Source: Deltaproteobacteria bacterium
GTDB lineage: Bacteria; Desulfobacterota; Binatia; Binatales; Binataceae
Direction of reading: 5' to 3'
Assembly: GCA_027317185.1 (NCBI GenBank)
Contig: DAHVFB010000004.1
Location: forward strand, 10,401-74,400
Length of the DNA stretch: 64,000 nt
The translations under genes and the position numbers were made by a program. Below the pieces are notes generated by a model. It was not told where the DNA came from. It did no database searches and saw only the letters and a list, made by a program, of their open reading frames with translations. Below, piece by piece: positions 1 to 64,000 of this stretch (within the stretch, counting starts at the first letter, position 1; each line of letters starts with the position of its first letter).

Positions 1-492
1 ACTTTTTCTGAAATTCGCCAAGCTCGAAATGGGCGGACCATCCGGCGTTATCGGCCACCGTCTGGCTCGGCAGATCGATCGTCAAGCGGTACGGCTGCTG
101 ATGGTTAGCGACCGCCCGAAAGATATGATCGACCTCGGCTTCTTTCAGAATCACCGGCAGGAAGCCGTTTTTGAACGAGTTGTTGCGGAAGATGTCCGCG
201 AATGACGGAGCGATTACCGCGCGAAAGCCAAAATCGATCAGCGCCCACGGCGCATGCTCGCGCGAGCTGCCGCAGCCGAAATTGGCGCGCGCGACCAGGA
301 TCGTGGCGTCTTTGAAGCGGGGTTGGTTAAGGACGAAATCAGGGTTTTTGATCCAATCGAAAAACAGCCCCTGACCGAGCCCGGTACGCACCACGGCCTT
401 CAAAAATTGCTTCGGGATTATCTGGTCGGTATCGACGTTCACCCGATCCAGCGGAGCCACGATTCCTTCGACGGTTGTAAACGGCTGCATCT
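1..492 (-). CDS. leuD: 3-isopropylmalate dehydratase small subunit; 5'-complete, 3' end beyond window start
   Basis: minus-strand ATG at 492 immediately downstream of the leuC stop; translation [31 protein letters not shown]...[18 protein letters not shown] matches LeuD/aconitase swivel domain; ORF track misses it because it runs off the window. Confidence 0.9.
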
Positions 493-506
493 GATCTAAT
501 CCTCGC

Positions 507-1925
507 TCAGGCGTTCGCCCATTCGCGAATGTCCACGAAATGGCCGGCCACGGCAGCCGCGGCCGCCATCGCCGGGCTCACCAGATGAGTGCGGCCGCCA
601 GCGCCTTGACGGCCTTCAAAATTGCGATTCGAGGTGCTGGCGCATCGCTCGCCCGGCTGGAGCATGTCGCCGTTCATCGCCAGGCACATCGAGCAGCCCG
701 CTTCGCGCCACTCGAACCCCGCCTCTTTGAAGATCTTATCGAGGCCGAGCTTTTCGGCCTCTGCCTTGATCTGCCATGAACCGGGCACGACCATCGCATG
801 GACTGTGTTGGCCACCCTTTTCCCACGAACGGTCTGCGCGGCGGCCTGCAGATCGGTCAAACGGGAATTGGTGCAGGAGCCGATAAAGACCCGGTCAACC
901 GCTATATCGACGATTGGCACGCCCGGCTTGAGCGCCATGTATTCCAACGCGCGGGCGGCGGACTCGCGCTGCGCCGCGTCGTCGAAGCCGGCTGGATCGG
1001 GCACTTTGCCGGTCACCTCGATAACCATCCCTGGGTTGGTTCCCCAAGTCACCTGAGGCGCAAATGAAGCCGCGTCGAAGGTGATACTGCGATCGAAGTG
1101 CGCGCCCTCGTCGGTGCGATACTTGAGCCATCGTGCGGCCGCCTGGTCGAATTCCTTTTCGCTCGGCACGAAGCGGCGTCCACGCAGATAATCGATCGTC
1201 TTTTGGTCGGCCCCTATCATCCCGGCCCGCGCGCCACCCTCAATGGTCATATTGCAGACCGTCATCCGCTCGTCCATCGAAAGCGCCTCGATGGCCTCGC
1301 CGCGATATTCGATCACGCATCCGGTGCCGCCGCTGGTTCCGATTCTGCCGATGATACCGAGGATCAGGTCCTTGGCCGAAACGCCCCGGCCCAATTTGCC
1401 GTTAACGAGGACCTCGAATGACTTCGGCTTGACCTGCCACAGGCATTGGGTGCCGAGCACGTGCCCGACCTCGCTGGTGCCGATACCGATCGCCAGTGCG
1501 CCGAGCGCGCCATGGGTGGACGTGTGGCTGTCGCCGCATACGATCGTTAACCCCGGCTGGGTCAACCCGAGCTGCGGTCCGATCACATGCACGATACCCT
1601 GTTCATGCGATCCGAGATCGAACAGGCGCAGGCCGAAGTCACGGCAATTTTTACGCATATGCTCGATCTGCAAAGCCGCGTCGGGATCGCTAATCGGGCC
1701 GGTCTGATTGATGGTTGGGACATCGTGGTCGAGGGTGCAGAAGGTGCGATCGGTCGCGCGGACTTTGCGGCCGCTGTTACGCAAGCCCTCGAACGCCTGA
1801 GGTGAAGTGACTTCGTGGACCAGATGCAGGTCGATGTACAGGAGCGCCGGGCCGTCGGGCTGCTGATAGACGACGTGATCGTTCCAAATTTTCTCAAACA
1901 GAGTTTGCGCTGCCATGGCCGACAA
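507..1925 (-). CDS. leuC: 3-isopropylmalate dehydratase large subunit
   Basis: 472 aa; aconitase-family motifs (GSCTNSR, Fe-S cysteines); leuC-leuD synteny. Confidence 0.95.
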
Positions 1926-1975
1926 TCCGCCTCCTAATCGTAACCGCTATCCTTGCCCGGAACTCCCGGCGATTT

Positions 1976-2061
1976 GGTGCGAGGGGCGGGACTTGAACCC
2001 GCACGGTATTTCTACCACGAGCCCCTCAAACTCGCGTGTCTGCCGTTCCACCACCCTCGCA
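1976..2061 (-). tRNA. tRNA-Leu, anticodon GAG, 86 nt, encoded CCA
   Basis: reverse complement reads GCGAGGGTGGTGGAACGGCAGACACGCGAGTTTGAGGGGCTCGTGGTAGAAATACCGTGCGGGTTCAAGTCCCGCCCCTCGCACCA; 7-bp acceptor stem, long variable arm, T-loop GGTTCAAGTCC; anticodon loop TTGAGGG with stem CGAGT/GCTCG gives anticodon GAG; sits directly after secG as in the E. coli secG-leuU arrangement. Confidence 0.9.
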
Positions 2062-2074
2062 CATCAGACTTAGA

Positions 2075-2425
2075 TCAATGATTCGCCGGCGTCGGCGCCC
2101 GCCCGCCAGCGGGCGCGGCCGGCCTTTCCTGCGGAGCCGATTTTACCGGAGCCGGAGACGAAGGAAACGACCTGCCGTTAAAAATACTGCTGGTCACCCG
2201 GCGCGTTGAAGCATATGCCAGAAGCAGCGAGGTGACGAAAAACACGGTCGCCAGGGCATAGGTGGTCTTGGTCAATATGTTGCCTGCCCCGCCGGCGCCG
2301 AACACGGTTTGACTGGAACCGCCAAAAACCGCGCCGATATCGGCGCCTTTGCCCTGCTGGAGCAGCACCACGATAACAATTGAGATGCAAACCAAAATGT
2401 GAACAATGACAACCGCTGTGATCAT
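2075..2425 (-). CDS. secG: preprotein translocase subunit SecG
   Basis: 116 aa, two TM helices, conserved LLQQGKGADIGA motif. Confidence 0.9.
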   Translation of the reverse strand: MITAVVIVHILVCISIVIVVLLQQGKGADIGAVFGGSSQTVFGAGGAGNILTKTTYALATVFFVTSLLLAYASTRRVTSSIFNGRSFPSSPAPVKSAPQERPAAPAGGRAPTPANH

Positions 2426-2465
2426 TTAGAACAATGCTTCCAATAGAAACGATGCTTTCGAGTGT

Positions 2466-3239
2466 CTAATTGGCGGGTGCTCGTGCGATGCGCGTAAACG
2501 ACTCAGCCTTCAAGCTTGCCCCGCCGACCAGAGCCCCGTCAATATCCGGATGAACGATGAGCGAGTCAATATTATCGACCGTAACGCTTCCACCATAGAG
2601 GATACGGACGGCTTCCGCGGTCTGCGGACTGTACTGGTCGCGCATCAGCTCGCGGATAGCGCCGTGAACCGTTCCCGCCTGTTCCGCGGTGGCATTGCGG
2701 CCCGTGCCGATCGCCCACACCGGCTCATAGGCGATTACCACCCGCGCCACTTCGTCGCGCGCGATACCTTCCAGGCCGAGCTGAAGCTGCGACACCACCA
2801 CCGCGAGGGTCGAACCGGCATCATGTTCGGCCGCAGTTTCGCCCACGCACAGAATCGGTGTCATGCCGTGACGCAAGGCAGCGATCACCTTTTTGTTGAT
2901 CATCGCATTGTCCTCGCGAAAGATGTGACGCCGCTCAGAATGGCCGACAATCACGTAAACCACGCCGAATTCCTTGAGCATCGGGGGCGAAACCTCGCCG
3001 GTGAACGCGCCGCGATCCTCGAAGTGCATATTTTGCGCGCCCAGCATGATGCACGAGCCGAAAATTTCCCGCGCCACCGTCGCGATGTTTATCGCGGGCG
3101 GAGCGATCATCACCTCGCGATCGCTGCTGAAGCGGGCGGCATCGCGGTCGAGCTCCTTGCGCAAAGCCGCGGCGAGGACTTGCGACTCGCCCGCGATCAG
3201 GTTCATCTTCCAGTTTCCGGCGAACAGTAATCTTCGCAT
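2466..3239 (-). CDS. tpiA: triosephosphate isomerase
   Basis: 257 aa; AGNWKMN start, VGHSERR and GGASLK motifs. Confidence 0.95.
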   Translation of the reverse strand: MRRLLFAGNWKMNLIAGESQVLAAALRKELDRDAARFSSDREVMIAPPAINIATVAREIFGSCIMLGAQNMHFEDRGAFTGEVSPPMLKEFGVVYVIVGHSERRHIFREDNAMINKKVIAALRHGMTPILCVGETAAEHDAGSTLAVVVSQLQLGLEGIARDEVARVVIAYEPVWAIGTGRNATAEQAGTVHGAIRELMRDQYSPQTAEAVRILYGGSVTVDNIDSLIVHPDIDGALVGGASLKAESFTRIARAPAN

Positions 3240-3261
3240 GTTTAATAGCTGGTCCGGTGGT

Positions 3262-4437
3262 TTATCGTTCGAGCGCCTTGACGCCCGGCAGCTCGCGGCC
3301 TTCGAGATACTCCAAGGTCGCGCCGCCGCCAGTTGAAATGTGCGTAAAGCTTTTTGACCACGGTTGACCTTCGAGCGCCGCCGCGGTATCGCCGCCTCCG
3401 ATCAGGCTCCGCAACCCCGGCTGGTTGGCAATCGCCTCACCGATCTTCAAGGTCCCCTGAGCGAAGGCGGGAAGCTCGAAAAATCCAAGCGGCCCATTCC
3501 ATATAACCATTCTGGCGGCAGCCAGCCGCGCGCGAAATTCATCGACCGTGCGCGGACCGATATCGAGGCCCATCATGTCGGCCGGAATAACCTCGACGAC
3601 TTGTGGTGTGGCGGCAGCATCCGGAGATGGTGCGACCACATGGTCGACCGGCAGCACCAGCTCGACCTTGCGTTGCGCCGCTTCGGCCCACAGCTCCAAC
3701 GCCAGTTGCTGCTTGTCATCCTCCACCAGCGAGCGCCCAATCGGAATGTTGCGGGCCTTGAGAAAGGTGTATGCCATCGCACCGCCGATCATCAGCATAT
3801 TGACCTTGGTGAACAGGCTTCGGATCACCCCGATTTTGTCGGACACCTTGGCCCCGCCCAGAATGGCGACCAGCGGATGGTCGGGATTTTGCGTGAACTG
3901 GTGCAAGCCCTCGAGCTCGCGCATCATCAAAAAGCCGGCCGCCTTATCGGGTAAAAACGCCATCACGCCGGCAGTCGAGGCATGGGCGCGATGGGCACTG
4001 CCAAAGGCGTCGTTGACGTAAGCGCTTTTGCCACGCGCCAGTTCGTGCGAAAAATCGGGGCTGTTCGCCTCCTCCTCGGGATGGAAGCGCAAGTTTTCGA
4101 GCAGCAGCGCGTCGCCCATCGCCAACATCGCGACCATTCTGCCGGTCACTTCCCCAATGCAATCCGGGGCCATCGCCACTTTCTTTCCGAGGATCTTAGT
4201 CAGATAGGCCGCGACCGGCTTGAGACTCAGCGCGGGTGTGCGTTCTTTGGGCCGGCCCAGATGCGAGCAGAGGATCGCCGCGCCGCCATGATCGATTACA
4301 TAGCGGATGGTTTCGAGGCTTTCGTCAATGCGCATGGTATCGGCAATCTCGCCGTCCTTGAGCGGAACGTTGAAATCGCACCGGACCAGAACCCGCTTGC
4401 CCGCCAGATCCAATTGCGAAACAGGTACAATATGCAT
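3262..4437 (-). CDS. pgk: phosphoglycerate kinase
   Basis: PGK N-terminus (LAGKRVLVRCDFNVP) begins at the internal Met MHIVPV; longer ORF start at 4494 would overlap gap. Confidence 0.92.
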   Translation of the reverse strand: MHIVPVSQLDLAGKRVLVRCDFNVPLKDGEIADTMRIDESLETIRYVIDHGGAAILCSHLGRPKERTPALSLKPVAAYLTKILGKKVAMAPDCIGEVTGRMVAMLAMGDALLLENLRFHPEEEANSPDFSHELARGKSAYVNDAFGSAHRAHASTAGVMAFLPDKAAGFLMMRELEGLHQFTQNPDHPLVAILGGAKVSDKIGVIRSLFTKVNMLMIGGAMAYTFLKARNIPIGRSLVEDDKQQLALELWAEAAQRKVELVLPVDHVVAPSPDAAATPQVVEVIPADMMGLDIGPRTVDEFRARLAAARMVIWNGPLGFFELPAFAQGTLKIGEAIANQPGLRSLIGGGDTAAALEGQPWSKSFTHISTGGGATLEYLEGRELPGVKALER

Positions 4438-4456
4438 GATGGATTCGCGGCGCGTT

Positions 4457-5461
4457 CTACAAGCTTGCGGCGACGAATGCGGTCGCATCGGCAAGCCGGC
4501 ACGAATAGCCCCATTCGTTATCGTACCAGGAGAACACTTTCACCAGATTGCCGTCGATCACCTTGGTCAGTGGCGCGTCGAAAATCGACGAATGCGAATT
4601 TTCGTTGAAATCCACCGAGACCAGCGGCAGTTCGTTGTAGGCTAAAATCCCTTTCAAAGCGCCGTCGGCTGCGGTTCGCACCGCGGAGTTGACGCCCTGC
4701 ACGTCGGTCTTGCGCTCGACCACCGCTGTCAGATCAACGATCGAGACGTTCGCGGTCGGGACGCGGATCGCTATCCCATCGAGCTTTCCATTCAGCGCGG
4801 GCAGGACCAAACCAATCGCTTTGGCGGCTCCGGTCGAGGTCGGAACCATCGATAGCGCCGAGGCGCGTGCCCGCCGCAGGTCCTTATGCGGCCCATCCAC
4901 CAGCATCTGATCGCCGGTGTACGAGTGTACCGTGGTCATCAGGCCGTGCACGATGCCAAAGCTCTCGTGCAGCACCTTGGCCACCGGAGCCAGGCAGTTG
5001 GTGGTGCAAGAGGCATTGGAGATCACCTGATGCTTGCGTGGATCGTACGCCTGATGGTTGACGCCCATGCACAGGGTCACATCCGAATCTTCACCCGGCG
5101 CGCTGATGATCACCTTTTTCGCCCCGGCCTGAAGATGGGCGGCGGCCCGGTCCCGCCTGGTGAACAGGCCGGTCGATTCGACCACCACCTCCACCCCGAG
5201 GTTGGACCACGGCAGCTTTGCCGGATCGCGTTCGGCGACTACCGTCAACGCCCGGCCATCGATAATGATTTGATTGCCCTCGGACCTGATTTGCTGTTCG
5301 AGCGTGCCGTGCACCGAATCGAATTTCAGCAGATGCGCGAGCGTGGAAGCGTCGGTGATATCGTTGACCGCGACCACTTCAAGGTCTTTATGTTTCAGAG
5401 CTGCGCGAAAAAACATTCGGCCAATCCGGCCGAACCCGTTTATAGCGATCCTGGCCGCCAC
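4457..5461 (-). CDS. gap: glyceraldehyde-3-phosphate dehydrogenase
   Basis: 334 aa; INGFGRIGR Rossmann motif, SCTTNCLAP active-site Cys. Confidence 0.95.
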   Translation of the reverse strand: MAARIAINGFGRIGRMFFRAALKHKDLEVVAVNDITDASTLAHLLKFDSVHGTLEQQIRSEGNQIIIDGRALTVVAERDPAKLPWSNLGVEVVVESTGLFTRRDRAAAHLQAGAKKVIISAPGEDSDVTLCMGVNHQAYDPRKHQVISNASCTTNCLAPVAKVLHESFGIVHGLMTTVHSYTGDQMLVDGPHKDLRRARASALSMVPTSTGAAKAIGLVLPALNGKLDGIAIRVPTANVSIVDLTAVVERKTDVQGVNSAVRTAADGALKGILAYNELPLVSVDFNENSHSSIFDAPLTKVIDGNLVKVFSWYDNEWGYSCRLADATAFVAASL

Positions 5462-5822
5462 TAGTCCGTTCCTCCTTAAGCTGGGAAACCAGATTCAAGA
5501 CAGCTTCCAACAATCGGTAAGCTTATCCAGACCTGTCACGCTAGAAAACCTAGCACAAACCAATCGTGAAGTTATGACAGGTGTTGCACGGTGTGACGTT
5601 ATCGCCCGAACGATCTGTCAGTTCTATCCAGCCGGGACAATTGCAAAGTGGACCAGACGCATATGATGAAGCGAGCGATTTTCCAGCGGTGCGAGCTGCC
5701 GCCGGACGGCGAAGTCGTCGGCCGCCGGAAAAAATGCCGTTCGGACCGCAGTTTCGCCGCAGGCTGTTTCAGATCCGCTGCGAATCCGTATAATTGAGGC
5801 GGTTTCGAGCTGAGCGGGTTAT

Positions 5823-6533
5823 ATGTTCCACGAGCTTAGCGGAAGTGGGGTTGGGATAACGGACTTAATTTTTAGTACAGGCCCCTTCGTACAGGGGATT
5901 CTGGCGCTGCTCGCATTTTTCTCAGTCACAAGCTGGGGAATAATTCTCTACAAATTCAGCCAGATATCTTACGCCCGGCGTGAGTCGGAGCGTTTTATCG
6001 CGATCTTTTGGGAATCGAAGAATCTGGCCGCCATCCACACCGCCAGCGCCGGCCTCAAGCGCAGCCCGGTCGCCCAGGTGTTTCGGGCCGGTTATCAGGA
6101 ACTGTTGCAGCTCACGCGCGCCAAACGTCAGGCGGTGGGCGCGGAAGGCGGCTTTTCCACCGATCTGATTGGAGTGGAAAACGTCAACCGTGCGATGAAA
6201 CGCCAGCAGAATGTCGAGTTGACTAAACTCGAGAGTGGACTTCCGTTTCTGGCAACCACTGCCTCGACCTGTCCCTTTATCGGCCTTCTGGGCACGGTTT
6301 GGGGCATCATGACCGCCTTCATGGGCCTGTCGGCGGCGCACACCTCGAATATCCAGGCAGTCGCCCCAGGTATCGCGGCGGCGCTGATTACCACGCTGGG
6401 CGGTCTGATCGCGGCCATCCCGGCGCAGGCCCTGTATAACCATCTGAACGCCAAGGTACGCGAACTGGATATCGAGATGAGCAATTTTGTTTCCGAATTC
6501 CTGAATATCGCGGAGCGCCATTTCCTGTCGTAG
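5823..6533 (+). CDS. tolQ: Tol-Pal system protein TolQ (MotA/TolQ/ExbB proton channel)
   Basis: 236 aa, three TM segments, MotA/ExbB family; first gene of a tolQRAB-pal-cpoB cluster. Confidence 0.9.
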   Translation: MFHELSGSGVGITDLIFSTGPFVQGILALLAFFSVTSWGIILYKFSQISYARRESERFIAIFWESKNLAAIHTASAGLKRSPVAQVFRAGYQELLQLTRAKRQAVGAEGGFSTDLIGVENVNRAMKRQQNVELTKLESGLPFLATTASTCPFIGLLGTVWGIMTAFMGLSAAHTSNIQAVAPGIAAALITTLGGLIAAIPAQALYNHLNAKVRELDIEMSNFVSEFLNIAERHFLS

Positions 6534-6556
6534 CAGGGGGGTGAGGCGGCTTAACG

Positions 6557-7018
6557 ATGGCATTCGAACCCGGACAGCGCGGTCAACTGGTTTCGCAGAT
6601 AAACGTCACGCCGCTGGTGGACGTGATGCTGGTGCTGTTGCTGATCTTTATGGTCACCGCGCCGATAATCCAGCAGGGCGTCCAGGTGACTTTGCCGCGC
6701 GTCAAGGCGCAGGCGCTGCCCGGCAAGGAACAACAATTCATCGTCTCGGTGACGCGCAACAACGGGCTTTATCTTAACGACACCCATATGACCCGCGACG
6801 AGCTGACCGGCAAGTTGCGTGCGATTTCGAAGGAACGGCCCGATCGCGAGGTCTTCATCCGCGCCGATCATTCCGTCGCTTACGGTGAGGTGGTTTCGAC
6901 CATGGCGGCAATCAAAGCTGCCGGAATCGACAATGTGGGGTTGGTGACAGAAATGCCAGCCGCGGGAGAGCAGCCCTCCGCGCCGAACGAGCACGCTCGT
7001 GGCACGTCCGGACCTTAA
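6557..7018 (+). CDS. tolR: Tol-Pal system protein TolR (ExbD/TolR)
   Basis: 153 aa; NVTPLVDVMLVLLLIFMV TM signature typical of ExbD/TolR. Confidence 0.9.
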   Translation: MAFEPGQRGQLVSQINVTPLVDVMLVLLLIFMVTAPIIQQGVQVTLPRVKAQALPGKEQQFIVSVTRNNGLYLNDTHMTRDELTGKLRAISKERPDREVFIRADHSVAYGEVVSTMAAIKAAGIDNVGLVTEMPAAGEQPSAPNEHARGTSGP

Positions 7019-8000
7019 TGGCGGGCGGCGGCGCCTCGGCTATTTCGCGGCGATAATTGTCTCGGCGCTGGTTCACGCGGGTCTTATCGCACTGCTGCTG
7101 TTCGTTCTGCCCGGATTGCTGGTGCCGAACCGTGTAACGCCCCCATCATACACGGTAAAAATAGTCGACAATCTGCCGGCGGGCGATCTGGGCACCCATC
7201 TGCCGCCGCTGGCCAGCCGCAAGCTGATCCGCAAACAGGAAAAACCGCAGGAGCAGCCCAAATCGCAGATTCTTCCACCGCGGGAGCCTGACGATCCCCA
7301 TGCGCTGGCGCTGAACGTCAAGACCAAACCTACGCCGACGCGCACGCCCAGACCGACGCCTGCGCCGACGGCCACCGCCAGGCCGCATACCCGACGCACA
7401 CCGCGCCCGACTCCGCGGCATCGGATGCGGCCCACGCCGACGCCCACGCCAGTCGCTCGCCGCCGTCATGACCAGCGACCGCGCAAAGCGCAGCCGAAGC
7501 CGAGTATCATGATCGCGAAGGCGGAGCCGACGCCGAGCATGCGGGACGAATTAAGGCGGATTCACGATCAACTTGAACAACAAAGCAAGAAACTGCGGCA
7601 TTCACGTTCCAATCCCGAGGGGGAAAGCGGACCGGTGGAGGCCAGCAGGAATCTCGGAGGAAGCGGTTACGGGGTCGGCAAGGATGCCGGTAGTATGGGC
7701 ATTCAAAATGATCCCGAATTTCTGCTCTACTATCAAACGTTGCAGGAGCGGATTAAAGCGGCGTGGAGTTTTCCGGGAAGCAACCGCGATCTTATCACCA
7801 CTGCGCTGTTCGCGATTGACGCCAATGGCAATCTGATGGGTGTCAAGGTGGTGGACAGTTCCCATAACGAATCGTTTGACGACTCGGTGATTCGTGCAAT
7901 CCGGCGCGCCGGACCGTTTCCGCCGCCGCCGGGCAAGTATCGCAATCAGTTCGCCCAGGGCGTCAAAGCGGTGTTTAAGCTGGGAGATTTGCAATCCTGA
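6999..8000 (+). CDS. tolA: TolA / TonB-C-terminal-domain protein with Pro/Thr/Arg-rich linker
   Basis: GTG start overlapping the tolR stop; N-terminal TM, long low-complexity linker (TPTRTPRPTPAPT...), TonB/TolA-type C-terminal domain; position between tolR and tolB. Confidence 0.8.
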   Translation: MARPDLNGGRRRLGYFAAIIVSALVHAGLIALLLFVLPGLLVPNRVTPPSYTVKIVDNLPAGDLGTHLPPLASRKLIRKQEKPQEQPKSQILPPREPDDPHALALNVKTKPTPTRTPRPTPAPTATARPHTRRTPRPTPRHRMRPTPTPTPVARRRHDQRPRKAQPKPSIMIAKAEPTPSMRDELRRIHDQLEQQSKKLRHSRSNPEGESGPVEASRNLGGSGYGVGKDAGSMGIQNDPEFLLYYQTLQERIKAAWSFPGSNRDLITTALFAIDANGNLMGVKVVDSSHNESFDDSVIRAIRRAGPFPPPPGKYRNQFAQGVKAVFKLGDLQS

Positions 8001-8069
8001 GGCGGTTGCCGGCAGGCAGTGAGGCGGCGGTTGAGATCGATCTTCAGTTCCACAGGTGCCAGGACAAAC

Positions 8070-9401
8070 ATGAGACGGCTTATCCCTGTACTTATTCCTG
8101 TAATTGCAAGCTTGATTTTGTTCCCACTGCTGATGGGCGGAATTGGCGCGGCGGATGAACTGCCGGCGCTGCAGGTGGTGGGCGCGGGACAGCAATATAA
8201 AATTGCGACCTCCGGGCTTAAGAATCTGGCCGGCGATGACCAGGGCCGGATTTCCTCGAGCTTCGCGATCACGCTCGCACGCAATCTTAAACTTTCCGGT
8301 TACTTCAAGATCATCGACCCGGCTTCATATATCGAGAAGCCGCAGGACTCCGGTTACGACCTCGGGCAGTTCAATTTCGCCGACTGGAGTTCGCTCAAGG
8401 CCGAGTTCCTGGTCAAGGGTGCGGTCGAGGTCAGGAATGGACAGGTGTCGCTGGTGGCGATGCTGTTCGACGTGGCTCAGCAGCAACGCATGATGGGCAA
8501 GCGGTTTACCGGCTCGACTGCCGACGTGCAGGAGATGGCGCGGCGGTTCGCCGATGCGGTGATGCAATCAATTACCGGCAAGCGCGGGCCTTTCGATACC
8601 AAATTGGCCTACGTTTCGACTCGCGGCGGAAGATTCAAGGAAGTATACGTTTCCCATCTGGATGGCAGCGGCGCTTTCCAGATCACCAACAACCCGACCA
8701 TCAATTTGTTTCCTCATTTCGACAAAACCGTGCATCATCTGATTTATCTTTCTTATAAAACAGATGAACCGGCGCTTTACGTGGTCGATTTGAACGCGAA
8801 GCGCGAGGTAAGAATCACCAGCGATCGCGGACGAATGGTCGGTGGGGCGCTGACCTCCGATGGCAACCGGATTGTGGCGGCGATTGAACACGGGGGCTAT
8901 ACCAATCTCTATCTGCTCAGCAGTTCGGGCAACCGCCTCAAAGCGCTTACCAACGATCGAGCGATTAACGTGAATCCGGCCGTTTCACCGGACGGTACTC
9001 AGATCGCCTTTTGTTCCGATCGGTCGGGCCGTCCGCAGATTTATGTGATGCCGCTTCAAGGTGGCGCGCCGCGCCGGGTGACATACCAGGGCAGCTATAA
9101 CACCGCACCCTCGTTTAATCCGGATGGGAGTAAAATCGCTTACGAGAGCCGCGAAGGCGGGCGCTTCGATATTTATACGATACCTACCGCAGGGGGTAAT
9201 CCGATCCGGCTCACTACCGGCGGCAGCAACACTTCGCCCTCGTGGTCACCGGATGGCCGTTATATAGCGTTCAGTTCGACGCGCGGCGGCCGTGCGCGGA
9301 TATATATTATGCAGGCGAACAACCCTAACATTATGTCTGCCATTACGGAGGAAAACGGCAATGATACTAGCCCAGCGTGGTCGTGGTGGTTGGGAGAATA
9401 A
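8070..9401 (+). CDS. tolB: Tol-Pal system beta-propeller protein TolB
   Basis: signal peptide from MRRLIPVLIPV; TolB N-domain plus repeated PAWSPDG-type propeller blades. Confidence 0.92.
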   Translation: MRRLIPVLIPVIASLILFPLLMGGIGAADELPALQVVGAGQQYKIATSGLKNLAGDDQGRISSSFAITLARNLKLSGYFKIIDPASYIEKPQDSGYDLGQFNFADWSSLKAEFLVKGAVEVRNGQVSLVAMLFDVAQQQRMMGKRFTGSTADVQEMARRFADAVMQSITGKRGPFDTKLAYVSTRGGRFKEVYVSHLDGSGAFQITNNPTINLFPHFDKTVHHLIYLSYKTDEPALYVVDLNAKREVRITSDRGRMVGGALTSDGNRIVAAIEHGGYTNLYLLSSSGNRLKALTNDRAINVNPAVSPDGTQIAFCSDRSGRPQIYVMPLQGGAPRRVTYQGSYNTAPSFNPDGSKIAYESREGGRFDIYTIPTAGGNPIRLTTGGSNTSPSWSPDGRYIAFSSTRGGRARIYIMQANNPNIMSAITEENGNDTSPAWSWWLGE

Positions 9402-9936
9402 CAGTGGACGGCTGTGCCGCGCGGCGGCGCTGCTGTTCGTAACGGTTGCGTTGGCGACGGCGGGATGTTCGTCGAACAAGTCGCAGCAGCCCGGCGCGAA
9501 CGGCGCGAATCCGAACGGTGGCATTGGCAGTGAAGGCATCGGCGGCAACGGCGGCGGCTCGCTCAACAAATTCAAAAACGGGGAGAACCTCGGCGGGAAC
9601 GGGCCGCTGGCCGATGTTCATTTCGGCTACAACGATTATACCATCAGCGATCAGGACGGTGCGGTGCTCAAGAGCAACGCCAAATGGCTGCAGGACAATC
9701 CTGGCAAGCGGGTCCAGATCGAGGGCCATTGCGACGATCGCGGTTCGGAGGAATACAACATCGCGCTGGGCGCCCGCCGCGCCCAGGCGGCGAAGGATTA
9801 TCTCGAAACGCTCGGCATTTCGGCCGATCGCATGTCGACCATCAGTTACGGTAAAGAGTTGCCGCTGTGCACCGAACAGAACGATGATTGCTGGGCGCAG
9901 AATCGGCGCGATCATTTCGTGATTCAGGGGTCGTGA
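9361..9936 (+). CDS. pal: peptidoglycan-associated lipoprotein Pal (OmpA-family)
   Basis: lipobox LATAGC; OmpA-like domain (NIALGARRAQAAKDYL); start chosen at ATG 9361, overlapping the tolB 3' end. Confidence 0.88.
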   Translation: MILAQRGRGGWENNSGRLCRAAALLFVTVALATAGCSSNKSQQPGANGANPNGGIGSEGIGGNGGGSLNKFKNGENLGGNGPLADVHFGYNDYTISDQDGAVLKSNAKWLQDNPGKRVQIEGHCDDRGSEEYNIALGARRAQAAKDYLETLGISADRMSTISYGKELPLCTEQNDDCWAQNRRDHFVIQGS

Positions 9937-9941
9937 ACCCG

Positions 9942-10853
9942 ATGCGCGGACTAGCGAACCTGAACCCGATAGCGATCGGTAGTTGCGCGATCGCCTTGGC
10001 GCTGGCGGCGCTGGGGGCTGCCGGATGCGGTCCCACTTCGGCCGATGTCGAGCAGGTGAGCAGTAACCAGTTCGCATTGCGCGGGATGGTTGCCAGTGAT
10101 CGGCAGGAGATTGACGCGCTCAAGGACAAGGTCAGCCAGCTTCAGGATCAAATCGACGAGATGCGTCATAATGGCGCGGGAGGAGCGGTGCAGGGTAGCC
10201 GGGCGCTTCAGGCCCGCGTCACCAAGCTCGAAAACGCGGTCAAAGTTATGCAAGCAGGTACCGCTCCAGCGCCTGCCGCGGCGTTAGGTGGGGCTGCGGC
10301 CGGGACCGCAGGAGCGGATGCGAATGCGCCGACCAGTTCCATGCCCCCGCCCGAGTTCGGCGGACCGCCGGCGGTTGGAACCGGTGGCGAAGGCTCCGCT
10401 GCGCCGGCTGCCGCGAATCCGAATTGGCGCGCCTCGATCGACAGCGAGATCGTGGCGGCGCGTAACAGCTCCGATCCCGGCGCCGCGCTGTATCTCAAAG
10501 GTTTGCAGGAGCTTAAGGGCGGCCAGTATCAGGATGCCACCGCGCACTTTGGAAGCCTTATACGCCGCTTCCCGAAGTCGCCGCTGTCCGGTCCGGCCGA
10601 ATACTATTCGGCCAATGCCTTGTACGAGTCGGGCAAGTACGACCAGGCGGTGCTGCAATTTAACGACCTTGGGATGCGCTTTCCCAATGGCCGTTATACC
10701 TGCGCCGCGCTGCTGCGCGAGGGCCAGGCTTTCATGAAAATAAACGACCGCATCGACGCGCGATTGACGTTGCAGAAGCTGATTAACGACCATGCCGATT
10801 GTCCCGAATCGTCAGTCGCCAGCTCGATGATCAGGAACCTGGCGAGCGATTAG
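9942..10853 (+). CDS. cpoB: Tol-Pal system protein CpoB/YbgF (coiled coil plus TPR)
   Basis: lipoprotein-type signal (LGAAGCGP), coiled-coil segment, C-terminal TPR repeats; last gene of the tol-pal cluster. Confidence 0.85.
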   Translation: MRGLANLNPIAIGSCAIALALAALGAAGCGPTSADVEQVSSNQFALRGMVASDRQEIDALKDKVSQLQDQIDEMRHNGAGGAVQGSRALQARVTKLENAVKVMQAGTAPAPAAALGGAAAGTAGADANAPTSSMPPPEFGGPPAVGTGGEGSAAPAAANPNWRASIDSEIVAARNSSDPGAALYLKGLQELKGGQYQDATAHFGSLIRRFPKSPLSGPAEYYSANALYESGKYDQAVLQFNDLGMRFPNGRYTCAALLREGQAFMKINDRIDARLTLQKLINDHADCPESSVASSMIRNLASD

Positions 10854-10902
10854 TCTTGCTCACGGCCGCCGCATTCGTTAGTGCGGTGGCCGTGTCTTTT
10901 TT

Positions 10903-11841
10903 ATGGAAATAATTAGCGATCTCGAGGGACTTGCGCAGCGGCCATATCCGGTGGTGGCGCTAGGCAATTTCGACGGCGTTCATCTTGGACACCGCTCGAT
11001 TCTGAAGCAGGCCATCGATCGCGCCCGTGACTGCGGTGGTACCGCTTACGCGCTGACCTTCGATCCGTTGCCGGCCAAGCTGCTTTCTCCGCAACGCTCG
11101 CCATCCTTGCTGGTGACCCCGGCTGATAAGCTCGAGCTGCTGCGGACTGCGGGGGTCGATGGCGTGATCGTCATCGAGTTCACTTTGGAACTGAGCCGGG
11201 TCGGCGCGCGTGATTTTGTCCAACGCTACATTCTGGGCAAAATTGGCGCGCGTGCGGTAATCGTTGGTCATAGCGTGAGCTTCGGCCATCAGCGTGCGGG
11301 GAATGCCGCCGCGATGATCCAGTTCGGTCGCGAATTGGGCTTTCATACGATGGTGGCGGAGCCCGTAAAGGTCGATGGGGTCGAGGTGAGCTCGACCAAA
11401 ATCCGCCAACTGATTGGATCCGGTGATATCAAAGCAGCGGGACGTCTGCTTGGCCGCAATCACTTCCTGAGCGGGATAGTGGTCCGGGGCCGCGAGCGCG
11501 GCCGCCAAATGGGCTTCCCGACCGCAAATCTCCGCAGCGAGACCGAATGCATCCCGCCCGATGGCGTTTACGCCATCCGCGTAATCCTTGCCGATGGGGA
11601 ATACCCCGCGGTCACCAATATCGGGGTGCGCCCCACCTTTAACGAACCCGAGCGCACCATCGAGGCCCACATCTTCGACTTTGCGCGCGACCTGTATGGC
11701 CAGCGAATTAGGCTCGAGTTTGTCGAACGCATTCGCAGCGAACGCAAGTTCGAGTCATCGCAGGCGCTAGCCAGCCAGATCGCAGCCGATCTGAATCGCG
11801 CCCGCGAGATCCTCTCGATTGCCAACTCTGCGCGTGACTAG
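10903..11841 (+). CDS. ribF: bifunctional riboflavin kinase / FMN adenylyltransferase
   Basis: 312 aa; NFDGVHLGH nucleotidyltransferase motif plus C-terminal riboflavin kinase domain. Confidence 0.93.
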   Translation: MEIISDLEGLAQRPYPVVALGNFDGVHLGHRSILKQAIDRARDCGGTAYALTFDPLPAKLLSPQRSPSLLVTPADKLELLRTAGVDGVIVIEFTLELSRVGARDFVQRYILGKIGARAVIVGHSVSFGHQRAGNAAAMIQFGRELGFHTMVAEPVKVDGVEVSSTKIRQLIGSGDIKAAGRLLGRNHFLSGIVVRGRERGRQMGFPTANLRSETECIPPDGVYAIRVILADGEYPAVTNIGVRPTFNEPERTIEAHIFDFARDLYGQRIRLEFVERIRSERKFESSQALASQIAADLNRAREILSIANSARD

Positions 11842-12674
11842 GAGGGATTGCGGCGCTCGCGAGTCGGCTTTACGAACTTGAGCATAAAACGGTCCTGCTG
11901 GCCGCGATGCTTCATGATGAACCAGGTGCGATCGTCGCTCGGATTGCGCAACACGCTGGAGCTGCCCTTGAGCCGGAATCCGGCCGCGGTCACCTGCTTG
12001 ATCACGGAGCGCTCGTCGATTCGATGCAGGGTGCCGACATCGCGGATGCCCGATCCCGGCTGCGCGCTGTTGTCGATGATCCCGTAAACCCCGCCAGGCT
12101 TTAGCATCCGGTACAGGTAACGGTTCATCTCGCTCACATTGATCTTATTGTTTACAAAATCATGGTAATCCATGTTGATTACCACCGCGTCAAGCGAGGC
12201 GGGCGGCACCGGGAACAGCGCGGGATCATCGGCGCGTTTTTCAATCGCAACCACATTTTTCAGCGCGGGCTGCGCAAGCCGTTGATGCCACAGGTCCATT
12301 AGCTTTTTTAATTTGGGCGGCAGATAATTTTGCGAGTAAACCTTTCCATCGGGGCCGACCACCAGCGCCAGCAGCTCGGTGGTATAGCCGGCTCCGGCCG
12401 CGAGATCCGCCACGGTCGTGCCCGGCTTGATGCCAAAAAAAGTCAACATCTGGGCGGGTTTGCGGCTCGTATCCAAAGCCCGGTCAGCCGCTGGACGTTC
12501 CGGCGAGTTAACCGCCGCGGTGATATATGGCGGTATGCCGGATTCCGGAATCGGACCGATTTCGCTCGCGGACGCCGCGGCGATTGGCCGCGCGTTGGCC
12601 GAAAAAATCGGCCCTGCGAACAGAGCCACGCCGATAAGAATGATCGCCCAGGCTGACGGTCGCTGCTTTTTCAT
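11838..12674 (-). CDS. class I SAM-dependent methyltransferase with N-terminal signal peptide
   Basis: cleavable signal (MKKQRPSAWAIILIGVALFAG...ANA); SAM-binding motif I DLAAGAGYTTELLA. Confidence 0.7.
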   Translation of the reverse strand: MKKQRPSAWAIILIGVALFAGPIFSANARPIAAASASEIGPIPESGIPPYITAAVNSPERPAADRALDTSRKPAQMLTFFGIKPGTTVADLAAGAGYTTELLALVVGPDGKVYSQNYLPPKLKKLMDLWHQRLAQPALKNVVAIEKRADDPALFPVPPASLDAVVINMDYHDFVNNKINVSEMNRYLYRMLKPGGVYGIIDNSAQPGSGIRDVGTLHRIDERSVIKQVTAAGFRLKGSSSVLRNPSDDRTWFIMKHRGQQDRFMLKFVKPTRERRNPS

Positions 12675-12760
12675 CTCGTTCCTCTATTTATGCCATCCGC
12701 AGGTGGCCGGTATCTGCGCACAGTAATTTCGTAGCAGGTCGGATATACCTGCGGTAGAGT

Positions 12761-13579
12761 TTGGGTGTCATCCCGCAGGAGTGTTGCACTGTGGCAGGGG
12801 ATTTTAAAATCATGCCGGGCGCTGGTGGTTCGTTGATGCGGCCGTTAATTCGCCAGCGTGCAAAACTCGACGCATTGTTCCGCAAACAGTTTCGCGCCAA
12901 CTCGCTGGCGACCTGGTTCCTGCGCGCGCTCCATGCGCAGCATTACGCGGGCCGCCCCCAGCGCCAGTATTACGAATTCGGCGTCGGACGGGGCCGCACG
13001 CTGATGCGCTATCTGAAGGCGCTTAAACTCCACTGCGAGTTGGAGAATCTCGATCCGTACGATCATTCGATTTTTCTATTCGATAGCTTCGAGGGGCTGC
13101 CGCCCAAAGCCTCACCGCGCGATGACCATCCGGGATGGCGCGCCGGGATGCTGCGTCATTCGCTGGAGGAGACGCAGGCGAAACTCGCCAGGCATATCGA
13201 TTTGAATCGCGGGAATGTCAGATTCGTCAAGGGCTTTTTTCGAGCCAGCCTGACGCCGGCGCTCGCGAGCGAACTGACCTCGCGGCCGCCCTCGATCGTT
13301 ACGATCGACGTGGATTATTACAGCAGCACCAAAACCGTGCTCGATTGGCTGCTGCCCTTCACGCCTTCCGGATGCCTGTTCTACTTCGACGATCTATGGA
13401 GTTTCCACGGCCATCCGGAGATGGGTGAACTGGCCGCGATCAATGAGGTCAACCGCAGCGGAATCGGCCATTTCACCCCGTACACGGAACTGGGCTGCAC
13501 GGCGGGTGGCAAGGTGTTCGTGTTTGCGCGCCGCGAATATGAATATTCCGAGGTAACTAAATCCCGAGGTAATCTGTGA
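12761..13579 (+). CDS. class I SAM-dependent O-methyltransferase, TylF/MycF-like
   Basis: EFGVGRGRT glycine-rich loop and IDVDYYSST metal-binding-type motif reminiscent of the macrocin-O-methyltransferase family; precise start uncertain. Confidence 0.6.
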   Translation: MGVIPQECCTVAGDFKIMPGAGGSLMRPLIRQRAKLDALFRKQFRANSLATWFLRALHAQHYAGRPQRQYYEFGVGRGRTLMRYLKALKLHCELENLDPYDHSIFLFDSFEGLPPKASPRDDHPGWRAGMLRHSLEETQAKLARHIDLNRGNVRFVKGFFRASLTPALASELTSRPPSIVTIDVDYYSSTKTVLDWLLPFTPSGCLFYFDDLWSFHGHPEMGELAAINEVNRSGIGHFTPYTELGCTAGGKVFVFARREYEYSEVTKSRGNL

Positions 13580-13586
13580 CCTGCAA

Positions 13587-14012
13587 TCAGTTCGGCGTGC
13601 GGCTGTTATCCGCTTGTTCGCTGTCGGCCACAGTTTGCAGTACTTGCTCCAGCGCATTGAAGTCGGTTGGTTTCACCAGATGATGATCAAAGCCAGCCTT
13701 CACTGACTCGCGCTTGTCGTCTTCGCGTCCGTACCCGGTAAGCGCCACCAGTACGGTAGTATTGAGCGCCGGTTCCTGGCGTATCAGCCGCGCCACTTCG
13801 AATCCGTTCATCATGGGCAAACCGAGATCGATTAGCGCGACATTGGGGATGAACTCCCGTGCGATTGTCAGCGCCTGTTTGCCGTCATAAGCAAGGCGAA
13901 CCTGATGGCCCGAGAGTTGAAGCAGGATCGCCAGACTTTCAGCGCCATCGCGATCATCGTCCACCACCAGAATCTTAAGTTCGCGCGGTTGACCCGCGGG
14001 TTCAATACTCAT
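13587..14012 (-). CDS. single-domain response regulator (CheY-like receiver)
   Basis: 141 aa; VDDD acidic pocket, phospho-acceptor Asp in ALIDLGLP, conserved T and K (HHLVKP); no output domain and no kinase nearby. Confidence 0.85.
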   Translation of the reverse strand: MSIEPAGQPRELKILVVDDDRDGAESLAILLQLSGHQVRLAYDGKQALTIAREFIPNVALIDLGLPMMNGFEVARLIRQEPALNTTVLVALTGYGREDDKRESVKAGFDHHLVKPTDFNALEQVLQTVADSEQADNSRTPN

Positions 14013-14691
14013 TCACCAACCTCCTTCCTCCTTCGCCGGCGGCAGTCATGCGCCGGACTCCGGAATCACGACTGCAATCGCCGGAGCGGTGCCGTGGCAC
14101 CAACCAGGAAGCGATCTCCGCGAACAGGCCGATGGCCGGCCGCTTTTACGCATTACGGGGCGCCTACTTGATGCTTATTCTGGGATCGTTGGACTGGATG
14201 CACTGCCCGAGCGGCAATGCTTTGGTCAAAAACTCCTTCTCCTTCAGATCTTTGTGAGCGATCATGAACTGCTCGCGCGCGTGAGATGGCATACTCCAGG
14301 CATGTAATGCGCTCGAGCACTGCATTTGCGTCGGAAACGAGTTGATCGGATACCAGCCACTCAAAGGTGCGCTCTTATCCGGAACCATCGCAGGATACTT
14401 CCGCCCATGACGAACTCTTGCCGAGGCCAGATGGCCTGGCGGAATCATGAGGTACCATCCTGTTAACGCCAGCGCTGCCGCATGCCGCATTCTCATTCAC
14501 AACAGGATGACAGAACCGATCAATGGGCGCGCCTGATCGGCAGGAAAAACATTATAACTTTAAGGGGGTGCTAGCGGAGCTTAATATCGAATAGATGGCG
14601 CAATCGACATAGAGGTTATTCATGGACGAAATTGCGCGTGACGGAATCTTAGCCCGAATGTGCACAGGTTTAATGCGGCTAAGTTTGAATT

Positions 14692-15666
14692 TCAGGCCTG
14701 TGGTTGCGCCACCGTGTCGGCCATCATTGCGCCGCGTCGACCCATCGGCTTTTCAGGTCCGTGGGTTGTATCCCGCGCTGTCTGCCGCTCCATTTCCGCA
14801 TTAAGCGAACCGCCGAGCAGCACCACATAGGCGGAAAGGTAAAACCAGGTGAGCAGCACGACGACGGCGCCGAGCGATCCGAAGGTTTTGTCGTAACTGC
14901 CGAATTTGGAAACGTAAAAAGAAAATGCGATTGAGCCGGCCACCCACAGTGCGGTGGCGAACACGCTACCCCAGGTAACCCATCGCCACTTTGCTTCCCG
15001 TCGTGAAGGCGCGAAACGGTAAATCGCCGACAGCGAGACCACCACTATCGCGATCAGCAATGGCCAGCGCATCAGCGATGCGACAATCTTCAATTCGGCA
15101 CTGAAAGGCAGAAAAGCCAACGCGGCCGGCACTGCCGCGATTAAAACCAAGGCTAAAACGGCGAACAGGATGGCGGCAATGGTCATCCCCATCGCGACGG
15201 CCTGAAACCGCAGAAAATTTCGCTTTTCCGATTCCTCGTACGTTATGTTCAGGGCCTCGATCAAGCTTACCGCGGCATTGCGAGCGCTCCATAGCGCGAT
15301 CAGTAAACCCAAGATCAGGCTGAACCCCAGTTTCGAGTTACTGGAATGGACGAGGGATTCCAGATACTTGGAAATAATGTTTTGCGCTTCGCCGGGAACG
15401 ATTCCGTGGATTGCATTGATTTCATGCTGGACGGTCGCCGGGTCGGCCAGAAAGCCATAAAGCGCCACCAATACCACCAAGGCTGGGAAAATTGAGAGCA
15501 TCCCGTAAAATGCGACGCCCGCCGCGATGACCGAAAGATTTTTCTGGTTCATCGAGGCGTAAACGCGTTTTATGATGTTAATCCATCCATGTTTGGGAAT
15601 CTCACTGGGCGTCTCGGCATGCTGCCCCTGCCCATTGTGCGCGGCGACATCGTCATCGTTCTTCAT
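14692..15666 (-). CDS. YihY/BrkB family inner-membrane protein
   Basis: 324 aa, six TM helices, conserved AAGVAFY motif of the YihY/virulence-factor BrkB family. Confidence 0.8.
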   Translation of the reverse strand: MKNDDDVAAHNGQGQHAETPSEIPKHGWINIIKRVYASMNQKNLSVIAAGVAFYGMLSIFPALVVLVALYGFLADPATVQHEINAIHGIVPGEAQNIISKYLESLVHSSNSKLGFSLILGLLIALWSARNAAVSLIEALNITYEESEKRNFLRFQAVAMGMTIAAILFAVLALVLIAAVPAALAFLPFSAELKIVASLMRWPLLIAIVVVSLSAIYRFAPSRREAKWRWVTWGSVFATALWVAGSIAFSFYVSKFGSYDKTFGSLGAVVVLLTWFYLSAYVVLLGGSLNAEMERQTARDTTHGPEKPMGRRGAMMADTVAQPQA

Positions 15667-15837
15667 AGTTTTAAGAAATAAGATGAGATTGAACTTTTAT
15701 CTTCTACAGATGAGCGCACCAATCGTGCCAATTCTGGCGCCTAAGGAGAGTGCCGCTACTTTCAAAGCAGCCCGGCGGCGGTCTAGATTAACGAGAGCTT
15801 CGCTATTTCCCGAAATCGTTTAACAGGAGACTTTCCT

Positions 15838-16971
15838 ATGGCGAGTGCCGCAGCAGCCCATAATCCGCCGTTTCGCGCCGAGCAGGTGGGAAGCCTTCTG
15901 CGGCCGCCCGAACTGATGAAGGGCCGCGAGGAGCTGAAGGCGGGCAGACTTACCCCCGCGCAACTCCACGAAATTGAAGACCACGCGATCCGCGAGGTCG
16001 TCGCCTTTCAGGAACGCGTTGGCCTGCAGTCGGTCACCGATGGCGAGTACCGGCGCGAAACCTTTTTCAGCGCCTTTTATATGCAGGGGCTCGGCGGCTT
16101 GCAGTACGATTTCGAAACCCCCGGCGATTGGTTCTTCACCGATCGCAAGGGACACAAAATTCCGATGGTCAACATCAAGGTGACCGGCCGCAGTCAGTGG
16201 AAGCAGCCGGTGCATGTCGATGATTTCAAGTTCCTGAGCGCGCTGACCAAGCGGATGGTCAAGATCACCCTGCCGTCGCCGACGCATATCCATTGCCGCG
16301 CCGGGCGGGCCAATATTAGCAGCGCGGTATATCCCGACCTGGATCTGTTTTGGGACGACGTGGTCGATGCGTTTCGCAAAGAGCTGAAGGCGCTCGGCGA
16401 TGCGGGCTGCCGTTACGTCCAAATCGACGAGACCACGCTGCCCTGCCTGCCCGATCCGCACGCCCGCGAGCTGATGGCCAAGCGCCGCGAGGATTGGCGC
16501 AAGTTGATGCTCGAAATCTACCCCGCGATCATGAATCGATGCTTCGAGGGCCGGCCGGCCGGGATGCACCTCGCGATGCATCTGTGCCGTGGCAACAATC
16601 AGGGGCACTGGTCCTCGGAGGGCGGCTACGATCTGTTTGCCGACACGCTGTTCAACCAAATCAACGTCGATTCGTATTTCCTCGAATATGACACGCCGCG
16701 CGCCGGCACTTTTGAGCCGTTGCGCTTCGTTCCGAAAAACAAGACGGTGGTGCTCGGGCTGATCTCGACCAAGTTTCCTGAACTGGAATCCAAAGACGAA
16801 ATTAAGCGGCGTATCGATGAAGCGGCGAAATTCTGCGATCTCGATCAGCTCGCGCTGAGCCCGCAATGCGGCTTCGCCAGCGCCTATGCCGGCAACCCAA
16901 TCCCAACCGGCATCCAGGAAGCAAAGCTCAAGCTGGTGGTCGATACCGCGCGCGAGGTCTGGGGCGCATGA
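15838..16971 (+). CDS. metE: cobalamin-independent methionine synthase, short core type (MetE C-terminal-domain homolog)
   Basis: 377 aa; aligns to the MetE catalytic barrel with Zn ligands (H...C...E...C, MHLCRGN / SPQCGF). Confidence 0.8.
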   Translation: MASAAAAHNPPFRAEQVGSLLRPPELMKGREELKAGRLTPAQLHEIEDHAIREVVAFQERVGLQSVTDGEYRRETFFSAFYMQGLGGLQYDFETPGDWFFTDRKGHKIPMVNIKVTGRSQWKQPVHVDDFKFLSALTKRMVKITLPSPTHIHCRAGRANISSAVYPDLDLFWDDVVDAFRKELKALGDAGCRYVQIDETTLPCLPDPHARELMAKRREDWRKLMLEIYPAIMNRCFEGRPAGMHLAMHLCRGNNQGHWSSEGGYDLFADTLFNQINVDSYFLEYDTPRAGTFEPLRFVPKNKTVVLGLISTKFPELESKDEIKRRIDEAAKFCDLDQLALSPQCGFASAYAGNPIPTGIQEAKLKLVVDTAREVWGA

Positions 16972-16981
16972 ATTGCCGCTC

Positions 16982-18013
16982 GTGAATCTCGCGGACCATC
17001 CGCTGATGAAGGCCTGCCGCCGCGAGGCCGCGCCTTATACCCCCGTATGGCTGATGCGCCAGGCGGGCCGCTATATGCCGGAATATCGCGAAGTGCGGGA
17101 GAAATTCGGATTCCTCGCATTATGCACCCGGCCGGAAGTGGCGGCCGAGGTGACCGTCACCGCGGTGCGGCGGCTGGGCGTCGATGCGGCGATCATCTTT
17201 GCCGACATTCTGCTGCCGCTAATTCCGATGAAGCTCGGTCTGAGCTATGAAGCGGGCGGCGGTCCGCGAATTGAGCGGCGGGTGGCGAGCGCCGAAGACG
17301 TCAGCGCGCTGCGCGAAATCGAGCCGGCCGAATCGCTGTCGTTCGTGGCCGATGCGATCCGGATTGTGCGGCGCGAGCTGCCCGATCGTCCACTGATTGG
17401 CTTCGCCGGCGCACCCTTCACGCTCGCCTCGTACATGATCGAAGGCGGCTCCTCGCGCGACTACCGGCTGACTAAAACCTTCATGTATCGCGAACCGATG
17501 GCGTGGGATCGCCTGATGGGGATGCTGGCGAAAATTACCGGCAAATACCTTCAGATGCAGGCCGCGGCGGGCGCCGATTTGATCCAACTGTTCGATAGCT
17601 GGGTGGGCGCGCTTTCGCCGGCGGATTATCGCCGCTTCGTGATGCCATATTCGCGCGCCGCGCTCGCTCCGCTGGCGGGACGAATCCCCACAATCCACTT
17701 CGGTACCGGCACGGCGGGGCTGCTCGAAGCGATGCGCGAGGCGGGCGGCGATGTGATCGGAGTGGACTGGCGCGTCAACCTGCGCGAGGCCTGGTCGCGG
17801 TTGGGGAACGGCGTCGCGATTCAGGGCAATCTCGATCCGATGGTGCTGCTCGCCGAGACGGCGGAAATTCGTCGTCAGGTGAAGATCGTTCTCGAGCAGG
17901 CGGACGGCCGACCGGGACATATCTTCAATCTCGGCCACGGCATCCTTCCGCAAACGCCGGTCGACCATGCGATCGCGCTGGTGGACATGGTCCACGAACT
18001 GACCTCCCGCTAA
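16982..18013 (+). CDS. hemE: uroporphyrinogen decarboxylase
   Basis: PVWLMRQAGRYMPEY signature; start taken at GTG 16982 (or TTG 16973) because the ORF-track start at 16886 would overlap metE. Confidence 0.9.
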   Translation: MNLADHPLMKACRREAAPYTPVWLMRQAGRYMPEYREVREKFGFLALCTRPEVAAEVTVTAVRRLGVDAAIIFADILLPLIPMKLGLSYEAGGGPRIERRVASAEDVSALREIEPAESLSFVADAIRIVRRELPDRPLIGFAGAPFTLASYMIEGGSSRDYRLTKTFMYREPMAWDRLMGMLAKITGKYLQMQAAAGADLIQLFDSWVGALSPADYRRFVMPYSRAALAPLAGRIPTIHFGTGTAGLLEAMREAGGDVIGVDWRVNLREAWSRLGNGVAIQGNLDPMVLLAETAEIRRQVKIVLEQADGRPGHIFNLGHGILPQTPVDHAIALVDMVHELTSR

Positions 18014-18046
18014 GCAGCCCGACACTCGGCGCACTGCCACCGCCGC

Positions 18047-18074
18047 CATTCTGAGCGCCGCGAAGAATTCCGGG
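18047..18074 (+). repeat. left terminal inverted repeat of a cassette (CATTCTGAGCGCCGCGAAGAATTCCGGG)
   Basis: 25/27 identity with the reverse complement of 19081-19109; related to the arms of the MITE-like element at 48956-49047. Confidence 0.7.
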
Positions 18075-18213
18075 TTTCCCATACCGGAGAGAACTAAAAT
18101 TAACCGACCTTGATATCTATGGATTATTCTGTCTTGATCGGAACTTAATATTACTTAATTGATTTCCTGTTGTGTCAAGATTGTTTTCTGTTTTCGTGTG
18201 CGGAGGAAAAACT

Positions 18214-18759
18214 TTGAGCCTGTCAAAAATCCAATCTCTGTATGCGCCTTTGTTGGCGATCATGTTTAGTGTATGGGCATCGCAGGCTTGGGCTGGACCG
18301 GTCAGCGTTACGTTCAACGGCGACCTGCTCAACACGCTTGGCGGTGCTTGCAGCACCTCCGCCTATAACAGCCAGTGTCTCGTCGGGCCGTGTATCTGTC
18401 AGGAATTTGAAAATAAAAAAACCACCGGCAATTTGATTGGAAAAAACACCACCGAGGGCGACGGTGAAATCGACTTCACGATTGACAAAGGCCTCAAGGT
18501 TGGATCAAGCGCAGGGGATTGCTCGCCATTTCTGGCCAGTGCGTTTATTTCCGGCAGCAAGGATATAGAGCAGATAGACTTCAATGGCACGATCTGTTCG
18601 CCGCCGAATCCCGCTGCCGCGACCGCAAAACAGCCGATCGCTGGTGGCTGGGGAATGGAATCTTCATCGCACGGACATTCGGCCTTCGGTACCGTCTCGG
18701 GCGCAGCCGGCTTTAACGTCGTCAAGATAATTCTGCGATTCAAGGGCATCGGCGCTTGA
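18214..18759 (+). CDS. secreted cysteine-rich hypothetical protein (cassette cargo)
   Basis: GGAGGA Shine-Dalgarno 6 nt before TTG 18214 (ATG 18172 also possible); Sec signal ...FSVWASQAWA/GP; Gly/Ser/Thr-rich with about 8 Cys; AT-rich codons; paralog of the 44241-44894 gene. Confidence 0.6.
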   Translation: MSLSKIQSLYAPLLAIMFSVWASQAWAGPVSVTFNGDLLNTLGGACSTSAYNSQCLVGPCICQEFENKKTTGNLIGKNTTEGDGEIDFTIDKGLKVGSSAGDCSPFLASAFISGSKDIEQIDFNGTICSPPNPAAATAKQPIAGGWGMESSSHGHSAFGTVSGAAGFNVVKIILRFKGIGA

Positions 18760-18775
18760 GCTAAAGCGATCGCCC

Positions 18776-18852
18776 ACCCGGTCATATTTTCAATCTCGGC
18801 CACAGTATCCTGCCGCAAACGCGGTTGACCATGCGATCGCGCTGGTCGATAG
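18776..18852 (+). pseudogene. decayed duplicate of the hemE 3' end
   Basis: about 85% nucleotide identity to 17916-17993, which encodes GHIFNLGHGILPQTPVDHAIALVDM; a 1-bp indel breaks the frame. Confidence 0.75.
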
Positions 18853-18929
18853 CGCGAAGGCCAATTTTGCCGGCCTGTTCAGGTGTTACTTTTGCCAGTC
18901 CATGCCTGTGAAGAGGCACTCCTGAGAAG

Positions 18930-18951
18930 CCTCTCCCCGCGCCGGGAGAGG
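18930..18951. terminator. GC-rich hairpin, 8-bp perfect stem CCTCTCCC/GGGAGAGG with a 6-nt loop
   Basis: read directly from the sequence; no U-tract follows, so function is uncertain. Confidence 0.3.
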
Positions 18952-19080
18952 TGCCCAAGCATCCTTTGCGAGGGCGGTGAGGGACCATCAGCGGCGCGCC
19001 TCGCTTCGCGCGCGCCGTGTCGGGGTCTCGCATCCCGACCGGGACCGATTAGCAACACATCAGGTTATTTTCTAAAACAT

Positions 19081-19109
19081 CCGGGATTCTTCGCTGCGCT
19101 CAGAATGAC
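19081..19109 (-). repeat. right terminal inverted repeat of the cassette (reverse complement GTCATTCTGAGCGCAGCGAAGAATCCCGG)
   Basis: pairs with 18047-18074. Confidence 0.7.
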
Positions 19110-19129
19110 AGCACTACTTCTCAGCCCCG

Positions 19130-20194
19130 CTAATCTTCCAACTCGGGCTCCTTGCCATATTCTCGCAGCAGCAGAGAGAGTTTCCCGCCGTCGATTAATT
19201 CAATTGGGAGAGCCGCGGCAAATTCACGCGCTTGCAGCGTAAAGGTTGAGGTTGTGATCAATACGCCCTTTACGGCTTTTCGATCTGCAACAAGTGCTCC
19301 GTAAAATTCCCTGACCATTGCACTACCAACAGGCGAATCCACCGCGAACCGCTTGCACTGAAACAGATATCGTCCACCAATGACAGGGCGATCAAGTTGC
19401 GCCTCGATGTCGATACCTCCGTCACCCGTTACCCGCGTCATTTCGGCTACGAAACCCATCTTCCTAAGCAACGCTGTTACTAAACGCTCGAATTCCACTC
19501 CCGAAATAGCTCCGACGTCCGGCGGGACTTCGCTTAAAAGATCCGCGAACGTGTTATCAGGGCGTCCGAAGACCGGAAGCAGTTGCTGCACATCGTGCTC
19601 AGTGACGCGTTTGCTGTTGAGGCGCGCAATTATCAAACTGGCTTTTGCAGGACTTCCGTCTGCCAGCGACGCCAGCAATTCGAGAGCGGAAGCCTCAATC
19701 TCGATACCCAGTCTCGTCGCTATTCTTTCAGCGATTTGCACCATCTCAGCTTGAGGGTATGGCCGCATTCGGACAACGATGTTGAATAAGTTAAAAAGTT
19801 CAGATGGACAATCTGATTCCTTTTGTACAGCCGCGATGCAGGTAAATGGTTTCACGAGCAGGGGCATCAGATGAGACCCCGAGCCTTTCCCAACAACGAT
19901 GTTTAGCCTGAACTCACTCATTCCGGATGACAATATTTTCCGTAAGGGTCGCCTTAGGCGATTAACATTTTGAAAATAGAGAATATCGCCTTCTTCCAAA
20001 TTCGCCGCGATGGCGGCAAGATCGCCCGCTGCCTCGATGGTTGAACCATCGGCTACCCTGATGCTAACCCCTAGTTCGCGAGCGACCGCCTGCGCAATTG
20101 TGCCTTTGCCACATCCTTCCGGACCCACGAACAGAACGTGATCACAGACCCGCCCACTATCCTTAGCGAGCATTACTAGTGCAGTCAGCCGCAC
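19130..20194 (-). CDS. fusion protein: degenerate RuvB-like AAA+ module plus Mrr-type PD-(D/E)xK restriction-endonuclease domain
   Basis: N-terminal 200 aa collinear with RuvB ATPase large and small domains (LFVGPEGCGKGT / ILYFQNVNRL / LADGSPAKASLIIARL) but Walker B, sensor 1 and Arg finger are substituted; C-terminal ~130 aa is Mrr_cat (FERLVTALLRKMGF, GDGGIDIEA, YLFQCKRF, VREFYGAL); AT-rich codon usage; probable start at ATG 20173 (ORF-track start at 20194 is a GTG). Confidence 0.7.
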   Translation of the reverse strand: MRLTALVMLAKDSGRVCDHVLFVGPEGCGKGTIAQAVARELGVSIRVADGSTIEAAGDLAAIAANLEEGDILYFQNVNRLRRPLRKILSSGMSEFRLNIVVGKGSGSHLMPLLVKPFTCIAAVQKESDCPSELFNLFNIVVRMRPYPQAEMVQIAERIATRLGIEIEASALELLASLADGSPAKASLIIARLNSKRVTEHDVQQLLPVFGRPDNTFADLLSEVPPDVGAISGVEFERLVTALLRKMGFVAEMTRVTGDGGIDIEAQLDRPVIGGRYLFQCKRFAVDSPVGSAMVREFYGALVADRKAVKGVLITTSTFTLQAREFAAALPIELIDGGKLSLLLREYGKEPELED

Positions 20195-20420
20195 TGATGG
20201 CTTCTGCCTGGCCGACTATATCTATAAGGAGTCCAGCGCCCAGCTCATTTTCAGATTTGAGATCCAGAACTTTGGACGGATTTGTTGGGTCCATTGCCCC
20301 TCGCTTGAGAGCCTAAAATCGTCGGACAACCGATGTCACATTCTGGGATGCCGGCTCAAGTAGCTCAGCGATGGGCTGTGTGTTCAATTCAACCTCCGCA
20401 AACTTCCGGGGTTTTGGCAT
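20195..20420 (-). pseudogene. disrupted 5' portion of the RuvB-like gene (in-frame TAG at 20319-20321 plus a one-base frameshift near 20200)
   Basis: alternate-frame translation ...LGAGLLIDIVGQAEAIS continues into SVRLTALVMLAKDSGRVCDHVLF of the main frame; together these align to the RuvB segment [32 protein letters not shown]. Confidence 0.55.
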
Positions 20421-20510
20421 GATTCCTCTCAAAACGATTCGGCCGCCCTATTTGAGAAGATCGCGAGGGCTTCGCGCGGTGGCTGTGCGCGGGGTAAACT
20501 GCGATCCCAG

Positions 20511-21443
20511 ATGCGGTCGCCCTTCGATGCGGTAATGTTGATCGGATTCGGCGGACCGACCCGCCGCGAGGAGATTCGTCCGTTCCTCGATAATGTGCTG
20601 CGCGGCCGCCCGGTCAGTCCGGATCGTTTCGAGGAGGTGGTGGCGCATTACGAAAAAATCGGCGGGCGCTCGCCGTACAATGATCTCACGCTGCTACAGG
20701 CTGAGGCGCTCAAGGCTGAACTCGCGCGCGATGGAATCGCAATTCCAATTGTGACCGGAATGCGCAACTGGACGCCCTATATCGAAGAGACACTGGCTAG
20801 CCTCGCACATACCGGTGCGCGCCGCGTGCTCGGGTTTATCATGTCGGCCTTTCAATGCGAGGCCAGTTGGGAGCGCTATCAGGCCGCTGTCGCGCAGGCG
20901 CGATCGGACCTCGGCGCGTCAGCTCCGATAGTTGAATACGTTGAAGGCTGGTCCGCCCACCCATCGTTTGCACAGGCGGTCGCCGCGCGAATTGCCGAAA
21001 CCGCGCGCGCACTGAACGAAACCCATCGCCGCACCGCACGATTGGTCTTCACCGCGCACAGTATTCCGCTAGCGATGGCGGCAACCAGTCCCTACGTCGA
21101 TCAGCTTACCGCCGCCGCGCGCCGCGCCGCCGCATTGGCGGGATTTGAAAACTGGAGTATCGCGTATCAGAGCCGCAGCGGTAATCCGCGCGATCCGTGG
21201 CTTGTCCCCGATATCCGCGAGGCGATTCGCGCGCCCGGCGCACCCGATATAATTGTGATGCCGATCGGCTTCCTGTGCGACCATGTCGAGGTGCTGTACG
21301 ACCTCGATATCGAGGCGGTCTTGGTTGCGCGCGAGGCAGGCGTGCGGATGCTCCGTGCGCCGACCGTCGGCACGCATCCGGAATTTATACGAATGATGGC
21401 GGCGACGGTGCGGCGTCGGCTTGAGGGTGCGGACGCGTCCTGA
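20511..21443 (+). CDS. hemH: ferrochelatase
   Basis: 310 aa; FTAHSIP and IGFLCDHVEVLYDLD ferrochelatase signatures. Confidence 0.9.
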   Translation: MRSPFDAVMLIGFGGPTRREEIRPFLDNVLRGRPVSPDRFEEVVAHYEKIGGRSPYNDLTLLQAEALKAELARDGIAIPIVTGMRNWTPYIEETLASLAHTGARRVLGFIMSAFQCEASWERYQAAVAQARSDLGASAPIVEYVEGWSAHPSFAQAVAARIAETARALNETHRRTARLVFTAHSIPLAMAATSPYVDQLTAAARRAAALAGFENWSIAYQSRSGNPRDPWLVPDIREAIRAPGAPDIIVMPIGFLCDHVEVLYDLDIEAVLVAREAGVRMLRAPTVGTHPEFIRMMAATVRRRLEGADAS

Positions 21444-21456
21444 TAATCCCATCCGC

Positions 21457-22869
21457 ATGACGCAGCGCGTGGCAGTTGTCGGCGGCGGAATTTCCGGGCT
21501 GGCCGCCGCGTTCCATCTGCGCGAGCTTGCCACCGCGCGCGAGATTCCGCTCGAGGTTACGGTACTCGAAGCGAGCACCCGGACGGGCGGCGCGCTGCAT
21601 ACGATTGTCCGCGAGGGCTTCGTGCTGGAAGCTGGCGCCGATTCATTTATTTCAGACAAGCCTGAGGCGCTCGATTTGGCCGGTAAGCTCGGGCTGGAGG
21701 GTGATCTGATGGGAACGCTGGAAGCCCATCGGCGCGCCTTCGTGATTCATCGCGGCAAACCGGTCGAGGTGCCGCGCGGATTCTCGCTGCTCGCGCCCGC
21801 GCTGATCGCGCCGATTTTGGAAACCCCGCTGTTTTCGTTAACGGGCAAGCTGCGCATCCTGATCGAACCGTTTATCAAAGCGCGCCGCGGCGGCGGCGAC
21901 GAAAGCCTGGCCGGCTTTGTGCGCAGGCGGTTGGGTCAGGAGGCGCTCGATCGTCTGGTCCAGCCGCTGGCGGCCGGAATTTATATGGGCGATCCGGCGA
22001 TGCTGAGCATGCAGGCGGCGTTCGCGCGGTTCGTAATGCTCGAGCGTGAGCACGGCAGTTTGATGCGCGGCATGCGCGCGCTGCGCAGGAATCCCGCCGG
22101 TGGCGCAGGCGGCGTGCGCTGGAACCTGTTCCTCAGTTTGCGCGGCGGGATGGCTTCGATGGTGCGCGCGATCGAAGATCGGCTGGGCGAATCGATCAAG
22201 CTGGGGGCGGAAGCGATCGATCTGGCGCGCAACGGCGCGGGCTGGCGGATCGTGATGCGCGACAACAGCGAAATCGAGGCTGATGCGGTAGTCTGCGCGG
22301 CGCCCGCGTATGCCGCCGCGCGGCTGCTGCGGGAGGTAGATGCGGACCTTTCGCGCGCGCTGGCCAGCATCGAATACGTTTCGAGCGCGACGGTTAATCT
22401 CGCCTACGACGCGGCGGCGATGCCCGATCTGCCTGACGGCTTCGGTGTACTGGTGCCCGCGATCGAACGCCGCCGGATTGCCGCTCTGAGTTTTTCCAGT
22501 CTGAAATTTCTCAATCGTGCGCCGACCGGCAAGGTTCTGATGCGGGCGTTCGTGGGCGGCGCGCTCAATCCGGAGATCATGCGGCTCAGTACGGAAGCGA
22601 TGATCGACGTGGTGCGCGACGAACTCCGCGAAATACTGGGAATCCGCAGTGCGCCCCTGTTCACCTATGCGTGGCGATGGCCCCGTTCAATGCCGCAGTA
22701 CCAGGTGGGGCATCTAGAACGGGTGGCGGAGATCGAACAGCAGGCCGCCGCGGTGAACAGTTTTGCGCTGGCGGGGGCAGCCTACCGGGGCGTGGGAATT
22801 CCGGACTGCGTGCGCAGCGGGATACGCGCGGCCGAGTCAGTCTTCTCACAGCTTGCCGCTCAGGGCTAG
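21457..22869 (+). CDS. hemY: protoporphyrinogen / coproporphyrinogen oxidase (HemY/PgoX/CgoX family, FAD-dependent)
   Basis: VAVVGGGISGLAAA dinucleotide-binding motif; amine-oxidase fold; hemH-hemY synteny. Confidence 0.85.
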   Translation: MTQRVAVVGGGISGLAAAFHLRELATAREIPLEVTVLEASTRTGGALHTIVREGFVLEAGADSFISDKPEALDLAGKLGLEGDLMGTLEAHRRAFVIHRGKPVEVPRGFSLLAPALIAPILETPLFSLTGKLRILIEPFIKARRGGGDESLAGFVRRRLGQEALDRLVQPLAAGIYMGDPAMLSMQAAFARFVMLEREHGSLMRGMRALRRNPAGGAGGVRWNLFLSLRGGMASMVRAIEDRLGESIKLGAEAIDLARNGAGWRIVMRDNSEIEADAVVCAAPAYAAARLLREVDADLSRALASIEYVSSATVNLAYDAAAMPDLPDGFGVLVPAIERRRIAALSFSSLKFLNRAPTGKVLMRAFVGGALNPEIMRLSTEAMIDVVRDELREILGIRSAPLFTYAWRWPRSMPQYQVGHLERVAEIEQQAAAVNSFALAGAAYRGVGIPDCVRSGIRAAESVFSQLAAQG

Positions 22870-22925
22870 GATCATTGCCGGATCGGTACACTTTTGTCCC
22901 ATTAAGAGGGCTGAAGGTCTAACCA

Positions 22926-24182
22926 GTGGATCGCGAATCTTCGGGCTCAGCCGCCGGCGCCGCGCGATGGCCGCGCGTGATCGCCCATGCGGACATGGAC
23001 GCCTTCTACGCTTCGGTGGAGGTGCTGGATAATCCTGAATTGCGCGGAAAACCGGTGATCGTGGGCGGCAGCAGCATGCGCGGGGTGGTGACCTCCGCCT
23101 CCTACGAGGCGCGGGCTTTCGGCGTGCATTCCGCGATGCCGACGGCGCAGGCGCGAAAGCTCTGTCCCGATGGCATTTTCGTATGCGGGCGGATGGATCG
23201 GTACGTCGAAATCTCGCGCGTCGTGCGGCGCGTGTTCGAACAGTTCAGCCCGGTGATCGAACCGTTATCGCTCGATGAAGCTTTTCTCGATTTGACCGGC
23301 ACCGAACGTCTGCTCGGATCGCCGATCGCGGTGGCGCGGGAGCTCAAAGACCGCATGCGCAGCGAGTCCGGGCTGACGGTATCGGTCGGGGTCGCGCCGA
23401 TCAAAATGGCGGCGAAAATACTCAGCGACATGTCGAAGCCGGATGGCTTGCTGGCGATCGGCCCTGACGCGATACCGGCGTTTTTGGATCCGCTGCCGGT
23501 TCAACGATTGTGGGGCGTGGGCCGCGTGATGCTGTCGCGTCTGAACCAGCTTGGTATCGAGACCATCGGCGAATTGGCGCGCTTTGATTTGGTTCGGCTT
23601 AGAAGCCGGGTCGGCGCGTTCGGCGCTCATCTGCACGAACTGGCCAATGGGCGCGACCCACGCGCCGTAATCGGCGACTGGGAGCGCAAGTCGTATGGTG
23701 AGGAATCAACCTTCGAACGCGATTACCAACTGGATTCATTGGAACTGAAGCGGGCGCTGATCGCTCATGGCGAAGCGCTCGGCCGTCGTCTGCGCAGTGA
23801 CGGTGTGCGCGCCAAAACCGTGACTTTGAAGTTGAAACTGGCGCGTCCGCTGGGCGAGGGCCGTTATCCAATGGTGACCCGCAGTATTTCGATCGAGGCC
23901 GCGACCGACGACGGCGCGGCAATTACGCAGTTGGCGATTTCGCTACTGACGCGCGCGCCGGTCACGGACAAAATCCGGCTGGCCGGAATCCATCTTTATA
24001 AACTGGAACGCGCCGACTCGAATCAGATGGATCTGTTCAATCCGTCCATTTCCCGCAATCTCGCGCGCAATACCCGGCTTAACCGGGCGCTCGATGAGGT
24101 AACCCGCAAATTCGGGGAGGACGCCGTCACTCGCGGGTTGGCGCGGGCGGATCGCGCCGCGCCAACCCGCCGAATCAAATAG
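22926..24182 (+). CDS. dinB: DNA polymerase IV (Y-family)
   Basis: IAHADMDAFYASVE catalytic motif; UmuC/DinB family along the full length. Confidence 0.9.
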   Translation: MDRESSGSAAGAARWPRVIAHADMDAFYASVEVLDNPELRGKPVIVGGSSMRGVVTSASYEARAFGVHSAMPTAQARKLCPDGIFVCGRMDRYVEISRVVRRVFEQFSPVIEPLSLDEAFLDLTGTERLLGSPIAVARELKDRMRSESGLTVSVGVAPIKMAAKILSDMSKPDGLLAIGPDAIPAFLDPLPVQRLWGVGRVMLSRLNQLGIETIGELARFDLVRLRSRVGAFGAHLHELANGRDPRAVIGDWERKSYGEESTFERDYQLDSLELKRALIAHGEALGRRLRSDGVRAKTVTLKLKLARPLGEGRYPMVTRSISIEAATDDGAAITQLAISLLTRAPVTDKIRLAGIHLYKLERADSNQMDLFNPSISRNLARNTRLNRALDEVTRKFGEDAVTRGLARADRAAPTRRIK

Positions 24183-24205
24183 AAAGCTTGATGGTTCCGG
24201 CGCGG

Positions 24206-24379
24206 TCACCGGCTCAGGACATCAAGCAGGCTGTCCCGGACCAGCGGACCCAGCACCACCACACATCCAGCCAGCGAAAGCCCCAGCCCGATCATTTCAA
24301 CCGTTGCAATTTGCGTGAATGCGCCGGAAAGCATCATCACCGCCGCCACTGCGAGCAGTCCAATTCGCGTGGCTGGCAT
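24206..24379 (-). CDS. small membrane protein, about 57 aa, two predicted TM helices
   Basis: host-like high-GC3 codon usage; hydrophobic MPATRIGLLAVAAVMMLSGAF...LSLAGCVVVLGPLV; no homolog recognised. Confidence 0.35.
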   Translation of the reverse strand: MPATRIGLLAVAAVMMLSGAFTQIATVEMIGLGLSLAGCVVVLGPLVRDSLLDVLSR

Positions 24380-24624
24380 TAAGAAAAGTTTTGACACTTC
24401 GACCACCTCCTTGTCCCCCTTCCCGATTCGCGCCGCCGCGAGGCACTGCTGTTCTAAAGCAATCCGTGCGCCCAGGTGCGAACACTTCACTTATGGGTAG
24501 CCCGCCTATATGAAAGCGCCAAAAAGCTATTTGCCGATGCAGCGATGCAACGGGGACGTTGCCGTAGTGAAACTGCCAGGCTCCGAGCGGCAACTGCGAG
24601 GCTGATCCCCGTCTTGGGATCATC

Positions 24625-25602
24625 TCAGCCGGCCAAGTGAAGTTGTATTGCGGGACGGTGCGCCGCGGCGGAAGAATTTTGACCAATCGGTTCGCGATCG
24701 AGTGGAAAGCCGTAACGTCTGCGAAGCTGATCGAAGACCGATCCGAGCCGCTCGTTGTACGCACGGGGCGCATAGGCCGAGGTCGCGTAGAACGCATCGT
24801 AACGTTCGCGTAGACGGGGAAAGTTGCGTTCAATGAAGGGGACGAATTTTCTGGCCGCGGCTGGCTTGAGAAACAGCGTTCGCCACCAAACTCCGTTGGC
24901 GCCCGCGGCGCTCGCAGCAGCGATCAACAGGTCGAGCGAGCCTTCGGAATCGGTGATTCCCGGGAGCACCGGCATGATCAGCACGTTGCATCGAATTCCG
25001 GCCTCGCGCAGGGTGCGTAGCGCGGCGAGCCGCAGCGGAGGGCGCGGAGCGCGCGGCTCCAAAAGCCGTTGCAGCTTTCGATCGAGCGTTATCAAAGAAA
25101 AATTGACCGATAATCGTGAGCGCCGATTGATTTGCGTCAGTAAATCGAGGTCGCGAGTGATAAGTGCAGATTTGGTGGTCAAAGAAAGTTCGAGTCCGCC
25201 CAGGCTGGCGAAAACTTGCAGCATCGAACGGGTTAATTGAAAGACCCGCTCGGCCGGCTGGTAAGGATCGGTCGCGGTTCCGATCGCTATCGCATCCGAG
25301 CCGATAGGCGTGCGCGCTAGGGCGCGCATAAGTAGTTCCCCGGCCCTGCGTTTGACGAAGATGCGGCGTTCGAAATCGTCTGGATCGCGCAGGTCGAGAA
25401 ACTCATGCGTATACCGCGCATAACAGTAGACACAGCCGAACTCGCAACCCCGATACGGATTGATCGTCCATCGAAACGGCGTACCGGGACTGGTGCATCG
25501 GTTCAGGATCGACTTGGCTTTCATCTCGACCAGGGTGACCCCGCGATGCTCCTCTTTGGCAGCAATATCGTGGCAATCGAACAGTTCCAGATCCGCAATC
25601 AT
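24625..25602 (-). CDS. radical SAM protein, spore-photoproduct-lyase-like DNA-repair family (COG1533)
   Basis: CEFGCVYC CxxxCxxC cluster motif; about 300-aa SPL-like architecture; start may be the internal MKAKSILNRC. Confidence 0.7.
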   Translation of the reverse strand: MIADLELFDCHDIAAKEEHRGVTLVEMKAKSILNRCTSPGTPFRWTINPYRGCEFGCVYCYARYTHEFLDLRDPDDFERRIFVKRRAGELLMRALARTPIGSDAIAIGTATDPYQPAERVFQLTRSMLQVFASLGGLELSLTTKSALITRDLDLLTQINRRSRLSVNFSLITLDRKLQRLLEPRAPRPPLRLAALRTLREAGIRCNVLIMPVLPGITDSEGSLDLLIAAASAAGANGVWWRTLFLKPAAARKFVPFIERNFPRLRERYDAFYATSAYAPRAYNERLGSVFDQLRRRYGFPLDREPIGQNSSAAAHRPAIQLHLAG

Positions 25603-25800
25603 TATATAAATTTCGCCTTTTCTTCGCTAAAATGTCAAGCGCGGGTAATTTGCGCCAAATATCAACGCGAAAACGCTCACTATTAACTTCAATTAGTTTT
25701 TATTCACTTGACTCATGCTTATCTAAGGTTAAATCTATCTTGGTATCTTTCAGCAACGTTGATTGGTAGCAGCCATTAATTGGTTTCAGGAGAAAATGCG

Positions 25801-26745
25801 ATGCGTTTCAAAAAGCAGCTTAACCGAGGGCAAATCGCGGTTATCCTCGCGCTGATTCTGCCCGTGTTGCTTGGTTCAATGGCGCTGGGGACCGATATCG
25901 CCATTCTCTACTTCAACTGGGTGCAGATGCAGAAAGCGGCGGATGCTGCAGTGCTGGCCGGGGCGAACTATTTGCCGGGCGATCCATCACAAGCGCAGAC
26001 CGTCGCTAATAATAATGCCATGACCAATGGCATCGCACAGAGCGAGATCGTCTCGACCATTGTCGCGTCAGATGACATGTCGATCACAATGACCGTGAAC
26101 CGGAACGTCAACTACTATTTCGCGAAGGCGCTTGGACTCACGACAGGCGGGGTCGGCACTGCCGCCACCGCGGGCATCCAGTCCAACACACCGACGTCGC
26201 GCGGGTTGATGCCGGTCGGGTTGCCCTGTTCTACCGGCAATTGTGACTATACGGTCGGCCAACAGTACGTCCTCAAGGCACCCAAGACCACTGGCAGTTG
26301 GGGGCAGCTCGGACCGGGTAACTGGGCGCCGCTTGCCTTGGGCGGCAATGGGGCGGCTGTTTATCGGCAAAATTTAGAGCTTGGCTATGTTGGCCAGCTT
26401 AATATCGGCCAGGACGTAAGCACCGAAACCGGTCAAATCACCGGGCCGACGCAGCAGGGTCTGGCGGGTCGGATAAGCCTCGGACAGACGATTTATCCGA
26501 GCGCCAATCCAGCCAGTCCATCGCCTTACGATCCGCGTTTGGTGGTGGTGCCGATGGTCGATTTCAGCGGAAGCAATGGTGAATCGAGCGTGCCAATCGT
26601 GAATTTTGCTCTGATGTTTATCGACGCGGTGACCGGCAATAATGCCAGTATCGACGCATACTATCTCGGCACGCTTCCGAGCTCGGACACTTCAAGTACA
26701 TCCCAACAGAATTTTGGTCTGCTGACTCCTATTCTTCTCAAATAG
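25801..26745 (+). CDS. TadE/TadG-like Flp-pilus assembly protein, orphan
   Basis: N-terminal RGQIAVILALILPVLLGSMALGTDIAILYFNWVQMQKAADAA matches the TadE/G pseudopilin-like domain; Gly/Thr-rich remainder; AT-rich upstream region. Confidence 0.65.
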   Translation: MRFKKQLNRGQIAVILALILPVLLGSMALGTDIAILYFNWVQMQKAADAAVLAGANYLPGDPSQAQTVANNNAMTNGIAQSEIVSTIVASDDMSITMTVNRNVNYYFAKALGLTTGGVGTAATAGIQSNTPTSRGLMPVGLPCSTGNCDYTVGQQYVLKAPKTTGSWGQLGPGNWAPLALGGNGAAVYRQNLELGYVGQLNIGQDVSTETGQITGPTQQGLAGRISLGQTIYPSANPASPSPYDPRLVVVPMVDFSGSNGESSVPIVNFALMFIDAVTGNNASIDAYYLGTLPSSDTSSTSQQNFGLLTPILLK

Positions 26746-26817
26746 GTGTGAACAAAAGCCCAGCCGGGGCGGGTTGACTGTCCGCCTCGGCGCGCCGATT
26801 TCCTTGCGGCGCAGAAT

Positions 26818-27474
26818 TTAATCCGCATTCCCAAAGGCGTGAGTTGGCGCCAGATCGACATATCCGGTATCCCCGAGCAGCGACGATTCGATCGGAATAT
26901 GCAGGCTGTCGTGTACGGTGTTGTAGAATTTCCAGAAACCCACCACGCAGGCGAGCTCCATCACCTGCGGCGGGCTCAGATGCCGTCCGAGCCGCTGCAA
27001 CAATTCGTCCGGCACGGCGGTCGGATCAGTGGAGGCGGCGCGTACGTAGTCGTAGCATACCCGCTCGAAGTCATCCTTTGGGATCGTCGTGCCGTTCACG
27101 ATCGCCTGCAATTCCGCTTCGCTTAAGCCCCAGCCCTCTTCGCCGTCGAGTCCGCGCGGCTTCTTGAGCATCGAGCACGAATGCGCGGTGCAATAAGCGC
27201 ATCCGTTGATCGAACAGGCGACCGCGGCCAGCTTGCGCTTAAGTTGCCGATCGAGGGTGGACGAAGGATCGCGCATGATTTTACTGTTGAGCATCCACAG
27301 CGTTTCCGCGATTTCAGGCCGATGCATATATAGCTTGAGCGCGTTCGGCACGAAGCCCATCCGGCGCTGATATGGTTCGAGCACCGGTTTGAGCTGAGCG
27401 GGATAATCAGCTTCCTTTACGTACGGAATGAATGGTTCGGCCTCGACCGTGACTTTGGGACGGGGAGCCTGCAT
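26818..27474 (-). CDS. carboxymuconolactone decarboxylase (AhpD-like) family protein
   Basis: CMD-family helical fold with Cys/His motif (CSINGCAYCTAHS); start set at MQAPRPKV so as not to overlap mauB. Confidence 0.65.
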   Translation of the reverse strand: MQAPRPKVTVEAEPFIPYVKEADYPAQLKPVLEPYQRRMGFVPNALKLYMHRPEIAETLWMLNSKIMRDPSSTLDRQLKRKLAAVACSINGCAYCTAHSCSMLKKPRGLDGEEGWGLSEAELQAIVNGTTIPKDDFERVCYDYVRAASTDPTAVPDELLQRLGRHLSPPQVMELACVVGFWKFYNTVHDSLHIPIESSLLGDTGYVDLAPTHAFGNAD

Positions 27475-27576
27475 AATGCCTCCTTCGATTGGTTGGGCGA
27501 TCGTACCGGACGGAAGTAACGAAGCGCGGCGCGGCCTGTATTTACGCTCAGCCAAGCTTACCGATGCAGGGGACCA

Positions 27577-28785
27577 ATGACCAACGCTACCTGGATTTCT
27601 AAAATCGCCGGGACACTGGCGATCGTAATCGCCGCTGGTTTGTTGGCCCTTCCGGCGCGATCCGAGAACCTGCCCGAGAAGAGCACGGTGCGGGTGCTGC
27701 CGTTGCCCGGACCACATTGGGTCTATGTGCTCGATCCGATCAGCAACTCTATGGAAGCGCGATTATCGATCATCGATGGCGACACGCTCGGTTTCGAGGG
27801 CATGGTCAGCGGCGGCTATGTCAGCGTGTTCGCGCTCTCGTCCGATCACAAGTCGCTATACCTTGCCGATACCTACTACAGTCGTGGCACGCGCGGCGAT
27901 CGCACCGATGTCCTCTCGATTTTCGATACCACCACGCTTAAACCGACCGGCGAGGTGATCCTGCCGCCGAAGCGCCTGCTCTCGAATCCGAAGCACTACT
28001 CAATCGGCCTCACGCCTGATAATCGGTTTGTACTTATATCCAATCTGACGCCGGCCACCTCGACCACCGTGGTTGACCTCAAAAGCAGGAAGGTGCTCGG
28101 CGAGATCGATACCCCCGGATGCACCCAGGCGTTGGTCTCGGGGAATCGCAGGTTCACGGCGATCTGCGCCGACGGCGCGCTGATGACGATCACGTTCGGC
28201 GACGACGGTAAAGCTACGGCCAAAAACCGCGCCAAGCCGTTCTTCAACGTGGACAAAGATCCGGTTTTCGATCAGCCGGTGATGATCGGCGCAACTGTCT
28301 ACTTCGTCTCCTATGATGGAATGGTCTATCCGGTCGATCTCAGCGGCGACACCGCAAATCCCGGCAATTCGTGGGCGATGCTCAGCGATCAGGACAGGGC
28401 CGCGCACTGGCTACCGGGAGGATGGGAACTCGAAGCGGTCAGTCCGCGGCGCGGACTGCTGTACGTGCTGATGCATCAGGGTGGCGAGTGGACACATGAG
28501 GAGTCCGGCACGCAGATTTGGATCTACGATCTGAAGCAGCAAAAGAAAGTGGCCACGATGGTCCTGCCCCAGGTTGCCGATTCAATTTATGTGACCCAGG
28601 ATGACGACCATCCGTTGCTGTTCGCCGCCTCTCACGACAACGGCACTATGCAGGTTTTTGATGCGCTCAAGCATACCTATTCCGGGACCATCAAAGAGCT
28701 GGGATCGCCGTGGCTCATTTATGGACCATCTCCGATCGCAGCGCCCGGCTCATCGCCGGCGGCGCAGAGCACGAGTGTCAAATGA
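27577..28785 (+). CDS. mauB: methylamine/aromatic-amine dehydrogenase heavy chain (seven-bladed propeller)
   Basis: signal peptide; about 400-aa MADH/AADH large-subunit family; followed by mauE and mauD. Confidence 0.8.
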   Translation: MTNATWISKIAGTLAIVIAAGLLALPARSENLPEKSTVRVLPLPGPHWVYVLDPISNSMEARLSIIDGDTLGFEGMVSGGYVSVFALSSDHKSLYLADTYYSRGTRGDRTDVLSIFDTTTLKPTGEVILPPKRLLSNPKHYSIGLTPDNRFVLISNLTPATSTTVVDLKSRKVLGEIDTPGCTQALVSGNRRFTAICADGALMTITFGDDGKATAKNRAKPFFNVDKDPVFDQPVMIGATVYFVSYDGMVYPVDLSGDTANPGNSWAMLSDQDRAAHWLPGGWELEAVSPRRGLLYVLMHQGGEWTHEESGTQIWIYDLKQQKKVATMVLPQVADSIYVTQDDDHPLLFAASHDNGTMQVFDALKHTYSGTIKELGSPWLIYGPSPIAAPGSSPAAQSTSVK

Positions 28786-29324
28786 TCGATCCGGTGCTGC
28801 TCTGGATCACGGCGCTGGCCGCCGCGCTGGTTTTTGCGTCCTCGGCGTTAATGAAGTTTCGCAATCTTGAAACCTTCGAGGGCGCGGTGGTCAATTATCG
28901 AATGCTGCCGAAGTTTTTCGCCCGGCCTTTCGCGTATGCGGTTCCGATCGCGGAGCTTTCCGGCGCGATCGCGATCGTGATGCCAGTGACGCGTGTGATG
29001 GGATCGATCGTGCTGCTGTGCCTGACATTCGCCTTCACCGCCGCGATCGTGATCAATCTGATGCGCGGCCGTTATGACGTAGACTGCGGATGCTTCGGAC
29101 CGGCCCTGCGCCAGACGCTTAGCTGGTGGCTGGTGATCCGCAATGTGATGCTCATGGGGATGGTTGCCATCGCTTCCTGCCGGGCCGACGATCGCGCGCT
29201 GAGCTTATTCGATTGGTTCACCGTCACGGCCGGTGTCGTCACGCTGCTGGTGCTCTATGCCGGCGCCAATTACGCCTTCGCCAATCTGTCAAAGCTTCGC
29301 GAGCTGGGCACTCGTTATGCTTGA
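28782..29324 (+). CDS. mauE: methylamine utilisation membrane protein MauE
   Basis: four to five TM helices; MauE family; ATGA overlap with the mauB stop. Confidence 0.75.
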   Translation: MIDPVLLWITALAAALVFASSALMKFRNLETFEGAVVNYRMLPKFFARPFAYAVPIAELSGAIAIVMPVTRVMGSIVLLCLTFAFTAAIVINLMRGRYDVDCGCFGPALRQTLSWWLVIRNVMLMGMVAIASCRADDRALSLFDWFTVTAGVVTLLVLYAGANYAFANLSKLRELGTRYA

Positions 29325-29949
29325 AGCGCTCCTGATCTCGCAAGCCGTTTTGTGGGTTTTGGTGCTCGGCCTCGCGGCTCTGGTATTGGCGCTGCTGCGG
29401 CAAATCGGGGTGCTGCATGAGCGTATAACACCGATGGGCGCGCTGACGCTCGACCATGGCCCGAAGGAGGGCGAACCGTCTCCGCGGTTCGATATTCCTG
29501 ATTTCCTCGGGCGCGGAACGGTTCGAATTGGTGGCCCGCGCGACAACGGCCATAGCTTATTATTGATGTTCGTCGCGCCGGGTTGTCCGGTATGTAAGAA
29601 ACTGCTGCCGATCATCAAGTCGGTGGCGCAAAGCGAATCCGATTGGCTCGATACCGTGCTCGCCAGCGATGGCGAGGTAGACGATCAGCGCCTCTTCGTC
29701 GAAGATCACAAACTCGACCATTTTCCTTATGTGCTATCCGGTGAGTTGGGCATGACCTACCGTATCGGCAAGTTGCCTTATGGGCTGCTGATCGACGGAT
29801 CGGGCGTGGTCAGGGCCAAGGGCCTGATCAATACCAGAGAACATCTTGAAAGCCTGATACAGGCCAGGCAGATGGGCATGGCCTCGATTCAGGAATATCT
29901 CGAAAAGGGCGGCGGGAAGTCTGAAATAACTAATCGGACGGGATTTTGA
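29317..29949 (+). CDS. mauD: MauD-like thiol:disulfide oxidoreductase (thioredoxin fold, CPVC)
   Basis: N-terminal TM anchor; FVAPGCPVCKKLLP CxxC motif; mauB-E-D synteny; overlaps the mauE stop by 8 nt. Confidence 0.7.
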   Translation: MLEALLISQAVLWVLVLGLAALVLALLRQIGVLHERITPMGALTLDHGPKEGEPSPRFDIPDFLGRGTVRIGGPRDNGHSLLLMFVAPGCPVCKKLLPIIKSVAQSESDWLDTVLASDGEVDDQRLFVEDHKLDHFPYVLSGELGMTYRIGKLPYGLLIDGSGVVRAKGLINTREHLESLIQARQMGMASIQEYLEKGGGKSEITNRTGF

Positions 29950-30388
29950 TGCCCTGGGCCGCAAGCTGCGACGCCAGCCTGGCCCGCACGACGCCGATAT
30001 TGTTCAGCTGGTGAGGGCGGTACTTCGCCACCTCGGCTTCGGTATAGGGCTTGAAGTCAGTCGGAAGCTGATCGCTGCTGAAGGCTGACAGCATCCAGTT
30101 CATCACCTGCGCCACCTGGGCATTGCTCAACGACGATCCGGCCACGCCCGGAACTTCGATCAGATACTCGCGCCCGCCGGGTACCTGAAGGAAATATCCA
30201 ACCGTATCTTTGAGTCGCGGCACCGCGCCCGCGATCCCCTCGCCATGCGGCTGGTGGCATCCCCAGCAATTCATCACGTAAAGCTGTGCCGGAGCGGAGA
30301 ATTTATCGTGCGAAAGCGGTGGATGTTCGCCGGCGAACACACCTGTCGCGATCATTGATAAAAACGCGAATGCAAGCGCGCCCTTCAT
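29930..30388 (-). CDS. monoheme c-type cytochrome, secreted
   Basis: signal MKGALAFAFLSMIATGVFA; single CWGCH heme-binding site; immediately downstream of mauA on the same strand. Confidence 0.75.
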   Translation of the reverse strand: MKGALAFAFLSMIATGVFAGEHPPLSHDKFSAPAQLYVMNCWGCHQPHGEGIAGAVPRLKDTVGYFLQVPGGREYLIEVPGVAGSSLSNAQVAQVMNWMLSAFSSDQLPTDFKPYTEAEVAKYRPHQLNNIGVVRARLASQLAAQGIKIPSD

Positions 30389-30444
30389 CTGGCATTTTCG
30401 GCGCCGCGAAACGGATCCGCCTCCGGCCGTCCCCATCCAGCCGG

Positions 30445-30996
30445 CTAGACTTTTTCTCCAAGGATGACGGCCGTGGTGCAATGATAAGTCATCTCCCTCG
30501 AGCCGAAACACCAGACGGTGTCGTTGTTGAGCTGGGTTCGATAGATGGGCATCTCGCCCTGATTGTTATCGCACATGCAGCGGTCACACTGAGCTTTGCC
30601 GCAGCAGTCGCGGTAGGCGACGATATAAGCGCGGCCGTCGCTGGGATGCTTACAAGTGCCGACCCACGCGGTGGGCGAGGCCACCGTTCCGGCCGGACAT
30701 TCGGTAATCGATCCGCCGCAGCAACTGCACAGGAAGCCGTCGAAGGCGCAGTAGCGCCAGTAGTCGCAGGAGGTCTCGCCACCGCCCTCGCCGGCGGCGT
30801 GCTCTTCGTTGTAGCCCTGCGCATGGGCTTTGCCGGTGACCCGATCGATCGGCAGCAACGGCAGCATCGCGCCGCCCAAAGCCAGTTTTCCAAGTCTCAC
30901 CAGAAAGCTGCGCCGCGAGGTGCGCTGGGCTACGCGGCGTGTCAGCCGCTCGACGATTCCATCCACTATCGATTTTGCTCCTATAGCCGGGCCCAC
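30445..30996 (-). CDS. mauA: methylamine/aromatic-amine dehydrogenase light chain (TTQ-bearing subunit)
   Basis: Tat motif SRRSFLV; SCDYWRYC...TAWVGTC...YIVAYRDCCG...TVWCFG collinear with the MADH beta subunit, including both TTQ tryptophans and the disulfide cysteines. Confidence 0.9.
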   Translation of the reverse strand: MGPAIGAKSIVDGIVERLTRRVAQRTSRRSFLVRLGKLALGGAMLPLLPIDRVTGKAHAQGYNEEHAAGEGGGETSCDYWRYCAFDGFLCSCCGGSITECPAGTVASPTAWVGTCKHPSDGRAYIVAYRDCCGKAQCDRCMCDNNQGEMPIYRTQLNNDTVWCFGSREMTYHCTTAVILGEKV

Positions 30997-31187
30997 GGGT
31001 TCAAGCCGATTTCCGCCGCGGACGCTCTTACCTAAATCCAGTCTTACCGGCCTGTCAATCGAGCCTTGGCGAGGGTCGTTTCAGGCTCATCAATATTTGA
31101 TGTTGCAGCGGTTCATGATCGGCGGGAAACGTGGTACGAAGGAGCACAAGCGCGATCCGCATACCGATCGCGATGCAGGAGGCAGAT

Positions 31188-32282
31188 ATGAATCTGGGAC
31201 TCTTCCTGATGCCGTCGCATCCGCCGGAACGGGACCTCAGAGCCGGTCAGGGGTGGGATTTGGAGATGCTGCGAATGGCCGACGAACTCGGCTATCACGA
31301 AGCCTGGATCGGCGAGCATTTCACGGCGCCGTGGGAGCCCAATCCCGCTCCCGACCTCCTGATCGCACAAGCGTTGATGCAGACCCGGCGGATTAAACTC
31401 GCCTCGGGAGCGCATCTGCTGCCGTATCATCATCCGGCCGAACTCGCCTGCCGCGTGGCCTTTATGGACCATCTGGCGCAGGGCCGTTATATGTTCGGAA
31501 TCGGCGCGGGTGGCCTGCCGAGCGACTCGAAGCTGTTCCAGGTTGAAGGCCTCAACCGCGAGATGACGCGGGAGTCGCTCGACATGATTCTCAAGATTTG
31601 GGAATCCGACGGCGGTTTCGAGCACCAGGGCAAGTTCTGGAAGGTGAATGTACCGGATCCTATGATGCGCACTCTGCGCCATCATCTGAAGCCGTTTCAG
31701 AAACCCCATCCGCCGATCGGAGTCGCCGGGATGAGTCCAGGTTCGGAGACGCTGAAGTTGGCGGGCGAACGCGGATTTATCCCGATGACCCTCAATCTCA
31801 GCTCGCAATATGCGGCAACCCATTGGGAAGCGGTGCTGGAGGGCGCGGATCGGACCGGGCGCAAGCCTGATCGCCGCAACTGGCGCATGGTGCGCGAGAC
31901 CTTGGTGGCTGATACCGATGAGGAAGCCTACGAGGCCTGCATCAACGGTGCGATGGGCCGCATGATGCGTCAATATCTGCTGCCGCTGATGACTGACGTC
32001 GGGATGATTCAGTATATGAAGGACGACCCGAATATGGCCGACGAAAAGCTCACGCCCGAGTATCTGTTCGATCACGGATGGCTGGTCGGATCGGTGAAAA
32101 CCGTTACTCAAAAGCTCGAGGAGATGTACCAGAGCGTCGGCGGATTCGGCACGCTTTTGTTGTTAGGCTTCGATTACCTCGACCATCCTGCGCCGTGGGT
32201 CAAATCGATGCGCCTGATGGCGAACGAGGTGCTGCCCCGTTTCATGAGCTCGGGCATCGAGCAATCCAGCGCCGCCGCTTGA
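31188..32282 (+). CDS. LLM-class (luciferase-like) flavin/F420-dependent oxidoreductase
   Basis: bacterial luciferase TIM-barrel family (MNLGLFL...EAWIGEHF); divergent from mauA. Confidence 0.8.
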   Translation: MNLGLFLMPSHPPERDLRAGQGWDLEMLRMADELGYHEAWIGEHFTAPWEPNPAPDLLIAQALMQTRRIKLASGAHLLPYHHPAELACRVAFMDHLAQGRYMFGIGAGGLPSDSKLFQVEGLNREMTRESLDMILKIWESDGGFEHQGKFWKVNVPDPMMRTLRHHLKPFQKPHPPIGVAGMSPGSETLKLAGERGFIPMTLNLSSQYAATHWEAVLEGADRTGRKPDRRNWRMVRETLVADTDEEAYEACINGAMGRMMRQYLLPLMTDVGMIQYMKDDPNMADEKLTPEYLFDHGWLVGSVKTVTQKLEEMYQSVGGFGTLLLLGFDYLDHPAPWVKSMRLMANEVLPRFMSSGIEQSSAAA

Positions 32283-32364
32283 TCCATGGGCGAGCAGGTG
32301 GGCGCTTGCCACGCTCGTGCGAATATCGTTTGAACGAACCGCAGCCGAGGAGGGACTGGTCAGT

Positions 32365-32829
32365 ATGGCATACCCATTCCGAGTGATCTTAAGTCCGGTG
32401 CAATTCGATGAGAATTCCGTCGCCGCGATGACGCTGGCCAAAGAGATGACCGAGCGCAACGGCGCAACGATCTACCTGCTGCACGTGGTGCCGACCTTGC
32501 CGGCCCTCGGCGAGGCCTCGATTTCCGAGCATGTGGGCAGCGCGGAAGAAAGCAAGGCGCGCAGCATGCTGGAGGAGATCGCGCAAAAATATTTGCAGGG
32601 CATGAAGCACGAGCTGGTGGTGCGCGGTGCGTTCATCTCCGAGACCGCTAATGCGGTGGTCGAGGTGGCGAAGGAGATCAATGCGGATCTAATCGTGATG
32701 GCGACGCATGGCCGCGCCGGCCTGCCGCACTTCTTCATGGGCAGCGTGACTGAGGGTGTGATGCGCGGCGCACCGTGTCCCGTGCTCACGATAAAGCCGG
32801 AGCATCTGCGGGATCGAGTCGCGCGTTAG
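32365..32829 (+). CDS. universal stress protein
   Basis: UspA fold, ATP-binding GSVTEGVMRGAPCPVL. Confidence 0.85.
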   Translation: MAYPFRVILSPVQFDENSVAAMTLAKEMTERNGATIYLLHVVPTLPALGEASISEHVGSAEESKARSMLEEIAQKYLQGMKHELVVRGAFISETANAVVEVAKEINADLIVMATHGRAGLPHFFMGSVTEGVMRGAPCPVLTIKPEHLRDRVAR

Positions 32830-32839
32830 CTGCGCCGCC

Positions 32840-33853
32840 TCAGGGAATAATCGCGAGGTCGTAGGCCGGCGGAAGTCCGCTGGCGATGGCCGCGATGCGG
32901 TCGCGGCCAGCCTCGGAACGAATCACCGTTCCCTCGTTCAGTACGCCAAAGAAGCCATCTCCGGCCTCGGGATCTTCGCGCAACCGCATCACCATGCCGC
33001 GGGTTCCTTCGCCGCCGGAGCCGATCGGCTGAAAGCTCCATCCATTGTCGTCGCTGCGAAAAAATCGCGCGTCAGCGCCTGCCGGCCGTGACCAGCCCGG
33101 CGGCGGACCCGCCGCAGCGGCCGTGTACACCGATGCTGCCGAACCGTGCCGTACCAGCAGGGGGACGGTGTAGCTGCGCGTTAGTCCGTCCGTGATATGC
33201 CGCCAGGCCGCGCCGGCATCTTCCGACAGATAGAAGCCGTCGCCGGTAGTCGCGTACAGGCGCCGTGAGTTCGCGGGATCAACCGCGATCGTATGGATAT
33301 CGGTGTAGATGCCTTTGTTCAGCGCTTCGAACGAATCTCCCAAATCGCGCGAGCGAAACACGCCGCCTTCCTCGACGCCAACGTACATGGTCGAGGACTG
33401 ATTGGGATCGAAGGAAATCGATCGCACATGCGGGATATGCGGGGGCGGCGGAAAAGTCCATCGATCGCGTCCCGGTACCTTTTGGAAGGCGAGGCATTCG
33501 CGGAACTTCAACCCCCGATCCGAGCTGCGAAACAGGCGGGCGTGCGAAGTGCCAACGAATATTTCGCCGGGACGGTCCGGCGGCGCACCCAGCGCCCATA
33601 CGTCCTCGTCCGTGCCCAGACTCGGCGTGATATCGGTCCAGCTTCGACCGCCATCGCGCGATCGCGCCAGCACCCCGCGACCACGCCCCGAGGTCATAAA
33701 TCCGTTCGCGCCCGCGTAGATTACCGCCCGATCCTCCGCGTCCTGCGCGATACACCAGATTGCCGACGGCTCCGCCAAAACCATCACCGGCGTTCCACCG
33801 CGCGCCGGATCGAGAATCACGATTCCCTTGCTGGTCCCAACGCAAAGTTTCAT
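32840..33853 (-). CDS. BNR/Asp-box repeat beta-propeller protein (sialidase/Ycf48-like fold)
   Basis: repeated S-x-D-x-G-x-(S/T)-W motifs (SRDGGRSW, SEDAGAAW, SDDNGWSF). Confidence 0.7.
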   Translation of the reverse strand: MKLCVGTSKGIVILDPARGGTPVMVLAEPSAIWCIAQDAEDRAVIYAGANGFMTSGRGRGVLARSRDGGRSWTDITPSLGTDEDVWALGAPPDRPGEIFVGTSHARLFRSSDRGLKFRECLAFQKVPGRDRWTFPPPPHIPHVRSISFDPNQSSTMYVGVEEGGVFRSRDLGDSFEALNKGIYTDIHTIAVDPANSRRLYATTGDGFYLSEDAGAAWRHITDGLTRSYTVPLLVRHGSAASVYTAAAAGPPPGWSRPAGADARFFRSDDNGWSFQPIGSGGEGTRGMVMRLREDPEAGDGFFGVLNEGTVIRSEAGRDRIAAIASGLPPAYDLAIIP

Positions 33854-33981
33854 GGCGATTATCTCCAGTTAATCATCCTTCGGTTTGAAGGCTCCGGAGT
33901 AAAGACGTATGCGAAGGGCCGGATCGTACTCCAAACCGGTCTGGGAAAGAACCCGCTGGCCCGCAGTCGTGTATGGTCCGC

Positions 33982-34971
33982 TCAGGTTAATTTCGCGCGG
34001 ATTGTCAATCCCTCCGCAACCAGATCGGCCGGCGCAAGCTTTTTGCCGCTATCGGCCAAGCGCACGCGCCTAACTGTTAAGGTGCCGCCCGCGAGCGCGA
34101 TCCGCATTCCGGCCCCATCGATCCCAACGATGGTGCCGGCCGTTTCCGCGGGCGCTTCGGGGTTCAGTGACGCGTCATAGAGGGTCAGCCGGCGGCCGCT
34201 CAATTCCGCGTTAGCGCCGGGTTGCGGATCGCATCCGCGCACCAAATTATAAACCACATCGGCCGGCTTCGAAAAATCGATTCTGGCCTGCTCCGCGCGG
34301 CATGGCTGCTCATACGTGGCGCGGCTTTCATCCTGGGCGATGGCCGGCGGATCGCCGTGTTTGATCAAATCGATCGCTTCGCCCAGCGTGGCGATCCCCA
34401 GCGGAAAAATTTTGTCGAAATAAAGTGAGCCGGTGGTGTCGTCGGGTCCGATCGCGACCGTGCGCTGGATCAGGAGCGGCCCGGTATCGATTCCCTGGTC
34501 GGGCCAGAACCAGCTCACCCCGGTTTCCCGATCACCGTCGATTATTGCCCAGTTCAGCGCGCTCGCTCCACGCCGGCGCGGCAGCAGCGACGGATGAAAA
34601 CAGATCGATTTAAATCGGGGTGCGTACAAAACCCGTTCGGGCACGATTATCGTCACGAAGGCCAATACCGCGAGATCGGCATTCAGCGACACGAAGTGCT
34701 GATAGGCCTCGTCGCTTTTGAAGGATTTGGGTTGGCTCAGCGCAAGGCCCAGTTCGATAGCTTTGCGCTTTAGCGGATCGGGGCGGCCCGAGGGTGGATC
34801 GGGCGGCGCGAAGACATGAACGATCTCCTCACCGCGCGCATGCAGTGTTTCGAGGGCCTTTTCAGCGAACGCGGCTTGTCCAATCAATGCGATACGCAAA
34901 CCAGCACCTCCATCGTCAGGCCATGACGCTACCAAATCGAAACGAAAGGCGCAGCATTCGGCAGCGTTCAA
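33982..34971 (-). CDS. formyltransferase-family protein (Fmt/PurN-like paralog)
   Basis: N-domain of the formyl-transferase fold (HPSLLPRRRGASALNWAII) plus Fmt-like C-domain; no def neighbour; homology begins at LRIALIG, so the true start is probably a TTG near 34896. Confidence 0.65.
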   Translation of the reverse strand: MNAAECCAFRFDLVASWPDDGGAGLRIALIGQAAFAEKALETLHARGEEIVHVFAPPDPPSGRPDPLKRKAIELGLALSQPKSFKSDEAYQHFVSLNADLAVLAFVTIIVPERVLYAPRFKSICFHPSLLPRRRGASALNWAIIDGDRETGVSWFWPDQGIDTGPLLIQRTVAIGPDDTTGSLYFDKIFPLGIATLGEAIDLIKHGDPPAIAQDESRATYEQPCRAEQARIDFSKPADVVYNLVRGCDPQPGANAELSGRRLTLYDASLNPEAPAETAGTIVGIDGAGMRIALAGGTLTVRRVRLADSGKKLAPADLVAEGLTIRAKLT

Positions 34972-35096
34972 TTGTTGGCCGATGATGATTCCGATGTAAT
35001 AACAATCCTGCGCTTTGCGCGATCTCGCACGTCAATTGAGACTCGGAAAGGCATTGATCGCAGTCTGGCCTTTTTCAAGGAGAGGTTTCGAGTTGG

Positions 35097-36977
35097 ATGA
35101 AACTGTTTTGGATCTGTTGGCTATGCTTGCTGTTTTCTCTGGCGCCGAGCCCCGCGATCATCAGCGCGCTCGCCGCTGCCCCGCATGGCCGTATTTTCGT
35201 GCTGATGGTATGGGATGGTCTGCGGCCCGATCTGGTTACCAAGGCCGTGACGCCGAATCTGTATGCGCTGGAGCAGGCGGGCGTGCGCTTCGCGCATCAT
35301 CATTCAGTATTCCCTACCGTTACGATGGTTAACGCGGCGGCGATCGCCACCGGTTATCCGCCGGGCGACGCCGGCATCTTCGCCGATGCAATGTACCTGA
35401 CGCCGGCGCTGAAGCATCTGCCGGTCGATCCGGTAAAGCTGAAAGCCATCGCCGATCCGATCGGCCTTGAGCGTACGGCCAATCTGATCGCGCTCAATCA
35501 GCCCGGAATGTTCGACGGCAAGCTGATTCCCATGCCTGGAATCGGGCAGCGCGTGATGCGGGCCGACGGTTACCTGGCGGTGCTGGATAAAACCGGCCCC
35601 ACTTTTCTGTTCGACACTGACCGCTTCACCGGTGCGGGGGACGGCGGCACAAACTCGAAAGCCTGGCTGTTCATGACCGATGACATCCCGGTTTCCGCGG
35701 CGACGGTAAAACGAATCGGACCGCTGCCGGATCTTCGCGTCACCGCGGTTCCCTTTGCGGCGCGCGATTCATGGTACACCGACGCGGTTATCGCGCAGGC
35801 GCTGCCCGCCGCGATTGCGGCCAGCAAGGCCGGCCATCCCGCGTTGATCGTGTTATGGCAGCGCAACCCGGACATCACGCAGCATATCACCGGTTTGGGT
35901 GCTCAGTTGGCGCTGGCGGCGCTGTCGAATGACGATCACAATCTCGGCCGGCTGAGATCCGCGATTGCGGCGGATGGAGTGGCTGATCGGGTAGATCTGA
36001 TGGTGGTTTCCGATCATGGGTTCGCGACCGCCGATAAGATGGTCGATATTGCCGGGTTACTGGTCGCGGCAGGTTTGAAACGATCCGAGAAAAGCGACGA
36101 CTTGGTGGTGGTGGGAAGTCAGGGCGCGACTTTGCTTTATCTCTCACCGAACGCCTTCCCGTCTGACCAGGCGCGCGGATCGGAGCTGCAAAAAATCGTC
36201 GATTTCGCCGCCGCCCAGAGTTGGTGCGGCCCGATCTTCGCGCGCGATCCGGCAGGTGGATCGCAAGGCGTTGCGAAGCTCGCGGGGGTATTCGACCAGC
36301 GCGCGTTTGGTCTTTACGATCCACTACGTTCGCCCGATTTGATTATCTCGATGCGCGAATATCCTGACCGTAGTAACCGTGGCCTGACGGGGCCGGATAA
36401 CCCGGCTTTGATGCTTGGTCCGCAGGGACAGCGGACGGTCAAAAACGCCTCGCAGCCCTTGCTCGATCCGGTGCCCGGTACGATCGATGCGATTGGATCG
36501 TCCGCCCGGATGACCACTGGAATGGGCGTGCATGGCGCGGCCGGCGAGCGCGAGTTGCACAATTTCTGCGCCGCTATCGGTCCCGATTTCCGCCGACGGT
36601 TCGTCGATATGCTGCCGACTGGCAACCTCGACGTGGCCCCGACGATCGCCAAGGTTCTCGGCTTGCGATCGGATTTTCCGCCCGCCAATGCCACCGCCGG
36701 GCGGGTAATCGCGGAAGCGTTGATCGGCGGCGTTACGAAAGTTCGATCCCAAACCAGCACCGTCGCGACGCGGCTCACGTTGTCCGGAACCGAGATAACC
36801 ACCAGCCTGCGGCTGACGCGGGTCGGCCATTATCGATATCTCGATGGCGGCGATGTGCGCCGAAGGAAATTGATCGATCAGCGCGCCCAGGGGATCTCAC
36901 CGCGCCATAACAGCAGGGCAGCAATGATCGTGAGCAGGGTTTCGACTGCTCCGAGCATGAAACGCCAGTCGAAATAA
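35097..36977 (+). CDS. alkaline-phosphatase-superfamily nucleotide pyrophosphatase/phosphodiesterase, secreted
   Basis: signal peptide; type-I phosphodiesterase/NPP metal-site motifs (VWDGLRPD, HHHSVFPTVTMVN) plus a C-terminal extension of about 200 aa. Confidence 0.65.
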   Translation: MKLFWICWLCLLFSLAPSPAIISALAAAPHGRIFVLMVWDGLRPDLVTKAVTPNLYALEQAGVRFAHHHSVFPTVTMVNAAAIATGYPPGDAGIFADAMYLTPALKHLPVDPVKLKAIADPIGLERTANLIALNQPGMFDGKLIPMPGIGQRVMRADGYLAVLDKTGPTFLFDTDRFTGAGDGGTNSKAWLFMTDDIPVSAATVKRIGPLPDLRVTAVPFAARDSWYTDAVIAQALPAAIAASKAGHPALIVLWQRNPDITQHITGLGAQLALAALSNDDHNLGRLRSAIAADGVADRVDLMVVSDHGFATADKMVDIAGLLVAAGLKRSEKSDDLVVVGSQGATLLYLSPNAFPSDQARGSELQKIVDFAAAQSWCGPIFARDPAGGSQGVAKLAGVFDQRAFGLYDPLRSPDLIISMREYPDRSNRGLTGPDNPALMLGPQGQRTVKNASQPLLDPVPGTIDAIGSSARMTTGMGVHGAAGERELHNFCAAIGPDFRRRFVDMLPTGNLDVAPTIAKVLGLRSDFPPANATAGRVIAEALIGGVTKVRSQTSTVATRLTLSGTEITTSLRLTRVGHYRYLDGGDVRRRKLIDQRAQGISPRHNSRAAMIVSRVSTAPSMKRQSK

Positions 36978-38623
36978 TAAAGGTCCAGTTGTTGCGCGCC
37001 AGCCGGGATTTTTATCGCGAGCAGATTGCCGTACTCGATAACGCGGCCGCTGCCTTTGCTCAACCGCCATGACGGAAAGTAATTTTGGTTGATCACCAGC
37101 ACGGTTGGGATGCTTGCGTTCACACGATAGCTGAGCGCATTTGGCGACCATCGCAGGAGCGTGACCGATCCGGAATCTATCAGATGTTGCTCGCCCTGGT
37201 ACCCGGGCTGGTTATAACCGATCACGCTGGTTGGAATCGCGGTGTACTCGTAGCACTGAATCGCGCCCTCGTTGGCGAGCCCGGTTCGCAGCATATTCAC
37301 GTAGTAATAGGGCGCCCGATACTGTCTGAAAGCCGCGTGATGAGTGATGCGTGGGAGCGGATAGCCGAAGGCGTAACGCAGATTCGGCGTGCTCACGATA
37401 AAGCCATCCGCCGTGCCTGCCACCAACAGCGCCACCGCGATGAGTTTTCCCCAGTAGTTGCGAAGGCTCCAAAGCAGGTCTATGCCGAAGCCCGCGAGCA
37501 CCGCGATCATCAAAACGAAAGGCATCAAAAGACGTGAGGGCAGGCGTTCCGAACGAAACATGGGCAGCCGATGGAGCACGGTCCACGGCGCGTGTGGCGA
37601 GATATCGCCAAGGGCGAGCAGGAACAGAATCAACGCCGCTACTGCCCACGGAATCGCCCGCCGCGGGCGAAACAGCCCGATGATCGCGGGCACCGTAAAC
37701 AATCCGATATAGGCGCCGTATTCATGAAATCCCCATCCCAGGCCGGCGCGCGCATGGTCCTGATTGTGGGAGAACAGCGCGATCATCAGGATTGAAAAGT
37801 CCGTCCAAAAAGGGCTGTCGATCGGACGGGGAAACCGTATGTAGAAGGCGATCGCCGGCGCCAGCTTGATGGCCACGAAGCCGAGCGAGAAAATTCCGGT
37901 CAGCAGTGTGGCCCACAGCGGCCATAGGCTCGTACTGAGCACTGCCCACGCGCCCATCACCAGCACGACGACGATCATCTGATAGGTTGCGGCGTAGACT
38001 CCGCCCTCGCCGACCGTGATCGCGACCAGCGCGCCGCCCAGTATCGCCCATGACAGCCGCCGCCGGTCCACCGCTAGCCATGCAAACGCCACGATCCATG
38101 GGGTATACATGAGCGGGACGAAAACCATGTGGCCCTCGGCGACGTGCAGAAAAAACCACGAACTGCCGCAGAAGGCGCATGCGGTGCATAGCGCGCCGAT
38201 CGGACGCATCCCCAGTACGCGTCCGAGCACATAGCCGCCGGCCCATCCGATCGCCAGATGGATCGGTACTTCGAGATGGACCCCCACGATCGGGCCGAAC
38301 AGCAGGCTCAATAAAAAAAATGGAGTGAAAAGGCGCGCTTGCGGATCGGCGAACAAGGGCACGCCGCCGCATTCATACGGGTTCCAGAATGGAAACTGAT
38401 GAAAGTGAACGATGCTGTAATATCCGGCCCAGACCGGGGTCAACGTGAAATCCCAATCGAACCGTACGCCGGCAACGGTAAGATTGGTCAAAATCGGCCA
38501 GCAGAATATTGCCGCGAAAGCGATGGCGCCGGCGGCTACGAGGGCCGCCTCGCGTCGACGCGAAAGGGTCCGCAGCGGCGCGGTTTCAGGTATGGTTTCG
38601 ACACCGCTCGACTGCCAACTCAT
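36878..38623 (-). CDS. large polytopic membrane protein (>12 TM; glycosyltransferase-C-fold or YfhO-like)
   Basis: 581 aa, very hydrophobic; family not resolved from sequence alone; 100-bp convergent overlap with the upstream gene suggests one of the two ends is mis-set. Confidence 0.5.
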   Translation of the reverse strand: MSWQSSGVETIPETAPLRTLSRRREAALVAAGAIAFAAIFCWPILTNLTVAGVRFDWDFTLTPVWAGYYSIVHFHQFPFWNPYECGGVPLFADPQARLFTPFFLLSLLFGPIVGVHLEVPIHLAIGWAGGYVLGRVLGMRPIGALCTACAFCGSSWFFLHVAEGHMVFVPLMYTPWIVAFAWLAVDRRRLSWAILGGALVAITVGEGGVYAATYQMIVVVLVMGAWAVLSTSLWPLWATLLTGIFSLGFVAIKLAPAIAFYIRFPRPIDSPFWTDFSILMIALFSHNQDHARAGLGWGFHEYGAYIGLFTVPAIIGLFRPRRAIPWAVAALILFLLALGDISPHAPWTVLHRLPMFRSERLPSRLLMPFVLMIAVLAGFGIDLLWSLRNYWGKLIAVALLVAGTADGFIVSTPNLRYAFGYPLPRITHHAAFRQYRAPYYYVNMLRTGLANEGAIQCYEYTAIPTSVIGYNQPGYQGEQHLIDSGSVTLLRWSPNALSYRVNASIPTVLVINQNYFPSWRLSKGSGRVIEYGNLLAIKIPAGAQQLDLYYFDWRFMLGAVETLLTIIAALLLWRGEIPWAR

Positions 38624-38721
38624 CGCGGAATGTTCGCTCCGGGATTGCTATTGTTGGTTTGCGCGATCAAGCGGATGGTCAGATTCGCGCTTGGCTGGAC
38701 AGCGGACAACGGAGAAATCGC

Positions 38722-40464
38722 ATGGTCAGAAGCTTCCTTCGCAAAGTAATCAAACTCGCGATCACGGCGATCGTGCTGTTCGTGATCGTGGCGGTGGTCG
38801 ACTACTTCAACCACCGCGTGCAGCCCAATTCGGTGTTGGTGCTCCAACTCGATGGGCCGGTAGTCGAACGTGGCAATAGCGGATTTGCGGGTTTGGTCGG
38901 CGAGCATGAAACGCCGCTCAACCGGGTTCGCAAGGCGCTGATCGATGGTGCTGCCGATGCGCGCATCGCCGGCCTTGCGGTTGAGATTTACGATCCTCAT
39001 ATGGAACTCGCCCAGGCGCAGGAGCTTTGCGCGATGATCCGGGACTTCGCCGGCCATGGCAAGTGGACCGCGGCCTATATGGAATCGGCGGGAGACTTCG
39101 GTCCCGGCAATACTCCTTATCTGGTGGCGAGCGCAGCCGGGAACATCTCGATGATGCCGCAGGGCGAATTGAATCTGGTTGGCGTCAGCGTGCGCGAGAT
39201 TTTCGCGCGCGGCACGCTCGACTGGATCGGTATCAAGCCCGACATGTACTCGATCGGTAAGTACAAGACCGCCGCCAATATTTTCACGGAAAAGGATTTC
39301 ACCCCCTCCCAGCATGAAGAGGATCAGGCGCTGGTGAGCGATATGTACGGCCAGATCGTGGCGCAGGCCGCGAGCCAGCGCCACATGAGCGCCGCAGCGA
39401 TCGAAGGTTTCGTCGATCAGGCGCCGATGACGGCGGAGCAGGGCTTGCAGGACAAGCTGATCGATCGTCTCGAGTACCATGATCAGTTCCGCGATCGAAT
39501 CAAACATCACGGCGGCAAGCTTCACCCGGTCCTCAAATATGAAGATTACGCCCGCGATTGGATTATCCCTTCGATTCGCCATAAGCCTCAAATCGCGGTG
39601 GTCTATGGAGACGGCGCGATCGCACGCGGGCAGGGCGGTTTCGACCCGCTGCTCTCGCCCGGCGGCACTTCAATGGGTTCAGACGAGATGGTCAAGGCTT
39701 TCAAAAAAGCGCGCGATGACGACTCGATTCGGGCGGTGATCTTCCGGATCAATTCACCCGGAGGATCGGTAATCGCCTCTGAACTGATTCGGCGGCAGGT
39801 CGAACTGACGGCCCGTCGCAAACCCGTGGTGGTCAGCATGTCGGGCTATGCCGCGTCGGGCGGCTATTGGGTTGCGATGCCTGCGAACCGGGTGTTCGCG
39901 GAACCTGGCACCATCACCGGATCGATTGGCGTGCTCGGCGGCAAGTTCAATATCGCGAGCGCGGCGGCCAAACTCGGAATCAATTCCGGTGATGTATCGC
40001 GCGGAGCCAACGTCAACATGTTCGATTCGTTCACTGACTTTACGCCGGCCCAGCAGCAGATCTTCACCAACCAGATACTCGGCAATACCTACCAGTTCTT
40101 CCTGAAGATTGTCGCTAAACAGCGTCATTTGACGGTTGACCAGGTCAACCAAGTGGCGCAGGGCCGGGTCTGGACTGGGGAGCAGGCGATTAAAAATAAG
40201 CTGGTCGATTCGCTCGGCGGTTTTGACGCCGCGCTGAATGAGGCCAAGCGGCTGGCCAAACTCGATCCCAAACAAAAGGTCGAGCTGGTTGAGTTGCCGC
40301 AGCAGCCCGGCTTGATCGACAGGCTCAGCGGCGAATCGAGCAACGCCAGCGTGTTGAGTCCGGCAATGATGCGGTTGCTGTCGCCAGCGATAAAGCTTGC
40401 GCGGGTCGCGATTCAGCGGGAGACGCTCGGACAGGCATACTGTCCGCTGACGCCGGCGCTATGA
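38722..40464 (+). CDS. sppA: signal peptide peptidase SppA (protease IV, 67K type)
   Basis: two tandem ClpP/crotonase-like S49 domains, catalytic Ser in SMSGYAASGGYW and Lys dyad. Confidence 0.88.
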   Translation: MVRSFLRKVIKLAITAIVLFVIVAVVDYFNHRVQPNSVLVLQLDGPVVERGNSGFAGLVGEHETPLNRVRKALIDGAADARIAGLAVEIYDPHMELAQAQELCAMIRDFAGHGKWTAAYMESAGDFGPGNTPYLVASAAGNISMMPQGELNLVGVSVREIFARGTLDWIGIKPDMYSIGKYKTAANIFTEKDFTPSQHEEDQALVSDMYGQIVAQAASQRHMSAAAIEGFVDQAPMTAEQGLQDKLIDRLEYHDQFRDRIKHHGGKLHPVLKYEDYARDWIIPSIRHKPQIAVVYGDGAIARGQGGFDPLLSPGGTSMGSDEMVKAFKKARDDDSIRAVIFRINSPGGSVIASELIRRQVELTARRKPVVVSMSGYAASGGYWVAMPANRVFAEPGTITGSIGVLGGKFNIASAAAKLGINSGDVSRGANVNMFDSFTDFTPAQQQIFTNQILGNTYQFFLKIVAKQRHLTVDQVNQVAQGRVWTGEQAIKNKLVDSLGGFDAALNEAKRLAKLDPKQKVELVELPQQPGLIDRLSGESSNASVLSPAMMRLLSPAIKLARVAIQRETLGQAYCPLTPAL

Positions 40465-40495
40465 TCGCACCCGAGGGCGCAAAGGGAAGACCACG

Positions 40496-40924
40496 ATGGA
40501 CCAGGAGCTTGAAGATTTTCTCAATCTGATGGGCGAGGCGGAGCGGGCCGGCGGGCGCGTGCTGCATGAACTCATCGATCTGGCGCAGTCCGCCGAACTG
40601 CGCGAGCTGCTGAAGAAAGTCGGTCACGACGAGGGTTACTATGCCGGTGAACTGGCGGGGCAGGTGCGGCGGCTGGGCGGCAAGCCGTCGAACCGCACTG
40701 GCGATTTTGTCGAAAAAGTGCGCGCGATCGCCGCGCTGCCGGATAAGCTCGCACTGCTTAATCGCGGTCAACGATGGGTGATCAAGCGAATCAACGAGAA
40801 GATTCCCGCCATCCCGGATGAGAACCTCAAAGCATTTTTAACGGTGATGGCGCAGGGGCACGAGCTCAATATCGGCGCACTCGAAGAGGCCCTGCGCCGC
40901 GGTCTCGCGCAGGCGGAGCATTAA
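40496..40924 (+). CDS. four-helix-bundle hypothetical protein, PA2169/DUF2383-like
   Basis: 142 aa all-helical; layout L..LI...G....AEL..L.....E.YYA.EL...V..LGG resembles the PA2169 family. Confidence 0.4.
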   Translation: MDQELEDFLNLMGEAERAGGRVLHELIDLAQSAELRELLKKVGHDEGYYAGELAGQVRRLGGKPSNRTGDFVEKVRAIAALPDKLALLNRGQRWVIKRINEKIPAIPDENLKAFLTVMAQGHELNIGALEEALRRGLAQAEH

Positions 40925-42165
40925 CCTTTCGCCGGACGATCACCGCCTGCGGCGGGGCCGCGAAGCAAAATCTTTTCCGTATGCAGTTGCTCGATCTCAG
41001 CCGCGGAGAGGCCCAGCAGGTCGCGCATCACGCGGGCATTATCCTCGCCCACGCGCGGCGCCCGCAGATCGCTTTTTTGCGGCCAGCCTGAAAACTTGAC
41101 CGGCATGCCCGGTACGTCGAAGTTGCCGATCGCGCGATCGCTGGTGTGGCGTACGGTGTCGCGCTCGCGCAGATGCGGATGCGCCATCGCCTCTTCCAGC
41201 TTGAGCACCGGCGCGCAGGGCACCCGCTCGGCCTCGAGCTGCGCCAGCGCCGCGTCGCGATCGGGGAAGCCATTCAGCCACTTTTGAATGATTTCTCTAA
41301 TCGCCGCATTGTTTTTCATCCGATCGCGATTGGTGACGAAGCGTGCGTCTTCCTGCTCCGGCGGATTGCCCATCGCGCGCCATAACCGTGGCATCTCATG
41401 TTGCTGGACGATCAGAAAAAGGTAACCGTCGCCGGCGCTGAACACCCCGCACGGACTCATATTGGGATGCAACGCGCCGGTGCGCTTGGGCTTGTATCGC
41501 CCCGGCCGCAGCGCCACCACCGGCACGCTGATCTCGTGCATATGGAAATAGGTATCGACGATCGAAGCGTCGATATACTGACCCTCGCCGGTGCGCTCGC
41601 GATGAAGCAGCGCGAACCCGATCGCCATCGCGGCCGCGACCCCGGTAGAGATATCGCCGATCGCCATCGCGGGCACCACCGGCGGCCGATCAGGCTCGCC
41701 GATTAGTTCCGTGATCCCAGCATAGGCCTGCCCAACGTAGTCGTACCCCGGAATGCGGCTGAGCGGGCCGGTCTGGCCGGCCGCCGAGATCGAGCACATG
41801 ACAATTTTGGGATTGAGCTTTTTCAACGTCTCGTACCCAAACCCCATTCCGGCAATCACGCCCGGCGCGAAGTTCTCCACCACCACATCGATCTTCGGAA
41901 TCATTTGAAGGATCAGATCGCGCGCGCGCTGTTGCCGCAGATCGAGCGCCAGCCCGAGCTTGCTGTGATTATGCTGAAAATAGTAGGTGCTCATCCCATC
42001 GGCGACCACCCCGAAATTCCGCGTATGCTCTCCTTGCTCGCCGCGCTCGATCTTGATCACTTCAGCGCCCATTTCGGCCAAAATCCGCGCGCAGGTGGGC
42101 CCGGCCACGAAATGGCTGAAATCGAGTACACGATAGCCTTCGAGCATTCTCGGCGCTGATGCCAA
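40921..42165 (-). CDS. CoA-transferase family III (CaiB/BaiF)
   Basis: 414 aa; VLDFSHFVAGPTCARILAEMGAEVIKIE N-terminal signature. Confidence 0.88.
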   Translation of the reverse strand: MASAPRMLEGYRVLDFSHFVAGPTCARILAEMGAEVIKIERGEQGEHTRNFGVVADGMSTYYFQHNHSKLGLALDLRQQRARDLILQMIPKIDVVVENFAPGVIAGMGFGYETLKKLNPKIVMCSISAAGQTGPLSRIPGYDYVGQAYAGITELIGEPDRPPVVPAMAIGDISTGVAAAMAIGFALLHRERTGEGQYIDASIVDTYFHMHEISVPVVALRPGRYKPKRTGALHPNMSPCGVFSAGDGYLFLIVQQHEMPRLWRAMGNPPEQEDARFVTNRDRMKNNAAIREIIQKWLNGFPDRDAALAQLEAERVPCAPVLKLEEAMAHPHLRERDTVRHTSDRAIGNFDVPGMPVKFSGWPQKSDLRAPRVGEDNARVMRDLLGLSAAEIEQLHTEKILLRGPAAGGDRPAKG

Positions 42166-42183
42166 GCTGTAATCCTCCGGAAT

Positions 42184-42687
42184 TTATTGATGGGCCTTGC
42201 GGCCGCAATCGGCGCACATGCCGTAAAGTTCGAGCCGATGGTGGGTTAGTTCGGCGCCAAGCTCGCGCGCCACCGCTTCCTGGATCCGCTCGATACCTTC
42301 GTTTTCAAATTCGATTATCTTGCCGCAGCTTTCGCAGATGAAATGATCATGATGATGCTTGCCGGCCGCTTCGTAGCGGGCCTGGTCGCCACCGAAATGG
42401 CGCTCGGCGGCCAGCTTGCATTCGGTCAGCAACCGCAGGGTGCGGTAAATCGTGGCGTAACCGACGTGGGGATTGATCTTGCGGACCTCGAGGTACAGCT
42501 CCTCGGCGCTTATATGGCGGCCCTGATCGAAAAACACGCGCACGATGTCATCGCGTTGACCGGTTGATTTTAGCCCGCGTTCCTTAAGCCGCGCATGAAA
42601 CAGGCTGAGCCGCTGACCGCTCCGGCTGCTGCTTGAGCGACCGGTATTGGTGCGGCCCGGCCCCGTAGCTTGCTCGAGGCGTGGCAT
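42184..42687 (-). CDS. fur: Fur-family metalloregulator (Fur/Zur/PerR)
   Basis: wHTH (GQRDDIVRVF...HISAEELY) plus HHHDH and CxxC...CxxC metal sites. Confidence 0.85.
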   Translation of the reverse strand: MPRLEQATGPGRTNTGRSSSSRSGQRLSLFHARLKERGLKSTGQRDDIVRVFFDQGRHISAEELYLEVRKINPHVGYATIYRTLRLLTECKLAAERHFGGDQARYEAAGKHHHDHFICESCGKIIEFENEGIERIQEAVARELGAELTHHRLELYGMCADCGRKAHQ

Positions 42688-42697
42688 AAAGTTCCAG

Positions 42698-43033
42698 CTA
42701 TCCTTGTTCTGACTCGCCGTGTTCCGGCTCGTCCGATTGCGCTTCGTCCGGTTCCGGAGTCTGTAACAGACGGCGGGCGGCGGGCGAAAGATAGAGCGCT
42801 TCGAGGTCGCGATCGCGCAAAGCTTCGGCCAGCAGATCGATCTGATCGGCGACCGGCTGCTCGCGGTCGAGGATCAGAAGATCCTTCTCGCGCAGACGGC
42901 AGGCTCCGCCGCGGGCGCGATAACCCACCTCCCGCAGGATTTTCTCGCGCCGCACTTCCAGACCGCATCGTCCAGCCGCTTCGACAAGTTCATCGACCAG
43001 CCGCCCCATGCCTCTTGCCGCTTGCTCACTCAC
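42698..43033 (-). CDS. hypothetical protein upstream of and probably co-transcribed with fur
   Basis: 111 aa, acidic C-terminus; no family recognised. Confidence 0.4.
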   Translation of the reverse strand: MSEQAARGMGRLVDELVEAAGRCGLEVRREKILREVGYRARGGACRLREKDLLILDREQPVADQIDLLAEALRDRDLEALYLSPAARRLLQTPEPDEAQSDEPEHGESEQG

Positions 43034-43101
43034 GCGCCAGCACCCCTTGTTAAGCCCCCGCCACCCATGATATCGCGGTTTTTGGGACAGGATTCAAACC
43101 G

Positions 43102-43938
43102 GTGATCAAGACGATACTGGCTGGAATCGATACGTCCGAGCATTCGCGCAATGCCCAGACGTTTGCGTTCAGTCTCGCCCGGCGTTTGCGGGCCACCCTG
43201 TATGGTCTCCATGTGGTCGACATCGTTTCTATAGAGGGATCGGCTTTTCATGATATATCAGGTTCGCTGGGACTTGAACCCTTTCTCGATTTCTCCTCCC
43301 GCATGCGCGAGATACTGACCGAGCGCGGACGCTCCGCGCTGGAGGAATTCCAAGCGGCGGCGCATCGTCAGAATCTGCCTGCCGAGATCATCCTCGACAT
43401 CGGCATCGTCGCCAACCAGATCTGCGAACGGGCCAAGATGGCCGATCTCGTGATTATCGGCCATCGGGGCGCCGACGATCGTTTCTCGACCGGCCTGATC
43501 GGTTCGACCGCCGAAAGCGTGGCGCGAAAATCTCCGCGCCCGATTTTTATCGCGCCGATTCAGTTTCGCGAAATCCGCAGCCTGGTGCTCGCCTACGATG
43601 GCAGCGAGCGGGCGGGGCGCGCGATGCGATCGGCGGCGGAGTTCAGCGTCGAGTTGCAGGCGCCGCTGACCGTTATAACGGTGGCGCGCGATGCCAGAAT
43701 CGGCGAGCACACGCTGGGTGAGGCGCGCCGCTACCTCGAAAGCTATTCAGCGAAGACCAGCTTCGAACTGCTGACCGGCAATGCCCACGAGGAAATCGTG
43801 CGCTTTCTGCGGCAGTCCGGCGCCGATCTGCTGTTCATTGGCGCCTACGGCCACAGCCGCATTGTCGAGATGGTGCTCGGATCGAATACCGAGTACGTCC
43901 TGCGCAACGCGCCCTGCCCGGTTTTCCTGTCGCGCTGA
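43102..43938 (+). CDS. tandem-domain universal stress protein
   Basis: two UspA domains, the second with the ATP motif GSNTEYVLRNAPCPV. Confidence 0.85.
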   Translation: MIKTILAGIDTSEHSRNAQTFAFSLARRLRATLYGLHVVDIVSIEGSAFHDISGSLGLEPFLDFSSRMREILTERGRSALEEFQAAAHRQNLPAEIILDIGIVANQICERAKMADLVIIGHRGADDRFSTGLIGSTAESVARKSPRPIFIAPIQFREIRSLVLAYDGSERAGRAMRSAAEFSVELQAPLTVITVARDARIGEHTLGEARRYLESYSAKTSFELLTGNAHEEIVRFLRQSGADLLFIGAYGHSRIVEMVLGSNTEYVLRNAPCPVFLSR

Positions 43939-44240
43939 ACACAGCAGTGAGCGATTTGCGGGCGCGCTGCCGGCAACCGCGGATTTCTTGCGCGCCCATG
44001 GCGCGCAAGCCTGAACCTAACTGAAGCATCCGTTTCCGCTGAACCCTCCCGCACGATCCGATCAGCATCTCACGCATTAAAGTTCCCTGTTAGGCGGTTA
44101 TTTCAACACTGTTTTGTTGAAACGAGGGTGGCTACCTGTCTCAACCAGTTGCTTTGGTTCAACAAGGAGATTAGGTTCAATAAAAATTAAATCGTCAGAT
44201 AAAAATAGTTAACTAGATATATAGGGGGAAAGAGTAATTT

Positions 44241-44894
44241 ATGAAAAGCTCAAGCTGGTCTCTGTTGGGCATTCTTGTGTTAACAGGGTTTATCTCTACC
44301 GTGGCATCGGCGCAGCAAAACTCACTAATACCGCCGCAATGGATGGGGCAGGGGGCCGATAACGCGTCTGCGCAGGGCGCCACATCATCGCCGATCGTTC
44401 CGCTGAGTGGTCGTGGCACCGCCACGCTTGATCTCGTGCACTCTCATTCCGGAGCCTGCGCCGGTGTCACCTGTACAGCTAGCACGTGCGAGTGCGACGT
44501 CTTAAGCGGCAGCGTTACGACGACCAGGCTCGGCAAGTCGTCGCTGAACTTGAATGTCACCTCCGACGATACCGATTCTTTTGGAGACGGTAATGGATCT
44601 TGTTTCCCTGGCACCGGCGCCGGAACGATCTGCAACGCGCATTCATGTTTCGGCATTTTCACTACCGGTACAATCTGCACGGGCATCGTCAGCCAGACGA
44701 GTACAACTTCTGAGATAGACCTAAACGCGAACGAAACCTTTTACATCGTGAAATCCACCAGCACCGGCGCTTTTGCGGGATCTTCAGGCGGTGGAAACCT
44801 GCAAATTATTGACGATGTTCAATTAGTCAGCAGCTCGGTTGTCTCGAATAGCGGCTACACTTCGTTGAGTGGCGTCCTACAGGTGAGGCCATAG
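44241..44894 (+). CDS. secreted cysteine-rich hypothetical protein, paralog of the 18214-18759 cargo gene
   Basis: strong RBS AGGGGGAAAGAG; Sec signal ...ISTVASA/QQ; Gly/Ser/Thr-rich with 11 Cys; conserved GAC...CxC...TTxxLGK...SCxPF pattern shared with the other copy; AT-rich 200-bp upstream region. Confidence 0.65.
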   Translation: MKSSSWSLLGILVLTGFISTVASAQQNSLIPPQWMGQGADNASAQGATSSPIVPLSGRGTATLDLVHSHSGACAGVTCTASTCECDVLSGSVTTTRLGKSSLNLNVTSDDTDSFGDGNGSCFPGTGAGTICNAHSCFGIFTTGTICTGIVSQTSTTSEIDLNANETFYIVKSTSTGAFAGSSGGGNLQIIDDVQLVSSSVVSNSGYTSLSGVLQVRP

Positions 44895-45033
44895 CGAACT
44901 CCAGTCGCCGAGACTGACGCTAAACATCGCCGGCGATCGCTCACCAATCACGGTGAACGATTGCTGTTCACCTCTTCAACCCAGCCTCCGCGAGCGCGCA
45001 GCGGTTGCGCGGCGAATACCGTAGCTTCATTCT

Positions 45034-45564
45034 TTGGGGATGAGTCTGGTTCGCAATCCGATTCTGAAATTGGGGGTGGTTGACCTCGGAGTTGAAACCG
45101 CCACGCTGCCCAACGGGGTAACGCTCGATCTGGCGGTAATCCGCCATCCGGGTGCTGCCGCGATCGTTGCGATCGACGATACAGGCGCGGTCGCGATGCT
45201 CTCGCAATGGCGCCATGCGATCGGCGGATATCTATGGGAAATTCCGGCCGGAACCCGGCGTGAGGATGAGGATTCCCAAGGCTGCGCGCAGCGTGAATTG
45301 CGTGAGGAGGCGGGGCTGTCGGCGGCTCAGTGGCGGCGGCTTGGATCGATCGTCACGATTCCCAGCTTCTGCGACGAACGCATCGAGATTTTTATGGCGC
45401 GCGAGTTAAGCGAAGCCGAACCGGAGCACGATCCCGACGAAGTGATTCGCGTAATGCGGTTTCCCTTTGGCGAAACGCTAAGGATGGTGCATGACGGCGA
45501 TATCATCGACGCCAAGACCATCGTTGCGCTGCACTACGCGCAAAGCTTCCTCGAGGCCCGCTGA
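45034..45564 (+). CDS. NUDIX hydrolase (ADP-ribose pyrophosphatase-like)
   Basis: Nudix box GGYLWEIPAGTRREDEDSQGCAQRELREEAGL. Confidence 0.88.
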   Translation: MGMSLVRNPILKLGVVDLGVETATLPNGVTLDLAVIRHPGAAAIVAIDDTGAVAMLSQWRHAIGGYLWEIPAGTRREDEDSQGCAQRELREEAGLSAAQWRRLGSIVTIPSFCDERIEIFMARELSEAEPEHDPDEVIRVMRFPFGETLRMVHDGDIIDAKTIVALHYAQSFLEAR

Positions 45565-45600
45565 AGCGGACCTACTCAATCGCAATTAACGCTTAGCACC

Positions 45601-45627
45601 GGACGGCGGCTCCCGAAAACGCCGTCC
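45601..45627. terminator. 8-bp GC-rich hairpin GGACGGCG/CGCCGTCC between convergent genes
   Basis: read from the sequence; weak or absent U-tract. Confidence 0.3.
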
Positions 45628-45638
45628 ATCAAGCAGTG

Positions 45639-45839
45639 CTATTCGATCGCAATTTCATTCGGAAACAGAAATGTGGTGACGCGATCTTCAAACTCGACCA
45701 GGTACATCAGACGGCCGAGATTGTTGACCTCGCGTACGATTCGGGGATGTTCTTCGAAACGGGTGCGGCCCTGCTGATCTCGTACGGGCTTGAGCAACCG
45801 GCATCGACGCCCTACAAACTCTGTGTCTGCGTGGATCAT
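45639..45839 (-). CDS. DUF4926-like small protein
   Basis: about 66 aa from MIHADTEF with GAGGGG RBS; KPVRDQQGRTRFEEHPRIVREV...LVEFEDRVTTFLFPNEI resembles the DUF4926 family. Confidence 0.5.
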   Translation of the reverse strand: MIHADTEFVGRRCRLLKPVRDQQGRTRFEEHPRIVREVNNLGRLMYLVEFEDRVTTFLFPNEIAIE

Positions 45840-45891
45840 TATGCGCCCCTCACAGCCAGTTAGTTGAACTGGTCCAACCCCACCGGCCATG

Positions 45892-45900
45892 ATTATAGCA
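45892..45900 (-). promoter_or_regulatory. extended -10 promoter element (TGcTATAAT) for the DUF4926 gene
   Basis: perfect TATAAT with upstream TG about 45 nt before the RBS-preceded start codon. Confidence 0.35.
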
Positions 45901-46045
45901 AGTTTTAGTCCTGAGATTTAGACGTTCGATCGAGCTTCGATCTTCACCAATCCACTGTGATTGAGTACTGTCCACAGCCTGTGACAGGAGTTAGCTAACC
46001 GCACTCATTCGTGCAGTCAGGATTGGACACGGAGAAGCAACCTTA

Positions 46046-47818
46046 ATGAAAACGATCTGTCCGCAAATCATGGGCCATCGCAGCATGATCGCGACCGAAC
46101 ATGATCTCTCGGCCGCGGCTGGCGCGCGCCTTTTCAATCAAGGTGGCAACGCGATCGATGCGGCGGTGGCGGCCACGCTGGTCGAGGGCATCGTGAATCC
46201 GCACATGTTCACGATCGGCGGTGAAACTCCGATGCTGGTCTACGCGGCGAAAGCGCGCAAAGTGGTCGCGGTCAACGGCAATATGATGGCGCCGGCGCGC
46301 GCGACAATCGCCGCTTACCGCGATCGCAAACTCGACGCCGTGCCGGCCTCAGGCCTGCTCGCGGCGGGAATTCCGGCGGCGTTCGATGGCCTGATCGCGG
46401 TGCTTTCCAGCTTTGGTACGAAATCGCTGGCCGAGGTTGCGCAGCCGGCGATCGAATTGTGCGCGGAGGGTTTTCCCGTGCATCCGGGGTTGATCGGTCT
46501 CGAAGCTTCCATCTTGCGCGGCAGTCCGGCGGTGAATTCTCATATCGGACCGCTCTGCCTCAATGCCGAGCGTTTTTTGCGGGAATGGCCGAGCAGCGCC
46601 AGACTATGGCTGCCGGACGGAAAAATTCCCGAACCCGGAAAGCTGATCAAAAACCCCGCGCTGGCCGCCTGCTTCGAGCGTCTGCTGGAGGCCGAAGCCG
46701 GCGCGCGTAATCGCGGGCGCGAAGCAGGCCTGCAGGCCGCGCGCGATCGTTTTTACCGGGGCGATATCGCGCGCGAGATAGGAGCCTGGTCGGAGCAACA
46801 CGACGGGTTACTGCGCGCCGAGGATCTGGCCGCCTTCACCACCCGCTTCGAAGCCCCGGTCAGTATCGACTATCGCGGCTACACCGTTTACAAATGCGGA
46901 CCGTGGAGTCAGGGGCCGGTCTTTCTGCAGCATTTGCGGTTGATCGAAAGCGCTGATCTGCGCGCGCTGGGCCATAATTCCGCCGATTACATACATCTGA
47001 TGGTCGAGACCGCCAAGCTGGCTTTTGCCGATCGCGAGGCTTACTACGGCGATCCGGAATTCACGCAAGTTCCGCTGGAGCAACTGCTCTCGCGTGACTA
47101 TGCCGAAATTCGCCGTGCGTTATTCGATCCGCGCCGCGCCTCGATGGAGTTGCGTCCCGGCGATCCGATAGGTAAACGCAAGCTGGGCAAGCTGCCGCCG
47201 GGAATGCGGCCCTGGGGCGCCGGTACGGTTCACGTCGATGCTGCCGATCGCGAGGGTAATCTGATCGCGATTACGGCGAGCGGCGGATGGCTGCAAAGTT
47301 CGCCGGTGATCGAGTCGCTGGGCTTTCCTTTGGGTTCGCGGATGCAGACCTTTTATCTCGATGAGGGTCATCCCAACGCGCTGATGCCCGGCAAGCGTCC
47401 GCGTACCACCTTGACCCCCTCGCTGGCGGCACGTGACGGCGTACCGTTCATCGCATTCGGCACCATGGGCGGCGACCAGCAGGATCAATGGACCGTGCAG
47501 TTCTTCGTGAACATCGCCGATTTCGGTATGGATATTCAGGAGGCGATCGAGGCGCCCAAATTTTCCAGCCGCCATTTTCCTTCGACCTTTGCCCCGCACG
47601 AAGCGGTCCCGGGCGATCTGAAGGTCGAGGATAGAATCGAATCGCGCGTGCGCGACGAGCTTGCCGCACGTGGCCATCGGGTCGAGACCGCGCCTGCTTA
47701 CAGCGAGGGCTATGTGCTGGCGGCGGCGATCGACCATCGGCGCGGCTTGCTCCTCGGAGGCGCCGATCCGCGCGGCTATCTGACCGGTATCTTCCCTGCG
47801 CGCGCTATCGGCTGGTAG
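46046..47818 (+). CDS. ggt: gamma-glutamyltransferase family protein (Ntn hydrolase), apparently cytoplasmic
   Basis: 590 aa; GGT family with the autoprocessing Thr region (GTVHVDAADREGN...TASGG) and no signal peptide. Confidence 0.85.
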   Translation: MKTICPQIMGHRSMIATEHDLSAAAGARLFNQGGNAIDAAVAATLVEGIVNPHMFTIGGETPMLVYAAKARKVVAVNGNMMAPARATIAAYRDRKLDAVPASGLLAAGIPAAFDGLIAVLSSFGTKSLAEVAQPAIELCAEGFPVHPGLIGLEASILRGSPAVNSHIGPLCLNAERFLREWPSSARLWLPDGKIPEPGKLIKNPALAACFERLLEAEAGARNRGREAGLQAARDRFYRGDIAREIGAWSEQHDGLLRAEDLAAFTTRFEAPVSIDYRGYTVYKCGPWSQGPVFLQHLRLIESADLRALGHNSADYIHLMVETAKLAFADREAYYGDPEFTQVPLEQLLSRDYAEIRRALFDPRRASMELRPGDPIGKRKLGKLPPGMRPWGAGTVHVDAADREGNLIAITASGGWLQSSPVIESLGFPLGSRMQTFYLDEGHPNALMPGKRPRTTLTPSLAARDGVPFIAFGTMGGDQQDQWTVQFFVNIADFGMDIQEAIEAPKFSSRHFPSTFAPHEAVPGDLKVEDRIESRVRDELAARGHRVETAPAYSEGYVLAAAIDHRRGLLLGGADPRGYLTGIFPARAIGW

Positions 47819-48057
47819 ACCGCATGTGGCAGTCAAACTTCTTGGCGGTAACTCCATTCGGATTAAACCAACCTCAAATTGCCGCTATGATAAAGCAGTT
47901 CGAATAAAGATGAGCCGATGCCGGTCTTGCCCGACAACATCCCAAAACGGACATTTAGAACTGGCAGTCAGCCGTTTTCGGGTTCCAGCGTGATTGATAA
48001 GAAGCCTTTTCGAGCTTATTTGCTGGCATGGACGGTGCTGATGCTTAAAGGAGAGAT

Positions 48058-48325
48058 TGTGAAGATAAACTGGGTATCGATCGGGATGCTGGCGCTGATG
48101 GCATCGGTCGGAACCGCAGGATGTTCCGGGCAGTCGCTTGGCTCGAAGGCGAACGGCGCCGCCGGCGAGAATGGATACGTGGTTGGTGACCAGATGCAGA
48201 ACCAAACGCAAAGCAACGATGCGCAGCCGCCACAGACCCCGCAGACCGTGGAGCAGCAACAATTGCAAATCGAACAGCAGCGCCAGCTAATCGAGCAGCT
48301 TCGTAATCAACCGGCGTCCCAATGA
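48058..48325 (+). CDS. glycine-zipper lipoprotein with Gln-rich coiled-coil tail, copy 1
   Basis: AAAGGAGAG RBS before GTG; lipobox VGTAGC; ...VGDQMQNQ... then QQQLQIEQQRQLIEQLRNQ. Confidence 0.6.
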
Positions 48326-48526
48326 GCCGCGGCAAGTTCGATTCGATCGTGGTCGTTAATGGAGGGGCAACTCAGTCCCCGCCGAGGCCGAGGCTATTGC
48401 ATCGATAGTGCAGATGGCGGCAGGATGCAGCGCAATGCTATTTTGCATCGAAATGGCCGATGCCTGTGTAACCGGTAGTCTTATAGAGTACAGCAACGGG
48501 CATGGTCGATTGGAGGGCAAAGGACA

Positions 48527-48892
48527 ATGAACCAACAAGCTACCTTGCGCAGCGTCAGGCTGGCGCCGATCGCGTTTGCCTTGGCGGCGATCCTGATACT
48601 TGCCGGCTGTTCGGGCCAGCCGCTCAGTACGCGCGAGAAGGGCACTTTTATCGGTGGCGGACTGGGCGCGGCGACCGGCGCGATAATCGGCGCTGCGGTT
48701 GGCGCTCCGGGCGCGGGTGCCGCGATTGGTGGCGCGCTGGGCGCTGGCGGCGGCTTCCTGGTCGGCAATCAGATGCAGAACACTGAGGCGCAGCAGCAGC
48801 AGACGCAGGGTCAGATTCAACAGCAACAGACTCAGATCGAGCAGCAGCAACGCGAGATCGAACAGATGAAGCAGCAGAACGAAACCGAGTAA
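48527..48892 (+). CDS. glycine-zipper (YMGG/Gly-zipper_2TM) lipoprotein with Gln-rich coiled-coil tail, copy 2
   Basis: lipobox LILAGC; GGGLGAATGAIIGAAVGAPGAGAAIGGALGAGGG glycine zipper; VGNQMQN...QQQQTQGQIQQQQTQIEQQQREIEQMKQQ. Confidence 0.7.
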   Translation: MNQQATLRSVRLAPIAFALAAILILAGCSGQPLSTREKGTFIGGGLGAATGAIIGAAVGAPGAGAAIGGALGAGGGFLVGNQMQNTEAQQQQTQGQIQQQQTQIEQQQREIEQMKQQNETE

Positions 48893-48955
48893 ATGTTGGC
48901 TGGCCGGTCCGCCATTGCGGAAATGGGTTTTGGACGACGGTCCGGTTTCAAAGCA

Positions 48956-49047
48956 CGCGGGGTTCTTCGCTGCGCCGTCAGAATAACGGACCGCGTTAGT
49001 CGAGGCGGTTATTCTGTAATTCGAGGCGGAGCCGGGGAATCCCGGAG
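48956..49047. mobile_element. MITE-like inverted-repeat element of about 92 bp, no cargo
   Basis: outer arms GGGGTTCTTCGCTGCGCCGTCAGAATAAC and GTTATTCTG...GGGGAATCCCGG; inner perfect 9-bp inverted repeat CAGAATAAC/GTTATTCTG; arms match the terminal repeats of the 18047-19109 cassette. Confidence 0.55.
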
Positions 49048-49659
49048 CTTTCTGTCAAAGTGTACTCGGCCATCGATCGCGTCGCTTCCGGTTCCTGAAT
49101 CCGCGCACACCCAAATGTCACTATCAATTCTTACGCCCTCGGCGCGCAGCAGCTTAAGCTTGACCAACGCGCCGCCGCCGTAGTTGCCGATCGAACCGTC
49201 CGCGCGAATTACGCGATGGCATGGGACGTAAATCGGTACCGGATTGGCAGCCATCGTGGTCCCGACCGCGCGTGAGGCGCGCGGCGCCCCAGCCGCGGCC
49301 GCGAGCGCCTGGTATGAAATGACGGTTCCGGGGGAAATTCCGCGCAGCGTTTCCAGCACGCGGAGTCGAAACGGACTGCTCACCAGCGTCAAATCGACCG
49401 GCATCGTCAGCGCGTTCAAGTCGCCGTCGGCGAACCGTCGGATTTCCGCACCCACCACGGCCACTGCGGCGGCGTTCTCTGTCACTTGGAAATGCTGAGA
49501 CAAGGCCGCTTCTGCGGCCGCGCAATCCGTCCACGCGCCGTCGAGGAATTGAATCAGCACGATGCCACGATCGCTGAGCGCCACGAGTAGCCGGCCCACC
49601 GCAGAATTCACAATCCCGCTGCGGGCTATAGGTTTGGCCGGCTGCCGAACAATTTTCAT
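49009..49659 (-). CDS. ogt: methylated-DNA-protein-cysteine methyltransferase
   Basis: active-site VPCHRVIRADGSIGNYGGG; N-terminal Ada/Ogt domain. Confidence 0.85.
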   Translation of the reverse strand: MKIVRQPAKPIARSGIVNSAVGRLLVALSDRGIVLIQFLDGAWTDCAAAEAALSQHFQVTENAAAVAVVGAEIRRFADGDLNALTMPVDLTLVSSPFRLRVLETLRGISPGTVISYQALAAAAGAPRASRAVGTTMAANPVPIYVPCHRVIRADGSIGNYGGGALVKLKLLRAEGVRIDSDIWVCADSGTGSDAIDGRVHFDRKLRDSPAPPRITE

Positions 49660-49669
49660 CGCGACGCCC

Positions 49670-50449
49670 TCACCCAAGTTTGAATAGCCGTTTTGCGTTG
49701 GCGGTCACCAGCGCCGAGAGCGAGGTCGAATCGGTTTGACGCAGCGCCGCAAGGGTTTGGAGCGTGCGTGGCAAAAACGCGGGCTCGTTGCTGCGTCCAC
49801 GGTATGGCTCGGGCGCGAGATAAGGCGCGTCGGTCTCGATCATCAGGCGGTCATCGGGGACGATCGGCACCACGGCGCGCAGTGCTTGCGCATTTTTGAA
49901 GGTGACGATTCCCGAGAATGAAAGATAGAAACCCAGCGCGAGAAATTCGCGCGCTGCAGTCGCGTCTCCGGTGAAACAATGAATCACGCCGCCGGCTGAC
50001 GGCATCCCAGCCTCGCGCACGATCTCGATCAACCGCTGCTCGGCGTTGCGGCAATGAATCACGATTGGCAAATCGGCCGACGCGGCCAGTTCCAGATGAC
50101 GGCGCAGGGCCTGTTCCTGCGCCACCGCCGGGGAACGCAGGTAATGAAAATCCAGTCCGCTTTCGCCGATCGCCACCACCTTGGGCGATCGCGCCAGCGC
50201 ACGCAGTTCATCCAGACGCGCCTGGCCGCAGGCGTCTGCGTCGTGCGGATGTACCCCGATCGCGGCGTAAACGCCTTCGCAATGCTCCGCGAGTTCAACC
50301 GTCAGGCGGTCGGTTTCGATAGCGCCGATTGCGCCGACCGCGACGATCGGGCCTACGTCCGCCGCCGCCGCGCGCGTTAGCACGCCCTCGAGATCGGCGT
50401 GGATACGCGGATCCGCCAGATGGCAGTGGCTATCGCACAGGTTAGGCAT
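49670..50449 (-). CDS. tatD: TatD-family metal-dependent hydrolase/DNase
   Basis: DSHCHL and GESGLDFH TatD signatures. Confidence 0.9.
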   Translation of the reverse strand: MPNLCDSHCHLADPRIHADLEGVLTRAAAADVGPIVAVGAIGAIETDRLTVELAEHCEGVYAAIGVHPHDADACGQARLDELRALARSPKVVAIGESGLDFHYLRSPAVAQEQALRRHLELAASADLPIVIHCRNAEQRLIEIVREAGMPSAGGVIHCFTGDATAAREFLALGFYLSFSGIVTFKNAQALRAVVPIVPDDRLMIETDAPYLAPEPYRGRSNEPAFLPRTLQTLAALRQTDSTSLSALVTANAKRLFKLG

Positions 50450-50470
50450 AGGCGCGGAGAATCGCGGCGA

Positions 50471-52030
50471 TTATGACTCGGTCTTTTTCTCGATTCGCGG
50501 AAACAGCGCGACCGGCGCCTTGACCCGATGGCCCGGCCGCAATCCCTCGCCAAACGGCCGGCGCAGAGTCTCCTCGTCGACGGCGAGCAACTCCGCGATC
50601 CTGCGCGCCGTCACCGGCATGAACGGTTCGAGCACGTCGGCCGTGACCCGCAAAGCTTCGAGTGCATTGGCGAGAATCTCCGCCACGCGCGGCAATTTTT
50701 CTTTGTCGCGTGCTAGCGTGAATGGCGCGGTCGCCGCAATATATTTGTTCGCGACGTCGAGCGCGGCCCAGATTGCTTCGAGCGCGCGATGGAACGCCAG
50801 TTGTTCGATATGGGTGGCGGCGATGCCCGGCATGTCGACAAAGGCGCGCGCAAGTTGTTTATCCTCGCTGGCGGAAGAACTCTGAGGCGCGGTCAGTTCG
50901 CCGTTGAAATACCGCTGGACCATCGAGAGCACGCGGCTGGTCAGGTTGCCCAGATCGTTTGCGAGGTCGGCGTTATAACGCTCGACCAGGCGTTCTTCGG
51001 AAAAATCGCCGTCGAGTCCGTAAACCACTTCGCGCATCACGAAATAGCGCAGCACGTCGGGACCGAAGGCGCGTTCGTAGGAGACCGGATCGCGCACGTT
51101 GCCCGAGCTTTTCGACATCCGCGCGCCGCCGAAATTCATCCAGCCGTGTACGTTCAGATGCCTGAAAAGCTGGTCCTCGCTAAAGCCCGCCGCCAGCAGC
51201 ATCGCGGGCCAGTAAACTATGTGAGTCTTGAGAATATCCTTGCCGATGAAGTGCTCGGTATGCGGCCAGATCTCGCGTTTGAAACGATCGAATCCGAGCT
51301 GGCGGGCCGGCTCGCTGATGTAAGCCCAGAAGGCGTCGTACCAGACATAGGTTACATAGCGATTGTCGAACGGCAGCTCGATGCCCCATTCCAGCCGCGA
51401 TTTGGGACGCGAAATGCATAGGTCAGAAATCGGCTCGGAAAGCATGTTCAGCGCTTCGTTGCGATAACGATCCGGGCGCACAAAATCGCGATTGCGCAGC
51501 AGATGGTCCCGCACCTGCTCGCGGTATTTTTCAATCTTGAGGAAATAGTTGCTCTCGCTAATCAACTCGACCGCGGTGTTGTGCGTCGGACAGAGTTTCC
51601 CGTCGAGCAGTTCCTTATCGGTGTAGAAGCGTTCGCAACCGACGCAGTAAAGCCCTTCGTAGTCGCGCAGTTCGATATTGTCGAGCCGCTTGCTCTCGAT
51701 CAGCATCTGCTGGACGAATTTTTCGTGCTCCGGGTCAGTGGTGCGGACGAAATAGTCGGTGCTGACGTTCAGGCCCTGCCAGGCTTCGCGAAACAGCGCG
51801 CTCATCTTGTCGGTGTAGGCTTTCGGAGCCAGCCCTTCGGCCATCGCAGCGCGCCGAATTTTATCGCCATGCTCGTCGGTTCCGCTCAGGAAGCTTACCC
51901 GCTCGCGGCCGAGCTTGCGGCGTTGGTAGCGCACGAAAACATCGGCCGCCAACGCTTCGTAGGCGCTACCGACATGGGGTGTGCCGTTGCAATAAAAAAT
52001 CGCGGTGGTGATGTGTGTCCGTTCAGCCAT
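50471..52030 (-). CDS. metG: methionine-tRNA ligase
   Basis: class I HIGH (TPHVGSAYE) and KMSKS (RMSKSSGN) motifs; start at MAERTHITT. Confidence 0.93.
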   Translation of the reverse strand: MAERTHITTAIFYCNGTPHVGSAYEALAADVFVRYQRRKLGRERVSFLSGTDEHGDKIRRAAMAEGLAPKAYTDKMSALFREAWQGLNVSTDYFVRTTDPEHEKFVQQMLIESKRLDNIELRDYEGLYCVGCERFYTDKELLDGKLCPTHNTAVELISESNYFLKIEKYREQVRDHLLRNRDFVRPDRYRNEALNMLSEPISDLCISRPKSRLEWGIELPFDNRYVTYVWYDAFWAYISEPARQLGFDRFKREIWPHTEHFIGKDILKTHIVYWPAMLLAAGFSEDQLFRHLNVHGWMNFGGARMSKSSGNVRDPVSYERAFGPDVLRYFVMREVVYGLDGDFSEERLVERYNADLANDLGNLTSRVLSMVQRYFNGELTAPQSSSASEDKQLARAFVDMPGIAATHIEQLAFHRALEAIWAALDVANKYIAATAPFTLARDKEKLPRVAEILANALEALRVTADVLEPFMPVTARRIAELLAVDEETLRRPFGEGLRPGHRVKAPVALFPRIEKKTES

Positions 52031-52070
52031 CGGAGAGGCTATTGTGCGGTCGAGGATGGCGGGGGGCAAG

Positions 52071-52856
52071 CTATTGAGCGCGCTTATCGACCAGATCTTC
52101 CATGGCTGCGTCGACCTGCCCGCCTTCGCCGTCGAGCTGAATGGTGACGGTCTGCTTAAGGATGTTCTGGCGCAGCACCCGGCCGTCGCCCTTGACCGAC
52201 TGCACGAGCTTGCCGATCGCCGGCAGATTGCGTTTCAACTCGACATAGGTGGCGTATTCGTAACGCAGGCAGCACTTCAAACGGCCGCACATGCCGGCCA
52301 GCCGTGACGGATTGAGCGCCAGTCCCTGCTCGCGCGCCATCTTGACCGTCACGGTTTCGAAATCGCGCAACCACGAGGAGCAGCACAGCTCGCGTCCGCA
52401 GGGGCCCAGCGCGCCGGTGACCTTGGTTTCGTCGCGCGCGCGAATTTGCTTCATCTCGATTCTGACGTTCAGAATGTTCGCCAGATCGCGCACCAGCGTG
52501 CGGAAATCAATCCGGTCTTCAGCCGTGAAATAAAAGGTGGCCTTGCGGGCGTCGAATGAATACTCGACGTTGACCAGCTTCATCGGCACGTCGCGCTCGA
52601 GGATCTTTTCGACCGTCAGACGGCGCGCGTAGGTTTCGCGGGTCAGATTGTCGGCCTCGATACGGAAATCGTTCTCGGTCGCCGGCCGCTTGATCGATTT
52701 CAGCGTCGAAACATTCAGCGTTGGATTGGCTTCCTGAGGCTCGACCTCGACGGTTGCGAGCCGCAGTCCCGCGTCGCTGTCGACCAGCACCCGGTCGCCG
52801 CGCTTGAGTTCATGATCGCCGGCCAGGAAATTTTCGATCGGCCCGACCTGCCGCAT
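52071..52856 (-). CDS. ricT: PSP1 C-terminal domain protein RicT/YaaT
   Basis: PSP1 domain with cysteine cluster (GPCGRELCCSSWL...CGRLKCCLRYE); conserved tmk-holB-yaaT-metG-tatD neighbourhood. Confidence 0.85.
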   Translation of the reverse strand: MRQVGPIENFLAGDHELKRGDRVLVDSDAGLRLATVEVEPQEANPTLNVSTLKSIKRPATENDFRIEADNLTRETYARRLTVEKILERDVPMKLVNVEYSFDARKATFYFTAEDRIDFRTLVRDLANILNVRIEMKQIRARDETKVTGALGPCGRELCCSSWLRDFETVTVKMAREQGLALNPSRLAGMCGRLKCCLRYEYATYVELKRNLPAIGKLVQSVKGDGRVLRQNILKQTVTIQLDGEGGQVDAAMEDLVDKRAQ

Positions 52857-52921
52857 GCTCAAACCCACGATGCGCGGAGTCTGCGAGCCGCCCCCGAATT
52901 CGAATGGATCGATTCCGTCGT

Positions 52922-53989
52922 TCACTGTTCTCCCCGTACTGCGCGCGCGACTTCCATCCACCAGCTTTCAGCCTGCAAGCGCGGATTCGCCATCGCATCC
53001 ACCGCTGCGCCCGCCCGGACTGCTGCTTCCATTGCGGTCAGAATCGCCGCCAATTCCAAACGGTCGGCAAGATCGGCCATCGTCTGCATGCTGGCCGCGC
53101 TGGAATCAGGCCGGATACCAAGCAGTTTGTAACATAGCATTTCCTCGAGCATGCGGGCGATCAGCTCGAAATTCTCCACCGCCTGATCGCGGCTGCCGAA
53201 ATGGTCCTGCGCCAGCGCCTGCGCGGCGCCGAAATCGATCGATGCGGCCTGCCCCAGCGCCTCCAGCAGATTCGCCATCGGCGGTGCATCGCCGTCCGCC
53301 AATGCCAGCGCATGGGCCGCGCTGCCACGGGCGAGCCGCGCAAGCGCGCCGGCGCGGTCCGGCTCCATCTGGAGCCGCTCGATTAGCAGCTCCGAGAGGT
53401 CCTGGATTGAAAGCGGGGCGAAGCGGATCAGGCGCAGGCGCGAACGCACGGTGTCGAGCAGCGACCGCTCGCTTTGAACGATCACGAAGATGATCGTGAA
53501 GCCGGGCGGTTCCTCCAGCGTCTTGAGCAAGGCGTTTTGCGCCGACAGGTTCAGCGTTTCGCCGTCGTCGATAATCGCCGTGCGCATCGCGGCTCGTGCC
53601 GGACGAATGCCAAAGCGCGCGATCAGGCCGCGCACCTGATCGATCGAGACCTCGGCCCGGCCCGGTGCGCGGCCGATGCGGAAAAAATCCGGATGCACTC
53701 CCGCAGCCACCTGCACGCATCCCGCACAGCAATCGCAGCGGGTGCTGTCAGCCGCCTCGCGCGCCGGCGGGTTTCGCGATTCGCCACGCACCGGGCAGCG
53801 GTCGGGACGGCAACAAAAATTCGCCCCCGGCGCACGCTCGCACAGCAGGCTATGCACCAGCGACTCGGCCACCAGCGCCTTGCCGATCCCGTGTGGTCCG
53901 GCGAACAGGTAAGCGTGGGCCGGGCGGCTGTGCAGTTCGGCCAGGATGCGATCGTGGAGTTCGCGATGGCCGCGCAGGTTTTCTATCAT
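52922..53989 (-). CDS. holB: DNA polymerase III delta-prime subunit
   Basis: AAA+ clamp-loader fold (YLFAGPHGIGK), SRC-like motif (TVRSRL), expanded Cys-rich zinc module. Confidence 0.88.
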   Translation of the reverse strand: MIENLRGHRELHDRILAELHSRPAHAYLFAGPHGIGKALVAESLVHSLLCERAPGANFCCRPDRCPVRGESRNPPAREAADSTRCDCCAGCVQVAAGVHPDFFRIGRAPGRAEVSIDQVRGLIARFGIRPARAAMRTAIIDDGETLNLSAQNALLKTLEEPPGFTIIFVIVQSERSLLDTVRSRLRLIRFAPLSIQDLSELLIERLQMEPDRAGALARLARGSAAHALALADGDAPPMANLLEALGQAASIDFGAAQALAQDHFGSRDQAVENFELIARMLEEMLCYKLLGIRPDSSAASMQTMADLADRLELAAILTAMEAAVRAGAAVDAMANPRLQAESWWMEVARAVRGEQ

Positions 53990-54630
53990 CGGCCCGCCAG
54001 CAGGCGATCCACCCGTTGGCGGATCTGCGCCGTGACCCGTTCAAGCGGCTCCTCGGCGTTGACGATCGACACTCGCTGCGGCTCCTGCTGAGCGATTTCC
54101 AGAAAACCCTGACGGACCCGACCGTGAAAATCCGCTGCCTGACCCTCGAACCGATCCAGCACCGTATCCCCTGCTCGATTCATCCGATCGTGGATGCGCG
54201 TCAGGCCGGTCGCGACCTTGCAATCGAGCACGATCGTGAGGTCGGGCATGATGTTATCGGTGGCGAGGCGGTTGAGTTCGCGCAGCAGATTCAGATCGAA
54301 CCCGCGACCGTATCCCTGGTAGGCCACGGTCGAATCGGCGTAGCGATCGGAGATCACAATCTCGCCGGAGTCCAGCGCGGGCCGGAGCTTTTCGCGCACA
54401 TGCTGCGCCCGATCCGCCAGCACCAGCATCAACTCGGCCGCCACTTCGAGCGAGACGCCCGGATCGAGAAAGATCGCACGGATGGCCTGACCGGCGCGCG
54501 TTCCGCCCGGCTCGTGCGTGACCGTTACGCGATGTCCGGCGGCCTTGAGCCACTCCGCCAGCAACCTCGACTGCGTGGTTTTGCCGGAGCCCTCGACTCC
54601 TTCGAGCGTGATAAAAGCCCCTGAAGCCAT
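53986..54630 (-). CDS. tmk: thymidylate kinase
   Basis: P-loop ITLEGVEGSGKTTQ; start ATG overlaps the pilD TGA (TGATG). Confidence 0.92.
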   Translation of the reverse strand: MASGAFITLEGVEGSGKTTQSRLLAEWLKAAGHRVTVTHEPGGTRAGQAIRAIFLDPGVSLEVAAELMLVLADRAQHVREKLRPALDSGEIVISDRYADSTVAYQGYGRGFDLNLLRELNRLATDNIMPDLTIVLDCKVATGLTRIHDRMNRAGDTVLDRFEGQAADFHGRVRQGFLEIAQQEPQRVSIVNAEEPLERVTAQIRQRVDRLLAGR

Positions 54631-55466
54631 CACCGGGAAAGATACCAATGCACCATGGCAGGCTGGAACAGGGCGAAGATTCCCGCGGCGAGCGCCAGAA
54701 ATGGCCCGAATGGCACCGTCGTGCCCATTATTGTGGCATCTTCTTCAACCGGATCGCCGCCCGGATTGGCCAGCGGCGGTGGCGCTCCGCCGGTGATCGC
54801 GAAGGCTATACCGCCGACCGATCCCAGCATTGAACCGAAGAACAACGTGAACAGTACGCCGATCCAGCCCAGAAACGCACCCGTCATGCCGAGTAGGAAA
54901 ACGTCGCCGAGCCCCACCCCCTCGCGCCCGCGAACCAGCCGGTAAAGCTCACCGGTGACGAACAGCACGCCGCCGCCGACCGCGATTCCGATCAGCGATT
55001 TTTTCCATCCAATCTCCGGCATCGCGAACGCAGCCAACAGGAATCCGATCGGCATGCCGGGAAAGGTGATCAGATTGGGAATCAGGCGCCAGTCGAAATC
55101 GATCAGTGCGACAATAAACAGCGCGGCGCAGAACACGAACCGCGCGATGGCGTCAGGCAGGCTGAAATGCAGATAGAGGTAGAGGGCGGCGCTGGCCAGG
55201 GCCAACTCCGCCAGAAAAAAGCGGAATGGGATTGGCTTGCCGCACATGACGCAGTGTCCGCGAGTGTAAAGGTACGCTACGATCGGGACGTTGGCCCACC
55301 ATGGAATCGGACGCTGACAGTTGGCGCAGAATGATCGCGGCCGCATGATCGAGAGTTCGCGCGGCATGCGATAGGCCACCACGCCCACGAAACTGCCGAC
55401 CGCCGCGCCAATCACGAACGCAAACAGACCGCCCACCAGCCGCGGTATCTCGATCATCTGGCCCAC
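54630..55466 (-). CDS. pilD: prepilin peptidase (A24 family, PilD-like)
   Basis: N-terminal Cys-rich zinc segment (CANCQRPIPWW...CVMCGKPIP) plus polytopic peptidase domain with catalytic Asp residues. Confidence 0.88.
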   Translation of the reverse strand: MGQMIEIPRLVGGLFAFVIGAAVGSFVGVVAYRMPRELSIMRPRSFCANCQRPIPWWANVPIVAYLYTRGHCVMCGKPIPFRFFLAELALASAALYLYLHFSLPDAIARFVFCAALFIVALIDFDWRLIPNLITFPGMPIGFLLAAFAMPEIGWKKSLIGIAVGGGVLFVTGELYRLVRGREGVGLGDVFLLGMTGAFLGWIGVLFTLFFGSMLGSVGGIAFAITGGAPPPLANPGGDPVEEDATIMGTTVPFGPFLALAAGIFALFQPAMVHWYLSR

Positions 55467-55515
55467 CTCTCAGGCGCCGTCAGTTTAACATGCGGCGGAG
55501 CTGCTGTAATCGCGA

Positions 55516-56055
55516 TCAGCCAAGCCGTTTCAACCGCGCTTGCCGGATAGTCTCGGCGATCTTCGCCGGATCGGAGATGCTGTTAAGACGGATGGCGAAA
55601 TCGGAACTGGCCGCCGAGGCCACGATTACGTCGCCCAGGCCGAGCATCTTCTGCCACACCCGGCGATCGATCTCGGCCGAGCGGATATCGGCCAGTTCCA
55701 TCTGCCGCTCGCGGGTGGCTATCAATCCGCGGCGTTCAATCAAGCGTTCGGAGGTGAGGCTCCAACTGTTTCGGCGGCGGGTAACCGCGACCATCACCAG
55801 CATCAGGAATCCGCCGACCCATACGAACGGCACTGCGCGCCACCAATCCTGATGGAAAAAAAGCAGGAAAACTCCCACCCCAATCAGGATCAGCGCGAAG
55901 ATAATGTGCCGGGTGAATTCCCACCATGATGAAAACACGGTGAAGAGGGCGAATTCACGTTGCGCCGACGGACGCGGCGAGTTGATGCGCGTGCCGCATC
56001 GCGAGCAAAAAGCCGATCCCTGCGGCATCTCGTTGCCACATTGCGCACATCTCAT
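55516..56055 (-). CDS. membrane protein with N-terminal zinc-ribbon and bacterial PH (YdbS/YdbT-like, bPH_2) domain
   Basis: CAQCG...CSRCG ribbon, two TM helices, C-terminal bPH_2 fold. Confidence 0.7.
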   Translation of the reverse strand: MRCAQCGNEMPQGSAFCSRCGTRINSPRPSAQREFALFTVFSSWWEFTRHIIFALILIGVGVFLLFFHQDWWRAVPFVWVGGFLMLVMVAVTRRRNSWSLTSERLIERRGLIATRERQMELADIRSAEIDRRVWQKMLGLGDVIVASAASSDFAIRLNSISDPAKIAETIRQARLKRLG

Positions 56056-56071
56056 CCGCTGCGGTCCTCCT

Positions 56072-56899
56072 TCATCGCTGGCATGCGGAGCAAAAAAAGC
56101 TGGAACGCTGACCGACGATCACCTGGCGCAGCGGCCGCGTGCAGCGCGGACACGGCTGCCCCTCGCGATCGTAAACCTGGGGCCGGAAAGCTCCCTGGCG
56201 TCCGCGCCCATCCATATAATCGTTGAAAGTGGTGCCGCCGTTGCCGATCGCCTCGCGCAACACCGCAGGCGTGAACTGTACGATCTTTTCTATTTCCGCG
56301 CGCCGCAAAAGTCCGGCTCGCCGCGTTGGGCGCACGCCGGCCCGGAACAGAATTTCGGAAGCATAGATATTTCCGATACCCGCCACCACCTGTTGATCCA
56401 TCAGCAGATTTTTAATTGCCGCCTTTCGCCCACGGGCCTTTCGCCGCAGATAATCGGCGTTGAAATCCTCGCTCATGGGTTCCGGACCGAGCCGCTTGAG
56501 TTCGATGGTGACGGCCAGCAACCTCGGCTCGACCACTTTCATCAGGCCGAAGCGGCGCGGGTCGTTGTAGATCATCCGGCTGCCGTCATCGAGTTCGAAC
56601 TCCACATGATCATGCGCCGGATTCAGCGATTCATGGATGAAACCGTTTTCGCGATGGGTCAGGCTACCGCTCATGCCGAGATGGATCATCAGTACGCCGT
56701 CCGCACCCAGCATCATCAGCAGGTACTTGGCGCGGCGACCGAGCCGCTCGATCCGACGCCCCGCAACCTGGGCGGCGAAGCCGGGCGCCAGCCGGCGGCG
56801 CAAGCGGGGCTCGGTCACCTTGACGCGAACGATCGTACGCCCCATCACCAGCGGGGCGAGCGAGTTTTTGAGCGATTCGACCTCGGGCAATTCAGGCAT
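56072..56899 (-). CDS. mutM: formamidopyrimidine-DNA glycosylase
   Basis: MPELPEVE N-terminus with catalytic Pro2 and Glu3, H2TH, C-terminal CxxC...CxxC zinc finger. Confidence 0.93.
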   Translation of the reverse strand: MPELPEVESLKNSLAPLVMGRTIVRVKVTEPRLRRRLAPGFAAQVAGRRIERLGRRAKYLLMMLGADGVLMIHLGMSGSLTHRENGFIHESLNPAHDHVEFELDDGSRMIYNDPRRFGLMKVVEPRLLAVTIELKRLGPEPMSEDFNADYLRRKARGRKAAIKNLLMDQQVVAGIGNIYASEILFRAGVRPTRRAGLLRRAEIEKIVQFTPAVLREAIGNGGTTFNDYMDGRGRQGAFRPQVYDREGQPCPRCTRPLRQVIVGQRSSFFCSACQR

Positions 56900-56900
56900 T

Positions 56901-57845
56901 TTAGCGTATCGCAGCGTAAGCCGCCGGACAGCGTGCGACAAGAGCTGTCGTCAGACGGATAAAATCGTCGGTCTCGACGGTGGCGGGCCTCGCCGACGAG
57001 TCGATGCCCACCTCGGTGAGCGCGGCGATCACCTCGGCGCTGCGGACTCCGAGCCGATCGGTTAACCCATTGCGGATTGCTTTGCGCGGCGCGGAGAAGG
57101 CGGCGCGGACCGTGGCAAGAATCGCGCTTTCCTGCGCGCCGCTGAAAGTTCTATCACGCGGACTCATGACGAGGACTTCGGCGTCCACCTTTGGGCGCGG
57201 ATGGAAGCTGCCGGCGAGCACGCGGAAATGATCATCTATATGCCAGTAAAGGGCGGTGAAGACACTCAGCGCCGATCGCCCGGACTGCTCCGTGCCGGCG
57301 CGGATCCTTTCGGCCACTTCGCGCTGAAACATCAGGACCATGCGCGAAATGATCGGTTGAAAGGCGCACAGCCGATGCAGGATCGCGGCGGCCGCGTTAA
57401 AGGGCAGATTGCCGATTATTTTGATCGGCGGATGCTCGGCCAGTTGCGCGAGATCAACGTCGAGCACGTCGGCGCATACGATTCGTGCGCTACCGAAACG
57501 GCTTTCGAGCGAGGTGGCGAGACCGCGATCATACTCGACCATGGTGAACTTACGCGCGGCGCTGAGCGCGATTCGCTCGCTCAAAATTCCCAGGCCCGGA
57601 CCGATCTCGATCACTTCGTCGGCCGCTTCGAGGCCGGCGCAGGCCACGATGCGATCGGCAATTTTCGGTTGCACCAGAAAATTCTGCCCGCGCGACTTTG
57701 AAGGACGCACATTGGCGGCGGCCAGCAGAATCGACGGGCGGCCCGGTTTCGGAATGAAATCCGATTGGCGCCTGAAACGATTCGCGCGGCCCGGCTTGCT
57801 CACAGGGCGAGACTGGCCTCGGCATCCTGATCGAGACTGTCGCAT
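56901..57845 (-). CDS. rsmA: 16S rRNA (adenine1518/1519-N6)-dimethyltransferase; start probably nearer 57720
   Basis: GQNFLVQPKIADRIV and EIGPGLG KsgA motifs. Confidence 0.88.
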   Translation of the reverse strand: MRQSRSGCRGQSRPVSKPGRANRFRRQSDFIPKPGRPSILLAAANVRPSKSRGQNFLVQPKIADRIVACAGLEAADEVIEIGPGLGILSERIALSAARKFTMVEYDRGLATSLESRFGSARIVCADVLDVDLAQLAEHPPIKIIGNLPFNAAAAILHRLCAFQPIISRMVLMFQREVAERIRAGTEQSGRSALSVFTALYWHIDDHFRVLAGSFHPRPKVDAEVLVMSPRDRTFSGAQESAILATVRAAFSAPRKAIRNGLTDRLGVRSAEVIAALTEVGIDSSARPATVETDDFIRLTTALVARCPAAYAAIR

Positions 57846-58801
57846 TCGCCGCGCAGCAGACGGTAGCTGCCGGCCATCGCAATCATGGCGGCATTATCGG
57901 TGCAGAATTTGAACGAGGGCGCCACCATCCGCCAGCCCTCGGCCGCGGCCGCTTCCGACAGCCTGGTCCGCAGGCGCGAGTTGGCGGCGACGCCGCCGGT
58001 AAGCGCGATCGTGCCGTTGTCGAGCGTTCGCGCTGCCGCCATCGTCGGCCGAATCAGCATCTCGACCACGGTTTCCTGAAAGCTGGCCGCCAAATCCTCG
58101 GGGGTAACGGAAGGCGTGCCGTTCGCGATCAGGAGCGCGACCGCGGTTTTGATGCCGCTGAAGCTGAAGTCCAGCGGTGCGCCACGAACGTGAGCCTGCG
58201 GGAGCTTTACGCAGTTTCGGTTTCCGCGCCGCGCCAGTTCGTCGATAATCCTGCCGCCCGGATAGCCAAGCCCCATCAATTTCGCCACCTTGTCGAAGGC
58301 CTCGCCGGCGGCGTCGTCGCGGGTGCGTCCCAGCTCGCGATATTGCCCAAAATCCTCGACCACGAACAACGAGGTATGACCGCCGGACACCACCAGGGCG
58401 AGATAAGGCATCGCAATTCGATACTCCAGCAGCGGCGCCAGTAGATGGCCCTCGATATGATTAACCCCGATTAGCGGGATGGCGAGCGCCTGCGCCAGGC
58501 CCTTCGCACACATCAGACCCACCAGCAGCGATCCGACCAGGCCCGGTCCGCGGGTAACGGCGATGGCGTCGATATCACGCAAAGCGCAGCCGGCCGCGGC
58601 GAGCGTATCTTCGATTACGGGCAGAATCGTCACTAGATGATTGCGCGAGGCCAGTTCGGGCACGATGCCGCCGTAGCGGCGATGGATTTCGTCCTGGTTG
58701 GCGACCACGCTCGAGCGCACCTGGGCTACGCCCGCATGCGAGGTTTCGATCACGGCGCAGGCCGCATCGTCGCAGGATGATTCGATTCCCAGTATCAGCA
58801 T
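57800..58801 (-). CDS. tsaD: tRNA N6-adenosine threonylcarbamoyltransferase
   Basis: MLILGIESSCDD start, Kae1/TsaD metal-binding His pair. Confidence 0.93.
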   Translation of the reverse strand: MLILGIESSCDDAACAVIETSHAGVAQVRSSVVANQDEIHRRYGGIVPELASRNHLVTILPVIEDTLAAAGCALRDIDAIAVTRGPGLVGSLLVGLMCAKGLAQALAIPLIGVNHIEGHLLAPLLEYRIAMPYLALVVSGGHTSLFVVEDFGQYRELGRTRDDAAGEAFDKVAKLMGLGYPGGRIIDELARRGNRNCVKLPQAHVRGAPLDFSFSGIKTAVALLIANGTPSVTPEDLAASFQETVVEMLIRPTMAAARTLDNGTIALTGGVAANSRLRTRLSEAAAAEGWRMVAPSFKFCTDNAAMIAMAGSYRLLRGECDSLDQDAEASLAL

Positions 58802-58901
58802 CGGTTCGCCAATTTAGCAAAATTAGTTTAGCAGAATGCGAAGCGCTATGTCCCCAGCTCGCGTGGCCAGCCCGCGGCTGCAGATCCAATGCGAAAGAAT
58901 G

Positions 58902-59808
58902 TTATTGCGGCGATGACCGGTGGTTAGTGCTGGAAGATGAAGGCGCGGCCTCGTCCGGCGGCGGAGTATCGAGCGGCTCACCATCGGGAACAATGCGGAT
59001 GTCGTTTTCTTCGGGCGGCGACTGATCGCTGTTGTCCGCCGAGGGTTGCTCCTCGACCGGTGTGGGCTGCGGCAATGCCGCTGCGAGCCGGCCATAGCCG
59101 GCCCGCGCCATCAGATTGCCCGGCGCGGATTGCAAAGCCCGCTGATAAGCCAGCGCGGCGTCCTGCTCGCGGCCCAGTTCCTCGTAGCAGGCGCCCTCGA
59201 AGCCAATGGTTTCTCCGAGCCATGCGGGATCGGAGTTGAGACCCATCTCGGCGCGCGAAAAGAAAGTCAGCGCCTGATTATAGTCCTTTTTCATCAGATA
59301 GGCCCGGCCCAGATAGAAATATGCGTAGGCATTACCGGAATCGATCGAAACCGCGCGGCCCAGCGTCCGGATCGCTTCATCGAAGTGATTGTCCGCGATT
59401 TCATTGCGCGCCTCTTCGGTGGTTCTCAGTGAAGCCGATAATGACGGATCGCCGGTTTTTTCGATCAGCGGTTCGAGCGACGCGCCACTGACCGGTGCAG
59501 CGATCGGGCTGGTCGAAAAATCCGACGGCGGCGGAACGTCGGCGGGCACGGCCGGCGGCTGGTAGGTGGCGGAAGAACTGTCCGCCGTGGGCGCGGGAGT
59601 TTGCGATGGCGTCGCGGCCGTGGGAGTTGGCGTGGCTGGCGAGGTTGCGCCGGGCGAACCGCTGCTCGACGGCGACGGGGCCGCGCTGGCAGTCGCGGCG
59701 GGCAGGCTTTCCTCTTCCAGTGCAATCGCTAGCGGCGGGGCATAATCGTGCGCCGCCGCGGTGCGCGGCGCGCCGAAAATCGTCCAGCAGCCGATCGCAA
59801 TCGCCATC
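58902..59808 (-). CDS. secreted TPR-repeat protein with Pro/Ser/Thr/Ala-rich linker
   Basis: signal peptide from MAIAIGCW; TPR repeats (AYAYFYLGRAYLMKKDYNQALTFF); low-complexity N-terminal half. Confidence 0.6.
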
Positions 59809-59830
59809 CACAGTGACGCAGTTACTGAAT

Positions 59831-62191
59831 TCAATCGGTGGGCTCGCTGGGAACTGTGGGGGTTGGAGGCGCGGAACGATCTGAAACCGGGCTCGATTTG
59901 CCGGTATGAAATGGACAAGCCTCGGCGGGCGCCAGCGCAGTTGGAAAAGCGCCTTCTATCACCACCGGACAGTATGGACCGGCCTTGTAGCCGGTCAACG
60001 GATCAACTTTCTCGACCGTGATGCCAGGTGGCACGGCAAAATCGAGCGCCGGGTGCGAGGCGGCGGCGGCCTTCATAAAAATGGTCCAGGCCGGCAACGA
60101 GGCTTCCGCGCCGGTAAGATTCAGCATTTCCTTCTGATCGAAACCAGTCCATACCACGGTCAGCAAGTTAGGGGTGAAACCGGCGAACCAGGCATCCTTC
60201 GAATCGTTGGTGGTGCCGGTCTTGCCCGCTGCCGGCGCTTTGAAACCGCGCCGCCGCACTCCGATTCCAGTGCCGTGGTTAACCACGTTTTCCAGCATGA
60301 AATCGAGCATGTACGCCAGTTGCGGCGATAGCGTCTGCACGGCCTTGAGTTCGTGTCCCTGGATTACGTGGCCGTTCTGATCGACGACGGCGGTCACCGC
60401 ATAAGGCTCCACGGCGAGGCCTTCGTTCGCGAAGATCGCATAGGCGCTCGCGATCTGCATCGGGGTGACCTCTATACCACCCAGCACGATCGAGGGATAG
60501 GCCGGCAGGTCGCCGAAGCCGAGTTTTGCCGCCATCGCCAGTATGCGATCGAGTCCGACCGCATTGGCCAGCCGCGAGGTGGCCGAATTGAGCGACTCCT
60601 GCAAGGCGAATTCGAGCGTCACACGTCCGAAATAGCGGTCTTTGTAATTTCTCGGCGTCCAACTCATATCGCCGTATTCCCAGGTAAACGGCGAGTCCTC
60701 GATATAGCTGGTGGGCAGGTATTGGCCAGGGCCGCCATTGAGGGTTTCTTCCATCGCTGCCAGATAAGTGACTGGCTTGAAGACCGAACCGGGCTGCCGT
60801 TTGGATTGGGTTACGCGATTGAACTGGCTTTGACGATAGTTCCGTCCACCCATCATGGCGCGAATTTTACCGGTCGCCGGTTCCAGCGCGACCAGCGCGG
60901 ACTCGAGCCGATTCTGCTCTTCCTTGCGCCGCAGCCGCGGGTACTTGGCTTCGAGTTCATCGAGGTTTTCGTCGACCGCCTTCTCCGCCAGTTTTTGCGC
61001 GTGCACATCCAGCGTGGTGAAAACCCGCAAGCCCTCACCGGTCAGCACGTTGGGCGGATAGCGATCGGCCAGCTCGTGTTTGACGTAATCGGTAAAGTAG
61101 GGCGCATCGTTGTTTTCGGTGAAGGTCTCGCGCGGCCTGAGCGGCTCGGTGACGGCGTTGTCGTACGCGGCCTTGTTGATGTACCCGTCCTGGAGCATCA
61201 GGCCCAGCACTTCGTTGCGGCGGACGCGGGCCCAATCCGGATGGCGCAGAGGATTGAGGCGGTTCGGCGAGCTGATCATGCCCGCGATGGTGGCCATCTC
61301 ACCGATAGTCAAATCGCCTGGCTCGCGCGAAAAATAGAACTCGGAGGCCTCCCAGATGCCGTAAATACCTTCCTGCCCGCGCTGTCCGAGATAGATATCG
61401 TTTAAATAATTTTCGAGGATCTCGTCCTTGGAATAGAGGCGCTCCGCGATGTAGGCCATCAGCGCCTCCTTGAGCTTGCGATGGTACGTGCGCTCACTGT
61501 CCAGAAAAAAGTTCTTCATCAACTGCTGCGTCAGCGTCGATCCGCCCTGCCGCACATGGCCGGCGGTGAAATCGACGTAAGCGGCCTTGATGGTCCGCGC
61601 CAGATCGATGCCGTGATGTTCATAGAAGCGATGATCTTCCGCCGCCAATACCGCATCGATCTGCGCCGGCGGAATTTGCGACAGCCGCACGATACGGCGC
61701 TGATGCCAGTTACCCTGGAAAATGCCGCTCAACAATTCCGGTTCGAGCTGGAAGGAGTAGATTTGCCTGCCGCTGGATAAATCATCCATCTGCTCGACGA
61801 CATTGCCGGTCGATACCTTCATCGCCACCGGCTCGCCCGGAAACTGGTTGTAGGGATAGGAAAAACGATGGAGAAAAATCGTCAGGCGCCGGTGCTTGCG
61901 ATCCCAGGTGTACTCGCCGCGGCTAAGGGTTTTACCGGTCGGCGCAAGATGATAGTTAAGCCGCTCAAGCCGCTGGAAAAACCCGACTGCTTCCAGATCG
62001 AGGCCGGGATAGATCAGTTCCGAATCGGAGTAGATGCGCGACGGAATACTCCAATGCTGTCCTGCGAAACGCTGCATCACTTCACTGCGCAACGCGTCGT
62101 AGTACGAAAAAAAGTAGTAAAGCGCCGGCGGTATCGCAAACAGGAAGACCGCACACACGCCGAATAGCGCGAATTTTAAAAGACGTCTCAC
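59831..62191 (-). CDS. mrcA: penicillin-binding protein 1A (bifunctional glycosyltransferase/transpeptidase)
   Basis: GT51 motifs (EDHRFYEHHG, GGSTLTQQ) and transpeptidase SxxK, SxN, KTG motifs. Confidence 0.93.
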   Translation of the reverse strand: MRRLLKFALFGVCAVFLFAIPPALYYFFSYYDALRSEVMQRFAGQHWSIPSRIYSDSELIYPGLDLEAVGFFQRLERLNYHLAPTGKTLSRGEYTWDRKHRRLTIFLHRFSYPYNQFPGEPVAMKVSTGNVVEQMDDLSSGRQIYSFQLEPELLSGIFQGNWHQRRIVRLSQIPPAQIDAVLAAEDHRFYEHHGIDLARTIKAAYVDFTAGHVRQGGSTLTQQLMKNFFLDSERTYHRKLKEALMAYIAERLYSKDEILENYLNDIYLGQRGQEGIYGIWEASEFYFSREPGDLTIGEMATIAGMISSPNRLNPLRHPDWARVRRNEVLGLMLQDGYINKAAYDNAVTEPLRPRETFTENNDAPYFTDYVKHELADRYPPNVLTGEGLRVFTTLDVHAQKLAEKAVDENLDELEAKYPRLRRKEEQNRLESALVALEPATGKIRAMMGGRNYRQSQFNRVTQSKRQPGSVFKPVTYLAAMEETLNGGPGQYLPTSYIEDSPFTWEYGDMSWTPRNYKDRYFGRVTLEFALQESLNSATSRLANAVGLDRILAMAAKLGFGDLPAYPSIVLGGIEVTPMQIASAYAIFANEGLAVEPYAVTAVVDQNGHVIQGHELKAVQTLSPQLAYMLDFMLENVVNHGTGIGVRRRGFKAPAAGKTGTTNDSKDAWFAGFTPNLLTVVWTGFDQKEMLNLTGAEASLPAWTIFMKAAAASHPALDFAVPPGITVEKVDPLTGYKAGPYCPVVIEGAFPTALAPAEACPFHTGKSSPVSDRSAPPTPTVPSEPTD

Positions 62192-62226
62192 TTGTAACTG
62201 AATCGGCTCGCGGCTTTGCTTCGTAG

Positions 62227-63672
62227 TTATCCGCGCGGTCCGACCGGCACGAACACGGCGATTTTTCCACGCCTGACCAGCAACAGCACCGGCTTGCCCA
62301 TCCCCCCTTCCTTAAGCGCCCGCTGGTAGTCCGCGAGATTGGTGACCGGCTGGCGATTTACCTCCACTACCACGTCGTTCGCATGAAGCCCCGCTTGAGC
62401 GCCCGCGCTTCCCGGCGTGACCGCATCGATCCGCACGCCGGGTTTGTCGAGGCCCAACTGGCGAGCCAGCTTCAAATCGAAATTTTGCACCGACAGGCCG
62501 AGCGGCGGCGCTGCGAGATCGGTCGCCAGCGAACCATTCGAAGCCAGTTGCGGCTCGTGCGATCCGCGTATCCTGACCCGCACCTCGCGTTGCGCCTGGT
62601 TTCGGATCACCGTCAAAGTGGCGTCATTTCCCAGTGACGTCGCGCCCACCATCAGCGGCAACTCCTGCGAATCGCCGATCGGCCGGCCATCGTAGGCAAC
62701 CACCAGGTCGCCCTTTTTCAGGCCGGCCTCCATCGCGGGGCTACCCTCGATCACTTCGTCCACCAGCGCGCCGTGGGGAATGTCGAGGCGATATTTGGCG
62801 GCAATCTCAGGCGTAACGGTCTCGATATAGACGCCGAGCCATCCGCGCACCACCTCATGCCCGGTTTCCAGGGCGGGCAACTCGCGCTTAACCATATCGA
62901 TCGGGATCGCGAAACTAATTCCGGTATTCGAGCCGGTGCGGGTATAAATCGCAGAATTGACGCCGACCACCTCGCCGCGGGTATCAATCAGCGGACCGCC
63001 CGAGTTGCCGGGATTGATCGGCGCGTCGGTCTGCAGAAACTCGTCATAATTGCCTGGGATAAACCGGCCCTTGGCGCTGACCACGCCCACTGTGACGGTA
63101 TGGTCGAAGCCGAAGGGGTTCCCGATTGCCATCACCCATGAACCGACCCTCACCCGCTGCGAATCGCCCAGCGGAGCGACCGCCATCGGATGGCGGGGCG
63201 AGATTTTAATTAGGGCGACGTCGGTTTTCGGATCGCGTCCGATTAGCTGACCGCGGTATCGATGCCCATCGTTGGTGGTGACGTTGATTTTCGAGGCATT
63301 CGCCACCACGTGATCGTTGGTCAGGATATAGCCTGCTTTGTTGATCAGAAATCCCGATCCCACCCCGCGCGGATGAGTCTCCTCGGGCGCACTTCCGAAT
63401 CGATCCGAGGGATTAACTTCGAGCCCTGGTACGGAACCGCCGCCGGCGCGGACCGGCTTTTGTTCAACCGCGATGTTGACCACGGACGGACTCAGGCGCG
63501 CGGCGAGATCGGCAAAGTCGGGCGCCTGAACCCCGGTTGGCCGGGCACTGGCCGGAAGCTCGGTCCACAAACGGTCCGCCGCTTCTAAAACGGCTTCAGC
63601 CGCCACCACGATCGCGAACGACAGGGCTAAAATCAGAAGAATGGCCGGTCTGGACTGACGAAACGGCATCAC
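62227..63672 (-). CDS. degP: periplasmic serine endoprotease DegP/HtrA with two PDZ domains
   Basis: catalytic triad context (TNDHVV, DVALIK, GNSGGPL) plus two PDZ domains. Confidence 0.92.
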   Translation of the reverse strand: MMPFRQSRPAILLILALSFAIVVAAEAVLEAADRLWTELPASARPTGVQAPDFADLAARLSPSVVNIAVEQKPVRAGGGSVPGLEVNPSDRFGSAPEETHPRGVGSGFLINKAGYILTNDHVVANASKINVTTNDGHRYRGQLIGRDPKTDVALIKISPRHPMAVAPLGDSQRVRVGSWVMAIGNPFGFDHTVTVGVVSAKGRFIPGNYDEFLQTDAPINPGNSGGPLIDTRGEVVGVNSAIYTRTGSNTGISFAIPIDMVKRELPALETGHEVVRGWLGVYIETVTPEIAAKYRLDIPHGALVDEVIEGSPAMEAGLKKGDLVVAYDGRPIGDSQELPLMVGATSLGNDATLTVIRNQAQREVRVRIRGSHEPQLASNGSLATDLAAPPLGLSVQNFDLKLARQLGLDKPGVRIDAVTPGSAGAQAGLHANDVVVEVNRQPVTNLADYQRALKEGGMGKPVLLLVRRGKIAVFVPVGPRG

Positions 63673-63690
63673 ACAGCAGATCCCCTTCCG

Positions 63691-64000
63691 TCAAACGGAA
63701 GGGGTATCTGCAAGTTCAACGTACTTCATCCGCAGGTCGAAGAGAATCGCCTGAAGCATCGAGGCTTCGTCGGAATCGAGATTGCCCCGCGTCTTTTCCT
63801 GCAAAATCCCGATCAGGTCGATCAACTGCTGAGCTTCGGGCAAATCGCGGCGAGTCTGACCGCTCATAGGATCGGGAATCTCACCCAAATGGACCAGCGC
63901 CTGCGTCGACAGCCCGATCACGAAACTGGCGAAGGTTATTTCAGGCAAGGACTCGGCTTTGGCGGACGCGGTAGCAGAAGAATATTGCTCGCCCGCCGAT
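63691..64000 (-). CDS. DUF1844-family small protein; 5' end at or beyond the window edge
   Basis: ASFVIGLSTQALVHLGEIPDP...LIDLIGILQEKTRGNL...LFDLRMKYVE matches the DUF1844 pattern; frame stays open to position 64000. Confidence 0.6.
   Translation of the reverse strand, partial: SAGEQYSSATASAKAESLPEITFASFVIGLSTQALVHLGEIPDPMSGQTRRDLPEAQQLIDLIGILQEKTRGNLDSDEASMLQAILFDLRMKYVELADTPSV

What the first reader, a model, noticed from the sequence alone, without database searches (positions are those of the whole stretch)
19130..20420. Dead RuvB-like AAA+ module fused to an intact Mrr-type nuclease, with a broken 5' end
Residues 20-200 of the 354-aa ORF are collinear with the RuvB ATPase large and small domains (LFVGPEGCGKGT vs GPPGLGKTT; GDLAAIAANLEEGDILYFQNVNRL vs GDLAA.LTNLE..DVLFIDEIHRL; LADGSPAKASLIIARL vs ARGTPRIANRLLRRV).

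Every catalytic element is substituted:
- Walker B DE became QN.
- Sensor-1 TT became AV.
- The Arg finger is gone.
- Walker A GK[T/S] became GKG.

The RuvB winged-helix domain is replaced by a complete Mrr_cat PD-(D/E)xK domain with its catalytic D, E and K intact (GDGGIDIEA...YLFQCKRF).

The 225 bp upstream still encode the RuvB N-terminus (...IDIVGQAEAIS matches [10 protein letters not shown]), but only across an in-frame TAG (20319-20321) and a one-base frameshift near 20200. The expressed product would therefore start at ATG 20173, inside the ATPase domain.

Codon usage is AT-rich and foreign, and the gene sits in an islet that splits hemE from hemH. I do not recognise a RuvB-scaffold-plus-Mrr architecture as a described family. 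It could be a junction- or branch-targeting nuclease (a defense or anti-plasmid candidate), or a decaying ruvB paralog.
Basis: partly seen in the sequence, partly recalled or inferred. Interest (0 to 1): 0.82.

Follow-up and report, generated by a model that had tools for sequence, protein, structure and literature searches.

The report
Dead RuvB scaffold fused to nuclease
This gene belongs to an undescribed but widespread family in soil Acidobacteriota and Binatia: a copy of the Holliday-junction motor RuvB that has lost its ATPase chemistry and swapped its DNA-binding head for a DNA-cutting domain. Synteny and hairpin evidence suggest it still docks onto the RuvA/RuvB recombination machinery; the copy in this window carries a one-base frameshift.

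Summary
ORF 19130-20194(-) has a RuvB large plus small AAA+ module (Pfam RuvB_N 1e-31; PDB RuvB 3e-33). It lacks Walker B, sensor 1, the Arg finger and sensor 2. A flexible linker joins it to an intact Mrr_cat nuclease (2e-27).

Corrections:
- There is one lesion, not two: a 1-nt insertion at 20192.
- The TAG is at 20313-20315, upstream of the likely native start ATG 20294, so it is not a lesion.
- The repaired protein is 387 aa.

The gene is not a decaying ruvB. At least 100 clusters at 50% identity share the architecture, the same degenerate ATPase motifs and invariant nuclease residues.

New findings:
- In 14 of 48 genomic loci the gene lies directly beside ruvB/ruvA, in three different arrangements.
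- Its presensor-1 beta-hairpin, the RuvA-domain-III docking site of RuvB, is 57% identical to the neighbouring RuvB's hairpin, against 30% for the rest of the module. Synonymous sites there are randomised, so this is protein-level co-variation.

Best reading: a non-motor, RuvA/RuvB-associated adaptor nuclease.

The window copy sits in a 2.5-kb insertion between hemE and hemH. A relative has these 7 bp apart. Apart from the frameshift the copy is undecayed. No literature was found.

The parts
19130..20294 (-). Whole gene of the RuvB-N/Mrr fusion family. It gives 387 codons if the extra base at 20192 is removed.
   Evidence: The N-terminal alignment with homologues joins IVGQAEAIS to RLTALV with the family's spacing. 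Homologues are typically 365-400 aa.
20163..20294 (-). 43-aa ORF. Its first 34 codons (MDPTNPSK...IVGQAEAIS) are the native N-terminus, carrying the conserved IVGQ motif.
   Evidence: G33 and Q34 (E. coli RuvB numbering) are kept in 98-99% of family members.
20192..20192 (-). Extra base causing the +1 frameshift, between AGT 20195-20193 and CGG 20191-20189.
   Evidence: The sequence is identical in the Logan assembly L090.
20297..20302 (-). GAGGGG Shine-Dalgarno-like motif upstream of ATG 20294.
   Evidence: Read directly from the sequence.
20313..20315 (-). It lies upstream of the probable start and is not part of the gene.
19130..20194 (-). Open 354-aa ORF downstream of the frameshift. The annotated product starts at ATG 20173.
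19766..20188 (-). RuvB-type large AAA+ domain. Walker A GPEGCGKGT is at 20099-20125, degenerate Walker B Q75/N76 at 19967-19972, and L136 in place of the Arg finger at 19787-19789.
   Evidence: Pfam RuvB_N 1.2e-31; motif tables
19841..19912 (-). Presensor-1 beta-hairpin FRLNIVVGKGSGSHLMPLLVKPFT (aa 95-118). In RuvB this is the RuvA-domain-III docking element.
   Evidence: It is the region that best retains RuvB-invariant residues in the family. It co-varies with the cognate RuvB. Its role in RuvB is described in PMC9477746.
19595..19759 (-). Small (lid) AAA+ domain. The sensor-2 Arg is replaced (GSPAK).
19511..19594 (-). Low-confidence linker that replaces the start of the RuvB head domain.
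   Evidence: AF2 pLDDT is 58-85 over aa 201-230.
19175..19510 (-). Mrr_cat PD-(D/E)xK nuclease domain. Catalytic-motif residues are E236 (19487-19489), D258 (19421-19423), D262 (19409-19411) and Q279-x-K281 (19352-19360).
   Evidence: Pfam Mrr_cat 1.7e-27; invariant columns
18014..20510 (.). Insertion of about 2.5 kb between hemE (16886-18013) and hemH (20511-21443). GC is 0.53 against 0.62-0.67 in the flanks.
   Evidence: A Binataceae relative has hemE and hemH 7 bp apart; composition

Best explanation
WHAT IT IS
The gene is a member of a conserved, uncharacterised family found mainly in Acidobacteriota and Binatia. The family is an old paralogue of the Holliday-junction motor RuvB.

The family keeps:
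- the RuvB N-terminal segment;
- the large and small AAA+ domains, which are the parts that oligomerise;
- the RuvB-specific presensor-1 beta-hairpin, which binds RuvA domain III in RuvB.

Family-wide it has lost:
- the Walker-A Thr;
- the Walker-B acidic pair;
- the sensor-1 polar residue;
- the Arg finger;
- usually the sensor-2 Arg.

The Walker-A Lys is mostly kept, so nucleotide binding is possible but hydrolysis is very unlikely. The DNA-binding head domain has been replaced, via a flexible linker, by a catalytically intact Mrr-type PD-QxK nuclease.

HOW IT MOST LIKELY WORKS (INFERRED)
The dead RuvB scaffold acts as an adaptor. It docks on RuvA domain III, and/or joins RuvB assemblies, at RuvA-bound Holliday junctions or reversed forks. 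This positions the tethered nuclease to cut a DNA arm. The protein would then be a RuvA/RuvB-associated accessory nuclease rather than a motor.

THE COPY IN THIS WINDOW
- It sits in a 2.5-kb insertion between hemE and hemH.
- It carries a single +1 frameshift at 20192 that detaches the first 34 codons.
- It shows no other decay.
- It is therefore either very recently inactivated or expressed only as an N-terminally truncated protein.

SHOWN VERSUS INFERRED
Shown here: the architecture, the motif losses, family conservation, synteny, hairpin co-variation, the insertion and the frameshift. Inferred: RuvA binding, nuclease activity and the substrate.
For: ARCHITECTURE AND MOTIFS
- Domain assignments, motif losses and the structural model.

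A CONSERVED FAMILY, NOT DECAY
- 520 hits in the first search; the best 120 all carry RuvB_N plus Mrr_cat.
- About 100 full-length representatives of clusters at 50% identity.
- None of 47 representatives checked combines the Walker-A Lys, an acidic Walker-B pair and R174.
- R174 is absent in all 120 close homologues.
- The nuclease residues are invariant.
- The window copy deviates at 1 of 83 highly conserved columns.

LINK TO RuvAB
1. Synteny. 14 of 48 full-length genomic loci have the gene directly beside ruvB/ruvA, in three arrangements:
   - convergent (the gene facing ruvB-ruvA);
   - tandem ruvC-ruvA-ruvB-gene, with 18-75 bp gaps;
   - gene-ruvA-ruvB.
   These arrangements occur on several deep branches and in both phyla.
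2. Neighbours. Among 150 neighbouring genes from 41 loci, the only recurrent families are RuvB (11), RuvA (7-8) and HPPK (5).
3. Hairpin retention. The presensor-1 hairpin retains RuvB-invariant residues best: 71%, against 17-20% at the catalytic segments.
4. Hairpin co-variation.
   - The hairpin is 57% identical to that of the RuvB encoded next door, against 42% to other genomes' RuvBs.
   - The rest of the module shows 30% against 28%.
   - The cognate excess peaks at RuvB residues 132-155 (+0.16) and is about 0 outside the 76-171 region; a weaker shoulder (+0.07 to +0.08) lies at 76-115.
   - This is the region where RuvB itself varies most between genomes.
5. Not gene conversion. Only 43 of 137 codons are identical at identical residues.
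6. RuvA domain III is visibly divergent in the clade whose RuvB and family-member hairpins are both atypical (qualitative only).

BACKGROUND FROM THE LITERATURE
- RuvA domain III binds the RuvB presensor-1 hairpin plus helix alpha3.
- The head domain binds DNA.
- The large and small domains drive oligomerisation (PMC9477746).
- R174 is the Arg finger (PMC10071043).

INSERTION AND FRAMESHIFT
-.
Against: - No binding or activity data exist. RuvA docking is inferred only from synteny and co-variation.
- 34 of 48 loci, including this window, have the gene away from ruvAB.
- Helix alpha3, the other half of the RuvA-D3 interface, retains only 30% of RuvB-invariant residues.
- The hairpin analysis rests on 10 gene pairs, about 7 independent lineages.
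- The window copy has His in place of the near-invariant hairpin Arg.
- No LexA-box-like motif lies upstream of family members.
- The gene's GC is about 5 points below its flanks almost everywhere. Its distribution is patchy. It lies in an insertion here. These are features more typical of accessory or defence genes.
- The nuclease domain's best profile matches are type IV restriction models.
Confidence: 0.5

Rival explanations
1. A stand-alone Mrr-type (type IV-like or abortive-infection) defence nuclease. The dead AAA+ module serves only as an oligomerisation or sensing scaffold, independent of RuvA/RuvB. The adjacency to ruvAB would then be a relic of its birth by tandem duplication of ruvB.
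For: - The nuclease domain best matches PADLOC mREase_IV (1.1e-19), PDC-S02 and the ZorD C-terminus.
- The closest solved sequence is MspJI, weakly (E 0.086).
- The gene is about 5 GC points below its flanks in nearly all genomes.
- It is found in few species.
- In this window it lies in a 2.5-kb insertion.
- One homologue sits next to phage-like genes (Peptidase_S78).
- A few neighbours are integrases, PIN proteins or single defence-model hits.
- Tandem ruvB-gene arrangements fit an origin by duplication.
Against: - No recurrent defence partner or defence-island context among 150 neighbours.
- No full-length copy in 2.9 million IMG/VR contigs or in PLSDB plasmids.
- No whole-protein defence model matches.
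- A relic of duplication does not explain why the hairpin, and essentially only the hairpin, tracks the cognate RuvB at protein level while synonymous sites are randomised.
- It also does not explain why adjacency persists in three arrangements across lineages whose copies are only about 40% identical.
Confidence: 0.3
2. The frameshift is a sequencing or consensus error, or a minority allele. The gene in this organism would then be intact (387 aa from ATG 20294).
For: - The rest of the gene is undecayed: 1 deviation in 83 conserved columns, the lowest of 105 sequences.
- Removing one base restores the exact family spacing VGQ-5aa-RL.
- The Logan contig breaks inside the gene at 19964, which may indicate population heterogeneity.
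- The two assemblies probably derive from the same reads.
Against: - Two assemblers give identical sequence over 577 bp, including the site.
- The site is not a homopolymer.
- The other ORFs of 150 aa or more in the window show no obviously split genes; only ORF lengths were inspected.
Confidence: 0.2
3. A decaying ruvB paralogue: the motif losses are pseudogene-like erosion in this genome.
For: - All hydrolysis motifs are lost, and there is a frameshift at the 5' end.
Against: - The same losses occur throughout a large family with invariant nuclease residues and a conserved fold.
- The window copy matches 82 of 83 conserved columns.
- The fusion partner is conserved in all 120 top homologues.
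Confidence: 0.03

Closest known systems
RuvB, the Holliday-junction branch-migration AAA+ motor (Pfam RuvB_N + AAA_lid_4 + RuvB_C; NCBIfam NF000868/TIGR00635)
   Same: - N-terminal segment with the conserved GQ motif.
- Large AAA+ domain with the RuvB-specific presensor-1 beta-hairpin.
- Lid domain.
- Best sequence and fold matches in the PDB.
- Often encoded next to ruvA/ruvB.
   Different: - No Walker-B DE, sensor-1 Thr, Arg finger R174 or sensor-2 Arg.
- The Walker-A Thr is replaced.
- The winged-helix head, with its DNA-binding arginines, is absent and replaced by a nuclease.
- It scores 141.6 bits against an equivalog cut-off of 282.
E. coli Mrr and related type IV restriction endonucleases (Mrr_N winged helix + Mrr_cat)
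   Same: - C-terminal Mrr_cat PD-QxK nuclease domain with GDGGxD...QxK motifs.
- PADLOC mREase_IV hits over the nuclease part.
   Different: - The N-terminal targeting module is a dead RuvB AAA+ scaffold, not a winged-helix domain that reads modified DNA.
- No defence-island context.
RuvC (and RecU, Hjc): resolvases that act on RuvA/RuvB-bound Holliday junctions
   Same: - Proposed role as a nuclease acting at the RuvAB-junction complex.
- Encoded in ruvC-ruvA-ruvB-gene operon-like arrays in some genomes.
- Hjc and RecU are also PD-(D/E)xK enzymes (own knowledge).
   Different: - No RuvC fold.
- ruvC is still present beside it in several genomes, so it is not a simple replacement.
- Recruitment would be through a RuvB-derived adaptor.
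- Junction specificity is untested.
McrBC, and ZorD of Zorya: NTPase modules coupled to PD-(D/E)xK nucleases
   Same: - An AAA+ or helicase module is combined with a restriction-type nuclease.
- The ZorD C-terminal Mrr-like domain matches at 4.7e-11.
   Different: - In those systems the NTPase is an active motor.
- McrB and McrC are separate subunits.
- There is no homology outside the nuclease domain.
- Here the NTPase is inactive and derived from RuvB.
MspJI (PDB 4F0P), the closest solved sequence for the nuclease domain
   Same: - Weak similarity over the GDGGxD...TT.F core (E 0.086).
   Different: - MspJI has an SRA-like N-terminal domain that reads 5-methylcytosine.
- The similarity is marginal.

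Membership tests
RuvB (NCBIfam equivalogs NF000868 / TIGR00635) | Whole-protein score at or above the curated equivalog cut-off | tested here: not met
   141.6 bits against 282, and 134.1 against 299. Intact homologues P0002 and P0009 also fail, at 177-179 bits.
RuvB | RuvB-type large AAA+ domain with the presensor-1 beta-hairpin (Pfam RuvB_N) | tested here: met
   PF05496 scores 110 bits against a cut-off of 27, E=1.2e-31. The hairpin aligns without gaps.
RuvB | Catalytic set: Walker A GK[T/S], Walker B DE, sensor-1 Thr, Arg finger R174, sensor-2 Arg | tested here: not met
   The window has GKG, QN, V, L and A. R174 is absent in all 120 homologues. No complete set was found in 47 diverse representatives.
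RuvB | C-terminal winged-helix head domain (PF05491) with DNA-binding arginines | tested here: not met
   No RuvB_C hit. Residues 229-340 are Mrr_cat. The role of the head domain is described in PMC9477746.
RuvB | Binds RuvA domain III through the presensor-1 hairpin | not testable with these tools
   Indirect support only: retention of hairpin residues, and hairpin-specific co-variation with the cognate RuvB without codon identity.
Mrr_cat PD-(D/E)xK nuclease domain (PF04471) | Profile match above the gathering score | tested here: met
   96.3 bits against 21, E=1.7e-27, covering profile positions 3-112 of 115.
Mrr_cat PD-(D/E)xK nuclease domain (PF04471) | Catalytic-motif residues present (E ... 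GDGGxD ... QxK) | tested here: met
   E236, D258, D262, Q279 and K281 are present in the window and invariant in 40 aligned members. Actual nuclease activity cannot be tested here.
Type IV restriction enzyme of the Mrr type (PADLOC mREase_IV) | N-terminal DNA-binding (modified-DNA reader) domain plus the Mrr nuclease; full-length model match | tested here: not met
   The PADLOC match covers only aa 222-345 of the protein and positions 164-293 of 317 in the profile. There is no Pfam hit to an Mrr N-terminal domain.
Anti-phage defence system (any PADLOC model, or defence-island context) | Whole-protein defence model, or recurrent defence-gene neighbourhood | tested here: not met
   Only nuclease-domain and weak P-loop hits. 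Among 150 neighbours there is no recurrent defence family; the DolB and IetA hits number 9 and 8 members, similar to the 11 RuvB neighbours, and are probably cross-hits to them (member identities were not checked). Absent from IMG/VR and PLSDB.
NA-iREase1 (PF22722, inactive restriction-endonuclease domain) | Best-scoring family for the domain, with loss of catalytic residues | tested here: not met
   32.8 bits against a cut-off of 27, far weaker than Mrr_cat at 96.3 bits. The catalytic residues are intact.

The most novel reading that the evidence does not exclude
The family is a RuvA-docked nuclease: a hydrolysis-dead RuvB mimic that uses the RuvB presensor-1 hairpin to sit on RuvA domain III at Holliday junctions or reversed forks and cut DNA there. 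It would be a previously unrecognised fourth component, or an alternative processing arm, of the RuvABC machinery in Acidobacteriota and Binatia. It could also be exploited to destroy branched phage replication intermediates.
Probability: 0.4. Interest if true: 0.85.

Novelty: new variant of a known kind. Interest (0 to 1): 0.68.

Why it matters
RuvABC is a textbook recombination machine, thought to consist of a junction binder, a motor and a resolvase.

A conserved RuvB pseudo-ATPase that carries its own nuclease would add a new type of accessory factor. It is encoded beside ruvAB in several lineages, and its RuvA-docking hairpin co-evolves with that of the real motor. It would be a clear case of a dead AAA+ subunit reused as a targeting adaptor.

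The idea is directly testable by RuvA-D3 binding, junction cleavage and hairpin swaps. It would inform recombination and fork processing in two abundant but poorly studied soil phyla.

If the protein instead acts alone, it is still a new domain architecture for Mrr-type nucleases.

Tried and rejected
- PADLOC, NCBIfam and PHROGs give no whole-protein family; only domain-level hits.
- Six literature searches found nothing on this architecture. The one 'RuvB-like' mention, in a jumbo-phage review, was irrelevant.
- IMG/VR and PLSDB contain only isolated Mrr or RuvB matches.
- A LexA/SOS-box search upstream of 49 family genes showed no enrichment, and no shared 8-mer.
- The hemE/hemH context is not shared by any other locus.
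- The sigma-70 promoter and terminator scan of the islet was uninformative.
- Gene conversion as the cause of hairpin similarity was rejected on codon identity, 43 of 137.
- Low GC as evidence of recent foreign origin here was rejected, because it is a family-wide property.
- The TAG as a lesion was rejected.
- The afdb50 fold library was unavailable.
- The exact-sequence lookup of P0001 found no contig. The locus was reached through its hemH neighbour instead.
Full report
1. WHAT IS IN THE SEQUENCE

On the minus strand, ORF 19130-20194 encodes 354 aa from GTG. Starting at ATG 20173 gives a 347-aa product. That product is identical to a database protein annotated 'restriction endonuclease' from a Candidatus Binataceae MAG.

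Domain assignments:
- Pfam places RuvB_N on residues 3-143 (E=1.2e-31; profile positions 19-159 of 159, so the first 18 profile positions are missing).
- Pfam places Mrr_cat on residues 229-340 (E=1.7e-27).
- NCBIfam's RuvB equivalogs align to residues 3-192 but score 141.6 bits against a cut-off of 282.
- The best PDB sequence matches are all RuvB (T. maritima 1IN4 family, E about 3e-33, residues 4-192).
- An AlphaFold2 model built on a 40-member family alignment has mean pLDDT 88.7. It has a low-confidence linker around residues 205-230.
- Its top Foldseek matches are RuvB chains, E about 2e-22.

- Walker A GKTT becomes GKGT.
- Walker B DE becomes QN.
- Sensor-1 TT becomes VQ.
- Arg finger R174 becomes Leu.

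R174 as the Arg finger is confirmed in PMC10071043.

2. THE 5' END

Homologues carry a conserved N-terminal 'xIVGQ-5aa-RLxxLV' segment. In the window, IVGQAEAIS lies in the frame of a 43-aa ORF (20163-20294, MDPTNPSK...). RLTALV lies in the main frame.

The two frames are separated by exactly one extra base at 20192, between AGT 20195-20193 and CGG 20191-20189. Removing it gives a 387-aa protein, in the typical 365-400 aa range.

ATG 20294 is preceded by GAGGGG. It gives 50 residues before the conserved His. Homologues have 30-60 residues there.

The TAG is at 20313-20315, not 20319-20321. It lies six codons upstream of this ATG. It is therefore outside the gene. There is one lesion, not two.

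A Logan assembly of run SRR12886061 is 100% identical over 577 bp covering the frameshift site. The frameshift is therefore not specific to one assembler, though the reads are probably the same.

The other ORFs of 150 aa or more in the window show no obviously split genes, although only ORF lengths were inspected. Apart from the frameshift, the copy deviates at only 1 of 83 columns conserved in at least 85% of the family. That is the lowest count among 105 sequences. The one deviation is Arg to His in the hairpin 'GAR'. Any inactivation is therefore recent.

3. NOT A DECAYING ruvB BUT A CONSERVED FAMILY

- The word-indexed search returned 520 proteins. The best 120 all carry RuvB_N plus Mrr_cat.
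- An exhaustive profile search lists about 100 full-length representatives of 50%-identity clusters among its best 150.
- Across 120 members, the Walker-B pair is E/R/S/Q followed by N/D. R174 is never Arg. Sensor-1 is V/A/C. Sensor-2 is mostly G/H/A. The Walker-A Thr is usually Arg. The Walker-A Lys is kept in 75%.
- None of 47 diverse representatives combines the Lys, an acidic Walker-B pair and R174.
- One Planctomycetales copy (L033) still has LFIDEIH.
- The nuclease domain is the most conserved part. E236, D258, D262, Q279 and K281 are invariant.
- Full-length genomic copies are almost all in Acidobacteriota (Terriglobia) and Binatia MAGs from peat and soil.

4. CONTEXT: THE UNEXPECTED LINK TO ruvAB

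One homologue first turned up convergent with ruvB-ruvA. Screening 48 full-length loci found ruvB/ruvA immediately adjacent in 14. The arrangements are:
- gene facing ruvB-ruvA (L014-L020, including a Binatia genome that also has ruvC);
- ruvC-ruvA-ruvB-gene on one strand, with 18-75 bp gaps (L038, L042, L047, L051, L054);
- gene-ruvA-ruvB (L029).

On a neighbour-joining tree these arrangements occupy several deep branches. L054 is a Binatia relative 51-53% identical to the window protein. It has the ruvCAB-gene arrangement.

I scanned 150 flanking genes, two either side in 41 loci. The only recurrent Pfam families were RuvB (11), RuvA (7-8) and HPPK (5). PADLOC found no recurrent defence partner. 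The DolB and IetA hits (9 and 8 members) are similar in number to the 11 RuvB neighbours and are probably cross-hits to them, though the member identities were not checked.

There is no full-length copy in IMG/VR or PLSDB.

5. HAIRPIN CO-VARIATION

Published background (Wald et al. 2022, PMC9477746):
- RuvB binds DNA through its head domain.
- RuvB oligomerises through its large and small ATPase domains.

The family keeps exactly the oligomerisation and hairpin parts, and replaces the head.

RuvB-invariant residues are retained as follows:
- 71% in the hairpin;
- 64% around Walker A;
- 17% in Walker B;
- 20% in the sensor-1/Arg-finger segment.

For ten loci that encode both proteins:
- The family member's hairpin is 57-58% identical to the neighbouring RuvB's hairpin. 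The rest of the AAA+ module is 30% identical.
- Against non-cognate RuvBs the hairpin figure falls to 42%. The rest stays at 28%.
- In a sliding window the cognate excess peaks at RuvB residues 132-155 (+0.16). A weaker shoulder (+0.07 to +0.08) lies at 76-115. The excess is about zero outside 76-171.
- This peak is where RuvB itself is most variable between genomes, at 0.53.
- Atypical RuvB hairpins are mirrored. In L038, RuvB has ...DKGMFARTINVPLKRFT and the family member has ...NKGIFAKTIRVPLKRFT.
- At identical residues only 43 of 137 codons are identical. This is protein-level selection, not recent gene conversion.
- RuvA domain III is also visibly different in that clade (qualitative).

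The simplest explanation is a shared, co-evolving ligand, which would be RuvA domain III.

Caveats: the sample is ten pairs, about seven independent lineages. Helix alpha3 is less conserved, at 30%.

6. THE ISLET

A Binataceae relative (hemH 70% identical) has hemE-hemH-hemY-dinB contiguous, with 7 bp between hemE and hemH. In the window 2.5 kb lies between them, at GC 0.53 against 0.62-0.67 in the flanks.

The islet is composite:
- The last 79 bp of hemE (17907-17985) recur at 18772-18849, at 86-93% identity. This copy is frameshifted and diverges after ...ALVD.
- Together the two copies bracket an 865-bp unit. That unit carries a 195-aa ORF with no family match. Its N-terminus reads like a signal peptide (my reading of the sequence).

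Family genes run about 5 GC points below their flanks in 30 of 32 loci, including those inside ruv operons. Low GC here is therefore not by itself evidence of recent import. No ruvABC lies within the 64-kb window.

7. MECHANISM AND RIVALS

My best reading (confidence about 0.5) is a non-motor adaptor nuclease. The dead RuvB scaffold oligomerises and/or docks on RuvA domain III or RuvB assemblies at junctions or reversed forks. The flexibly tethered Mrr-type nuclease then cuts DNA.

Rivals:
- A stand-alone type IV-like or defence nuclease, with the synteny a birth relic (about 0.3). It fits the nuclease-domain matches, the patchy and low-GC character, and the insertion seen here. It does not explain the hairpin-specific co-variation. 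The two readings could combine as a RuvA-dependent defence nuclease.
- The frameshift is an error and the gene is intact (about 0.2).
- A decaying ruvB paralogue. This is refuted at the family level.

8. NOVELTY

No paper in the searchable library describes a RuvB_N plus Mrr_cat protein. Databases carry only automatic names.

I rate it a new variant of known kinds: an Mrr-type nuclease with a new targeting module, and a RuvB pseudo-ATPase paralogue. If RuvA docking is verified, it would be a new accessory component of a textbook machine.

Noticed in passing
window 17907-17985 and 18772-18849: The last 79 bp of hemE are duplicated 865 bp downstream at 86-93% identity. The downstream copy is frameshifted and diverges after ...ALVD, so it looks like a relic hemE 3' end displaced by a small insertion that supplied a new gene end.
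   Followed up: partly
window 18172-18759 (+): A 195-aa ORF inside that 865-bp unit. Its N-terminus reads like a signal peptide (...SVWASQAWA|GPV) and it contains several cysteines (my reading of the sequence). It has no Pfam or PHROGs match. GC is 0.53.
   Followed up: partly
window 18042-18073 and 19081-19112: A 32-nt inverted repeat, 88% complementary, containing CATTCTGAGCGC(A/C)GCGAAGAAT. One arm lies just after the hemE stop and the other just after the stop of the fusion gene. The core motif also occurs in unrelated loci L068 (4017-4038) and L074 (3380-3401), so it may be a widespread short repeat element.
   Followed up: partly
L090 (Logan SRR12886061 contig), end at window 19964: The independent assembly breaks inside the fusion gene, at window position 19964. 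This could reflect strain heterogeneity or a coverage change at this locus.
   Followed up: no
L049, L052, L054, L059 (family gene at about 10001-11060, or 4150-5127 in L052): Four other MAG copies of the family gene are split across reading frames. Three come from 'MFD' bins that I believe are long-read assemblies, where indel errors are plausible. L052 is a bog MAG that I believe is short-read. Whether the family is prone to frameshift inactivation is open.
   Followed up: partly
L033:724-2070: A copy in a MAG labelled Planctomycetales keeps a RuvB-identical Walker B (LFIDEIH) but still lacks the Arg finger (LRRAL). It may be an intermediate state in the loss of ATPase function.
   Followed up: no
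P0241, P0245, P0270, P0281, P0311, P0339: Some family representatives are 550-1230 aa long. The fusion module starts 160-290 residues in, so they have undescribed N-terminal extensions or additional domains.
   Followed up: no
L038, L042, L047 (ruvC-ruvA-ruvB-gene clade): RuvA in this clade is very divergent: only 27-35% identical to E. coli RuvA in the L042 and L047 blast hits (L038's RuvA gave no hit). All three have a distinct domain III. The RuvB hairpin in L038 and L047 is atypical (DKG.FA[RK]T). In L054 the RuvB next to the gene is only 32% identical to E. coli RuvB.
   Followed up: partly
window 20511 vs 20535: The hemH start differs between the longest ORF (310 aa, matching relatives' length) and the database product (302 aa, P0121).
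   Followed up: no
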